Source of the DNA: the human T2T-CHM13v2.0 reference genome, Homo sapiens | Strand: one strand, 5' to 3' | NCBI RefSeq assembly: GCF_009914755.1 | Contig: NC_060937.1 | Length of the DNA stretch: 64,000 nt | Part shown: piece after piece, positions 1 to 64,000 of the stretch | Layout: every line of letters starts with the position of its first letter | How positions within the stretch are numbered: the stretch's first letter is position 1 | Program-made: the position numbers and the translations under genes | Notes under the pieces: model-generated | What the model saw: only the letters and a program-made list of their open reading frames with translations | Told to the model about the DNA's origin: nothing | The model's database searches: none

Positions 1-97
1 ATAAGTATAATGGCTTTGTGCCATGATCTACACAGCAGAATTTCTCGGGGAAATACGTGAGGACAGACATCTCCTAAAATCACACTTTTGTTTAGTT

Positions 98-198
98 CAA
101 GGGTGGGTAAATTTTTCTGTATGGGGACAGATAGTAAATATTTTAGGGTCTGCAAAGCCATATGGTCTCTATTGCAACAACTCAACAATGCTGGTGTA
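98..198 (+). mobile_element. MER58A-like hAT-Charlie MITE, 5' half only
   Basis: caagggtgggtaaatttttctgtatggggacagatagtaaatattttagg...gccatatggtctctattgcaac matches the MER58A start; homologous to the complete copy at 6199-6430. Confidence 0.75.
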
Positions 199-229
199 GG
201 GACAAAGGAGACAGTAATTAGCAGAGTAG

Positions 230-1190
230 GGTACCAGCATAAAGACAGATAAATAGAGCAGAATAGAGCCCAGAATATAACCCATCAATAGAATATCAAG
301 TGATCTTCTACAAGGGTGCCAAGAAATACAAAATGGAAAGGATAGTCTCTTCAACAAATGTTATTTGGAAAACTGAATATTCACATACAGAAGGTATTTG
401 GAAAACTGAATATTCACCTACAGAAGAATGAAGTTGACCCTTATATCATGCACAAAAACCAACTCAAGATGGATTAAAGATTTAAATAGAACACCTTTAA
501 CTCTAAAACTCCGAATAAAACGTAGGTGAAAATCTTCACGACATTGTTATTGGCAATGGTTTTTTGAATAGGACACCAAAATCATGGATAACAAAAGCAA
601 AAATAGATGAGTGGGACCATAAAAAATAAAAAAACAAAAGTTTTGCACAGCAAAGGAAATAACAGAATGTAAAAGCAATCTATGTAATAGAAAATATTTG
701 CAAATCATACATCTGATAAAAGGTTAATATACAAAATATATGATAAACTTCTTCAATTCATATTGAAACACCAAATAACTTAATTAGAAAAGGGGTAAAG
801 GACTTGAATAAATTTCTTTCTTGAGAAGACATACAAATGGCCAACAGGAATATGAAAAAAAATGTTTAATATCACTAACCATCAAGGAAATGTAAATCAA
901 ACCCACAATGAGATATAACCTCACATCTGCTAGGATGGCCATAATAAAAACAAACAGAGATAATTAGTGTTGGTGAGGATGTAGAGAAATGAGAATCCTG
1001 ATACACTGTTGGGAATGTAGGATGATACAGTCACTGTGAAAAACAATATGAAAGTTTCTAAAAAAATTTTAAAGAGAACTACCATGTGATCCAACAATCT
1101 TACTTCTGGATATTTGTTTGAGGACACTGAAATCAGGATTTTAAATGATTTTCTGATTTTAAAGAAATAGATGCATTCCCATATTCACTG
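230..1190 (+). mobile_element. Old L1 (L1MA/L1MB-type) fragment, end of ORF2 into 3' region
   Basis: Typical L1 motifs gtctcttcaacaaatg, aactcaagatggattaaaga, gaagacatacaaatggccaacagg, aaatcaaacccacaatgagata, accatgtgatccaacaatc; frame disrupted. Confidence 0.85.
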
Positions 1191-1607
1191 GCATGTTTCT
1201 CTTGAGATCACTCCCTCAATAACTCATTTGTACAAGAATCTCCATCTCACCTCTGTTTCTGGAAATGCTTACCTATGGACACCATGTGTCCCAAAATATA
1301 TGACATTTTATTTTTGCAATTTAGAAGCTGGAGATTAAAAAAAAAGAAACCTTTATTACCTCTTCAGGCAAACTATTTACTGATTATATATTATTAAATG
1401 TTGTATATGTCAATACATAGCTAATGTTATTGTTTTAATCAGCATTTAATCTCTCCACTTTTTGGCATATGCATTAATTGATGATTATATGTCTTTATTA
1501 ACAGCACATATATAATGTCTCTTTTTAAAAGAAAAATATTTGTAATTATAATAAAAATTAAAAAATGTTCATTATATTATTTTAACTTAGGTGAAAAATG
1601 ATGGTAT

Positions 1608-2108
1608 TGATGTGGTTCAGGACATGCTACCCCAAAATATGGTACTTTGGCATTTGAGAAAACAGTAGAAATAGAAAGCTCTCTCTGACCTTCCCCTCAT
1701 TCTTCTCTGAAGCAGGTCATAAAACCTAGGAAGAATTGTTTTACTTCTCTTAAAGCAAGTCATAAGATCCTTAATTGAGAGGTTCCTTCTGTATACCCAG
1801 AGGAAAGGAGCCTAAGACCCAGAGACTTGACCAAGGAGAGTCTGAACAAATGGGCCTTGCTAAATTCTTCCGTAGTTTACACTTTGTCCAATTATATTTT
1901 CCCATGACTGTCCATTCTTAAACCTAAGCATAAAAATTCACAAGTTTCCTTTTCTTTGGGTCTGAATTTCCTTCTGAAGGCTCTCATGTCATTTAAAACT
2001 TGTATTACATACATTTGTTAACGTTTTTCTCTTCCTAATTGGTCCTTTGTTGTAGGCAGCTCAGCCATTAACCTATGATGAATAAAGAAATTTCTTTTTT
2101 CTCCTACA
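1608..2108 (+). mobile_element. ERV1-class solo LTR (MER39/MER34-like)
   Basis: TG...CA termini (tgatgtggttcaggacatgctaccccaaaatatgg ... ctcctaca) with a perfect 4-bp TSD GTAT at 1604-1607 and 2109-2112. Confidence 0.75.
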
Positions 2109-3584
2109 GTATATATCTATTATGTGCATATATGTGCATATGTGTTTATTTATATAAATGTATTCACATATGCATACAAACAACTTCTGTACTGCACATG
2201 TTTTTCAATAGTGAAAAAGAGTTGACAGTTTTAACATGTGGAGAAAAATATTTCTACATATATTTTACTTGTAAATCTCTCTGGTCTGAGTAATCACTTT
2301 TATATGTAAATTATCACATGTTCAAATGAGTAAAAATTAGTTATTTGGATGCCCTGGATTAGAATCTTCATAATATGTGTCCATGCATGAGTATATATGT
2401 GTTTTTCTATTAAAGGGGCATGTAATGAGATGAGAAGAAAAATACACTAGGGTCGGTGGCAACTTCCTCACCCTGTCTACAAATGGACACAATATAGAAA
2501 TGCACACACAGACCCATTCAGTGAAATGTCATACCATATATTTTGCCTATTCTGTATGCATATCATATTTTTGAGACCACTTTAGCTCAGCCAAACAGCT
2601 CTTTTTCCTTTTAAGAAAGATTAAACGAAGCTGCTCAAATAAATTAATGTTCTTCATTAGTGATAAGGTTTTGGCAGTAAATAGCTGACCATTGGACTTA
2701 CAGTGGCTCACTCGTTCAAGATATTCCATTATCTCACATGGCAAAATAGCTAGAGAAAGGAAGTTTGTCTTACATTCAAAACAGGTTTGTGGCAGTTCCA
2801 AGCATCATATCACACACTTCTGTCCCAAAGCACAGTGTAGAAAAAAAAATGCTTTTTTTTTTATTTTACATAGGACTAGTCTCCTTTTTTATGTGTTTTT
2901 ATCTTGAAAAAGATGTGTTCAGAATTCTTCCATAGAATTGTATATTAGGAATAATCCGACTTGGTTGCATACTCTGTCATTTGAGACTGCAATAGGTCCA
3001 AAGATAAATGGCCTAATATGATGGGTACACCCTAATAATGTTTCCTTCTCTTTTGGAAGAAAAGGTTAAAGTGTTGTTTTAAATATTAAATTGAAAGTAA
3101 AGAGAATAGAGTAAAATAGCGGGAAGCATTTTATAGTTGATAAATTATGCATCCAGAGACTTAATCATTTTTCTCACCTTCCTCTCATGTAGACTTTAAT
3201 CCTAGTGGCAGGTAAATATAAATAGTTAATTAGACACCTAAAACTTTCAGAAATATTCTGCTTAATATCAGTTCTGTTAGGATAAAAGATTTTGATGTCA
3301 CTTTATTTCCACATTGGTAGCATATTGAATTGCTAAGTACAGAGTTAAGCAGATTGACAATAGTCTTCAATTTAAACATTAATGAAAATTAGAGAATGAA
3401 GCATTAACTCTAATTCCTTATCCTAATCCCATGTAATTCATGAATAAATAAAGATCAATGATGGTTTTTGGAAGCACACACCAGTTTGTTAAAATATTCT
3501 TTAATAAAATTGTATCTGTGCCAAATCACATATCTGGGATTAGTTTTATTTAAAGAAACTTTGCAAAGAGTTATTTGCTTTTCT

Positions 3585-3588
<4 letters not shown>

Positions 3589-3656
<68 letters not shown>

Positions 3657-3658
3657 TT
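3589..3658. repeat. (TA)25 microsatellite followed by T20
   Basis: Read directly. Confidence 0.95.
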
Positions 3659-3675
3659 CTAAGAGGCATTACTGG

Positions 3676-3785
3676 GCCACATTTTACATTAGGGAGAGAC
3701 CAAGTCAGAGAATTTTTTCAGTAACTTAATCAAACCCACAAAGTATATCATGAGTAGGGCTGATATTAAAATCTTGGCATGATTC
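3676..3785 (-). mobile_element. MIR SINE fragment
   Basis: ccacattttacattagggagagaccaagtcagaga...gtaacttaatcaaacccaca resembles the antisense MIR core. Confidence 0.5.
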
Positions 3786-3970
3786 CTTCCTTCTTTTCTA
3801 ATTTTAAATAAGAATCTTCAGTTTTCATCACTATGTTAACAATCTCTTTTTATTTTTCTTCTAATTTGAAAGAAAAAAAGCCAAGTAATATTTATTATTT
3901 TGTCTACTCAATCACCATTTCTTCTCTAACACTTCCTCAGCATCTTCAAAGAGTGCATGGAGTTTTAGAA

Positions 3971-4137
3971 CAATGGTTTTAAAAGTTTGTTCCTCAGACT
4001 TTTGCAGACTTTTGCCTCAGCACAAACTGTAAGCATATTTGGACTGCAGGTTCATGGACCCCCCACCTTGACATACTGAGCCAGCATATCTGAGGGGTTA
4101 GTCAGGGAATTCTTTAAGGAAAGACTGAGAACTACCA
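3971..4137 (+). mobile_element. MER5A-like hAT-Charlie MITE
   Basis: caatggttttaaaagtttg ... tgagaactacca termini; 8-bp TSD ttttagaa / ttttagac. Confidence 0.7.
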
Positions 4138-6198
4138 TTTTAGACTATAATTTTTAAAGTAAAATTTATACTGAAATTCACTTTTTAAAAGCTAATTTCA
4201 ATTTTGTTTTTTTTTTAGTGCAATTTGTGAACATTAGTTTGGATTTCATTCTCAGCGTAACTTTAACATCGGGTGAAATCTATTCTCTACCTTGAAAAAA
4301 TTAAAAGCTGTTTATTATTTCTACTATATTTTACAGAATGGAATAAAAGATACAAGACCATCAAGAAATTCAATAGAGAACTATTTTTGGAGTTTGCATA
4401 TATAATGAAAAATAAGAAAGTTACTATTAATATAATAATTATACAGGCATATGTGTGTGCATATGTAATATATATGTGTGCATGTATTATATATAGTATA
4501 TATGTATACTATTTTTATATATAAAATTCTTAATTATATATAAAATAATCATGATTTCTCTGGCTTATGTTGAATTTTATTTTTGCAAATGGTTATGCAT
4601 TAATTACAATATACTTAAGAACACCATTTTACCTTTCACAGCCTTTATAATCTGGTTAGCTAAAAGTTGGTATTTCTTACACAGTAACTTTATTATAAGA
4701 TATGTAAAATTAATGTTCTCTTATATGTATTCTAACAAAATTATTTGTATGTGATATAATGAATACCACAACATGAGGAAACAGAAAAATCTACTCCGCC
4801 TTCATAATTTACAGATAAGGTAAACAATTTTAGTGAATTTGAGTTGTTTTCCCACATACCTTGAAAAGTGTTATCGCATTGAATGTACCTTGAGTTTCCT
4901 CTTATAAGAGAAGTTGTTTCACCCCAGCTCCACTGGAGCACAAGTGTCTTTAATGAAAAAAAATGGGGCTGTGTATTGTCTATAACCAGCACATAGATGA
5001 TGGGAATGGGATTGGTTATCAAGTATCACTATTAGTGGCATAATTCCAGAAAATTTGCAAGGTGGCAACTCTGGACTAATCTTTGATTTATGAATTAGTT
5101 TGGTGAAAAATGCTGTGTTAAATTAGTTAAAAAAATTAAAAGGCCACTTTTTTTCAAGAGCATATGCTAAGAAATATGAAAAGCATCTGATTGAAGGAGA
5201 GAGAGAAAGCAAGAGAGACAGAGAGAGCAGAAAGACAGAGTAGTGCATATACATTAATAGAAGAACTAAAGATCAGACTTAAGAATTTCACCATGGTTCC
5301 TTGAGCATAGAACTGGCCTAGATGTTAGAATGACCTTCCAATTTAAATGTTAATGAGAATTGTCTGTAGGAAAATTCCTGCAGTTCAAATGAAGTTCTTT
5401 TTCCCCTTATTGCTATAAGCACACTTAGACAATACCATCATTACTTTATCAAGGCTTTGTAGTTCTGTGTCTTTTAATAAAAGGATTCTAAAATGCCTGT
5501 CATACATGCTATAGTAGAAATGAGTCACAAATCCATCACCATTATATTAATAGTTATTCTAAACACAGATGTGATTAATTTGGTGTCCATTGCAGGTCTT
5601 CAAAAAAGCCCATTAACAGACAAAGTGTTTATATATACAGATGGCCATTTTTTCTGGGGGAGAAAAGCCATATATTTTACTAATATGATAGATTCAACAA
5701 TGACTAATTTAAAAGTATGTTATCTGAAGACTGTTTATCCAATTTTATGCCAACATGTTTTAAATTTTGTTCCATGAATGTCCAGCCTCAGAATCCCCTG
5801 GACTGCTTGCTTATAATGTAGATTTATGGCCTAATCTCCCATTTAATGTGTGATAATCTTGACATATGAGGCTAGAATCCATAGCTTAATAAACTATTCA
5901 AATATTTTCATGCATTAAAAATGTTGAATACTACATGAAAGTAAAGTGAATTTTCCTATACTTTGCATCAATTTCTACCCTCTGACAACAGAATATTTTA
6001 AAGTGGGACTAGCTTCTATTCCACATGAATTTGAGCTAAATGTGATACTCATTTGTTGCTAACCTGTCTATGTCAAGCAACCAGAGTTAGACAAAAGTCG
6101 CTAACACTTTCTTATATGTTTGATAAGTGGAAATGCAGTCAAACCTATGCAAAGTTCCAACTGTTCAAATTTACAACTTCTAGCAGCATCATCTATAT

Positions 6199-6430
6199 CA
6201 AGGGTTGTCAAACTTTTTCTGAAAAAGGACCAGATAATTGTTTTAGTTTTTGTGAGTGTTTCAGTCACTGTCACAACATCTCTCACAGCTGCTAAACACT
6301 GACATTGTAACATAAAATCAGATGTAGATAATATGTAATTGAATGAATTTGGCTGTGTTCCGATAAAATTTTATTTACAAAATGGTAGTGGGCAAGATTT
6401 GACCTGTGGCCTGTAGTTTGCTGATCTCTG
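6199..6430 (+). mobile_element. MER58A hAT-Charlie MITE, full length
   Basis: TIRs caagggttgtcaaact ... agtttgctgatctctg; internal ggctgtgttccgataaaattttatttacaaaa; degenerate 8-bp TSD atctatat / aactagat. Confidence 0.85.
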
Positions 6431-6664
6431 AACTAGATATCTTGAAGATAACTAGATGATAACTTGTTGATGAATTAGTATGTATAAAAATGAATATAAA
6501 GGAGTTAGTATTAACATTTAAAGAGATCTCTATTAGCTCTTGCACACCTCTGTTTTTGGATCTGTCTCACTCAATCATTTCCGTCATAAATTGCATTTCC
6601 TCACTTCTGGAATAGTCAGAAAACACACACACATATATATAGGAATGAGCAACAAATAGTTGAA

Positions 6665-6695
<31 letters not shown>

Positions 6696-6884
6696 TTTTC
6701 ATAAAATAGAAATTGTTGAATATAATAATGAGAATAATCTTAAGTTCAGTAAGCTAGAATAATAGAATACATTTATTGTGGCTAAGCAATATAGTGATAA
6801 TATCAAATCTAATAAGTGGTTAATACACCTAATTGTCCAGGTTACATACAAAGAAGGCATGACTTAAAACAACATTTGTTATTT

Positions 6885-7005
6885 TTATATATATATATAA
6901 CATATATATATAAAACAGATATATAACATATTATACATATGTTGTATATATTATATATATGTTTTATATATTATATGTTATATATATTATAACATTATAT
7001 ATATA
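6885..7005. repeat. TA-rich low-complexity tract
   Basis: Degenerate (TA)n/(TATAT)n read directly. Confidence 0.85.
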
Positions 7006-7102
7006 GGCCAGGCTGGTGTTAAACTCCTGGGGTCAAGCAATCTGCCTTTCTCCACCTTGCAAAATGCTGGGGTTACAGGCATGTGAGCCACCGCACCCAG
7101 CC
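7006..7102 (-). mobile_element. Alu left-arm fragment (AluJ/FLAM-like)
   Basis: ggccaggctggtgttaaactcctggggtcaagcaatctgcc...ttacaggcatgtgagccaccgcacccagcc. Confidence 0.9.
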
Positions 7103-8494
7103 AGTCCGCACTAGGAAATTTTAAAAGCATAAGAAAACTTTGAAATTGTGCTTAAAACCTACTCAATTTTGCTCTCATTACTTATATTATTTTTGTTTTT
7201 CAGATTATTAATCTTTCTTTAAAAGGCCGTAAACCATTTTTCTAACACAAATAATTGACTTAAGTAACATACCTATGTACTTGAAATTGTATTGTGAGGA
7301 ATAAACAAATAGATTCCCAAATTCAAGAATCTGTAAAATTCAGAGGTTATCAATGTTGGTATTACACTTTGATTGCTGATTCATTTATTGCATTACTTTA
7401 ATCTGAATAGATACTCTGAAATTTTTGCCAGCTCAGTTGTTACTCATCTTAGTAATAACTTCTGCTAAAATCATTTCCTTTTTGAGAGTAAATTACCCTT
7501 TCCAGAATAACGGTCAGTTAGGGATATAAAATTTAAAATATATTTTTAAAATATAGTAGAACTGCTAAAAGTAGATGATGAATGATGTGCACTTATAATA
7601 ATAAATTGACTTTTATTAAAGATGAATTTTTTCACAAAACATACATTACAAATAAGAATGATGGAGAGACATAAATAAATAAATGATTACTATGCCTTAT
7701 TTCTAGGAAAGAGACGATGAAATATTTTGCACTTTTAGGGTTGAAATTATTTAAGATTATACTTTTCAAATCCAGTTTACTTCTATCGAAGCTTAAGGAG
7801 ATGAAAAATATTGCTGTTCTTTTTTTCTGAAAAGTGCTTTAAAATAATATATCCTGTAAAATTATAAATATATGTATAATTAGTATTAGAAATATAATTA
7901 AATATACTATTGGATAGTATCTTGATAATTTTTGTGAGATCAGTAGTATTATTGGACTTTCATTTCTTAGATTAGTCTTTATTTCCTTTATTCAGATAAA
8001 CATCTATTTAATAGCTTTACTCTATATTTGAAGGGGAAACTTCTTAACCAAATATCTCCTGTTGAAAATGTTGGTCTTTGAAAGCATTAATTTAGTTCTT
8101 TCCTACCTCCTAGTCTATATATCCCCACTCAGAGGAACACCACACACACACATACACACATACGAACACACAGACACACATTATCTCTCTATCTCATACA
8201 CACACACCTCCTACTGTCTTTTCGCTTTTTCATCCCTCAATACCAACATTTAACTTTCTGGCTCTCCAGTGCCTTGTGCTTGCTTTATTATTACCATGCT
8301 CCAGCTTCTTACCAGTGTTCTTCTCATCCTAGTCGCACTTGAAGAACAATATGTTCTCCAAGTGATGTTACAATTCAATGTAGCTATTGAATTTGTCACC
8401 AGAAGGAAAAACAAGAAAACAAATATTTATTATTCCCCCCACAAAACATGCATGGAGGTGCCATTGAAAAATCCACTAATTTTTACCACCTTTC

Positions 8495-9550
8495 TTTAGC
8501 CAGGTCAACTTCCTTCCTGGATTATTAAAATGCCCTACTAGCTGACTGTCTTGCTTCTAACATTGCTCCCTGTTGTAGGTTGAAGTGTATCCCCCAAATA
8601 GCATGTTCAAGTCCTAACCCTTGATGTGGGTACATGTGAATGTGACCTTATTTACAAATAGTATCTTTGTAGATGTAATCAAGTTAAAATGAAGTTATAC
8701 TGGAATAGAGCGGGCCTTAATGCAGTGATTGTTGTCCTCATGTGACACAGGAAATTGGGACACAGACACAAAGAGAAAACAATGTCATGTGAAGACAGAG
8801 GCAAAGAGTGGAGTGACAGATGTACAAGCGAAGAACCTCAAGAGCGCCGGCAGTTACCAGAAGCTTAGAGTTAGGGAAGGATCATCATCTGAAGCAAGTC
8901 CTGGCCTGTCAACATGTTGATTTCAGACTACTAGACTCCAGAAAAGTAAGATAAAAAATCTTTAATATTTGAAGGTGCCCAATTTGTGGTAATTTGTTCC
9001 TGCAGCCTGAGCAAACTAACAAGCTCACTTTCAGTTCAATTTCATGGAAGAATAGAACAATCTTTTGGTCCCATAACACAACTCCTCAGTGGAGAACTCT
9101 GAGTGATTTTAAAAAGACATACCAAATATTGTCCCTTTTATGCTCAAAATGATCCAGTATTTCTATGTCATTCTTAAAATAAAAACTAATATAATGTCTA
9201 CAGGCTTATATTTGATCTGGTCCTCCTTAAGTCTCTTGTCTTGATTTCATATTTCCTGTCGTGCTAACTGTTTTAAGCAACTAGCCCTCTTGTTCCTAAA
9301 ATAGAGCTGAAATTTTATTTTCAGGCATTAAAACTGTGCATTCCTTTGGTCTGGATTTTCTTCCTCAGATATTCACATGTGTGACTCCCGTACTTCCATC
9401 ATTGTGCAGATTTCACTGTTTCTTTCTATCCTATTTTGATCAAATTTATGACACTCAAAAATTTCATAAACTTTAATAATTTGTTTTTGTTCATTATTTA
9501 TTATCTCTTCTTGCTGGAACATGTTTTTAAAGTCACTTCAATTTTCCTTC
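8495..9550 (+). mobile_element. L2 LINE 3' fragment interrupted by an MLT1 LTR
   Basis: cctggattattaaaatgccctactagctgactgtcttgcttc upstream and gagtgattttaaaaag...tgctcaaaa...ttcctttggtctggattttcttcctcagatattcacatg downstream match consecutive L2 segments. Confidence 0.6.
8571..9023 (+). mobile_element. MLT1C-like MaLR solo LTR
   Basis: tgttgtaggttgaagtgtatccccc...atgtgaatgtgaccttattt...atgtgaagacagaggca...tttgtggtaatttgtt...aaactaacaa; TSD ctccc/ctcac. Confidence 0.85.
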
Positions 9551-9557
9551 TCTGTTT

Positions 9558-9868
9558 CAGGACTGATCCATTTAATACAGTAGCCACTAGTCACATGTGG
9601 CTATGGAACTGTTGGATACACATTTATTATGTGCTTGGCATGTAAAATATGCACCTTGTTTCAAAATATTCATGTGAAAATGATGTTAAATATGTCATTA
9701 ATATTTATGTATTGATTACATATGAAATAATATTTTGTATAATAGGGTTATATATAAATAATTTTAACTCTATTTAACTTTTTAAAATGTGCCTTCTGGA
9801 AAATTTTAAACTATGTATAGTATTTCATAATTCTGGCCTGCATTAAATTTTTATTGGAAGAGTGGTGA
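9558..9868. mobile_element. MER33-like hAT-Charlie element
   Basis: aatacagtagccactagtcacatgtggcta...tgtaaaatatgcacc...attgattacatatgaaataatattttg...tttattggaagagtggtg. Confidence 0.7.
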
Positions 9869-10053
9869 TCTAAATAAGGCTGATAATAACAGGTAAGAGA
9901 GAGAGATTAATGCTAAATGGTTGCTAATATGCTCATGCTGTGTGGGAAACACATACGCTTTATGAAGGAGTTTCTGAACGTACATTTTTAAGTTAAAAAG
10001 TGCACTATTTCATAATGATTTCAGTAACAAAGTCAATTAGAAAGCACATCTTT

Positions 10054-10357
<304 letters not shown>

Positions 10358-10681
10358 TCATTAGAAATTGCTTATTTTGTGATTCCAGTTAAGTGAATTG
10401 AAGTAGAGTGAGTATGTAAAAACTAAATATATGAAAAAAGTATGTTACCTAAAACAAAATAGTTAAACAATTTCATCTTAATTTCAAAAGTAATGCTTTT
10501 ATGTATTATTCACATTTATGCAATCTTGTATTAGATCACAAATGTAGTTTTAAAGTGTGTGTAGTATTTGAGCTAAGCTTTTTTATTACCTGATAAATTA
10601 GAATATTACTACGTCTTAAAAGGCAAGAAAAAAATGGTTAGTTTATTATATGAATGAAAAGAGAAATAAATATCTTGAGCT

Positions 10682-13470
10682 ATTTATTTTTATTTTATTG
10701 TAAGAACATAACATGAGATCTACTGTCTTGATTTTTAAGTTAACACAGTATTATTAACTATAGGCAACATGTTGTATAGCAGATCTCTAGAACTTATTGA
10801 CTTTGCATTACTGAAATGTCACACTTATGGATGAGCAACTTTCCATTCTCCTCTTAATATGGTTTGAATTTGTATCCCAACCCAAATCTCATGTGGAATC
10901 TCTAATTCCCAGTGTTGGAGGACAAGCCTGCTGGGAGGTGATTGGATCATGGGGACAGATTTCCCCCTTGCTGTTCTTGTGATAGTGCATGAGTTCTTAT
11001 GAGTTCTTGTTATTTAAAACTGTTAGGCAGCTCCCCCTTCTCTCTCTCTCCCTCTCCTGCCACAGCCATGTAGAACACGCCTACTTCCCTTTCACCATTC
11101 ACCATGAATGTAAGTTTCCTGGGGCCTCCTCAGCCATGCTTCCTGTACAGCCTGCAGAACAGTAAGCCTGTTAAACCTTTTTTATATATATTACCCAATC
11201 TCAGGTATTTCTATATAGCAATGCGAGAATTGACTAATACAAAAAATTGGTACCTAGGAGTGAAGCATTGCTATAAAAATAGCTGAAAATATGGAAGCCA
11301 CTTTGGAACTGGGTAATGGACAGAGGATAGAATAGTTTGGTAGACTTGGAGGAAGACAGGAAGATGAGGGAAAGTTTTGGACTTCCTAGAGACTTGTTGA
11401 TTGGTTGTGACCAAAATATTCATAGTGAAATGGAAATATTGATAGTGAAGTCCAGGCTGAGGAGATCACAGACAGCGATGAAGAACATATTGGGGACTGC
11501 AGTAAAAGTCACTCTTGCTACGCTTTAGAAAAGAGACTGGTGGCATTGTGCCCCTGCTCTAGGGATCTATGGAACTTTGAACTTGAGAGAGATGATTTAG
11601 GGCATCTGGTAGAAGAAATTTCTAAGCAGGAAGGCATTCAAGATGTGGTCTGGCTGCTTGTAACAGCATATGCTCATATGCATGAGCAAAGAGATTATCT
11701 GAAACTGATAGTTATATTTAAAATGCAAAGACATCATAAAAGTTTGGAAAATGTGCATCCTGACCATGTGAGAAAAAAAAAAAAAATCTGTGGAGGAATT
11801 CAAGCAGGCCTGCAAAAATTTGCGTAAGTAAAGAGGAGTCAAATGTTAATAGCTAAGACAATGGGAAAAATGCCTCAAAGGTATTTCAGACATCTTTACA
11901 GCAACTACTCCTATCACAGTCCCAGAGGCCTAGGAGGGAAGAATGATTTCCTGGGCTTGGCCCAGGGCCTGCTGCCCTTCACAACACTGGGACACTTCTG
12001 CTTGTGTTCCAGCTGTTCCAATTGCAGCCACTACTAAAAGGGCTCCAGATATGTCTCAGGCTGCTGGTCCAAAGGGTGCAAGCTGTAAGCCTTGACAGTT
12101 TCCATGTAGTGTTAAGCCTGCAGGTGTGCAGAGGGTAAGAACTGAGGCTTGGGTGCCTCTGCCTAGATTTCAAAGGATGTATGGAAAGGTCTGGATGTTG
12201 AGCAAGATGTCTGCTGCAGGAGTGGAGCCCTCATGGAGAACCTCTACTAGGACAGTGCAGAAGGGAAATGTGGGGTTGGAGCCCAGACACAGAGTCTCCT
12301 CTGGGGTGCTGTCTAGTGGAGCTATGAAAAGAGGGCCACCATTTTCCAGACCCTAGAATGGTAGATCCACTGACAGCTTACACCTGGAAAAGCCACAGGT
12401 GCTCAATACCAGACTGTGAAAGCAGCTGTGGGGCTGTTCCCTGCAGAGCCACAGGGGTAGAGCTTCTCAAGGTCTTGGAAGCCCACCCCTTGCATCAGTG
12501 TTGATTGAATGTGAGATATAAAGTCAAAGGAGACTATTTTGGTGCTTTAAGATTTAATGACTACCCTCCTGGGTTTTGGACTTGAATAGGGCCTGTAGAC
12601 ACTGTCTTTTGGCCAGTTAATACCTCTTCAAAAGGGAGTATTTACACATTACCTATATCCCTACAGTATCTTAGAAGTAACTAACTTGTTTTAGATTTTA
12701 CAGGCTACTAAGCAAAAGAGAATTACCTTGTCTCAAATGAGTTTTTGGACAGTGGACTTTTTTGTTAATGCTGAAATGAGTTAAGTCATGGGGGACTGTT
12801 GAGAAGGGGTGATTGTATTTTGCAATGTGAGAAGGATATAAGATTTGGGAGGGGTGGTAGGGGAATTATACCGTTTGGAATGATATGAGATTTGGGAGAA
12901 GTGGTGGAGAAATTGTATGGTTTAGATTTGTGTCCCTGCCCAAATCTTATGTTGAATTGTAATTCCCAGTGCTGGAGGAGGGGCCTGGTGGGAGGCGGTT
13001 GGATCATGGGGGCAGATTTCCTTCTTGCTGTTCTTGGAAGATCTGGTTGTTTAAAAGTGTATAGTACCTCCCGCTTCTCTCTCTTACCCTTGCTCTGGTT
13101 GTTTAAAAGTGTATAGTACCTCCCCCTTCTCTCTCTTACTCTTACTCTTGCTCTGGCCAGCAAGAAAGCTTCCCCAGCAATGCTTTCTGTACAGCTTGAG
13201 GAACCACTAGCTAATTAAACCTTTTTTCTTTATAAATTACCCAGTCTCTGGTATTTCTTTATAGCAGTGCAAGAACAGACTACACCCTCCTCTGTGGCCC
13301 TGGCAACTGCTATTGTAATCTCTGTGTCTATGAGCTTGACTATATTAGATACTTCATATACATTAATAATACAGTATTTGTTCTTCTGTGACTGACTTAT
13401 TTCACTTAGCCTGATGTCCTTGAGTTTCATCCATGTTGCCCAATATTGCAGAATATTCTTTTTTTTAAAA
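10682..13470 (-). mobile_element. L1MA10/L1MB1-like 3' end, split by the MSTA element (L1 parts 10682-10854 and 13285-13470)
   Basis: aacatgagatctac...ttaactataggcaacatgttgtatagcagatctctagaacttatt continues after the MSTA as ccctggcaactgctatt...tgactgacttatttcacttagc...ttcatccatgttg. Confidence 0.85.
10855..13284 (+). mobile_element. MSTA-type MaLR provirus: 5' LTR 10855-11241, internal 11242-12912, 3' LTR 12913-13284
   Basis: Two homologous LTRs (atggtttg/agatttgtg/atccc...aattacccag/atctc...gactaataca); internal begins aaaaattggtacc and contains MaLR-int motifs ggaactttgaacttgagagagatgatttaggg and cctagatttcaaaggatgtatggaaa. Confidence 0.92.
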
Positions 13471-13895
13471 TTGGATATTCCATTCCAAAGAAGACGAACA
13501 AATGGTCAAGAGGTATGTGAAAAGATAATCAGTGTCATTAATCATCAGGCATATACAAATAGAAACCACAATGAGATAATACCTCAAACTTGTTGGGATG
13601 GCTATTATTAAGAAAAAATAAAGTTAAGTGTTGGAGGGAATGGGGAGCAACTGGGACCCCTGTACTGTTAATGGAAATGGTGCAGCTTTATAGAAAAAAG
13701 CATGGAGATTCCTCAAAAACTAAAAAGCAAAACTACCTTATGATCCAGCAATCCTACTTCTGGATATTTATCCAAAAGAACTGAAATCACAATCTTGAAG
13801 AGATTTTAGCACTCCTATGTTCATTGCAACATTATTTACAATAGCTAAGATGTGAAAACAAACTAAATGTTCATTAACTGACAAAAAGATAAAGA
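13471..13895 (+). mobile_element. Inverted upstream segment of the same L1
   Basis: ccaaagaagacgaacaaatgg...aaaccacaatgagata...tatgatccagcaatcctacttctgg...gataaaga in sense on +, abutting the minus-strand L1 piece. Confidence 0.85.
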
Positions 13896-14354
13896 GTTAT
13901 ATTTGGAACAATAGGAATTAAACATTTTTTATCTTTACATTTCCTAAACTAAGGCACTGAGATAAAGAGTGCTTTAGTTTTGGTGATATCAAGCTACATG
14001 GAGCCATACTACAACATGTACCTTAACACAAGACTGACTACCGTCAGAGGTGAAGACTGTTGTCCTTTACCAAAATTTATTTCTCCCATATTCTATTGTT
14101 AGAGAATTATAACTGGAGCTATAGCTATCTAATATGGCTGTTTCCAAGCCTGTTTACTGTATGATGTGGGCAGATGACTAATTTGTTGATGATAAAGTGA
14201 GCAAAATTATATATGAACATTTTGGGTCCGACCCTGAAAACATGAGTTACTCTTTCTCCCATATTGTGCTTGCCTTTTCACAGCCATGAAAGTGGACAAT
14301 GGGAATTCCAGCTTTGGGACATCAGACAAGGCTTGTTTTCACTAAACTAACTGG

Positions 14355-15480
14355 ACACTTGTCATTCGTAAATTGACAATATATGTATAGGACTATTTCT
14401 AGACAATGTGTTTTGTTTTATTGATCTCTATGTTAATTCTTACACCAATTTCACATTGTCTTTATTAGAGTTCCTTGACAGAAAGTCTCAATATCAGGTA
14501 TGAGTCCTTAATATTTGTTATTTTTTATCATTGTAATGGATATTTGCATTTTTTAATTTTCCCATTTAAATGTTGAAATCAGATTGTCAATTTCTGGCAA
14601 AATCATCAACTGGAAATGTGGTTTAAAATATTTAAAATCCATAAATCAACTTGGGACCATATAAAATGTTAACATAATAAAATTTTTGATTCATAAATGC
14701 AACAAATATCTTCATATATTTAGTTTTTTCTCAATTTTCCCATCAATTTTTATAGATTTTAGTATACACATTTTTCTTATAATCTGTTATACTTATGCCT
14801 AAGCATTTCATATTTTATTCTATTGTGAATTATGTCATTTTTAACTTTTAGTTTTCTGTTGCTCATAACTTTCCTCAAATGTAAATTATTTTGCATATTG
14901 GCATGTAAACTTTTGATACTCTAAACTCATTTATTTTTAGTAATTCGATGGTACGGCCTGTAATTTTCTAGTCATTATGCTATTCACATATAAAATACAC
15001 AAATATAATACAATTATATGTCTGTTTTTTCAAACTCTGTACTTTTTATTCCCTTTCCTTGTTTTATTGTATTTCCCAACATATCCAAAAATGTTCAATA
15101 AAAGAGATGATTTTACACCCTTGCCTTGATCAATCCAGTGAGAATGCATTCGGTTTTTTGCAATTATGTAAGATGTTAGGTATAAGTTTCTCATATATAG
15201 ACTTTATCAGATTGAATAAATTTTATATTCTTTGCTGGTTTAGAATTTGCAGTTAAATTTTGGATGTAATTTGGTAATACTTTGACCAAGGAATTTTGGT
15301 TACTTTCTTCTAAATGTATGGTGTTTTTTTCCTTAATTTTTAAGTCTGGTTTTGATCTCTGTACAATTTTAATTTCAGAATTTAAGTTAGAAAGGGTCCC
15401 TGACTTTGATGTTTTAAAAATTATTGTGTAGAATTTCCATTATTTGTTTATAATTATTTGTTAATCTTATATTTATTCAT
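14355..15480 (-). mobile_element. Ancient L1 (L1ME/L1M-type) ORF2 fragment
   Basis: ttgatctctatgttaattcttacaccaatttcacattgtctt, tcagattgtcaatttc, tttatgcctaagcatttcata are antisense L1 ORF2 motifs, heavily diverged. Confidence 0.65.
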
Positions 15481-16018
15481 TTATTTTTTCAATGTTTTAT
15501 CAAAATTGATATATATACAAATAATATTTATAATGTATCTATAAATATATATTATATACACACACAGGTGGAGAGGGAAAGAGAGTACGAGAGAAATACT
15601 GCAAGGTTGATTGCATTTTATATAAATGTTGCAATGCAATGTCATTAATGTTTTAAAAATTTTTCCAAATAGTTTAAGGAAAATACTATTATTTGCTCTG
15701 TTACTTAAGCTTATCTACTTAATGCTTTTTATTTTTTTTAAGATTTAAAAAACAGAAAACTATATGAAATTATACATATGATTAACAATATTTGCTGAAA
15801 GATGTGTCATCTGTGGATGTAGTAGCAGAAAAGAAATCTATTTCAATTGGGTTGGTGTTCGGCATAATATAACTTCTTATTTTGGAAATATCGTACTAAA
15901 ATTAAATTGGGAAAAGCTTTAAAAAATAAATGAACACATTTTTGATTGAAAAATTTAGTGACGGCACTTAATATTTTATATACCGAGAAAAAAATTACTT
16001 AAATTTTGTCTGCATTTT

Positions 16019-16425
16019 CTGTTAGTTTTCTATTCCTGCTCTAATAAATTATCACCAAGTAACTTGGAACAACACAAATTTATAATCTTGCATTTCAGGA
16101 TGTCAGATGCCATACATGGGTCTTTCTGTACAGAAATCAAGATGTCAGTAGGACTGAGTTAATTTCCTGTGGACATGTGAGAGAATCCACTTTCTTGCCT
16201 TTTCCAGCTTCTAGAAACCACTTTGTTGTTGTTTTGTTTTTGTTTTGTTTTGTTTTGGCTCATGGGTGCCTTCCACCATCTTCAGAGCCAGTAACATGGG
16301 GCCAAGTCCTTCTGATAATGCCAATTTCTAACCCTGTCGTCCTATTCCCTGATTTGCTTTCAAAGATGTGTGTAATTACATTGGGCCCAGCCAGATAATC
16401 CAGAATAATCCCCCTATTCTCAAAT
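16019..16425 (-). mobile_element. MLT1D/E-like MaLR LTR (partial)
   Basis: gttagttttctattcctgct...aacaacacaaatttat...cttgccttttccagcttctaga...ttacattgggcccagccagataatccagaataatc. Confidence 0.75.
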
Positions 16426-18244
16426 TTATTTTTATATGTCTAAAAGAAGTAACAATACCTCAGAATGTATCCTTAAAACTTTCTCCAAATTATCTAACTT
16501 GTACAAATCACTTAGCCTTTTCCAGTCCCTGCTATTGTATCTGTGAACATAGGAATAGCATAGTAAATTATCCCTCAATCAGTGACATCCCAGCAAGAAA
16601 CATAGAACATACTCAAACTCAGTAATTGAAAGAGAATTTAAGAAATTTTTGTAGAGTATAGGAAACTCAAAAGTTTCTATGACAAGTCATTGGGGGTGGA
16701 GGGATGAGTAGATAAGGGAATATTTATTCATACCGCTATGCCTGAAGGGACCAGATTATTCAGCTAACTTGGCCCTGAAAAAATCTTTGAGTGGAGAGGG
16801 CCACCTGATAGGAATTCAGGAATTGTAACTTTGAGTACAGGGTCACAGTCAGCTATTAATAGGTGAGGAAACATAAGAGCCTGACCTCACTCTCCACCTT
16901 CTCTTCAGTTGCCACAGGTGCCCGTTGCCTCCAATACTTAATAATGATGTGATCTTAACAATTTACTCAACTTCTTTGTGATCTTAATTTCTTTAATAGT
17001 ATGTTTGTTTTGAGCTTTAAATGTACTCATATCTGCAACTTTATTAAAACTGTGATTGGTCCTTAATAAAACTCAGGAATTGCTGATTGCAATTATTATT
17101 AGAAACATTATCATCACATGTCTCTTGGTTGTAGGGAATTGATTCAGAACACAACACTGGCATGTTTAGGGCATTAGAATGGAGAAAAGAGGGATAGATA
17201 AATACAAATAAAATAGTTTATTCAATATTGAGTAGTTAATATATGTCAGGAATTTTGTAGGCATTATAAATAGTTCATGACACTGGGTACACTGGTAAAT
17301 TAAAATTCAAGATGGTATATGGCAGAGTTGAATTGTGAACAAAGGCAGTTAAACTGGAATATAAAATAATCAATTTTGTATTTTTCTAAGATAGCTGCAG
17401 AAGCAGCTTATATGATGAATATAATGAAGGACAGAGTGACTTGGAAAATCGGTTAGCAAAATATATGACAGGCAAATCACATTCCTCTATCACAAGAGGA
17501 CAAATCATTGGCTATCACCAATCTGAGAGCCAGCATCTGAAAGAAGGCATTAGAAAAAAATTAATCAAAGCACAAGTGTCATACATTTTTAAAGTATAGT
17601 TCTTCCTTCAGAATTATTAAAGCTCTTCTTTTGCCTTGAGAATTTCACACAAAATGAATTCATAAGAAGAATAAGATATAATCCTTGGTTTCTTTTGTGA
17701 GCTATATTGATAGGGAGGATTCATTTATACTGCCAATGCATTATTTCACAAATCTCTCATTTGAACATTTCAAGTAGAATAGAAAGTTTAAATTAACTAT
17801 ATTGTTACTTAAAAATGAATTTGATTAATATGTGCTATCTTTAGAGTCCTAAAGGATCTGTATGGTTTTATACAAGAAAGACGGTCCTTGAGACCAAAAA
17901 AAAAAAAAAGTAATCAAGTAGAGGGTGAAATTCTTCCTGCCTCGCTCTTCACTTGGTTTCTGCATTTTGTGTGCGAAAACCAGCTCACATACAAACATGT
18001 AACACAGGACTTATAAAAGAGTACATAATGTAAAGAATCCTATTTCTTGGAAGGTTGTATGTGGTTGTATGTCAAAAGTTATAATGCCATTAAAGAGAAA
18101 CACATTGTATAGCACAATACAAATTATTACTATGCAGTGTGGAAGAGTGAAAAAAGAGGTAGCTTGGATATAATCAACCTGGGTTTTAGTCTTTCCTGAG
18201 GCTTCAGGGATTTAACATAGCTGTTTACTTATGGGGATCCTAAA

Positions 18245-18440
18245 GCTAGACTGTGGAATTTGAATCATGGTTCCAGAACACACGCCTATACGTGACCAAC
18301 ATGAGCAAGTTATTTTTCCTGATTTTATCTCAGTTTTCTCATCAATAAAATTGTCACGATGAGCATTTAATATAAAACACAAGTAAGACTTCTTTTTAAA
18401 AATATTTAGTAAGTGTCTGTCATGATTGCTATTATTGTAA
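18245..18440 (+). mobile_element. MIR SINE
   Basis: tttgaatcatggttcca...gagcaagttattt...tctcagttttctcatcaataaaat core. Confidence 0.6.
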
Positions 18441-20511
18441 TTATTAATATAAATATTTTACTACCCTACTTAGAAGTCTAAGTTATGGAGGCCTCCTCCC
18501 CTCCACATCACTGACTGCCTTTGTTTTCTTAGACAAGTCACATAACCCTTAAGCAATGTGTCTTCATTGTGAAGTGAATATAAAAGGATTCCTAATATTT
18601 AATATCTTTCCAACTGTCAAATTATCTAGTGATTAGAACAGAAAATAAAACACAACTTCTTTGCTATCAGTGTTGCTGATATTTCAAAAGGAACTTGTGA
18701 AGAAGCTGTAATGCTCCCTGAAGTTGGCAAATCTGCTGGGACTTGACTTTCTGCTCAAAGTAAATTCTGAGGCTCCGGTTGTCTGTGGCGTGTTATTCAT
18801 CGGCTGATGGATGACTCAATGTTTAAATGCTAAGGCCACTGTACACACACATACATGCACACATGCACATACACACTGTAGAGCCACAATTATTTTGTTT
18901 TACAGACTTGGGGTATTTTGCAGAATTTTTTTAATAATGAAGCTGTGGTATTAAAACTGAAAAGTTAAAGGTAAAATGTAACAGTTTGTCACAATTACGT
19001 GTCATATTGGCAGGTGTTCTGAACTTTCTGTTTGAAAACTAGACATATAAATTTCAGTTCTTAAAGCTTTGCAGCCAATTTAAGGGCTCATTTATTTCAC
19101 TGACAGCAAGATGTATGTGCAGCCTCACATACTGGATGTCTGGGCCAAAATCGGCACTTTGTGGCTTGCTTGTCTCACAGGGAGTAAATAGTAGCAATTT
19201 TTCAGCATAGGCATGCTAGCACAAGGTGTTTAGCAAATAAATGAGCATAAGATGACCTGTGGTGTCCTGAAATTACTAAAATTCATGAATAATAAAATGA
19301 TCTATAGATTGTTAGCAGAGGGCTACAGCACAGGCTAATTTGCAGCCAGTGAAGCTTTACAGGATAATTTATAACTTTTGAAAATTTAATGACTTCATCA
19401 ATTTTTACCTATTTTTTACCAATATAATCTCCTGAATACCACTTTCAGCTATGATTTCCTTATAAGAAAATATCTAAGTCACCTACATGTTTAGGTTATT
19501 AAAATTAAGGTTGCTTTATTTAGATTTCTTGATTGTTTTATATAATTCAGACAATAATAGGGAAAAAAACCTTTAGTGGGTTCTGTGTGTTTTAATAACA
19601 AAATTTGTACAGAAAAAATAATGATTCTATGAAAAGAACTTTGCTATGACATACTACTTAGGTAGTTTGTTACTATTATTTTGGAGCATATTATTTCACT
19701 TTTGACAATTAAATTTTTTACGATAAATTCGAGTTCCAACACCAATTCGTTTTTTCTTTGCAAACTTCATAGAAAAAAATATTCCTTAAAAAACAGAAAT
19801 ATATATGCACTCTTATACTAAACACTACTTGGAAAATATTTTTAGTTCTTTTAAAACAATTAATAAATAATACTTGAGTTTTAGCTTTATGTTCACCTAC
19901 TAAAGACATATGATTTCTTTAAATTCCAGAATGTGCCAGTATGTGTGTTTTGTTTCACAATATATTTACATTTTATAGCTAAGTGTCTTAGATCAGTTAT
20001 TAGATTGCATTTAGATTATGGCTTTATGAGTCTATTCATTTTTTTATTTTCTGAATTTTCTGGTGGCTAAAACTTTTATATTTATATCACTGTCACATAC
20101 ATGAATAATACAGTTTTTATAGACAGAATTTTGTATAGACTTTTCTCAGTAATGTAGAATTTGTTGACTGAAGATAAATCTGGTTATGATGTGGAACAAA
20201 GAGTATTTTTCTACACTGTCTAAACAGGTTAGACAACACATAAGGTGATATAGGCATTGTCAAAATGGAATATGTATGTAAAGCAATGAAACTATTCTAA
20301 TCTGTAATACATAAAAAAGTTGAATGTAATTCAAAATGTTTGCAGTTGTATTTAGAATAGTGATACTACATAACTGTGGTATATTGGTGTGTGGACCTAC
20401 ATTTTATACTGTACATATTTTTAATGACAAGCATTTGTTTTTCTGAATTGCTCCCACCTTTTCTACTAGCATTTAATATAATGGAAGGAACACAAGAAAT
20501 AAAGTAGTCCA

Positions 20512-20821
20512 GGCCGGGCGCGGTGGCTCACGCCTGTAATCCCAGCACTTTGGAAGGCCGAGGCGGGCGGATCACGAGGTCAGGAGATCGAGACCATCCT
20601 GGCTAATACGGTGAAACCCCGTCTCTACTAAAAATACAAAAAATTAGCTGCACGTGGTGGCGGGCACCTGTAGTCCCAGCTACTCGGGAGGCTGAGGCAG
20701 GAGAATGGCGTGAACCCGCGAGGCGGAGCTTGCAGTGAGCCGAGATCGCCCCACTGGGCGACAGAGTGATATTTTGTCAAAGGAAGGGAGGAAGGGAGGA
20801 AGGGAGGGAGGGAGGGAGGGA
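20512..20821 (+). mobile_element. AluY SINE with a 12-bp right-arm deletion and a (GGAA/GGGA)n tail
   Basis: Near-consensus CpG-rich ggccgggcgcggtggctcacgcc...gagatcgagaccatcctggctaa...gagaatggcgtgaacc...gagcttgcagtgagccgagatcg. Confidence 0.95.
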
Positions 20822-22602
20822 GTCCAAATGTCTTGTTTATTTTCTTGCCATTGAATTCCCTGGACCTCAGTTTTATTATCCATAAACATGACATACTAAT
20901 AAAAGTCATCATGACAATCTTGGCTTCTGTGAGTACCATATATGCATGTGATAGCCCTAAAGTACTCCAATTATAATTCCCATAAAAGGAAGAGACTACT
21001 GGCTAAGTGAAGAATTCAAAAATAATTATGTTGCAAATATGTCAACAAATTGTGAAAAAGGAGAGGAAGAGGGAGAAATGTTTAACCTGTTTAGGGATAG
21101 AGCAATCTATTTTAAAGTGAATTATCCTAGATTATGTTTAATAACTTATTTTTTCATTTGCCAAAAATTATTCAGTATAAATATGACTTGTCAGAAAGAG
21201 AGTTTAGAGCCAAGAGGATCAGAGTGAATTATTGACAGTCAAAAACTGAGTGTGGATATTTACTTGCCTTTAGCTTATTTTTTCATAGACAAACTGAGCT
21301 ATTTTAAGGTTGTGAGTTGAGATGGACAAATAAATTAGATATGTAATTGAACAAGTAATACATATTGAGAAATGTATTCTACAGGAGAAATGAACTTGCC
21401 AGTATAATAAAATAAAAAATGTTTGGTGAAAAAGAAATACTATCACCATCAATTTGACCAGTTTAACATAAATTAAACATAGTTTGGTATGTGGGAACCC
21501 TTACTTAAATCCTCACCTGTTTTTCCTATGGGCAATTTTTCATTTTCTTTCTTTTATTGTCTCATTAATTTCCATTATTATTTTAAATATTGCTGTGAAT
21601 AGTGAAAAATAGATATTAAAAATGTCTCAAATTGAGAGTCAAAAAGGGAAGAGCAACTAGAAACAGAGAATTGAGTCAATCAGCTCTCATTCCATTTATT
21701 GCCTCTCAGTTTTTTTATCTTGTCTTTATTAATTATTTTTTATGGCTAATTGTACCTTCCCATTATCAACCCTTAGCTTCACTACCAAAAAGAGGACTGT
21801 GTTTATTTCTTTTATTTCAAATCTTAGGGGAAATTTTGGTTTGTTTGGCTTGGATGATATATTTGCCCTGTGGCTAGTGGTCAGGGTACTGTAGTTGTAG
21901 GATACTAGTCCTTAATTAGCAGCAAATGATACAGAGTCAAAGGGAAGACTGACACAGGTTTCATTGTTTACCCAATCTGTCCAACTCATCTGCTTTCTAT
22001 CAGGAGGAATAATTATCTAGGATCTTTCAGGCCTTCTCCTGGAATGTAAAATGTATTTATTTTAGAAATTATCGTGTATTTCACAGTCCAAATCTCCTTG
22101 AACTAGAGGTTTTCTAGAATGTTGAAGATTAGACATCCTTTTGACATAGTTGAGGTTTTTCTGTAATCACACTACAAGAGATTTTTACCTCATGAAATTT
22201 TTTGGTAGAAGGCCTGTGCTAAATAGCCTGTTTAGTCATTATCTATAAAACTAAAATCTCTGCATGTAAAGGCTCTCACATCTGAACCACTAGGTAGAAT
22301 AGATCTATTTAGCTATCCCAAGGCAGAGGCTAGTCCTGTAGACCTTGGCAATGACTTCCAAGAAGTAACTAAAGGCCAGAGTGCTGGCATGGCTCACCTG
22401 CCTGGGAAGTTGCCATTTTCTTCCATGTTGTGTCTCATTTGAGGACAAATTCTTATTGGGCAAGTATGCAGAGTAATTGGAGATGGGAAAGCCTGTCTAT
22501 AGTTCTTAAATGTTACAATATTTTCATTCTGATTTGTATAACATATTTAATTTTTAACATATACCCTGAATTTCAACTGGGGGTAATTTAGTAAAAAAAA
22601 AA

Positions 22603-22780
22603 TTATATATTATATATATAATTATATATATATATAATATATAATTTTTTACTTAGTTCTTAGTAGGAAATATATATCATATATAAATATATATCATCTT
22701 TATATATATAATATATATTTATATATAAGTGGAAATCATATATATAAATATATATCATATATATATTTCTTACTAAGTTT

Positions 22781-22822
<42 letters not shown>

Positions 22823-22823
22823 A
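22603..22823. repeat. TA-rich low-complexity region with (TG)n(TA)n
   Basis: Read directly. Confidence 0.85.
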
Positions 22824-25599
22824 AACATAAATGCTTGGCCATCTAGAATAGGTGAATATAGACATGTTTATAAAACTGCATGTCTTTGTTGATATTGTAA
22901 ACTCTCTTGTTTTTCTTACAGTAAGTTTAAAAAGTGAGAATATTAATGTTCTCATATTTTGAATTCCCTAAATATCCAATGTTGATGGGCATGAGGTCAA
23001 AATAACAAGGGATCAAAACATGGTCAAAGTCCCAAAAGATAATACTAATATTGTAATTTTCCAAAACCTGAAGTTTGCTGATTCTTAGTGCCCTTATCTT
23101 ATGCTGGCCCAAAATTCCACATTTTAGGTTTAGTAATTATTACTAAATAACATTTAGTAATTTACCATGACATTTTCAGTTATTAACTTCTGTTTTAATT
23201 ATGCTTAGTTTATCTTAAAAGTGGAAATCATAATACAAAATCTATGTGCAAATCCAGTAGAAAAGGGAAAAATTGTAGTCAGGCGTTGTTGAAAACAGGG
23301 AACAGGAATTCTACATGCCCCAGAGCCTCACTATCTTTCTGTGAAAGATTTAAGGTTTACCTTCACCTTTGCCACTGGAGAAAAAAGTGCCATTATTTTC
23401 TTGGTTTCAATTTGAGGACTATCTAAAATAGGATGCTTCTTTAGTATCCATTTAACTTCTGACATAATTGTGTCCTTGTAGACTCTTGGTGTTGTTATAT
23501 TTATTTTTATACAAAATTGCCTTTTAGAGTCTCAAAATGTCATGCCTCAGAAATAATGTGTTTATTAATTGCTAATTATTAATTCTAGTATTAGATTTGC
23601 ACTAAATTACCACTGTAAACAGAAGATGAGGATGTGATATGTTAACATGGAAATTGGGGTAATTCATTAAGAATTTACTACTTAAAAACAAAAGAAACTT
23701 GTTGGTTATATGTTTTATGCTTTCATATACATTGCTTTTTAAGTTAAGGTATGTGTCTTTCCTCTCATGATCTCTGAGTTCCCACCGTCCTGATCTCTTT
23801 TATTTTAAAAAGTATTTTTATTAGCTAGTTGACGAACACAGAATTTTTAAAGAGTTCACATTCTAATTTTATGAATATTCAATAAAATATATTATATTTC
23901 CAAATGCTACTAATCGTTTTAGCAAATTACTTTAAGCTTATTTATACATTTTTAACTGAGAGCAATTTAATAAGCTACTGTTCACATAAACATAAGTTAA
24001 TGTGCATATGTAAAATTATAAAAGTTGCAACATAACTTTATTTGTTATTTTAAAAAAATAGTTATCTATGTATTTTACAACTCATGTATTTTCATCACCT
24101 GATAAAGGCTTATATTATAACAACATCTGAAGATATATAAAAAATAGTGCTAAAATAAAGAACAATTTTGGGGTCCCATTTTGAGGCATTCAAGTTAACA
24201 TCTCTTTGGAAACCATCAATTATAAGTCATGTAAAGATAGTCATGAATTACCTTGAGTTTCCCTATCTGCAGGATTAGCTATTTTTGGCCTCCCCTCAAA
24301 ATAATTATTTAATTTAAAACTCCAGAGATTGCCAACTTCTGTTACTCTTTAAATAGGTTACTTATGTGCCAAGGTACTAATCTCCTTAGCTTTCCCATCT
24401 CTGCAGGCCCTGGGCTGGTTCCTTGATGTGCGTAAGAAAGTATTTCAGTTTCCCACAGCCCGGTATATAAACATTATTATTTTCTATGTATAATCTGCTT
24501 CTTACCTCACTCCCTGCTCAGAAAAAAAGATGTTGAGGATTACCTCCTTAAGCTATGTCTGAAATGAATGACACTGAAGAACAATTTTGCTAAGCTGACA
24601 AAAATGGTGTCACAGGATTGACAAGAAGGGAGAATTCATCAATCTGTCTGAAGATTATGGTGCCTTTTTCTATATCTATGTGTTTATTTCTAAGAGAAGG
24701 TATTTATAATCAGCTGCAGAGTTAAAGCAGGTTAAATTTAATGGCTTTTACATTTTGACTGACACTTATTTTGTACACAACAAATATTCTTATCCTTACC
24801 CTGCCATTTTAAGTAAAATATGTTGTACTTGCTTCGGAAGGTTTGTTGGTTTCTTTGAGGATGGGCAGTATCTTGGTGCACTTAGTGGTGGAAGAAAGGC
24901 CAGTAAAAATTACCCTACGTAAGTGCCATTTAAATTCTCTCTCCTCTGAAAGTTGAGCGGAGATAATGAATTATTTATTCACCAGGTTAAATCTAAGATT
25001 TGCAACATGGTACTTTCTCTAAATGAGGCTGAATCCCATTTTTTTGCCCTTTAAAGACATCTTGGATATATTTACAGGGCTTTTATTTCTAATCTAGGAA
25101 AATTTGAAATTTAAAACTTTCACCAATTTTCTGGCTGATTGATGAATTTTTGGGTTAATTATTTCCCTTTGACAAGCTGCATTGATTACTTCACCTGTGA
25201 AAAGAATATTCATAAATGCTGGATAACCATGATAATTGAAGTAAACTAATGAATTACACTCAGAAAATTTAGCAATGTTCTTAGAATTCTTCTTAGGAAC
25301 ATTCAGTTGTTTTCATGCTGGTCAGCCATACGAGCGACATGTAAATACCAAAAAGTACTTTTTAACAGTTTTTATCTTGTTTGAAAGTAAGTAAATTATA
25401 AAGATACAAAGTGAGTATGCGTGATCAATTTTTTCAGTCACAGGATTCAGTGATTTGCCCCACAAAAAATATGGTGTTTAGATTCCTTTGTCCCCCAGTT
25501 AATCCTCTTGAGTGAAATTAATTTATGCATGTCTCTAAACTGACTCCTTGCATTTGAATTATACCTGGTGTTTGGAAAACAGAAGTTTGTCCTACCTTT

Positions 25600-25898
25600 T
25601 TGTTTTTCTTGTTGAGACAGTCTTGCCCTGTCAACCAGGATGGAGGGCAGTGGTGCAATCTCAGCTTATTGCAACCTCCACCTTCTAGGCTCAAGGGATC
25701 CTCCCACCTCAGCCTCCCCAGCATCTAGGACTACAGGGGTGCACCACCAACCCCAGACAATTTTTGGTATTTTTTTTTTGTAGAGATGGAATTTCACCAT
25801 GTTGTCCAGGCTGGTCTCAAATTTCTGGACTCATGGGATCTGCCCGCTTCAGCCTCCCAAAGTGCTGGGATTACAGGCATGAGCCACCACACTCAGCC
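25600..25898 (-). mobile_element. AluJ SINE
   Basis: ggctcaagggatcctcccacctcagcctccc (J-type); TSD ttgtcctaccttt (25587-25599) / ttgtcctaacttt (25899-25911). Confidence 0.92.
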
Positions 25899-26544
25899 TT
25901 GTCCTAACTTTGACAACTTGTCATTTGCTATCTATTCAACTACCTTCCTTTGCTCTGGCATAGGGCCAAAAGCTCCAAGCATAAACGTTCCTCTTTGTTC
26001 ATCCTAACAGAGGAGTTATCCTTATATTTGTAAATCCTGATATTCTCATACCTGAAGTCTCCATGTGTTTTTTCTCACCAGGCTGGGAATGAAGCAGTGG
26101 CATCATCTCACACTTCTCTTGAAGGGGAGTGAACACTATAGTCATGACTCTTTAACTTAAGTGCACTTTTTTCAAATCATCAACCACCATCTTTCTATAG
26201 CCAAGAGAAAGATGATGACGTAGGTGAACATGTCAGTTTCCTACTATACCCTGAAGCTTATAGCACCTTCCTTTTGAATTAGTTACCTTGGTACTTTGTA
26301 CCTGTTTATTTTTTTCAGTGCTTTGGCCTTAGTGAAAGTTAGAATGAAATTGTTACACATGTAAAATGATAAATTATACCACATGCCTTAATATGCTATT
26401 AATATCTTAAAGGTCATTGTAATTAATTACATGTAGTTTTATAAAACTCACAGTTCCCTCCTTTCTTAAATTTCTCATCTCTCAAGCATCAAATAAAAGA
26501 TTTTGACCTTGAGATTACTGCATTATATGTTAAAGAAATAAAAG

Positions 26545-26853
26545 GAGCTTTTACAGCGTAGCTGTAGCTTGTTCCTGGAGAAACCTATGTCCAATGACTC
26601 CTTAACACAGGGGTAAAAGAGCCTGGCCTCCATGTTTCAATTCAAAATAGCTGTAAAAAACCATTCCAGCTGCAGAACATAGAGGCAAGTTGAGGGATTT
26701 TCTGAGACCTTTTCACAGTTCACATCCAATCTCTGGCCAATCCTGATTCTTTCTTTTGCTGTCCTCAGAGAGAGAAATCCTAAGTTGACTCTCTAATAAA
26801 CCTCCTGTATGTTACCCCTCTCACTTGCTTCTTGGAGAGCCCAAACAGTGACA
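26545..26853 (+). mobile_element. ERVL LTR16-like fragment
   Basis: ccaatgact...caggggtaaaagagcctggcc...ctaataaacctcctgtatg...gcttcttggagagcccaaacagtgaca. Confidence 0.55.
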
Positions 26854-27442
26854 TACAGTCAGTGATCACAAAATACAAACCTTACAATACTAGCAGGTGA
26901 GGTCAAAGAAAATCTTTAAATGATTTGAGAAGGACTCTTTGAGAGTATTAATCAGAATGGGTACTAAGGGAAAGCAAATCACTGTACCATCTATGTTAAA
27001 AGTTTAAAATGTATCATTTTCTTTAAAAAGTATACTGAAAACAAGCATGAACACTTAATATGTGAAATGTTACAATAGACTATACGGTCCTAAATTTCAC
27101 CAGTTATTTAAATGCAATATAAGTGAGAATATATTCTCTGTCATGAAGATATTTAAAGTAGTAACACTTACAGCTTTGGAAGTCAAAATTGACTGTATTT
27201 ACATAAAAAGTACTCAAAAACTTAACATGTTACAAGTGAATACATGATGGTTTTAATGTATAAAAACACAAAATAACATCCCTAACTTGGATCATCCAAA
27301 GTGAAAGGATTTCAGAAAAAAAAACACTGTTGTCTATAAATTTTTTCCTTGCTTCTTTTCTTGAAATATGTTTACAGTTTTAGGTTTATATATTTCATGA
27401 ATAGATCAATAGAGGTACATCCTTTAAAAAAAATAGCTCTTG

Positions 27443-27733
27443 GGCCAGGTGCGGTGGCTCATGCCCATAATCCTAGCAGTTCGGGAGGCCGAGACGTGTG
27501 GACAACTTGAGGTCAGGAGTTTGAGACCAGTCTTGCCAACATGGTCTACTAAAAATAGAAAAATTAGCAGGTCGTGGTGGCACAGGCCTGTAATCCCAGC
27601 TACTCAGGAGGCTGAGGCAGGAGAATAACTTGAATCTGGGAGGCAGAGGTCTCAGTGAACTGAGTGCACCACTGCACTCCAGCCTAGGTGAAGAGCAAGA
27701 CTCTATCTCAAAAAAATAAAAATAAAAATAAAA
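27443..27733 (+). mobile_element. AluS (Sx/Sz-like) SINE
   Basis: cttgaggtcaggagtttgagaccag; small deletion before ctactaaaaat; A-rich tail. Confidence 0.92.
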
Positions 27734-28699
27734 CAGCTTCTACTTTTGCTCATTAATGTTATGAGCCCAATTTTTAAGAGATAAATATATAAAAATTAAA
27801 ATTAATACAATTGTTTAAACTTCACCTGTTTACCAAGCTTAAGTTACCTGTGGTGCCCTTTTTAGAACTGACAAAATGTGCTGCCTCTTGGCAAATTTTT
27901 GCCTATTTCACTCCCCGCCCCTAGTCCTTCTCATTGATACCTTCAACAAAGCAACTCCAATGAAAGCCAATCTACCAAGAGAGCTTGCAAAAATGATATA
28001 AATGAAACAGACTGTACATACATATACACATTTAAATGCATCTAATTTATAAAATAGAATGAACAAACTTAGCTAATAGAAGTTTCTCAGAATAAATAAA
28101 ATAACATGTAAATGGTATAGCATAAAGTAACTTATTTAAATTGGTGCCTTCTATTACTGTATTACTCTACGGTAGTACAGTAATACTCCACCCCTCCTGG
28201 TAGATAGCTTAAGCACTACTACCCACCAGGTGACCAACACGAACAAATATCTGCTTCACTCTCATCTTGCTTTTTCTGTACTTTTCGTATTTCAGTTAAT
28301 TTCCAAAAGACTTAGTCCTTATTATCTTAGAAAAATTGATAATTATTTCAGCTGGCCTTGAATATTCCAGCCTCTATGTTTAAAGTCCTTGACTCATCCA
28401 AATTGTGAGCTAACACTTTTCAGTTAGTTCCTACTCTGTGGACCTAAATGAAATGTTAAGGTGTTGAAATACAAACCCACATGATAGGAATTATTATAAG
28501 TTTACTTTAGACACAATGCAATGAAAAGATCATTAGAAATAAATGGGATTTCCTGGGAGGCAACTTCATTTTTAAAGTGACCGTAGAAAAACTTTTCCAC
28601 CTTTCTGACTTAAAAAATCCTTTTTGCATGAGATAATACACTAACAGTTATCTGTACTTCATAGGAATACTGTAATAATTGAATGAAACATTGGAAGCT

Positions 28700-29427
28700 C
28701 CATTAGTCAAGTTTCTCTAGAGAGACAGAACCAACAAGATAAATAAATAGATTAAGGATAGAAAGATAGATAGATGTAGATATAGATGATATAGATATAG
28801 ATATATGAGAGATAATTAATTATGAAAATTTTCTCATGCAATTATGGAAGCTGAGAAGTCTCATGGCAGGCTGTCTGCAAGCTTGAAACCCTGAAATGCC
28901 AGTAGTGTGGTACAGTCCAAATCCAAAAGCCTTAGGACCAGGGAAGCCCACGGTGTAACTCTCAATACATTGCTCAAGGTCTGAGAACCAACCAAGAGTT
29001 GGAGGAGGAGGCACTGGTGTGAGTTCCAGGGTCCAAAGGCCAGAAAGCCTGGAGTTCTGATGTTCAAGGGTAAGAGAAGAAGGGTTTCCCAGCTCCAAAA
29101 GAGACAGAGATAAAAATTCCCCTTTCCTCTTCTTTTTTGTTCTATCTGGGCCCCTAGGAATTAGCTGGTGCCTACCCGCATTCAGGGTGAATCTCCCCAA
29201 CTCAGTCCACCAATTCACATATGAATTTCCTCTGTGAACACCCTCACAGCTGTGTGGCCACGGGACTCAGCACACCCCGCTCGTACCGTAACGGCCGCTC
29301 GCGCTCCCAGACCCCAACCCCCGCGTTCGGGGCGCCCACTGGCTCGCAGACACCTGGAAATAATGCTCTACTAGTTTTCTAGGTATTCCTTAATCCAGTC
29401 AAGTTGACACTTAAAATTAACCATCAG
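28700..29427 (-). mobile_element. MLT2B-like ERVL solo LTR carrying a 100-bp foreign insert
   Basis: attagtcaagtttctctagagagacagaacca...ggaagctgagaagtc...ggagttctgatgttcaagg...aacaccctcacag|acacctggaaataatg...aatccagtcaagttgacacttaaaattaaccatca; internal (TAGA)n-like tract. Confidence 0.9.
29250..29349. other. 100-bp GC/CpG-rich inserted fragment of unknown origin
   Basis: 73 of 100 bases G/C and 13 CpGs (counted by hand); removing it rejoins the MLT2 motif caccctcacagacac. Confidence 0.85.
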
Positions 29428-29779
29428 AGAGACCAAGGGGCTTAAGTACTATACATTATTTGCCAATTCAGTATATGGTCATGACTACCGATGCTCAGAA
29501 TTATTTAAATATATCTGACAGGAAACTCTGGGAAACTTTTTATTAACATTAGCAAGGCTTGATTAATTCTATAGGAGTCAAGAGGCTTTACAACCTTCCT
29601 TTCAACCTGCTCTCCTCCCACCAAAGATAAATAAATACACAGGATAGCATAGCTCTAGCAATATGGGTTTCTGTTTGCTATGTTTGAAATTTTTAATTAA
29701 TTTAAGCTTGCTGAAATTTAATTTACAGAAATAATACATCTCTTTTCCATTACATGTTCTCCTCTTAAAAATGTTTGTT

Positions 29780-30108
<329 letters not shown>

Positions 30109-30609
30109 TCAAAAAAGAGAAAAATTACTTGTAGAATCAATGATTTAACATCATAGAAATTTGTATCTAAGAGAATGATGCATTTTATGAGCTCAGTTGA
30201 TCAATTTATTTTTTTCTTTCAATTTTTAAATCAATAAAATTAGAGTGTATTATAAATAGAAGTAAAATTTGATAGTATTCTTGTATTTTGTGATATGTAA
30301 GAATTCACAAATGTAAATTACAAATAATTTTGGAAATAAAGTTAAATAGCAAACACCTGCACACTAAATTTTGCTTTGAGGTAACATACACAATATAAAA
30401 AGAAAAAAGAAATATACAGATAAGAAAAAATATGAAGAAAAAGCATTATTTCTAACAACTACTGTTAATACATTGAGATCTGAAAAGTGCATGAGAAACA
30501 TTTTAAAAAGAAAGAGTTTATGGTAAAACAGAAAACAGAGAGGCAAAACTTGTTCTGGTCCTGCCAAGTATATACATGTTCATACTATTCTTAATTTATT
30601 ATTTTTCAG

Positions 30610-30925
30610 TAGGAACTTTGACTTTGCCTGATATTTCCTCATACTCAGATTCAGGTTTTTCATTTTAGGTAAGTATATTAGGTTGTGGTGGTGTCTTCAG
30701 GTTTCTTTCTCCATTGTAAAGTTAGTTTTTCCTTTGTAATTAGTAAGTAGTAGAAAATACTAGAGAATATGTAACTATCTTGGTATTCTTTTTTTATTTA
30801 ATCAATGGTTTTAGTATCCATTGATGGGAATCAATCAATAAGTCATTTTATGAAAGTTGCAAAATAGTGATTTTCTAACACCAGTATTGCCTTAAGTTTT
30901 GTTGGCATGTTACTCTAAAGAAGTA
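30610..30925 (-). mobile_element. L1MC-like 3' UTR fragment
   Basis: tttcctcatactcagattcaggtt...ctccattgtaaagtta...aatggttttagtatccattgatg...gttgcaaaatagtgattttctaa. Confidence 0.55.
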
Positions 30926-32554
30926 CTAATGTCATTATTTTAATTAAAGAGTCTTTGTATTATGTGTTAAGATTTCAGAGGCTAGTCAGCCCTCGTAGCT
31001 TTTCTGTTTAGTGTATGCCAGTTTAAGTTCATCTGGAGCTCAAAAGAGTTCTGCTGGAATTTTATCGCAATTTTCTACTTACAAGTGATTTGAGGTCTGT
31101 GATATTTATGTTCTTTTATTTATGAATGATCATGTAGCTTTTATATGGATTTAATAGTTCTTTTTTTTAATGTAGCTATTTTGGAAAATGCATGGAATGA
31201 TTTTGGTTTGTGACCACTACTTTCCACAGGTTATAAAAAATTAAAATATTTTAAAATACTATTAAAATCATGGTTTGCAAATGACTCTATCTTATTTCTG
31301 ATAAATTTATATGAATATATGGAGTAAACGTTGAAAGCAACCTAAAAAATAAATTACATAGACAGTGTTGTTTAAAATTTAAAAAAGCAGGAAGTGAAAT
31401 TGAATTTTATCAAATATTCTGAGCAATCATCAAAATAATTATATATTTAATATGCTAATGTAATGGATTATATTGCAATGTTTTTTAAAATTGAATCTTA
31501 CTTGGATTACTCAGCAAAATTTTATTTGAGATTTTTATTGTTTTTCTCTAAGTGCCTGGAATTTCTCCTTATTCACATTGTATTTGCCAGAATTTAGTAT
31601 GGCAGTTTACTTTTATATTTTAAAACTAATTGCAATTTTAAGTCTTTTCCTTGCCCTTGAAAAAAACAGATAATATCTATATGGTTCTTCCTAATTGTTG
31701 GAAAAAAAAGCAGCAGTTCACTTCTGAAACTGCACTCACCCATTTAGCTTTGTGTTTATTTGTTTCCTTTGCTTAATTGTCTAACTTTCTTTCATCAATA
31801 TTTCATGTGCAAATTACCATTTCTTATTGATTAAAATTTGGCTGTTTTTACTTTTTTAACATATGTTCAATTTCATTAAAGTTATCAAATGTATTAGCTG
31901 AGGATATTCACAGATTTTGACTTTTTGTCAATCTTCATTTTATTTTATTCTATTTCTAATTAATTATGCTATAAAGTGGTTGTTTTCCCCTTTCTTTTGT
32001 CAGCATCCTTGTTAATATCAAATGCGGGAGAAAGAAAGAAAAAAAATCTTAAAGGTATTCATGTTTTGTACTTTTAAAATATTTTTTTTTCATAATTTCA
32101 TTTTTATGTTATACTTTTTTCTAGTTTATTAAGGGATATCCTAAATCAATATATTAATGGTAAATTATCAAATAATATATTTTTTTGTGTTCAAGCTTGC
32201 TGCATCAGAAACCCTTCCACAACTTTTCTCTCAAATTTTGAATTATTATATTTACATTTTTATTTCTTTATTAGAGAGTAAGTTCAAGTTTTTCCCAACA
32301 CTTTATAGGAATCAAATACTCTTTGATTTTCAACATAAAATTTTTAGTCAATGAATACATAGAAAAGTCAAATGGCTTTTTTATTCTCTAAGATCCCAGA
32401 GCCAATAGCATGAATGATAGTGAAGACAGAGGCAGCCTCAATAAAGATATATCTCTATGTGAGTGTTTTCTTTTGAGGCGATTGCCTATAACTTTTATGG
32501 CTGTAAGCTGCTTTTTAAAATAATATAGCTAGATTTACAAGCAAGATATTGTAG

Positions 32555-33557
<1,003 letters not shown>

Positions 33558-33594
33558 TTATATATGAATTTAAAATGTGGGAAAATATATAATA

Positions 33595-33653
33595 GTGTGT
33601 GTGTGTGTGTGTGCACGCGTGCGCGCGCACACGCGTGCACATGTATGTGTATG
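33595..33653. repeat. Alternating purine-pyrimidine tract (TG/CG/CA)n
   Basis: 59 bp of strict alternation, read directly. Confidence 0.9.
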
Positions 33654-34004
33654 ACTGTTAAAACATCTGCAGCCTAGAAATCTGATAACTAACATTTGGA
33701 ATCACTTTACCTGCAGATGTTTGTTGAAGTTGTGGAAACTGAGATTTCAAAGTGACGTATAAAGAAAATATGTAGAGATTCTAGGTACAGACTTTGGAAA
33801 ACATCCACACTTAATAGGGAAAAGAAGGAAAAAAGAAGCAAGAAAACTTTCTGTGAGAAACCCTACATGACGTTTCACCATAGACACATATGTGTGTAAC
33901 CCTCACTGAGCACTAGTCAGTATGAAAGGTGCCCTTCTTTGTAATCCAAATGGTCATCTCTAGCTCCTCAATGTGACCTTCTAAACAGTACATATTTGGG
34001 TTAA

Positions 34005-34482
34005 TCATTTATTCATCTTATGATTCTCTTAATTTGTCAAAATAAATCTGCAGTCCATTTTCTATGTGTGTTCTAAGTAGTGTTCTATGCACTAAAAATC
34101 CAGGATACGAAGAAAAAAAATCTCTCCCTTTCATGGAGGTTACATAGCAGTGAGGGTGGCAAGCCATATATTAAGTGTATATAAAAACATCTACAGTGTT
34201 TCAGATGGTCATAAATGTTATGAAGAAAAATAAAGAAGCGAAATGGATAAGGATACTGGGGTCATGATGGGAGACTAAGGTTTTCATTCACTTTTGAATT
34301 TACCTTCAAAAAAAGAGTGTAATTTTAAATACAGAAGTCAAAGGAGGTCTAACTGGAGTGATACATTTGAGTAAAGACCTGAAGGTCATCATTGTGCAAG
34401 ACCAATGAGTTTCTTGGGGAAAGACTTTTTTTTTCAGGCACAGGAACAGAGAGGTATAAATGCCTTGAGGCAGAAACATGCA
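34005..34482 (-). mobile_element. L2a-like LINE 3' fragment
   Basis: ccctttcatggaggttacatagcagtgaggg...cagatggtcataaatgttatgaagaaaaataaag...acatttgagtaaagacctgaagg...gccttgaggcagaaacatgc. Confidence 0.7.
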
Positions 34483-37400
34483 TCTAACAAATTACAACTT
34501 GGAATAAAAACACATTCTACTTTGTGTAATCTAATGTCAATATGCTCAATTAATTAATCTTCAAAGTACTATGTTATCATACTTTATTTGTACTTGGGTG
34601 AATCTATGGTTTGTGGTTCATGTATCATCAGATAATAGCTTTTTCAGGGGCAGTTTTCAGATTACCAAATGAAAGTATACATGGATTCTGTGTGTTGTAT
34701 ACTGCTGTATACTCACATATTCAATTTCTCTAAGACTTAATGATTATTGAAAGTCTAGGTACTTTTCGTAGGTTCTCTCACAAGTTTAATTTTTTTCTCC
34801 CTCCGGAGGAGTAATAGGTATTTGTGATATGAGCCTTGCTGCATAATCCTTACTTACAACAATGGTTTTAAGATTTTGGGGCATTCTTTGTCATCAATAA
34901 GATTACACAATATGATTTAAAAATGAATTTCATTTATACATTTAGATTGAAATATAAGCAATTGATAATATATGAATTAAGCATATTGGATTAGTATTTT
35001 TATTAGTCTGAACAACATATTACCTGTCTTTGTTTGCATTCTTCATGACTTAATGTAATTCAATATAACATTATCAAGAATGTAAGGATAATGCTCTTTT
35101 CACAAATTATTTCTCCTCTAGTGTTCAGTAATAGCCACACTAACTTTTCACAGTGGTGACAGCTATGTAAGGAAGTGGGAAACTTATCCATAGCAAACTG
35201 CAAAGGTAAAAATAGTAATTTGCTGCCACTGAATGGTTTTTAAGTCATTTTCTTTTGTATGTAAAATTAATTAAACAAGCAAGATTGAAAGTTGACACAC
35301 TGTGGATTTTATTTCTTTTGCCTAATATAGCATATTATTTCCATCTAAAAATAATACTCTGTTGTAATTTCCTTTTATTTTCTCCTTTTAAAATATCTGA
35401 AAGTTTAGTTAACTATATCTGGCATTAAGTGATTTTCCCCCAGCAATACGTTTTGTATACAGATCAGATACTTTCATATATTATATAAAACTCAATTTGT
35501 CATAACTAAACCAGAAATATTTTTCTATAATAAAAATGCTATGTACAGTTTGAATTTTTGCAGACATTAAAAAGAATAAAAATGAAGCTACTTGTAAGAC
35601 ATAAATGGCTTGCATAAGAAACTTGAAGGTGCTATTGATGCAGAGAAAGAAAAATAATTTCCTATGGCAGGTGTTCCACCGATATTTGCATTGGTTAAAC
35701 ATAATTTATTCATATATCATTCTTTCATCATACTTCATGATAATAAACACAATTAGGATAGAATGCCATAAACAATTATACATTTTAAAGGAAACTGAAT
35801 TTAGTGCTTTGTATTATGGCAGCAACATTTCATCTGCTTAAATATTGTTTTGTAAAAAGTACAAGGCTTTTGCTAATAAAAGCCCTAATGATTAGTTGTT
35901 GAAATCACTGAAGATTGTCGAGGTTGTGGTAGATATCCTAAAAATGTTTTGTTAGCTCATATGAAAGATGAATGCGTCTATAAGAACTATCGTGTTACCT
36001 TCTAAATTTATATGGTTTTGTTTCTGATGCTTTATAAATATCCTTAGGACTATTAAAGTTCCAGCCACTGAATAAATGGTATTTAATAGCGGTGTGGAGA
36101 AAAACATATGCTTAATTAGTAGAAAAATAAGCAAAAAAGTTTACTATTAGGAGATAATAACTCAGTTAGTTCTGTATTGCTTGGACAGCTCTTCAAAAAT
36201 AAGAAAATAACTTATTTTACCAGAAAACAAAATGCTGTAGAAATCCAAAATTTATTTTTTTGAGTTATTAACATAGTGGGTTATTCCCATAGTGAGTAAG
36301 TACATTTAGTTGGATAGCATTGAATATCTACTTTTACTCAAAGGTTTTCCAAGTAAACTTTTAAAAAGCCTTTATGTAAATCATTTAATATCATTTTAGT
36401 AATGCTAATAATTTTACTTTTAAACTTGCTTTACATTGCCACTAGGTGGAACCAGTAAGCCATATTATTTCTACTAATACATTTTTGTCCTATATGTATA
36501 TACTGATAAACTCTTCAACTAAAAATTCTAGAAATCTTTCAATACTCAAATCCCTGAACTCTGTGATAGGCGTCAAAGATTAATTATTAATCTAACAATA
36601 CTGAGAGCAAATACTAGAGCAAAAACAAACAACAAATATCACCAACACAAAAAAATTGAGTAATTTAAAGATATCAAGAAAGAATATGCAGTTTTTGAAC
36701 AATGAAGAGAAAAAATAAATCAAAATTAGAAACTGTACTGACATATTTATTTATCAATATTAAATTATGTCTGGGTAGAAATATGTTAAATGTACCAAAA
36801 TAGGTATATACCAATTTTTGAGTTACTAATATTTATTGGGAATCATTAAATCTTAGATCAAACATATTTTGAATGTTTCCATATAAACATTATTGCTGGT
36901 GACCAACATAATCAGCTAGTTTATAATTTCCATTTGTGTTGGCACTTTATTTCTCATATTAATCTTTTTATCTGGACCTTTATAAAAGACTAAATGAAGA
37001 AGGGATCAGCAAATAGAGAATGCATGGTGGTCACATAAAAAACTTTCTCTGCCTTCATTTAGAGACTTAATTTTTTTCAATACATCTAACCCCCAGAATT
37101 AGAAAACACTAGTTGATAGTATGTTCTATAAAAGAAAGAAACAAGTAAGAGAAGTGACAGCATAGTTAGAAAGTAGCATTCTTGAATGTTTCTATAACTT
37201 CAGCTTGGAAGGTCTGGAAATTGAGGCTTAAAAAGTTTGGTAGTTTTCACCAAAACAACTACCTTTTAGAGCTGGTTTCTTACATAAGATACCATGGTCT
37301 TAATCCCTATGCAAAAGAAAAGCATGACTGGAATGTAGCATATAAGGGACAAGTGAAAAGCAATGAACCATAAAATAAAAACTTAGATCATTAAAGGCCT

Positions 37401-37526
37401 TGAATGGCATGTAAAATTTTTTCCGGTATTGATGATAATTGTAACCACTGTAATTGATAAGGTAATGTGGGGAATATGAAGACTAAGAATAAAAGAAAGA
37501 AAAGGGCAAATAACAAAAAAGCAGCA

Positions 37527-38560
37527 TCTATATTAATTTGCTAAAGCTGCCTTAACAGAGGACCACAAACTGGGTATCTTAAAACAACAGAAAATTGCGT
37601 CTTACATGCCTGGAAACTGTAAGTTTCAAATCAGGGTTGGCAGGACCATAGTCCTATCGAGACTTTGAATAGATCCTTCCTTATGTTTTCCTACCTTTTG
37701 GTGGTGGCCAGAAATCCTTGCCATTTTCCTTTCCTTGCAAATGCATTGGTCTTGTCTCTACTTCTAAGGTTATATTGATAGTGGCAGGAGGCAGACGAAT
37801 GCCTAGGCAGATAGGGGTGGGTCCTTGGTGAAACCCACCTCCAAGCCGAAGACAGTTTAAAGCCTGAAAGCCAAGCTACAGATCTGTGGACTGGATTGAA
37901 AACCTGTCTTTTCATTTGGTGTGCTTTCCTCTGATTGATCTCCACCCTTCACTTATTTTACATATACCTACCCTTTCCTATTTGGTTTTCTACACTGCCA
38001 TGCCCACTTTTGAGTGGTGCCTTTGCTTTAGCCTTTCTTTGCATATTCACAAACCAATCAGCACACATTCCCCAATTCTGAGCCCATAAAAGCACTACCC
38101 CCACATCCTCTCTCCAGTGAGAGCTGTTCCATTGCTCAGTAAAATTATTCTCTGCTTTCCTCACTCTTAGATTTTCAGCATATTCTCATTCTTCTTGGAG
38201 GTGGGGAGGGCAGCTGCCTCATGTGACAGAAAGGGCGGTGTGATCCGAGCCAGTCCCAGGGCCACAGGCCGAGGCAGGGCAAGGGCATTGCCAGCCAGGT
38301 GTCTCCAGCTGGCAAAAGTAACAGAGAAATATCCTGCATCAACATAACCTTCTTCCCATTGTCTTACCTCTGTGTTTGTCTGTGTCTGTGTCTAAATCAC
38401 CCCCCTTTTATTAGGGCGCTTGTCTTATTTGATTGGGACCCATTCTAACAACCTCAAGTTGATTAATTGCAAAGATCTTATTTTAAAATAAATTATGTTC
38501 ACAGTTTCTAGGTGTTAAGAATTCTACATATTTTGGGGGAGATATAATTCAAATTATAAA
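37527..38560 (-). mobile_element. MLT1C-like MaLR LTR split by an ERV1 LTR
   Basis: tatattaatttgctaaagctgccttaacagaggaccacaaactgggt...aaacaacagaaa; resumes at 38342 through gcaaagatcttatttt...ggggagatataattcaaa. Confidence 0.8.
37776..38341 (+). mobile_element. ERV1 solo LTR (LTR27/LTR28/MER61 group)
   Basis: tgatagtggcaggaggcagac...aaaccaatcagcac...cccataaaagc...atcctgcatca; TG..CA ends, CCAAT and TATA-like motifs, 4-bp TSD atat/acat. Confidence 0.8.
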
Positions 38561-38564
38561 ACCA

Positions 38565-38977
38565 TTGTCATTGTGCTTCTACAACAAAATACCTGAGACT
38601 GGGTAATTTATAAGGAGTAGAAATTTATTTTCTCACAGTTCTGTACATTGGGAAGACCAAGATCAAGGCACCAGGCTGTTCAGTGTCTGGTAAAAGCCTG
38701 TTCCTTATAGACGACAATGTCTAGATGTCCTCACATGGTGGAAATGATAAAAGTACAAAAAGGAGAAAGATGTTATGTCCTCTCATGGTGAAAGAGTGAG
38801 CAGAAGGGACAAAGAAAGAGAGAGACAGCTCCCAGGAATTTCCATTATAAATGCTAATCCCATTCATGAAGTCTCTGTACTCATGACTTAATCACCTTCT
38901 AAAGGTTCCCACCTGTTTCACATTGATGATTAAGTTTAAACATATGAGTTTTGGAGAACATATTCAGATCACAGAAA
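38565..38977 (-). mobile_element. MST(C/D)-like MaLR solo LTR
   Basis: acaacaaaatacctgagactgggtaatttataa...ccaagatcaaggcacca...taatcccattcatga...catgacttaatcacct...acatattcagatcacag. Confidence 0.8.
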
Positions 38978-40780
38978 CCATCTTTAAACAAAGTACTCAG
39001 GAAATATTACGTATATATCTAATGGAAGAGTCTACTAAAAATGCAGATTTGATCAAGTTGGTTAATGGTTAATGCCAGATTTTTAAGTAAGAGTAGGACT
39101 GAAGAAATTCTGTTAAACCTAGCAGCAAATAACGTTGGTAATGTTAGCAAAAGTTGTTTTAAGAAACATAGTAGATCTAGTAGAACAAATTTTAGTGAGA
39201 TGATTATGAATTATTAAAATATGGATATTTTATCAGGAATCTTAATTTTGAAAGGAAGATAATATTGTTTTTGCTTAAGATGGGAAAGTCATGTGCAAAT
39301 TTAAACTGTTACAGGAAAACAAAACAAGTAAAGATGGAATGTATATGTATATGCTATATTTAAAGGGGGAAAAACAACTTACTGAGGATGGTGAGGTGGC
39401 ATTAAGAAATTTGAATGAAACAGAATTGGATTGATTGGTCTTTCATAGAGTCTTTAAAGAACATGAGAATAATGTTGGCTCATTCCAGTGTTTTGAAGCT
39501 ATGGTGAACTTCAGTAAAATATCTAATAATTTTTTAGAAATAAATGGTGAAATCAACTTTGAATATAATTTGATTTTGGTAAGAACATGATTGACGAAAA
39601 TTTTGAAGGTTTGAATTATCACTATGCAGAATGAATGAGATAGCTGAGTAAAAATATAAACATCCAGCAGTAGGTGCCCATTTATTTACAAAGATTGCAG
39701 TTGTACACAGTAACCCAAGTACGGAAAGGGAAAGTCACAAAATTAGAATGATGGAGCTTTGGGCTGAAGTGTAGTTATGTAGCTGGTAAGCTTAATGTAG
39801 GATGGAAACTCTGTGGTGACAGGTATAAATAAGAAGTGAAAATAGAAGGAAAAAACACGTACTCTCTAATTTAATAATATTAGCCCATTTTACCCTCCGA
39901 ACATTTCAAAAATTACCTTGAACATATATATGATTTCAATATTTTTTATATAAAAAATGTAGATCTATCCATGTGAACTTTTGATTTTGTCTTAAAGTAC
40001 CCAAATAATTGAATCAATTATTGACTTACAGATTTAGGTCCGCAAAAATTTATTTAATTTTGAGTTAAATAAAGAAAATAAACAAATTGAGGTTCAGGAC
40101 TTGTACCTATATTAAACATATTGATAAATATAGAAAATGTGTCTTTCTTTATAAAATGTTAACATATCAGGAAAATATCCAAAAAATTATTGAATAACTC
40201 TGTTTCAATCAGTATTTACAGTCACATGGCCACATACAGATGTGTATCATTTTTCTAGGACTCTCAGAGTATGTAAAATATACATCATAGTCATAATAGC
40301 AAATGGGTCCCGTGGGCAAAAACCAAAAATGTTAATGGGCTCTTGATGCAGAATATTGTTGATGAGTCACTGTGTCTCCATTTAAGCTGAGAGGGTTTCT
40401 TTGTTGTTGTTCATTTCTTTTTAATGAAAATGTCAGCAAGCTAGAAGTTCTTAGCTCACAAAAGCTTTTCGCTGAAGGTGAAACTACAAATATCCCAGTT
40501 AAATTTGTAATTATGTTTAAGTGTCCAGAGACAAGAACACATGTAGAATAAGGGGCAAACTCATCATTATTGCTTGTGACCTACCCTCACAATAAATACT
40601 TGTAGAATTAATTGTGAAATCAAGATATCATTCTCACACCAGGTTGTTCACAGGTCAAGGAAAAAATACAGAGCAGTTGGCTGTAAATGATGAAAAAAAT
40701 AAAAATTAAATAAATGGAAATGTAAGAAAGAGATAGCTAAATAGGTTTCATTAACTTCAAATAGCAGGAAAGCTGAAGGT

Positions 40781-41113
40781 GGCTGGGTGTGGTGGCTTAT
40801 GCCTGCAGTCCCATCACTTTGGGAGGCTGAGGCAGGAGGATCACTTGAGGCCAGGAGTTCGAGAACAGCCTGGCCAACACTGCGAAAACCTGTTTCTACT
40901 AAAAATACAAAAATAAGCTGGGCGTGATGGTGGGCACCTGTAATCCCTGATACTCAGGGGGCTGAGGCAGGAGAATCGCTTGAACCCAGGAGGCAGAGGT
41001 TGCAGTGAGACAAGATTGTACCACTGCACTCCAGCCTGGGCTGCAGAGCAAGACTCTGTCTCAAAAACATAAATTAATTAATTAAAATAAAAAAGAAAAG
41101 AAAAGAAAGAAAG
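40781..41113 (+). mobile_element. AluS (Sz/Sx-like) SINE
   Basis: ggatcacttgaggccaggagttcgagaacagcctggccaaca; gaatcgcttgaacccaggaggcagaggttgcagtgag; composite A-rich tail. Confidence 0.93.
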
Positions 41114-41854
41114 AAAAGCTAAAGCTAATGTTTTTTGGTATGGTGTTTTTCAGAACCAGACACAAAATTTAAAACACATGACCTTTCCACAAGGTAGTAT
41201 TTCAGTAAGGTGTGCAGAACTCAAAGGAAAATAAAATTTATCTTTTAAAAATACTCAGTTCATGAAATATAAATCCTCCTAGGTTAAATCAATTCATTTT
41301 AAAGTATATTCTATAAAACTGTTGGAAATATACAGTTAAGGCAGAGTTACTTCTCTTTGTAGCAGTTATGACTCCTAGTTTAGTAAATTACAAGAAATAT
41401 AACATAACCCAGATGAAATAAAAAGAGTTATTACAACCTACTTTGAAGCTGTAGAAGTATGGCTGGCTATAATCACAAATGGGACTAGGGTCTGAGTCAA
41501 TGTTTCTTTGGTTCTCTTGATGAATGGTAACAAAAGGCTGAGGAGTTCTGGGTCTCATTTCTGTAGGCCACTCTACCCTAAACAGATAGAGGCTACTCTT
41601 TACAACACAAATCTTATTCTTTGTTCTGATTGAATCATTCTGGGCCTGTCACTATGGTAATGGCTGCTGCAATCACTCCAGTTTTCCTAAACAAGAATAG
41701 TTCTCACTCCTAGAGGTAGGGGTAAATTTCATTTCACTTTGGCTCTATTGTGTCCCAAAATAGTAACAAGAGGCAAATTGTTGTGGGGCTATGAGACCAG
41801 AGATGAGAAATATTGTGAAGTTTTTATTGACTATTCAAAGAAGTGGGGAGTTGG

Positions 41855-42045
41855 CAGTGGTGTATCCAGAAGTGTGGAGAGGGGAAGATCTACCTGAGGA
41901 GCAGGTTTAAAAAAAGTACATTGACTAGAATTTTGAAACAAAACAAAACAAAAAATAAAGTCAAGTAAAAGTTGCTCTACTCCTTATTATAACCATGTGC
42001 TCACAATTCTAAACAATGTCTCTGATAAATTACCCACCCCTAAAA
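41855..42045 (+). mobile_element. hAT-Tip100-type (Arthur1/MER69-like) DNA transposon fragment
   Basis: cagtggtgtatccag start and ttattataaccatgtgctcacaattctaaacaatgtctctgataaa motif; family recalled from memory. Confidence 0.45.
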
Positions 42046-42064
42046 CTTCTTCTTTGGTTTATCT

Positions 42065-43200
42065 AAATTTTATTTTAATATATGTATAATTTCTTTGCAA
42101 TAAAATGCATATATTCAGGTGTACCGCATGATTAATTTCGACATATACTTTGACATATACACCTACATAATCACTAACTCTCTCATCAACCTATGGACTA
42201 TTTCCATCAACTCTGAGAGTACTCTTGGACTTCTTTTCTGCTAATTCCCTACCAAACTCCCAGAAACAAATACAGATAGGAGTCAGTTAGCACAGAGAAG
42301 TGTTGCCTGTTATTCAAATTCATGTTAATGGGATCACACAGTGTGTCTTCTTTTGTGTCTGGTTTCTTGTGCTGCATATAATAATGTTCAGTATTAGTAT
42401 TTATTCTCTTGATTGCTGAGTAATACCCCACTGCATGAATACAGCATAATATGTTCACCCATCTTCTCTTCATGGAAATTTGCTTTCAACCCCAGTTTTT
42501 TTTTCTATTATGAATAAAGCTGTTATGAGCCTTTTTGTAGATATTCTTTCAGTTTTTTTGAGCAAGAAAAAATAGATAGTATAATTGCTTGGCCATAAGG
42601 TAGGTTTATTTTCAATGTATAAAAAAATTGTCCAGAGTTTTTCAAAGTAATTTTATAGTCAACTTCCTTGAACATTATATGAGAGTTCCAGTTGATCCAC
42701 ATCTTTGTTGGTACTTGTTATTCTCAATCTGTTAAATGGAGTCATTCTCCTGGTGTGTATAGCTATTTTATTTTAGTATAAATGTGCATTTTTTAAATGA
42801 TAAATGATGCTGAGGACAATTTGGATCAATCATTTGGATATCCTCACTTATGTAGAGAGCCTGTTCTCATGTAATAATTCCTCAATTCTATAACTAAGAT
42901 TTGCATACATTTATCATATTTAAAAAATAATATGATATGTTTACTTGTTAATCTTAGTTTGTCAGGGATGGTAGTAAGGCTGGCGAGAATTTTTCTGCTG
43001 TGTTCTTCCTTTCCTGAGGTGTTTTCTCATTCTCATTCACTAATGGTTATATCTAAAAGTATTTTTAACTACAGAATTTTGTGTTTGTTACTTGGATCTC
43101 CTTTATTTGAACCATCTTTATATGTGTGTGTCCCTTCCACCAGTTCTATTTGACTACATATGCTCACTCTCTATTTACTTCTGTTCCAATATCACTTTAT
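42065..43200 (-). mobile_element. L1ME-like 3' fragment
   Basis: aataaaatgcatatatt...ttttgtgtctggtttctt...ttgctgagtaataccccactgcatgaata...ctattatgaataaagctg...atgagagttccagttgatccacatc. Confidence 0.75.
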
Positions 43201-43344
43201 TAGATAGGATTTCTTAAGTATTCTGTTAAAAATAGCAAAATAGTATAATTTTAGACCCCATATACTATAGTTTTTTAAATCTGAACACTTCTTATTCCCA
43301 GATAGAATATGTTTATATTTCTCTTTTTTTCTGTCATTCTTGAT

Positions 43345-43480
43345 CCTCTGCTCTTCCCTCCGCTAAATTGCAAGGCTCCTGAAATCTGAGATTCCATCCT
43401 ATTTCTTCTATGCTGTGTCCCATCCCAGCCCATAGTATAGAAGCTCAATACATATTTTTGGAATGTAAAAAATGCATTCA
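43345..43480 (+). mobile_element. L2 3' terminal fragment
   Basis: ctaaattgcaaggctcctga...cccagcccatagtatagaagctcaatacatatttttggaatg. Confidence 0.55.
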
Positions 43481-43742
43481 TAATGTAATACATTCTTGTT
43501 CAGTCAGTTTTTCTTTCCAAAATGACAGTAGCCTCTACACTTCATGGCGCTGCACTGTGATATCTTGGAGGCCTTCAGTCCTTTGCCATGAGATTATCTA
43601 AGAGGCAAGAAGATCCAGATATTCCTTACAGCTTTGTATACATATCAGGTAGGGATGGTGATAAAGGCCTGGCACATTTGCATTTGGGTCAGTGAAGATA
43701 TCCTAATGAGCAAGACCTTCCCAGGTTCTGTGGCTTTCCAGT

Positions 43743-44129
43743 TGTATAGACTGAATTTGTCTCCCCGAAATTCATATGTTGAAGCCCTAAACCCCAAGGT
43801 GACTCTATTTGTAGACAGAGCCTTTAAGGAGGTAATTAAAAGTAAATGAGATCATAAACACAGGGCCCTAATCTGATAGCACCGTTATCCTTGTAAGAAG
43901 AGGAAGAGACACAGCGACCTTTCTCTCTTCAGGAGCACATAGAGGAAAGACATGTGAGGACACAGCAAGAAGGGAGCCATAGAAGACAGGAAGAGAAGCC
44001 TCACCGGAAAATGTGATTGCACATTGATCTTGGACTTCCAGCCTCCAGAACCATAAGAAAATAAATTTCTGTTGTTAAATCCACCTAATATATAATATCT
44101 TGTTCTGGCATCCCTGGTAGATGAATACA
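43743..44129 (+). mobile_element. MLT1A0-like MaLR solo LTR
   Basis: tgtatagactgaatttgtctccccgaaattcatatgttgaagccctaa...ttgatcttggacttccagcctccagaac...gatgaataca; perfect 5-bp TSD CCAGT (43738-43742, 44130-44134). Confidence 0.9.
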
Positions 44130-44557
44130 CCAGTCCTTTCTTGCTATCTCTGGGGCAGTTTTCTAGAGAGATCTCTCTAACTCAATCATTAGAGACTCTC
44201 ACACCATTCTTCCATTCATTGAATAAATCCCCACACAGTCCCAGGCCTCACACTTAGGTTCCATAAGCCTAAGCATTCTTTCCGCTCAGAAAAGGCCAAA
44301 TACTTGGTATTTTAAGTAAAGGAGAAGTGAACCATGCTCATTTGGATTGTTTCCAGAATCTGCTGTTAGCTTTCAATTTTTTATTAAAATCTCCATGCTT
44401 ACCTAAAATAGCATATTCTGTGACAAAGTCTGATGTCCTTATCTGCAACTATCGCATAGATAGGACAATCCTACCGAGTGATATTTATGATATTTTAATC
44501 AGAACATTTCAAACACTGTAAATCCTAACAAAGACAATTCTATACATAGAACAATAC

Positions 44558-44857
44558 TTTTTGTTGTTGTTGAGACAGGGTCTTGCTCTGTCGCCCAGGC
44601 TGTAGAGCAGTGGTGCGCCATTTTAACTCACTGCAATCTCCATCTCCTGGACTCAAGCAATCCTCCCACCGCAGCCTTCCAAGTAGCTGAGACCACTGGC
44701 ATGCACCACTACACACAGCAAATTTTTTGTATTTTTTGGTAGAGATGGGGTTTTGCCATGTTGTCCAGGCTGGTCTCAAACTCCTGAGCTCAAGCAATCC
44801 ACCCACCTCTGCCTCCTAATGTGCTTGGATTACAGGCATGAGCCACCATGGCCTGCC
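44558..44857 (-). mobile_element. AluJ SINE
   Basis: gagacagggtcttgctctgtcgcccaggc...ctcaagcaatcctcccacc...ctcctgagctcaagcaatcc; diverged TSD ending caatactt on both sides. Confidence 0.92.
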
Positions 44858-47800
44858 TCTTTACTTAAAGCAATACTTGATGTTCTGAGACTGAGCTGCT
44901 TATCCACTACCATATATTCCTATCTGAATTATAAAAATTCTAATTTTATACGCTTTGCACTTATCTATCTAGAGAATACATTTATTGCATTTAGTGACTA
45001 TATATGATTCATCTTTAAATTTACTAGATAATGTTTATTAAATTGGCATTCAATAAATAATTAAATGTAATACAGGAGAAAAGGCTCACAGTGTTCCTGT
45101 TATCAAATTATTATCAAATACCCCTAATTTCAAAGTCCTGGTTAGCAAGACAAGAACAACCAAAGTCTAGCTTGTTGGATATAATTTAATTACAAAAATT
45201 TAATTAGCAAGCTTGTCATTTATTTCCATTTTATATGCCCAGCATTCAGCACAGTGGTTAATAATATATTATTTTGATAAAAGAGTGAATTATCATATAG
45301 AGGGTAACTTCAACAATGTGTAGGACTCAAGACCCCAATTACTAATGCCTTTTAGGTATCCAGTTAGGGATTTCAAAATTTTAAAAATTGAGTCTCTTTC
45401 TATATAGCTTAACAAAGTTATCACTATAAAGACCTACAAATATGAGACATCAGGTATACATTTGCTAGTGATATTTTAACAACCTTTCAAACTGTCATTA
45501 TGTGGAAGATGCATTAATTAAAAAAATAAAAGGAAAAAAACAGAATCTCTGGAACCCACACCTAATAAAGCAAGCTAATTCTGATCCTATTACAAATTAT
45601 TTCATCTTTATTGCAGTTTACCATGAAAAGATCTGAACAGATTTATTAGCACATTAAAAAAACAATATAAGAGAGAAGACACAAAATATTTTCTTTAACA
45701 AAGTCAGAAGACTTTTAAATTTTACAGTAAATGTGTTACATAAATTTAAATTATTGTTATATTTTATTGTTCTACTTCAACTCCATCCTACTTCCAGAGT
45801 AAAGTAATAAAAGTTAAAAAGAATAATATGGATTTTAATAAATTGTTATTTTAATTAGTTGAACAGTCATTTTCATTATTTTGTAATTTAAGTTTTTATA
45901 GTCCATTTGCTTGATATCATAGTGCTACATATGTTTGCTTGTTTATTTGATGTTTTAACTTGGGATTAATTTTAAAATTATATTGTCCAAAAAAAGTAAT
46001 AATATTGATATCAACTAATTATCATCAGTAATCGATGAATTCATTTAATACTACTTTTAACTCTTAGGTGTTCATAAAACTCATATTTCTACTAATAAAA
46101 CAAGGAGTTGTTTTGAAATTCTGATGACTTGGAAAGCAATATGTGGATAATTATATAAAGACTAAATCATCATTTATAACGATTTTATGATAATGAGATA
46201 TAAGAATATATTTCCCAAATAAGATCATTTCAATTTGAACCATATTATACGTTCTTATTTTCAATATCAATGCACCCAAAATCTATCATTTTATCTATAT
46301 AAAGAACTAAACAGGAACAATCTCATATACATCTCATTAGTATTTCTTTATAGTGCTCTTATAAGATCATATTTAATGCTGAAAACACAGAATAAGTATC
46401 ATTTGCATTTTCAAGCTGATTTCTATCATTTTGTATTGAAATATATATTGCTGATACCTTTGAAATCTAGAAAATATTTTCCTCAAAAGCAAATTTATTG
46501 CTCTGTAATTGCATTTACAATATAATTTTCTAAAATGTTTTGAATATTATATTTTTAAAAAATTATAAATTGATCACCATTATGAATGCATTACCTTAGA
46601 AATAATTTTGACTTTGTTGTTGAACTTAATGATATACCCTGAACAAAGATGTATCTTTAAAAATTTTTAGTTATAATTTCACATTTAAATGTAATAAAAC
46701 ACAACTGTGAATCTATAATTAACCATTATCACAAACAATTTCACTAGAAAAAAAATACAAGCAAGTACACACTGCAGTCAAAATTGAAATGAAGGATTCA
46801 AGAAAGGTGAGATCTAAGTTTAACTACATATTTTTATTTATCTAAACTTAGGTTTGGGCTTCCTTAAAAATCAATGATGTTAACATGTCTGAATTAAGCC
46901 AATGCATATAGTAAAACACAAGATGTGTAAAACAATGGCTGAAGACCTTAGCTAATCAAGTGTGTCTCCATATCGTTGGAAATGTTTATTATTACTCTAA
47001 GCCCAAGTTATTTTAAAAGCCATACCTTTATCACAGAAGTGAACTATAGTTAATTTTACCCTTTTCAAACCTGTGATACAACTCTTTATAATACAAACAG
47101 CACTATTAAACTTCATTTATTTACCAAAAATCATGATATAGAATATCATTTTCAAAATGTATAATTCTGATTACAATTGAGCATTCAAAAACATTTTAAC
47201 AAAGCGTGAGTTAAGATCCATTATAAAATTTTTCCCAGGAAAAATTTAAGTGTATTATATACATAAAGCTTTTATATCTATTATAAATGTTAAACCGTTA
47301 AGAAAAAATAGTGAATTTTACAAAAACAGAACATGTTATTTCAAAAGTACTTTATGCCACATTCCAGAAATAAGTTCTATTTATGTACGTAGTCTATTTT
47401 TAAAATATATGATAGGGTAAAATTATTCATGAAATTAAGTTGAAAATGTAGAAGAAAAAGAAATATAACAGCAAGTGAGTCAAAATTTTAAAAACATAAC
47501 CATCTTTAAAATTTTATCATTTCATATTAGACAAATATTTATAAATAACCTTGAATTGAATCATTATTTGCTGTCATTTATGTAAGTATCTCTGCATAGC
47601 AATTTGCTGATATTTATTAGGCAACATCCTTATCCATACTAATTAACTATAAAAGTGAAACTATTTGAATTATTTTAGAATTTAATTATAATTAAAATGC
47701 TCTATATTGGATGTTTTCCAATTCTCCTTTTATCATAATAATATTGAGAGACAGGTATTGCTAGTCTACTCTGTAAAATCACGCTTAGCATTTATAAAAA

Positions 47801-48439
47801 TATTACCTAAATGATAAAATAAGAGCTAAGATTTAAATCCATGGCTTTGAATAACAAAATGTATGCTCCTCCCAATAGATTATGTTGGTTTTCACTAAAA
47901 TTATATTCAAGAAAATCTTCTTTGAAAATAAAACATAAAATGAACCAGACATACACATAAAAATTTTTTAAATATAACAATTCAGAATATATTAGAAACT
48001 CCTATAAATCAATGTTTAAAAAAACATGAAACCCAATTTAAAGTTAGGTGAATGACTTGAGCAGTCATCTTGTTGGAGAAAACTATGCCTGGCAAATCTA
48101 TATATTTTGTATCAGCTTTTGTTCTGGATTATCATTTCTAGTGTATTTGGTTAGTAAATGTTTGGGATTTTTGCCTATTTTAATTTAAATTAGTATAATA
48201 GAATAGGTAATAAACCAATAATCCCTTGTGACATGGTCCTTTACTCAACATAATATATGTGAGTCATTATATTTTGCTCATAGCTATAGTTTACTCATTT
48301 GCATACATGTATAACATTCTGTATATATTCTATCCTAGTTTATGCATTATACTTTTGAAGGACAATTGAAATACTGTCTCTGTATAGGTAAAGAAGGCAG
48401 GTTTGTTTTGTGGACAAAATAGTAAAGACAATGCTCTTT

Positions 48440-48757
48440 TTTTCTTTCAAATAAAATTATGGCAGCTGGCTGGCAGCACCCTATAAAAGTTTTGAGTTCC
48501 TCTGCTGTGATATAAAACCACTTTGTACTTGGCATCTATCTAGGTCCTGCTCTACATACCTTGGAAGGGACTTGAGGGGCAAAAGCAACCAAAGCAAACA
48601 TGGAGCTCATGCTGTCAAATGTGTTGTGAATAATAAAGTCATTTTTACCTTACCCAGGAGTTCTGTGTCTTCTTCCAGCATCTACAAAACTGTATGAGGC
48701 TAACTTGTTAACTTATATATAGAGGAAAATTTCAAATGCTTCACAGTCCTAGGAACA
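48440..48757 (+). mobile_element. ERVL LTR 3' part (MER54/MER74-like)
   Basis: aataaagtc...cccaggagttctgtgtcttcttccagcatc...ggctaacttgtta...cttcacagtcctaggaaca. Confidence 0.6.
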
Positions 48758-48849
48758 CTTCACTTAAAAAATAAATAAATAAAAAATAAAATAGTCTACA
48801 TACCTATGGAATGGTGGACAAAATTACCATTCAGTGTCAGTAAAATTTA

Positions 48850-49400
48850 TTTTAAAATCATAATGCAATCCCAGTACACATATATCAAATTAGCACGTTT
48901 AAAAGTTTGATAACATCAATTTTGCACAAGTTTGTGGAACAATAGGAATTCAAATACATCACTGACGATTGTGCAATTTAGTACAATCATCTTGAATAAA
49001 AATTTGGGCATTACCTAGCCAAGTTGGAGATATATAAAAATAATTCTACTCCTAATTACATAACGTAGAAAATTCCTACAGGTATACCCTAGGAAAAATG
49101 CACTATGCTTTTTATAAGAGCACCGTTTTGAGTATAGAAAATCTGTAAAAATTAATTGTTCTTCAAAAATAAAATGCATTAAAGGGTAGCATGATCGTTC
49201 AATAGCATATTATACATGTATTCAAATGAAAAAAAACTACAGCTATACATACAATGTGATGAACCACACAGAATTTTGAGTAAAGAATGCAAGAATATTT
49301 GTTGATTATTCTACTAATTTTAAGTTAAAACACACAAAAAACTAAAACATCCCATGATACATGCGTATGTTTTAACCAATTAAGAAAAAAAAAAGACTTA
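48850..49400 (+). mobile_element. Ancient L1 (L1ME-like) 3' fragment
   Basis: aaaatcataatgcaatcccagtacaca...agtacaatcatcttgaa...taattctactcctaa...aaactacagctatacatacaatgtgatgaa. Confidence 0.55.
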
Positions 49401-49559
49401 TCTGAAGAATGTAATTACCATCATGTGACATTTGAAAAAATGCAGGTAGAATAGTTTGTGAAGACCAGTGGTCAGTTTTATAATATTAAGTTGTACATAT
49501 CTTATATATCCAAGTAGTGATGTTTACTATTCACTCAAATATGGTTTTGTTCTTTAGTG

Positions 49560-50150
49560 TGAAGGAAAAATCAAGGTTTGATGTATAATTTTGTCATCAG
49601 TACATAATTTTGTACTGACATCAGAGGTTGTCAGTACAGATGTAGCATTTAAAGCCATGAGTCAGAATGGACATTTCAAAGAAAGAATATACATACTGAT
49701 GACCGAAGATTGAGATTGCAGGTTTTTCAACAATAATTATCAGAGGTAAAAAGGAGAACCATCAAATAATACTGATAAGCAGTGACCAGTGAGGTATAAC
49801 AAAAACAACAAAAAAAATGTAGTGTTCTAGAGGACAAGTAAAACATTTTATCAAGAGTGACAGTCTGCATCAAATATTGCTGAGTAGTCAAGTAAGATAG
49901 GAACTAAGTATATAATATGCCTGTGTATCTAAAATATGTAAACTATAAATATTGTAAATAGTAATATTGTATTGAAATGACCAGAAAAATGCTTTTTTGG
50001 TGGTGTATTGAGAGTCAATGTCTGATTTAGAGAAGATAAGAGGTGAATGATTGACAAGATCAAGGAAGGAAAGTAATTTTGAGAAGCTTTAACAAAGACT
50101 TTGGAGAATAGGATTCAAGAAAATCACTTGAAAGGAATTTATCTCATAGA
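49560..50150 (-). mobile_element. L2 fragment (continues beyond the L1 at about 59975-61100)
   Basis: atttaaagccatgag...aaggagaaccatcaaataatactgataagcagtgaccagtgaggta...tcaaatattgctgagtagtcaagtaagatagg. Confidence 0.6.
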
Positions 50151-51623
50151 ATGGGAGAATATCTGCATGTATTTACACTGAAGAAAGTGATGGAGTAGAG
50201 AGCAAAGAAACGAAATGTAGTGATCGTAGTAAAATCATAAAACATTTGGAATAAGAACCTTTAAAAAACTTTCCCATAAAAGAAAAATATAGACTTATGA
50301 AAATCATTAGAATCAAATTTTTCAGGACACTAAAAACTGACCCATAGCATGTAACCATCCAGGAATCATTTACTTAAGAAAACTGGCTGAATTGTAATAA
50401 AAATACTGAGGATTATAGCCTTTTGATTTGTCTTCTCTCATTTCCCCTTTCTATTTCTATGGTAGCCAGGAAAGAAACAGCACTTACTGTTTTTTTCCAG
50501 AACTAGCACTGGAGGTTAAAGAATGAGGTTGAATTCTTTTAAAGTCATTTATAGAGAATTATTATTTTACCTATCTGATAATTCCTCATTTACAAAGTTG
50601 TCTGTATTTGATATGACTTGAAGTTTGCTGAGTACAAAAAGCTCATGCCTCAGGGAATTTGTCAAAAACAACTACAGGTGCTTATCTAACATTGCAGCTG
50701 CCTAGATGGTGGATAACAGTTGGAGCAAACAATAGATGAACCAAAAAGATTATAAAAGGAAATACTGGAAATCACATGTCTATAGGGAATTTGAAAAGCT
50801 ACAACATTGAAGGCCATGTGCATGTAGGCCATATGTGTGTGTGTATAGCCAAGGATGTGCTCTCACTTCTGGTTGGCCTTGAAGTTTTGAGAAAGCAAAA
50901 CCTGTAGGATAAGGCAAGGGTGTTAGCTGTCTGGCTGAGTGTCAAAATTTATGTTCCAACATTGATACAGGGCACCTTGGCAAAATGTAAGAGACTTATT
51001 GGCTCTATTTAGTAAAAGAGCTTTCCTTACACCATTAGCTGAACACCAAATTAATTGAGTGCAGAAGACACTTCAGTGGTCATGTAAGATTAAAAAAAAA
51101 AAAAAGCAGATCAAACACATTTTACTAAAGCAGCCCAAAAATATAACAGGACAAAGAAACAAAACAAATAAGGCAAACAGCAACCAATAACCCTGGAAAG
51201 AAAAACAGGTATGATTTCTAAAGATACCACATCATACTATGTAAATTGTCTAGGTTTTCACCAAAAATAAAAGGCATTCAAAGAAATAAGAAGGCATCAT
51301 TCATACACAGAAAACAAAGCAATCAAGAAAACTAGCTCTGAGAAACCCCAAATTTGGACTTACTAGAGAAAAACTTTAAATCAGCAACTTTAAATATTTT
51401 CAATCAACTAAAATAAGTCACACATAAAAAATAAGAAGTACGAGAATGACACCTTATGATATATAGAATATCAATTCAAATAAAGAATAAAATATTTTAA
51501 GGATAAATTTTGAAGATCATGAGTACAACGATTGAAATGAAAAATTCAAGAGGGGCTTCATAGTATATTTAAACAGGTGGAAGAAAAAATTATCAAACTC
51601 AAATATAGGCAAATTTTGATTAT

Positions 51624-51988
51624 TGATATGGTTAGACTTTGTGTCCCCACCCAAATCTTGTCTTGAATTGTAATCCCCAGGTGTTGAGGGAGAGACTTGG
51701 TGTGAGGTGATTGGATCATGGAGGAGGTTTCCCCTATGCTGTTCTCACGATAGTGAGTGAGTACTCGTGAGATCTAATGGTTTTATAAGTGTTTGGCAAC
51801 TTTCTCCTTCACTCACCCTTCTCTTGCGTGCCACCATGTAAAATATGCCTTCTTCCACTTCCACCATGATTGTAAGTTTCCTGAGGTCTCCCCAGTCATG
51901 CAGAACTGTGAGTCAATTAAACTCATTCCTTTATAAATTAGCCAGTCTCAATTATGTCTTTATAACAGTGTGAAAATGGACTAATACA
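51624..51988 (+). mobile_element. THE1 (THE1D-like) solo LTR
   Basis: tgatatggttagactttgtgtccccacccaaatct...gaactgtgagtcaattaaac...ggactaataca; perfect 5-bp TSD ATTAT (51619-51623, 51989-51993). Confidence 0.92.
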
Positions 51989-53214
51989 ATTATCTAGTCT
52001 GAAGAACAGAAAGCAAAAGAATAAATGGAGATGAAGAAAGCCTCAAAGACCTGGATGACATCATCAAGCCTACCAAAAAACACATGATGAGAGAGCAAGG
52101 TGGAGAAGAGAGATAGAAAGGAGTAAGCACGATTTGAAGAAATAAAGGCCAAAAATTTAACAAATTTGATTTACAAGGTTAATCTATACAAAAAAAAAAA
52201 AAAAAAAGAAGCTTGGCAAATTCCAAACATGATAAACTTAGAATTTAGTGCCTAGACTAATAGCCAAAAGTCAAAGAAAAAGAGAAAATCTTATAAGCAG
52301 CAAGAGAGAAGTGACTCATTATATATAAATAATCTCCAATAAGATTAAGAGATAATTTCTCACCAGAAACCATACTGCCAGAAGGCAGTAGGATGACCTA
52401 CTCAAAGCTCTGGGGGAAGAGAAAAATAACAGAACAAACAACCCATGTTAACCAATAATTCTATATCCAGCAAAATGGTACTTTGTAAACAAAGAAGAAA
52501 TTAAGACATTCCAAGACAAACACATCCAGAGACAATATTTTACTAGGAGACCTACCCTTTAAAAATTAACATAATAATACTTGAAACTAAAATTAAAGGA
52601 CACTAAAGTGGCCTAAACCCACATAAAGAAATAAAAAGGAACCAGTATAGACAACTCCACAGGTAAATATAAAAGACAATATAAATGTATTTTCATTTAA
52701 AATTATTTTTTCTCCTATATGACAAAAATAGCCACAACTTAAACGAAAATATGAAGTAAATGTTATAAATGTATTGATGGGTACACTTCATCAATATTTA
52801 ATCTTTATGATAATAACAGCAAAAACGAGGGAGGAAGAAACAGCTACATAAGTACAAAGATTACTGTCAACACTTGAAATAAGTTGTTATTAATTTGAAC
52901 CAGTTATTATAAGTTACAATGTTATTTTTTATCCTCAGGAAAACCACTAAGAAAAAAATAGTAAATTAAAGAACTGGAGAATGTAAATGGTAAACTAGTA
53001 CATATATGTATGTATATATATTTGTGTGTGTGTGTGTATGTGTGTGTGTGTGTAATGCAAAAGAAGTCCACACAGGAATATAGAAAAAAAATAAGACATA
53101 TAGAAACCAAATAGCAAAATGCCAAATATACAAATAATTGTATCAAATTTAAATTGGCTAAACACACCAATTAAATGTAGAAAATTGGAAAAATTGATAA
53201 GAAAACACACTCCA

Positions 53215-53295
53215 TACATATGCAACAAACCTGTACATTGTGCACATGTAACCTAGAACTTAAAGTAAAATAATAATTTTTAAAAAAGAAAAAAA
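53215..53295 (+). mobile_element. Extremely 5'-truncated L1PA insertion (81 bp)
   Basis: tacatatgcaacaaacctgtacattgtgcacatgtaacctagaacttaaagta plus A tail; perfect 16-bp TSD aagaaaacacactcca (53199-53214, 53296-53311). Confidence 0.9.
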
Positions 53296-53547
53296 AAGAA
53301 AACACACTCCAACTATATGCTGTGTACAGGATACACACTTGAGATTTAAAGACAAAAATAGGTTGAAAGTAAAAGAAGAATACAGATCTATTACACAAAA
53401 ATAATGAAAAAAACTACAGTGACCATATAAATATGATACCAATAGCCTTAAATATATCTGTTTTAACTAGAGACAAAAAGGACATTTTACAATGACAAAA
53501 GTACCAATCCATCAATAAGATACAATAATTATAAACATATATGAATA

Positions 53548-53961
53548 TGTATTAGTCTGTTCTTGCACTGATATAAAGAAACACCTGAGACTGGGTAATT
53601 TATAAAGAAAAAATATTTAATTGGCTAATAGTTCTGCAGGTTGCACAGGATGCATGATGCTGGCATCTGTGCAGCTTCTGGGGAATCCTCAGGAAACTTA
53701 GAATCATGGCAGAAGGCAAAAAGGAAGCAGGCACAAATTATGTGGCCAGAGCTGGAGGAACAGAGAGCAAGGGTAGGTGTCACACACTTTTAAACAATCA
53801 GATCTCATGAGAACACTATCAAGCAGAGCACTAAGAGGATAGAGCTAAACCATTAGAAACTGCCCCCATGATCCAATCACCTCCTGCCAGGCCTCACTCC
53901 AGCACTGGGGATTACATTTTGAAGTGTGATTTGGGCATGGATGCAGATGCAAACTATATAA
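53548..53961 (-). mobile_element. MSTA-like solo LTR
   Basis: tgtattagtctgttcttgcactgatataaagaaacacctgagactggg...gcatgatgctggcatctg...cccccatgatccaatcacctcc...caaactatataa. Confidence 0.9.
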
Positions 53962-54536
53962 GTATCTAACAAGAGAACCCCAAAATATATGAAGCAAGAG
54001 CTAACAGAAATGAAAAGAATACAACTCAACAATAACAGTTGGTGAGTTCAATACCACACTTTGAATAACACGAATAACTAGGCAAAAGAACAACAAAGAA
54101 CAAAAGCCACGAACAGCATTATAAAACAACTGGACTTAATAGACATCTAAATATTACTCTAGCTAATGAACGCAGAGTACCTATTCCTTCTCAAATGTGG
54201 ATAAAAGATTTTAAATATTGGACTGCATTTTATAACATAAAATGACCCTCAAAAATTTAAAAATCATTAAAATAATAGATATTGTATTCCTCAACCAGAA
54301 TGGAATAAAATTAAAAATCAATAACAAATGGATATTGGTGAAATATACAAATATCTAGATTTTTAAAAAAATTCACAATAACCAATGAATTAATGAAGAA
54401 ATTAGAATTGAAATTATATAATACTTTAAATTGCATTAAGGAATGAAAATGAAAATATAACATGCTAAAACTTACAGAATGAAATAAAAGCAGGCTTAGA
54501 GGGAAAATCAAAGTTGTAAACAACTATACATAAAAA

Positions 54537-54617
54537 AGAAAGGAAGGAGTGAAGGAAGGAAGGAAGGAAGGAAGGAAGGAAGGGAGGGTGGGAGGGAGGA
54601 GGGAGGAAGGAAGGAAG
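54537..54617. repeat. (GGAA)n/(GGGA)n polypurine microsatellite
   Basis: Seven consecutive GGAA units at 54554-54581 plus degenerate flanks. Confidence 0.9.
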
Positions 54618-57322
54618 ATTTGTCTCAAATTAACAACCTAACGTTTCATCTTAACACATGTGAGAAAGAAAAGCAAACTAAACCTAAAGCAAAAAGAGGG
54701 AAGAGAATAATAAAGACTAGAGTAGAAATCAATAAAATACAGAATAAAAATACGACAGATAAAATTAACGAGTCCAAAAATTGTTTTTTTGAAAAAAAAA
54801 TCAACAAATTTTAACAAATTTACAATACGAAGAAAAAAAAAGACTGAAATGAGTAAAATCAAGACTGGAGAGCGGAAATAATGAATTTACAGAAAAAAAA
54901 AAGGATTATAAGGAAATACTACAAAAATTGTATACCAGAAACAGATATCTTAGATAAAATGGACAAATTTCTTAAAAGAAACAAGTTATCAAAACTGACT
55001 GGAGAAGAAAATCTCAATAAACTTACAACAAGTGTAAGATTTAATTAGTAAGAAAACATTCCCATATAGAAAAGCCCAAGTCCAACTGGTTACACCGGTG
55101 AATTCTAACAAATGTTTTAAAAAGAACAAATGTTATAAATAGCAGCAACCCTTCACAAAATCTTTCAAAACACTGAAGAGTAGAGAACACTTCCTAATTC
55201 ATTCTATGATGTCAGTATTCACAGATACCAAACCAGTGGAACACACCACAAGAAAAAAAAAAAAACTACAGAAAATTATCCTTTATACACATAGTTGCAA
55301 AATGGCAAAATTCTAGCAAACAGATTCTAGTAACACATGAAAAGCATTATATATCTTCACCATATGGGATGTATCTTGAGAATGTGAAGCTGGTTTAATA
55401 TCTGAACATCAATAAATGTAATAGATCATATTAATAGAAATAAGTAACAAAATCTAAATAATTATTTCAATTTATGTAGAAAGGGAACTTGACAAAATCC
55501 AACAACCTTTCATGATAAATATTAAGCAAACTAAAAGTGAAATGGCACTTTTAAAAACCAATAAATGTAATATCTGAAACATCATAGCTAATATCGTATT
55601 TAATGTTGGAACATTGAAAGTACTTCCCCTAAGATCAGGAGCAAGACAAGCATGTCCACTCTAGCAATTCCATTGAACATTGTGCTAGAAGTTCTAATCA
55701 GGGCAATTAAGCAAGAAAAAAATTAAAAGAAAATATAGATAGGAAAGGAGGAAGTAAAACCATTGATATATTTAGATGACATTATCTTATATGTACAAAA
55801 TCCTGAAGAATCCACAAATAATTGAATTTCATAAACAATTTCACAAAGATTGCAGTATACAAGATCAATATATGAAAATGTGTTGTATTTTTATGTACTA
55901 CCAATGAACAATCTCAAAATGAAATGCAGAAAATTATTCACGTATAATACCATAAAACAGTAACAAATAATTAAGAATAATTTAACAAAGAAGTATGAGA
56001 CTTACGCACCGAAAACAACAAAGTATTGCTAAAATAAATTACAATAAGATCTCAACTGAAAAACATTCTTTATTCATTGGATTTGTAATATTAATAGGAT
56101 AGCTCTACATGCCAGATTGAACTACAGATTTATGTAATTCCTGCCAAAATTCCAGCCTCTTTTTGGCAAAAAATTGACAATCCCAAATTTTATCCAAATA
56201 TGTATTCCAAAATTTATTCCAAAAGTTATCAAAAAATCATATGGAAATGCACGTTAAAGAGGATAGTTGAAATCTATGTAAAAAGAAAGATAAATCTGGG
56301 GGACTCCCACTTCCCAATTTCAACACTTCCTATAAAGTTATGATAAAGAAAAATATGTAATACTGGAATACAAGTAGATATATAGATCAATGAAATAGAA
56401 TTGAAAGTACAGATATAAACTCAGACATCTATGGTAAATTGATTTTCAGCAGGAATGACAAGACCAGTTAATGAGGTAAGAAGAATCTTTTCACCTAATG
56501 GTGTTGGCACAACTAGATAGATTCAAGAAAATAAAAGGCTTTGGAGCTCTACTTCATGCCATTTACAAAAATTAACTCTAAATGGATCAAAAATCTAAAT
56601 GTAAAAGCTACAAAAATCTAAATGTAAAAACTACAAAACTTTTAGTTGAAGTCACAGGCTTAACTCTTTCTCTCTCTCTTTCTTAATCTTGGATTGGGAA
56701 TTTGTTTTGTAGATACACAGCTAAAGCACAAGCAACAGAAGAAAAATGAGAAATTAGCGTTTGTCATAATTAAAATATTTTGTGCTCCATAGGTCACTAT
56801 TCAAAAGTAAAACACAATGAAAGATTTTCAAAACATGTACTTGATAAGGGTTTATAATCAAGAATATATAAAGAGTTCTTACAACTCAAAAATTTGAAAA
56901 ACAACAAGCTGAATTAAAAAGTAAGCAAAATACTTGATTAGATATTTTCCCAAATAAGTATATATGAAAGCAATAAACAAATTAAAATATGCTCGATATC
57001 ATTAGCCATTAGTGAAGAGCTAACTCAAACCACAATGATATACCCTTTCATATCTCTAGGATAGTTATCATCAAAATTATGGACAACTATTGAAAAGAAT
57101 GTGCAGAACCCAGAAACTTTATTAATTGTTGGTGAGATTGTAAAATGTAGCTACTTTGGAAAATAGCCTGGGAGTCCAACAAAATAATTGTAGGGTTTCC
57201 ATATGACCCAACAATTTATATCCTAGATATACGTCTACTCAATTAAAATTATTTTTACACAAAAATGTGTACATGACTATTAATAGAAGCATTGTTTATA
57301 ATAGTCAAAGATAGAAGCCACC

Positions 57323-59620
57323 TGTATTAGTCAGTTCTCATAGTGCTATAAGAAATACACAACACAGGGTAATTTATAAAATAAAGAGGCTTAATTGACT
57401 CACATTTCCACATGGCTGTGGAGGCCTCAGGAAGCTTACAATCAAGGTGGAAGGTGAAGGAGAAGCAAGCACCTTCTTTACAAGACAGCTGGAGAGAGAA
57501 GTATGAAGGAGGAACTTCCAAACACTTATAAAACCATCATATCTGATGAGAACTCACTCGCTATCACGAGAACAGCATAAAGGAAACCAACCCCATGATC
57601 CAATTACCTCCCTCCCAGGACACATGGAGATTATAGGTCCCTCCCTCAACATGTAGGGATTACAATTTGACAAGTGATGTTGGGGGGGGACACATAGCCA
57701 AACTGTATGATTCTGACCCTGGCTCCTCCCAAATCTCATGTCCTCACATTTCAAAACCAATCATGCCTTCCCAGCAGTCCCTCAAAGTCTTAACTCATTT
57801 CAGCACAACTCAAAAGTCCACAGTCCAAAGTCTCATGTGAGACAAGGCAAGTCTCTTCTGCCTGTAAGCCTGTAAAATCAAAAGCAAGTAAGTTATGTCC
57901 TAGATACAATTGGGGCACAGACATTGGGTAAATGCTGACATTCCAAATGGGAGAAATTGGCCAAAACAAAAGGGCTGTGGGCCCCATGCAAGTCCAAAGT
58001 CCAGCAGGGCTGTCTTTAAATCTTAAAGCTCCAAAATAATCTCCGTTGACTTCATGTCTCACATCCAGGTCACTCTGATACAAGAGGTGGGCTCCTATGG
58101 TCTTGGGAAGCTCCACCCTAATGGCCTTGCATAGTACAGCCCCTTTCCTTGCTGTTTTTATGGGCTGGCATTGACTGTCCGCAGCTTTTCCAGGTTTATG
58201 GTACAGGCTGTCAGTGGTTCTACCATTCTGGGGTCTGGAGGATGGTGGCCCTCTTCTCACAGCTCCACTAGGCAGTGCTCCAGTGGTGACTCTATGTGGG
58301 GACTCCAACCCCACATTTCCCTTCTGTACTGGCCTAGCAGAGGCTCTCCATGAGGTCTCTGCCCCTGCAGCAGACTTCTGCCTGGACATCCGGGCATTTC
58401 CATACATCCCCTGAAACCCAGGCAGAGGTTCCCAAACTTCAAATCTTGACCTCTGTGCACCCACAGGCCCCAAATAAAATGGAAGCCACCAAGGCTTGAG
58501 GCTTGCACCCTCTGCAGCCATAGTCTGAGCTATACTTTGGCCTCTTTTAGTGCCAGCTGGAGCTGGAGCAGCTGGGACACAGGGTACCTAGTCTTGAGGC
58601 TGCACAAAGCATTGAGGCTCTGGATCCAGCCTAGACAATCATTTTTCCCTTTTAGACCTCTGGGTCTTTGATAAGAAGGGCTGCCATGAAGTTCTCTGAC
58701 ATGCCCTGGAGACATTTTCCCCATTGTCTTGGCAATTAACATTTGACTCCTCATTACTTATGCAAACTTCTGCAGCTGGCTTGAATTCCTCCCCAGAAAA
58801 TAAATTTTTCTTTTCTACAATATCATTAGCGTGTAAATTTTCCAAACTTTTATGGTTTCCTTCCCTTTCAAACATAAATTCCAGTAACAGATCATTTCTC
58901 TCAGGTTAAAAGTTTCACAGATCTCTAGGGCAGGGGCAAAATGCTACCAGTCTCTTTGCTAAAGCATAGCAAGGGTGACCTTTGCTCTGGTTCCCAACAA
59001 GTTCCTCATCTTCACCTGAGACCACTTCAGCCTGAACTTCATTGTCCACATCATTATCAGTATTTTGGTCAAAACTACTCAACATGTCTCTAGGAAGTTC
59101 AAACTTCCCCACATTTTCCTATCTTCTTCTGAGCCCTCCAAACTGTTCCAACCTCTGCCTGTTACTCAGTTCCAAAGTCATTTCCACATTTTCAGGTTAT
59201 CTTTATAGCAGTACCCTACTCTCTGTGGTATCAATTATTGCATTAGTCCATTCTCACACTGCTATAAAGAAATACCCAAAACTTAGTAATTTATAAAGCA
59301 AAGAGGTTTAATTGACTCACAGTTCCACATGGCTGGGGAGGCCTCAGGAAATTTACAATCATGGCAGAAGATAAAGGGGAAGCAGGCACCTCACAAGGTG
59401 GCAGAAGAGAGAAGTGTGATGGAGGAACGTCCAAACACATAAAACTATCAGATCTCATGAGAACTCACTCACTATCATGAGAACAGCATGGAGCAAACAG
59501 CCCTCATGATCCAATTACCTCCATCCCTGGACACTTGGGGATTGTGGGTCCCTCCCTTGACACTTAGGAATTACAATTCAAGATGAGATTTGCATGGGGA
59601 CACAGAGCCAAACCATATCC
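57323..59620 (-). mobile_element. THE1D-like MaLR provirus: LTRs 57323-57710 and 59239-59620, internal 57711-59238
   Basis: Two homologous LTRs (tgt/cattagtc...ttaattgactcaca...gaggcctcagga...gccaaac); internal region antisense-homologous to the MSTA internal at 11242-12912. Confidence 0.92.
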
Positions 59621-60253
59621 CTGTCTAAATATGTATCAATCAGTGAAAGTATGAACCAAATATGGTACATCCATATAATGGAATATTATTGAGTCACGAA
59701 CAGATTGAAGTACAGGTACATGATGCAACATTGATGAAACTGGAAAGCATTATGCTAGGGAAAGAAAAGGGGAAGAGAAAAGAGCAAGTGACTGCTAATG
59801 GCTGCAGGCTTTCCTTTTGGAGTAATAAAAGTATACTGTATTTAGATAGTGGTGATGGTCGCACAACTTGTGAATATACTAAGAAACATTGAATTCTACA
59901 TTTAAAAAATGTGAATTTAGTGTTATGTAATTTATATTATGTTATGTAATTTACATGTGAGTTTAACAAAAACTAGTGGTGCAAGGGAGAATGGAACTAA
60001 TTTTTTGTGGAGTATTCATAGTCATAAAGATACGAGGCCTGAAGATATTTGCTTTATGTAGTTTAGCCAAGTGTGAGATGCAAATGCAAAATATGTGGGT
60101 GTAGGTGCAGGCCAAGTGGTCGATGTAGTAGTATAAGTCAATAAGTATTCTTTTTTGATTGCTTCAATTTGTTCAGTCAATTAGAAATGAGGTTATTAGT
60201 TACAGTGAAGATAGGAAAGAGGGGTTGGAGTTCAGGTAAAAGGAAGGTGTAAA

Positions 60254-60383
60254 AGCTGGGTGTGGTGGCCCATACATGTAATCCTAGCATTTTGGGAGGC
60301 TGAAAAGGGAGGATTGCTAGAGGCTAGGATTTCGAGACCAGCCTGGGTAATATAGCAAGACCCTATCTCTAAAAATAAAATAA
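60254..60383 (+). mobile_element. FLAM_C-like Alu monomer
   Basis: agctgggtgtggtggc...ggaggattgctagaggctaggatttcgagaccagcctgggtaatatagcaagaccctatctct then A-rich tail; no right arm. Confidence 0.85.
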
Positions 60384-61836
60384 GGTTAAAATATTTCTCT
60401 AAGAGAGCAAGAGAATCAGTGTGATAGGAAAATAATATGATTGCCAACAAGAATTCAGGGCTCATTTGAGCATCATGGATGAAAATTAAATGCCAGAATT
60501 GTCAGCTTTTGTTGCTGTGCTTTCCCCAGAGATACTCATTAGAAACAACGTGGGTGTATAAGAGTTGTGAGATGTATTTCGATAGGGTTGCTCTGTTTCC
60601 AAGTGGATCTTGTGGAAAAAAAAAAAGTCAAGGTAAAAGAGGCTACATGAAAGGGAATAATTTTAATGATTGTTTATACAATCAAAACTGCATGAGGAAA
60701 GACATAAAAACATTAAATGTAGGTGGGTACAATACATCGAAGGTCTCCTTGGGATGCAAGCACTGTTGTAGTTTAGATACTGGAAGGAATAAGTTGAAAA
60801 TGCTGGAAGTAATAATCTGGAATGAGATTCCTATTATTTCAACTATGGAATGATAGTCATTAGGGTTAATGACTGGTTATATGGTAAGATGATGAAAATG
60901 AATAGGTTAGGGTGGAGGACAAGGACATGCACAAATAAAGGAAATGAGATATCAGTAAATGAATCATCTTGTGTATGAGAGCATCGCAAATTAAGGCAGT
61001 AATAATGTTGGAGACTGGGACATTGAGTCAGTCGTTGTAATGATTGCTGCATGAAACAGAATGTCCCAGTAGAAGGAATGACCCAGGATTGTTAGATAAT
61101 AAAAGCAATAAATTTTATCACACATGATTTAGAATGCTTAATCCCAACTTGTCAGTTATAAACTAATTGACCGACTTCTGGCTTTTGCTCTTCCTCTAGT
61201 GGCATTAATTGTCATTTGTAGATAGAGTGAAAGTGTCCACAACAGACCTGGAGTAACAATTCATAGGTCCTGTTTATCACCTGATGGTATATTCACTATG
61301 TCATACTTCTCTTATTGCAGAATAGTCTGTGTAAATATTTTGTGTGTAAGTTTTCTTTAATAAATACTATCTTCAATTACCACCTATAATCATATATAAA
61401 ATGTCATTAAGGTAAATATTCTTAAATAGCCTTAGGTGCTCGTCTATAATCAACTTTGGAGAAAATTCTCAGGTGAGAAATATCTGCTTTAAATTTCCAT
61501 CCTCTTTTTCCTGATATATCCATTTTACTTTTTCCACAAATTAGCAATATTAGAGTGTCCAATGATTTCATAAAACATTCTCTACTTACCTTTCCACTAA
61601 CAACACATACACTCATAAGTTTGAATTTTAACCAAAGCTTTGTACTTAATTATATGGATACAGTTGATTATTGATAAGATAATAATGTTTTAATCATAGA
61701 AGCAAAATAATGTTGACCAAAGTGATTTTCTCTTATCCTAGATGATTTCCTGCTGCCTAGAATTGTGCCCTATATACACTATGCATTAAAAATGTTACCT
61801 TTCTAAGATTATAGTTTTTAATGTAGGTAAATGCAT

Positions 61837-62140
61837 TGTGATAGATTACAAAAATGGCCCAAATATTTTATTCCTTCTTTTTTTCATCATATAATTTTTG
61901 CGGCGTATTTTTAATCTGAATCTGGTTCAGCCATGTACCCTTTTTTAGCCAGTGAAATATTAGATGACATGACATAAACAGAGGACTAAAAGACATATAC
62001 CTGATCAGGCTTACTCCCACTCCTCCTTGTCTAGCACTGTATGTGAATATCACCAGGCTAGCCTGATGGAGTAGAAAAAGTATCCAGAGAATAGCTATGT
62101 GGACCAGGGTTTTCCAACCAAAGCCACCATGATATGAGCA
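61837..62140 (+). mobile_element. MLT1H-like MaLR LTR fragment
   Basis: tgtgatagattacaaaaatggccc...tgaatctggttcagccatgt...tagccagtgaaatattag...ccaggctagcctg. Confidence 0.55.
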
Positions 62141-62419
62141 CAGTAGTTGCTACTTTTTTGTGATACTGGACTTTGTAACTGTATTATTGAATTATTATAT
62201 GTATATATGTGTGTGCATATGTGTTTTATACATAATATATACATATATGTGTGTTTTATATATAAATGTATATAATATGTATATTTATATATATATATCC
62301 TATATCACAGATAAACTAAATTAATACTTGTTGAAACACACAATGTTCTCTATGGAAAAATATTACTGTACAATGACTACTATAGAAAAGTATCTATCTA
62401 TCTATCTGTCTAGTAGACA

Positions 62420-62901
62420 CCACCCCACCCCAAAGATATTTTTTATCTAAGCCTTGGAATTCGTGAATATGTTAGGCTACATGGAAAAGGGGAATTAAGA
62501 TTGGATTGAATTAAGGTTGCTAATTCATTGACCTTAAAATAGGGAGATAGACCAGGTTATCCAGGTGGGCCCAGTGAAATCACAAGAGTCTGTATAAATA
62601 GAGAGACAGTGTCAGAGTGACGTGATGTTAAGAAAAACTCGACCTTCCATTGCTGGCTGAGAAGATGTAAGGGGGCCAAAACCCAAGAAATATAGGTGGA
62701 CTCTAAAAGTTAGAAAAGGTGAGAAATTGAATCACTTTCCAAAGCTTCCAGAAAGGAATACCACTCTGCCAACCCAGTGATTATAGCTCAATGAAACCTA
62801 TTTTGAACTTCTAACCAAGAGAATTGTAAAATAATAAATCATGGTATTTTAAGCCACTAAGGTTGTAGTAATTTGTATAGCAGCAATAGGAAATAAATAC
62901 A
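62420..62901 (+). mobile_element. MLT1D-like MaLR LTR
   Basis: gtgaatatgttaggctacatggaaaaggggaattaag...ttatccaggtgggcccagtgaaatcacaag...ttttaagccactaagg...gcagcaataggaaataaataca. Confidence 0.88.
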
Positions 62902-64000
62902 TATATGAATATTATTTATGGAGTGTATGATGTAATAATATGTGTGTTACTATTGTAACAATTCAGTTATGGGACAATTATCCTCACTTAATTAATGAAG
63001 AGATGTAGATATAAACTTTAAAAATAATACAGCCATACTTTAAATTAAGATTGTTTCAATCCAATCCCAGGATTTCAACAACACATTAAAATTCTTATAT
63101 TATTTATTCATATATTGGTTATTTTCTTTATTGTAATACTAAGCTATTTAATGTTTCATATTTTAAAATGTTATTTCAAATATGCCATTAAAATTATCTA
63201 ATATCTTTCAAAAGAAATAATTTCTAAATTTAAAGATGTAGCTTTCAAGCAACTAATGGCCACCTGAAATTATATTAACTTAGTATTATTTATCCAGGAA
63301 CTATTTTTTTAATAGTTCATGTGTAACATGACATGATTATCACAATTGTTTGATTTTGGCTGATATAGTGTAATTGATATGTGCTGAAACAAAATTATGT
63401 TTTCTTGATTCTATAGTAAAAATAATCTCCAGATCATATTTTCATTATCTCAATGAAATTTTCAAAAATTGATGGGATTTTGTCCATAACATTTTGAGAA
63501 TGTCAAAGAAAATACATAAGAAAAATAAAAATATACAGAAGCATTTTAATAAAAGATTGTTTTAATATGATTTTATTTTACATAATAAACATTATGTTAA
63601 ATCCAAAGTATGCTATAATTGAGAACTGACAATGTTTATTCTGCTTCATCATCAATTTAAGAACATATAGATATACCCACTTTAGGCATTATTATAAAAT
63701 TATATATCATGTTCTTCATAGAAAAAGTTTCACATATATAATGCTGATTTTGTTGTCAGATGTACAAAGCACTTGGGTACAATGCAGGTGACTAATAAGC
63801 TAAAATTTTTAGAGAGTCCTACTTATTTTAACATAGATCAACATTAACATATTTGCAGATTTTTGGGGGACATTACATTTGTTTAGACAGCAGTAGACTA
63901 CTCAGGGTTGAGTTCAAAATGAAAGCTTAACAAATGAGACTATTTTTGGGAAACTGAACGTTGGGTCCTAAGTTGGAAAGAAAGTGACTGATGTAACTAA

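What the first reader, a model, noticed from the sequence alone, without database searches (positions are those of the whole stretch)
29250..29349. 100-bp CpG-island-like fragment captured inside an ancient MLT2 LTR
Seen: in a very AT-rich, CpG-depleted window this segment is 73% GC with 13 intact CpGs. Deleting it restores the MLT2 motif aacaccctcacag|acacctggaaataatg, so it is an insertion and not part of the LTR. It has no poly(A) tail, no 10-20 bp TSD and no TIRs. The left junction is a fold-back palindrome (cacag|ctgtg, extending imperfectly to ccctcacag|ctgtgtgg), and the insert's right end (ctcgcag) mimics the left flank (ctcacag). Established: methylated CpGs in TE-rich DNA decay quickly; L1-mediated insertions leave poly(A) and TSDs; polymerase-theta end joining leaves snap-back and microhomology signatures. 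Inference: a recent templated insertion copied from a distant CpG island, promoter or mRNA 5' UTR during break repair, which could seed a mini CpG island or regulatory site within an LTR. A foreign, engineered or misassembled segment is the alternative. I do not recognise the donor.
Basis: partly seen in the sequence, partly recalled or inferred. Interest (0 to 1): 0.85.

Follow-up and report, generated by a model that had tools for sequence, protein, structure and literature searches.

The report
PDE3B CpG-island fragment pasted into LTR
A 100-base CpG-rich block inside an old repeat on chromosome 13 is a copy of the stretch just upstream of the PDE3B start codon on chromosome 11, pasted in by DNA repair, which is a known and ordinary kind of event.

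Summary
Window 29250-29349 is 73% GC with 13 CpGs (observed/expected 1.03), in a window of 33% GC and CpG o/e 0.17.

It interrupts an old interspersed repeat (28830-29426). None of 26 aligned paralogous copies carries the block.

The donor is now identified. 95 bases (29254-29348) match one other place in the genome, chr11:14739262-14739356 minus strand, at 92 of 95 bases, with all 13 CpGs shared. That place lies 15-109 bases upstream of the ATG of PDE3B, inside a roughly 1.4-kb CpG island.

There is no poly(A), no L1 target site and no perfect duplication longer than 3 bases. The junctions show a 4-base filler or short imperfect homology on the left and a 2-base microhomology on the right.

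This fits a class 2 templated-sequence insertion, also described as an interchromosomal repair-mediated duplication.

- **Age:** open. A crude clock gives 4-19 Myr. No primate or population data were available.
- **Template and polymerase:** RNA versus DNA, and a role for polymerase theta, are undecided.
- **Regulatory effect:** untested.

The parts
28830..29249 (+). Left (5') part of an old interspersed LTR-like repeat, the acceptor. It ends ...AACACCCTCACAG.
   Evidence: Own-genome search gave 1770 first-look candidates, 40 scored, at 69-74% identity over query 4-420. 29 of 29 fetched paralogues cover 28881-29200, and 21 alignments end exactly at 29249. A (GATA)n-like microsatellite lies just upstream at 28757-28814.
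29250..29253 (+). Four junction bases, CTGT, not in register with the donor block. They are either filler or partly donor-templated (CTG) with 9 donor bases skipped.
   Evidence: Pairwise alignment. With the next G they form the palindrome CACAG|CTGTG. Alternatively, window CCTCACAGCTG matches donor CCTCATGGCTG at 9 of 11 bases, 9 bases beside the block. That is the only such hit among 2980 positions of the donor island, and 0.3% of shuffles reach it.
29254..29348 (-). 95-base copy of the PDE3B promoter-proximal or 5'-UTR-side segment, bases -109 to -15 from the ATG. The PDE3B sense direction is on the window's minus strand.
   Evidence: The only second match in the genome is G000:C11:14739262-14739356 minus strand, E 4e-37. 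92 of 95 bases are identical. The mismatches are at 29291, 29338 and 29343, and 13 of 13 CpGs are shared. The adjacent ORF is the PDE3B N-terminus.
29347..29349 (+). Right junction, CAG. CA is shared by the donor (..TTCGCA|A) and the target (..CTCACA|G), a 2-base microhomology. G repeats the target's last base before the break.
   Evidence: Alignment of window and donor, and the sequence of the paralogues at the site.
29350..29426 (+). Right (3') part of the same repeat, ending ...ACCATCA. It starts ACACCTGGAA, two bases shorter than the ACACACCCAGAA seen in most paralogues.
   Evidence: 24-26 of 29 paralogues cover 29361-29420 and 17 alignments end at 29426. Alignment.
29242..29257 (.). Imperfect palindrome across the left junction, CCTCACAG|CTGTGTGG.
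   Evidence: the repeat finder pair I2, 9-base arms, 89% complementary.

Best explanation
The block is a non-L1 templated insertion. It corresponds to a 'class 2 templated-sequence insertion', also called an interchromosomal repair-mediated duplication.

Shown:
- An old LTR-like repeat on chr13 is interrupted between ...CCCTCACAG and ACACC...
- The interrupting 100 bases consist of 4 junction bases, a 95-base copy of the PDE3B CpG island (-109 to -15 from the ATG, antisense on the window's plus strand) and one G.
- The donor is still in place on chr11, so this was a copy and not a transfer.

Inferred:
- The germline chromosome broke, or a fork stalled, at this spot.
- A free 3' end paired by a few bases with the PDE3B region. 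Candidates are target CCTCACAG against donor CCTCATGG on the left, or CA on the right.
- A repair polymerase copied about 95-107 bases.
- The new strand came off and was joined to the other end through the CA microhomology, then filled in and ligated.

If synthesis ran left to right on the window's top strand, the template had the PDE3B sense sequence. That would be either the displaced non-template DNA strand of a promoter-proximal R-loop or PDE3B RNA itself.

The block is most likely a neutral scar. Its intact CpGs reflect youth relative to the repeat, not function.
For: - Unique donor: 2 matches in the whole genome, the block itself and chr11. 92 of 95 bases are identical with 13 of 13 CpGs shared.
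- Donor identity: the donor sits in a stretch of 65-82% GC about 1.4 kb long, directly upstream of an ORF whose 317 residues are 87% identical to a protein named cGMP-inhibited 3',5'-cyclic phosphodiesterase B.
- Empty site: 26 of 26 aligned paralogous repeat copies lack the block.
- No L1 marks: there is no poly(A), no TTTT/A-type target and no perfect duplication over 3 bases.
- Junctions: CA microhomology on the right and 4-base filler or imperfect homology on the left.
- Class 2 definition: these are the features given for class 2 TSIPs, namely no TSD and no poly(A), with microhomology, microdeletion or non-templated bases (PMC5110952, parts 1-2 of 4 read).
- TE-interrupting duplications: Pace et al. 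found 1,136 such insertions in human TEs, 254 of them interchromosomal. 12 of 29 inspected interchromosomal cases lacked poly(A) and showed microhomology, filler or a TSD (PMC2671141, sections 6-7 read).
- Donor strand: the PDE3B sense strand of the donor carries a G-quadruplex-type motif and a GC skew of +0.18. This suits an R-loop-prone donor.
Against: - No orthologous empty site and no reads were examined, so the event is inferred from paralogues and junctions only.
- The left-junction homology was noticed after the alignment was made, so its 0.3% shuffle figure is optimistic.
- The right end CTCGCAG matches the target heptamer at 6 of 7 bases, better than it matches the donor at 5 of 7. 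A 7-base target duplication with one change cannot be excluded, and that would hint at a staggered cut.
- The 3 mismatches in 95 bases, none of them a CpG decay, sit uneasily with simple neutral ageing of a methylated copy. The chance of that pattern is 0.03-0.24 depending on the assumed rates.
- Whether the donor stretch is transcribed, that is, lies in the 5' UTR, rests on my recollection of the gene model. No call confirmed the PDE3B transcription start.
Confidence: 0.85

Rival explanations
1. RNA-templated patch. A 3' end at the break primed on PDE3B RNA near the start codon and was extended by a reverse-transcribing enzyme (L1 ORF2 acting without its endonuclease, or polymerase theta) towards the 5' end of the RNA. 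This is a sub-case of the best explanation, not its opposite.
For: - The window's top strand equals the cDNA sense of PDE3B.
- The left flank CCTCACAG can pair imperfectly with the RNA across ..CCAUGAGG.., and the next three bases (CTG) are what that RNA would template.
- The TSIP review reports that experimental insertions are enriched for transcribed sequence and are reduced more than three-fold by reverse-transcriptase inhibitors (PMC5110952).
Against: - No splice junction or cap-derived extra base marks the copy as RNA-derived.
- The end of the copy at -109 could not be compared with a PDE3B transcription start. The literature search gave nothing usable.
- A DNA strand of the same sequence explains the data equally well.
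Confidence: 0.3
2. Replicative template switch (FoSTeS/MMBIR type) without a two-ended break. The nascent strand left the chr13 template after ...CACAG, copied about 100 bases on chr11, and returned 1-3 bases behind where it had left.
For: Both switch points show short imperfect homology between the same target octamer and the donor (left 6 of 8, right TC-CA). The return point re-copies CAG or G. The MMBIR model paper appeared only in the listing and was not read.
Against: A single short interchromosomal template with no copy-number change around it is more typical of break-repair patches. Nothing in the sequence separates the two models.
Confidence: 0.15
3. Capture and ligation of a free double-stranded DNA fragment released from the PDE3B promoter, for example by promoter-proximal breakage, with no templated synthesis.
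For: The 4-base filler at one end and minimal homology at the other are compatible with classical end joining of a fragment. Captured-fragment repair is described in the introduction of PMC5110952.
Against: The donor is intact in the same haploid genome, so an excised fragment would have needed a sister copy. The donor-adjacent 9-of-11 homology is unexplained by blunt capture.
Confidence: 0.15
4. L1-mediated retrocopy of a PDE3B transcript (class 1 TSIP or processed pseudogene fragment).
For: The donor is next to, and probably within, a transcribed gene. There is a possible imperfect 7-base duplication, CTCACAG/CTCGCAG.
Against: There is no poly(A), no polyadenylation signal and no T-rich target site. 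The fragment comes from the 5' end of the gene, whereas L1 copies keep the 3' end (criteria from PMC5110952).
Confidence: 0.03
5. Assembly artefact or chimeric read in T2T-CHM13.
For: None positive. Reads could not be examined.
Against: The copy differs from the donor at 3 of 95 bases and has junction filler. A chimeric join of chr11 sequence would be expected to be identical and longer.
Confidence: 0.02

Closest known systems
Class 2 templated-sequence insertions / TSIPs (Onozawa & Aplan; PMC5110952, parts 1-2 of 4 read)
   Same: A short copy of a unique distant locus with the donor intact. No target-site duplication of 5 bases or more, no poly(A), microhomology and extra bases at the junctions. 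The size lies within the experimental range of 73-414 bp.
   Different: Polymorphism, the 'P' in TSIP, was not tested here. This copy may be fixed and millions of years old.
Repair-mediated duplications detected as non-TE inserts inside TEs (Pace, Sen, Batzer, Feschotte 2009; PMC2671141, abstract and sections 6-7 read)
   Same: It would be detected by the same logic: a TE interrupted by 50 bases or more that occur at only one other place. It has the same breakpoint marks, microhomology plus filler and possibly a 2-base deletion.
   Different: Most of their cases (824 of 1,136) have donors within 5 kb. This one is interchromosomal, a class of 254 in which 17 of 29 inspected cases were retrocopies with poly(A).
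Transcription-coupled templated insertions at induced breaks (Indel-Seq preprint 10.1101/2022.09.30.509517, passages read)
   Same: The donor is at a promoter or transcribed region, the size is close to their median of 120 bp, and one junction has 2-3 bases of microhomology while the other does not.
   Different: Those are somatic events in cultured cells with induced breaks. This is a germline, inherited event whose break cause is unknown.
L1-mediated processed pseudogenes / class 1 TSIPs
   Same: A gene-derived sequence copied to another chromosome.
   Different: It lacks poly(A), a long target duplication and the T-rich L1 nick site. It keeps the 5' side of the gene and not the 3' end.
NUMT insertion by end joining (PMC2567098, seen in a search listing only)
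   Same: Filler-type capture of foreign DNA at a germline break.
   Different: The donor here is nuclear chr11 and not mitochondrial DNA.

Membership tests
Class 2 templated-sequence insertion / interchromosomal repair-mediated duplication | The insert matches one unique, distant genomic donor. | tested here: met
   2 matches in the genome, the block itself and chr11:14739262-14739356. No other piece of the donor locus is present in the window.
Class 2 templated-sequence insertion / interchromosomal repair-mediated duplication | The donor is retained (copy, not excision). | tested here: met
   The donor sequence is contiguous within the chr11 CpG island of the same haploid assembly.
Class 2 templated-sequence insertion / interchromosomal repair-mediated duplication | No poly(A) tract or polyadenylation signal at either end. 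| tested here: met
   Sequence of 29240-29360.
Class 2 templated-sequence insertion / interchromosomal repair-mediated duplication | No target-site duplication of 5 bases or more. | tested here: inconclusive
   The perfect duplication is at most 3 bases (CAG). An imperfect heptamer, CTCACAG/CTCGCAG, matches at 6 of 7, and 5 of its 7 bases are also donor sequence.
Class 2 templated-sequence insertion / interchromosomal repair-mediated duplication | End-joining marks at the junctions: microhomology, filler or microdeletion. | tested here: met
   CA microhomology on the right and 4-base filler on the left. The right flank is 2 bases shorter than in most paralogues.
Class 2 templated-sequence insertion / interchromosomal repair-mediated duplication | Empty site in orthologues or in other human haplotypes. 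| not testable with these tools
   No primate or human population sequences were held. Only paralogous copies could be used, and 26 of 26 were empty.
L1-mediated retrocopy (class 1 TSIP) | Poly(A) tail, target duplication of at least 5 bases, TTTT/A-type nick site. | tested here: not met
   None of the three is present. Criteria as given in PMC5110952.
CpG island (usual length and composition criteria, recalled: at least 200 bases, GC at least 50%, o/e at least 0.6) | Length of at least 200 bases with high GC and high CpG o/e. | tested here: not met
   GC 73% and o/e 1.03 pass, but the block is only 100 bases and its flanks have 2 CpGs in 497 bases.
Polymerase-theta snap-back templated insertion | Junction bases are an inverted copy of the adjacent flank. 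| tested here: inconclusive
   CTGTG is the reverse complement of CACAG. Only 4-5 bases are involved, and a donor-based reading fits as well.
MLT2 (ERVL) LTR, as the acceptor | Match to the family's library sequence. | not testable with these tools
   No repeat library was available. What is shown is a high-copy family at 69-74% identity, with copies ending ...ACCATCA.

The most novel reading that the evidence does not exclude
The insertion is specific to the human lineage or still polymorphic. It was made by reverse transcription of the PDE3B 5' UTR, so the three mismatches are copying errors. It has escaped methylation, so that a 100-base fragment behaves as an autonomous mini CpG island in a gene desert.
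Probability: 0.06. Interest if true: 0.5.

Novelty: new member of a known kind. Interest (0 to 1): 0.25.

Why it matters
The finding gives a cleanly resolved example of how germline break repair moves small pieces of promoters and CpG islands between chromosomes. Donor, orientation and both junctions are defined to the base. Such scars are known by the hundred in the human genome, so this one adds an instance and not a principle. It would gain interest only if it proved polymorphic, RNA-templated or unmethylated.

Tried and rejected
- **Known RNA genes.** The Rfam scan of 28800-29800 gave 5 matches, all far below their gathering scores. The best was KCNQ1OT1_2 at 22 bits against 80, E 0.51. 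I take these as chance.
- **tRNA genes.** ARAGORN found 0 genes.
- **Part of the repeat family.** Rejected, because 0 of 26 aligned paralogues carry the block.
- **Other pieces of the donor locus in the window.** None. All other BLAST hits were 13-26 bases with E of 2 or more.
- **Strong structure at the donor that might explain the block's ends.** The DNA fold of 160 bases has a z-score of -0.16, no better than shuffles.
- **Naming the donor gene from print.** A text search for an 11-residue peptide of the ORF found 0 papers. The name came instead from the protein search.
- **PDE3B transcription start.** One search listed 5 papers, and passages of one review gave nothing usable.
- **Supplementary tables of Pace et al. 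2009.** Closed, so I could not check whether this locus is already listed. The list in Onozawa et al. 2015 was not looked for.

Full report
**Observation**

Window 29250-29349 is 100 bases of 73% GC with 13 CpGs and a CpG observed/expected ratio of 1.03. The 64-kb window as a whole is 33.2% GC with o/e 0.17. Outside this block no 100-base frame exceeds 10 CpGs or 68% GC. The frames that reach 10 CpGs lie in a young Alu-like element at about 20505-20760.

**It is an insertion into a repeat**

A search of the window's own genome with 28830-29430 gave 1770 first-look candidates, of which 40 were scored. Matches ran at 69-74% identity over query 4-420, that is, up to window 29249. In most loci they resumed at query 514-535, and the two pieces abut or overlap in the other copy.

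Coverage by the 29 fetched paralogues is as follows:
- 29 of 29 over 28881-29200
- 0 of 29 over 29261-29340
- 24-26 of 29 over 29361-29420
- 21 alignments end exactly at 29249, and 17 end at 29426

I aligned 26 of the 29 across the site. L010, L016 and L021 were left out because their matches stop 30-39 bases before it. None of the 26 has more than 6 extra bases there. Most read straight through, as L005 does with ...GAAACACCCTCACAGACACACCCAGAA... L029 has a deletion at the site and L026 a 6-base duplication.

The acceptor repeat therefore spans about 28830-29426 and ends ...ACCATCA. Some copies align further upstream, to about 28702. I could not confirm the name MLT2 because no repeat library was available.

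**The donor**

The 100 bases have exactly two matches in the 3.1-Gb genome: the block itself, and G000:C11:14739262-14739356 on the minus strand, covering query 5-99.
- **Match:** window 29254-29348 matches at 92 of 95 bases.
- **Differences:** 29291 (A in the copy, G in the donor), 29338 (A, C) and 29343 (C, T).
- **CpGs:** all 13 are shared, and none of the three differences is a CpG decay.
- **Setting:** the donor lies in about 1.4 kb of 65-82% GC.

On the chr11 plus strand, an ATG 15 bases beyond the donor opens a frame of at least 317 residues. Its best named relatives are cGMP-inhibited 3',5'-cyclic phosphodiesterase B, at 87% identity over 100% of the query to the Galeopterus protein. 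65 proteins scored E of 0.001 or better. The donor is therefore the stretch -109 to -15 from the PDE3B start codon.

The copy is antisense to PDE3B on the window's plus strand. My recollection of the gene model, which no call confirmed, places this stretch inside the 5' UTR.

The direction of transfer is clear. The chr11 copy is continuous with its CpG island and gene, while the chr13 copy interrupts a repeat.

**Junctions**

*Left junction.* The window reads ...AACACCCTCACAG | CTGT | GTGGCCACGGG... The donor reads ...CCTCATGGCTG GGGCCGGGG GTGGCCACGGG... There are two readings.
- **Reading (a): filler.** CTGT is filler. With the next G it is the reverse complement of the flank CACAG, giving the palindrome CCTCACAG|CTGTGTGG with 7 of 8 positions paired.
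- **Reading (b): imperfect homology.** The target end CCTCACAG paired imperfectly with donor CCTCATGG. CTG was then copied from the donor, and 9 donor bases were skipped.

For reading (b), the 11-mer CCTCACAGCTG finds a match of 9 or more of 11 at only 1 of 2980 positions in the donor island (both strands), and that position is the one lying 9 bases from the block. 0.3% of shuffles of the 40 upstream bases do as well. I found this after seeing the alignment, so the figure is optimistic. I cannot choose between (a) and (b).

*Right junction.* The copy ends ...GGCTCGCA, the donor continues ...GGTTCGCA|ACCC, and the target resumes G|ACACC. CA is common to donor and target, which is a 2-base microhomology, and G repeats the target's last base.

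The mismatch at 29343 happens to carry the target's base, which could reflect a repaired heteroduplex. This is inference.

The right flank is 2 bases shorter than in most paralogues. This could be a microdeletion from the event or an unrelated slip.

There is no poly(A), no T-rich nick site, no terminal inverted repeats and no perfect duplication above 3 bases.

**Mechanism**

These features are the ones given for class 2 templated-sequence insertions: no TSD or poly(A), with microhomology, microdeletion or added bases. The authors ascribe these insertions to patching of a double-strand break in a germ cell or early embryo (PMC5110952).

[quoted passage not shown] They listed 1,136 cases in the human genome, 254 of them interchromosomal. 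12 of the 29 interchromosomal cases they inspected lacked poly(A) and showed filler, microhomology or a TSD (PMC2671141).

In an induced-break assay the median insert was 120 bp. More than 70% of donors came from promoters and transcribed gene bodies. 59% of inserts had one blunt end and one microhomology end, and the proposed route was invasion of the displaced strand of R-loops (preprint 10.1101/2022.09.30.509517, passages).

Our case matches in size, donor type and junction asymmetry. The PDE3B sense strand of the donor has a G-quadruplex-type motif and a GC skew of +0.18, which suits an R-loop-prone donor. The 160-base region has no unusually stable fold (z -0.16).

My preferred account is a germline break or stalled fork in the repeat, followed by priming on the PDE3B region through a few bases of homology. 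About 95-107 bases were then copied, and the strand was released and joined at CA. The following are not decided:
- whether the template was DNA or PDE3B RNA
- which polymerase did the copying
- whether there was a two-ended break or a replicative template switch

**Age**

I used recalled substitution rates: non-CpG 0.5-1.5e-9 per site per year, with CpG sites 6-15 times faster if methylated. I treated the three mismatches as later substitutions.
- **Most likely age:** 4-19 Myr.
- **Interval:** the 95% intervals together span about 1.3-55 Myr.
- **CpGs alone:** the 13 intact CpGs set a 95% upper limit of 5-38 Myr.
- **Mismatch pattern:** the chance that all three differences avoid CpG decay is 0.03-0.24.

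For comparison, an Alu-like element 420 bases downstream (29770-30070) keeps only 2 CpGs, and the acceptor repeat keeps 2 CpGs in 497 bases.

The insert is thus much younger than its host repeat. 'Recent' in the sense of human-specific is not shown. If the mismatches are copying errors, the event could be very young. Pace et al. found 24 human-specific cases against 1,112 older ones, which as a prior favours an older, shared event. No primate or population data were available to me.

**Function**

Nothing suggests a function. The block is half the usual minimum length of a CpG island. No RNA family or tRNA matches it, and no gene or functional element is annotated in the window (hub note). Methylation and chromatin state could not be examined.

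**Verdict**

The donor it could not name is the PDE3B upstream CpG island. The event belongs to a known class, so novelty is low. The open points are age, template type and methylation.

Noticed in passing
window 20505-20760: An Alu-like element keeps 21 CpGs in 256 bases (61% GC), so it is probably young. Its 3' part is cut short and followed by a (GGAA/GGGA)n run at about 20785-20822. It is the only other CpG-dense spot in the window.
   Followed up: partly
window 29770-30070: An older Alu-like element 420 bases downstream of the insert keeps only 2 CpGs in 301 bases. It serves as a local comparison showing that CpG decay has been effective at this locus.
   Followed up: partly
window 28757-28814: An impure (GATA)n / (ATAGAT)n microsatellite lies just upstream of the acceptor repeat's well-covered core, in a stretch (28702-28830) that only some paralogues align to.
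   Followed up: no
window 29289-29294: The copy's G-to-A difference at 29291 turns donor TAGCGG into TAACGG. As I recall, TAACGG is the core of the MYB recognition element. This is probably incidental.
   Followed up: no
window 38187-38316: A stretch of 65-68% GC with only about 3 CpGs, G-rich with several CAGG/GGCA motifs. It was not identified and may be a decayed repeat.
   Followed up: no
L002 1510-1543 (chr11 donor, plus strand): A G-quadruplex-type motif (four G-runs with loops of up to 12 bases) lies on the PDE3B sense strand between -100 and -67 from the ATG, inside the copied segment.
   Followed up: partly
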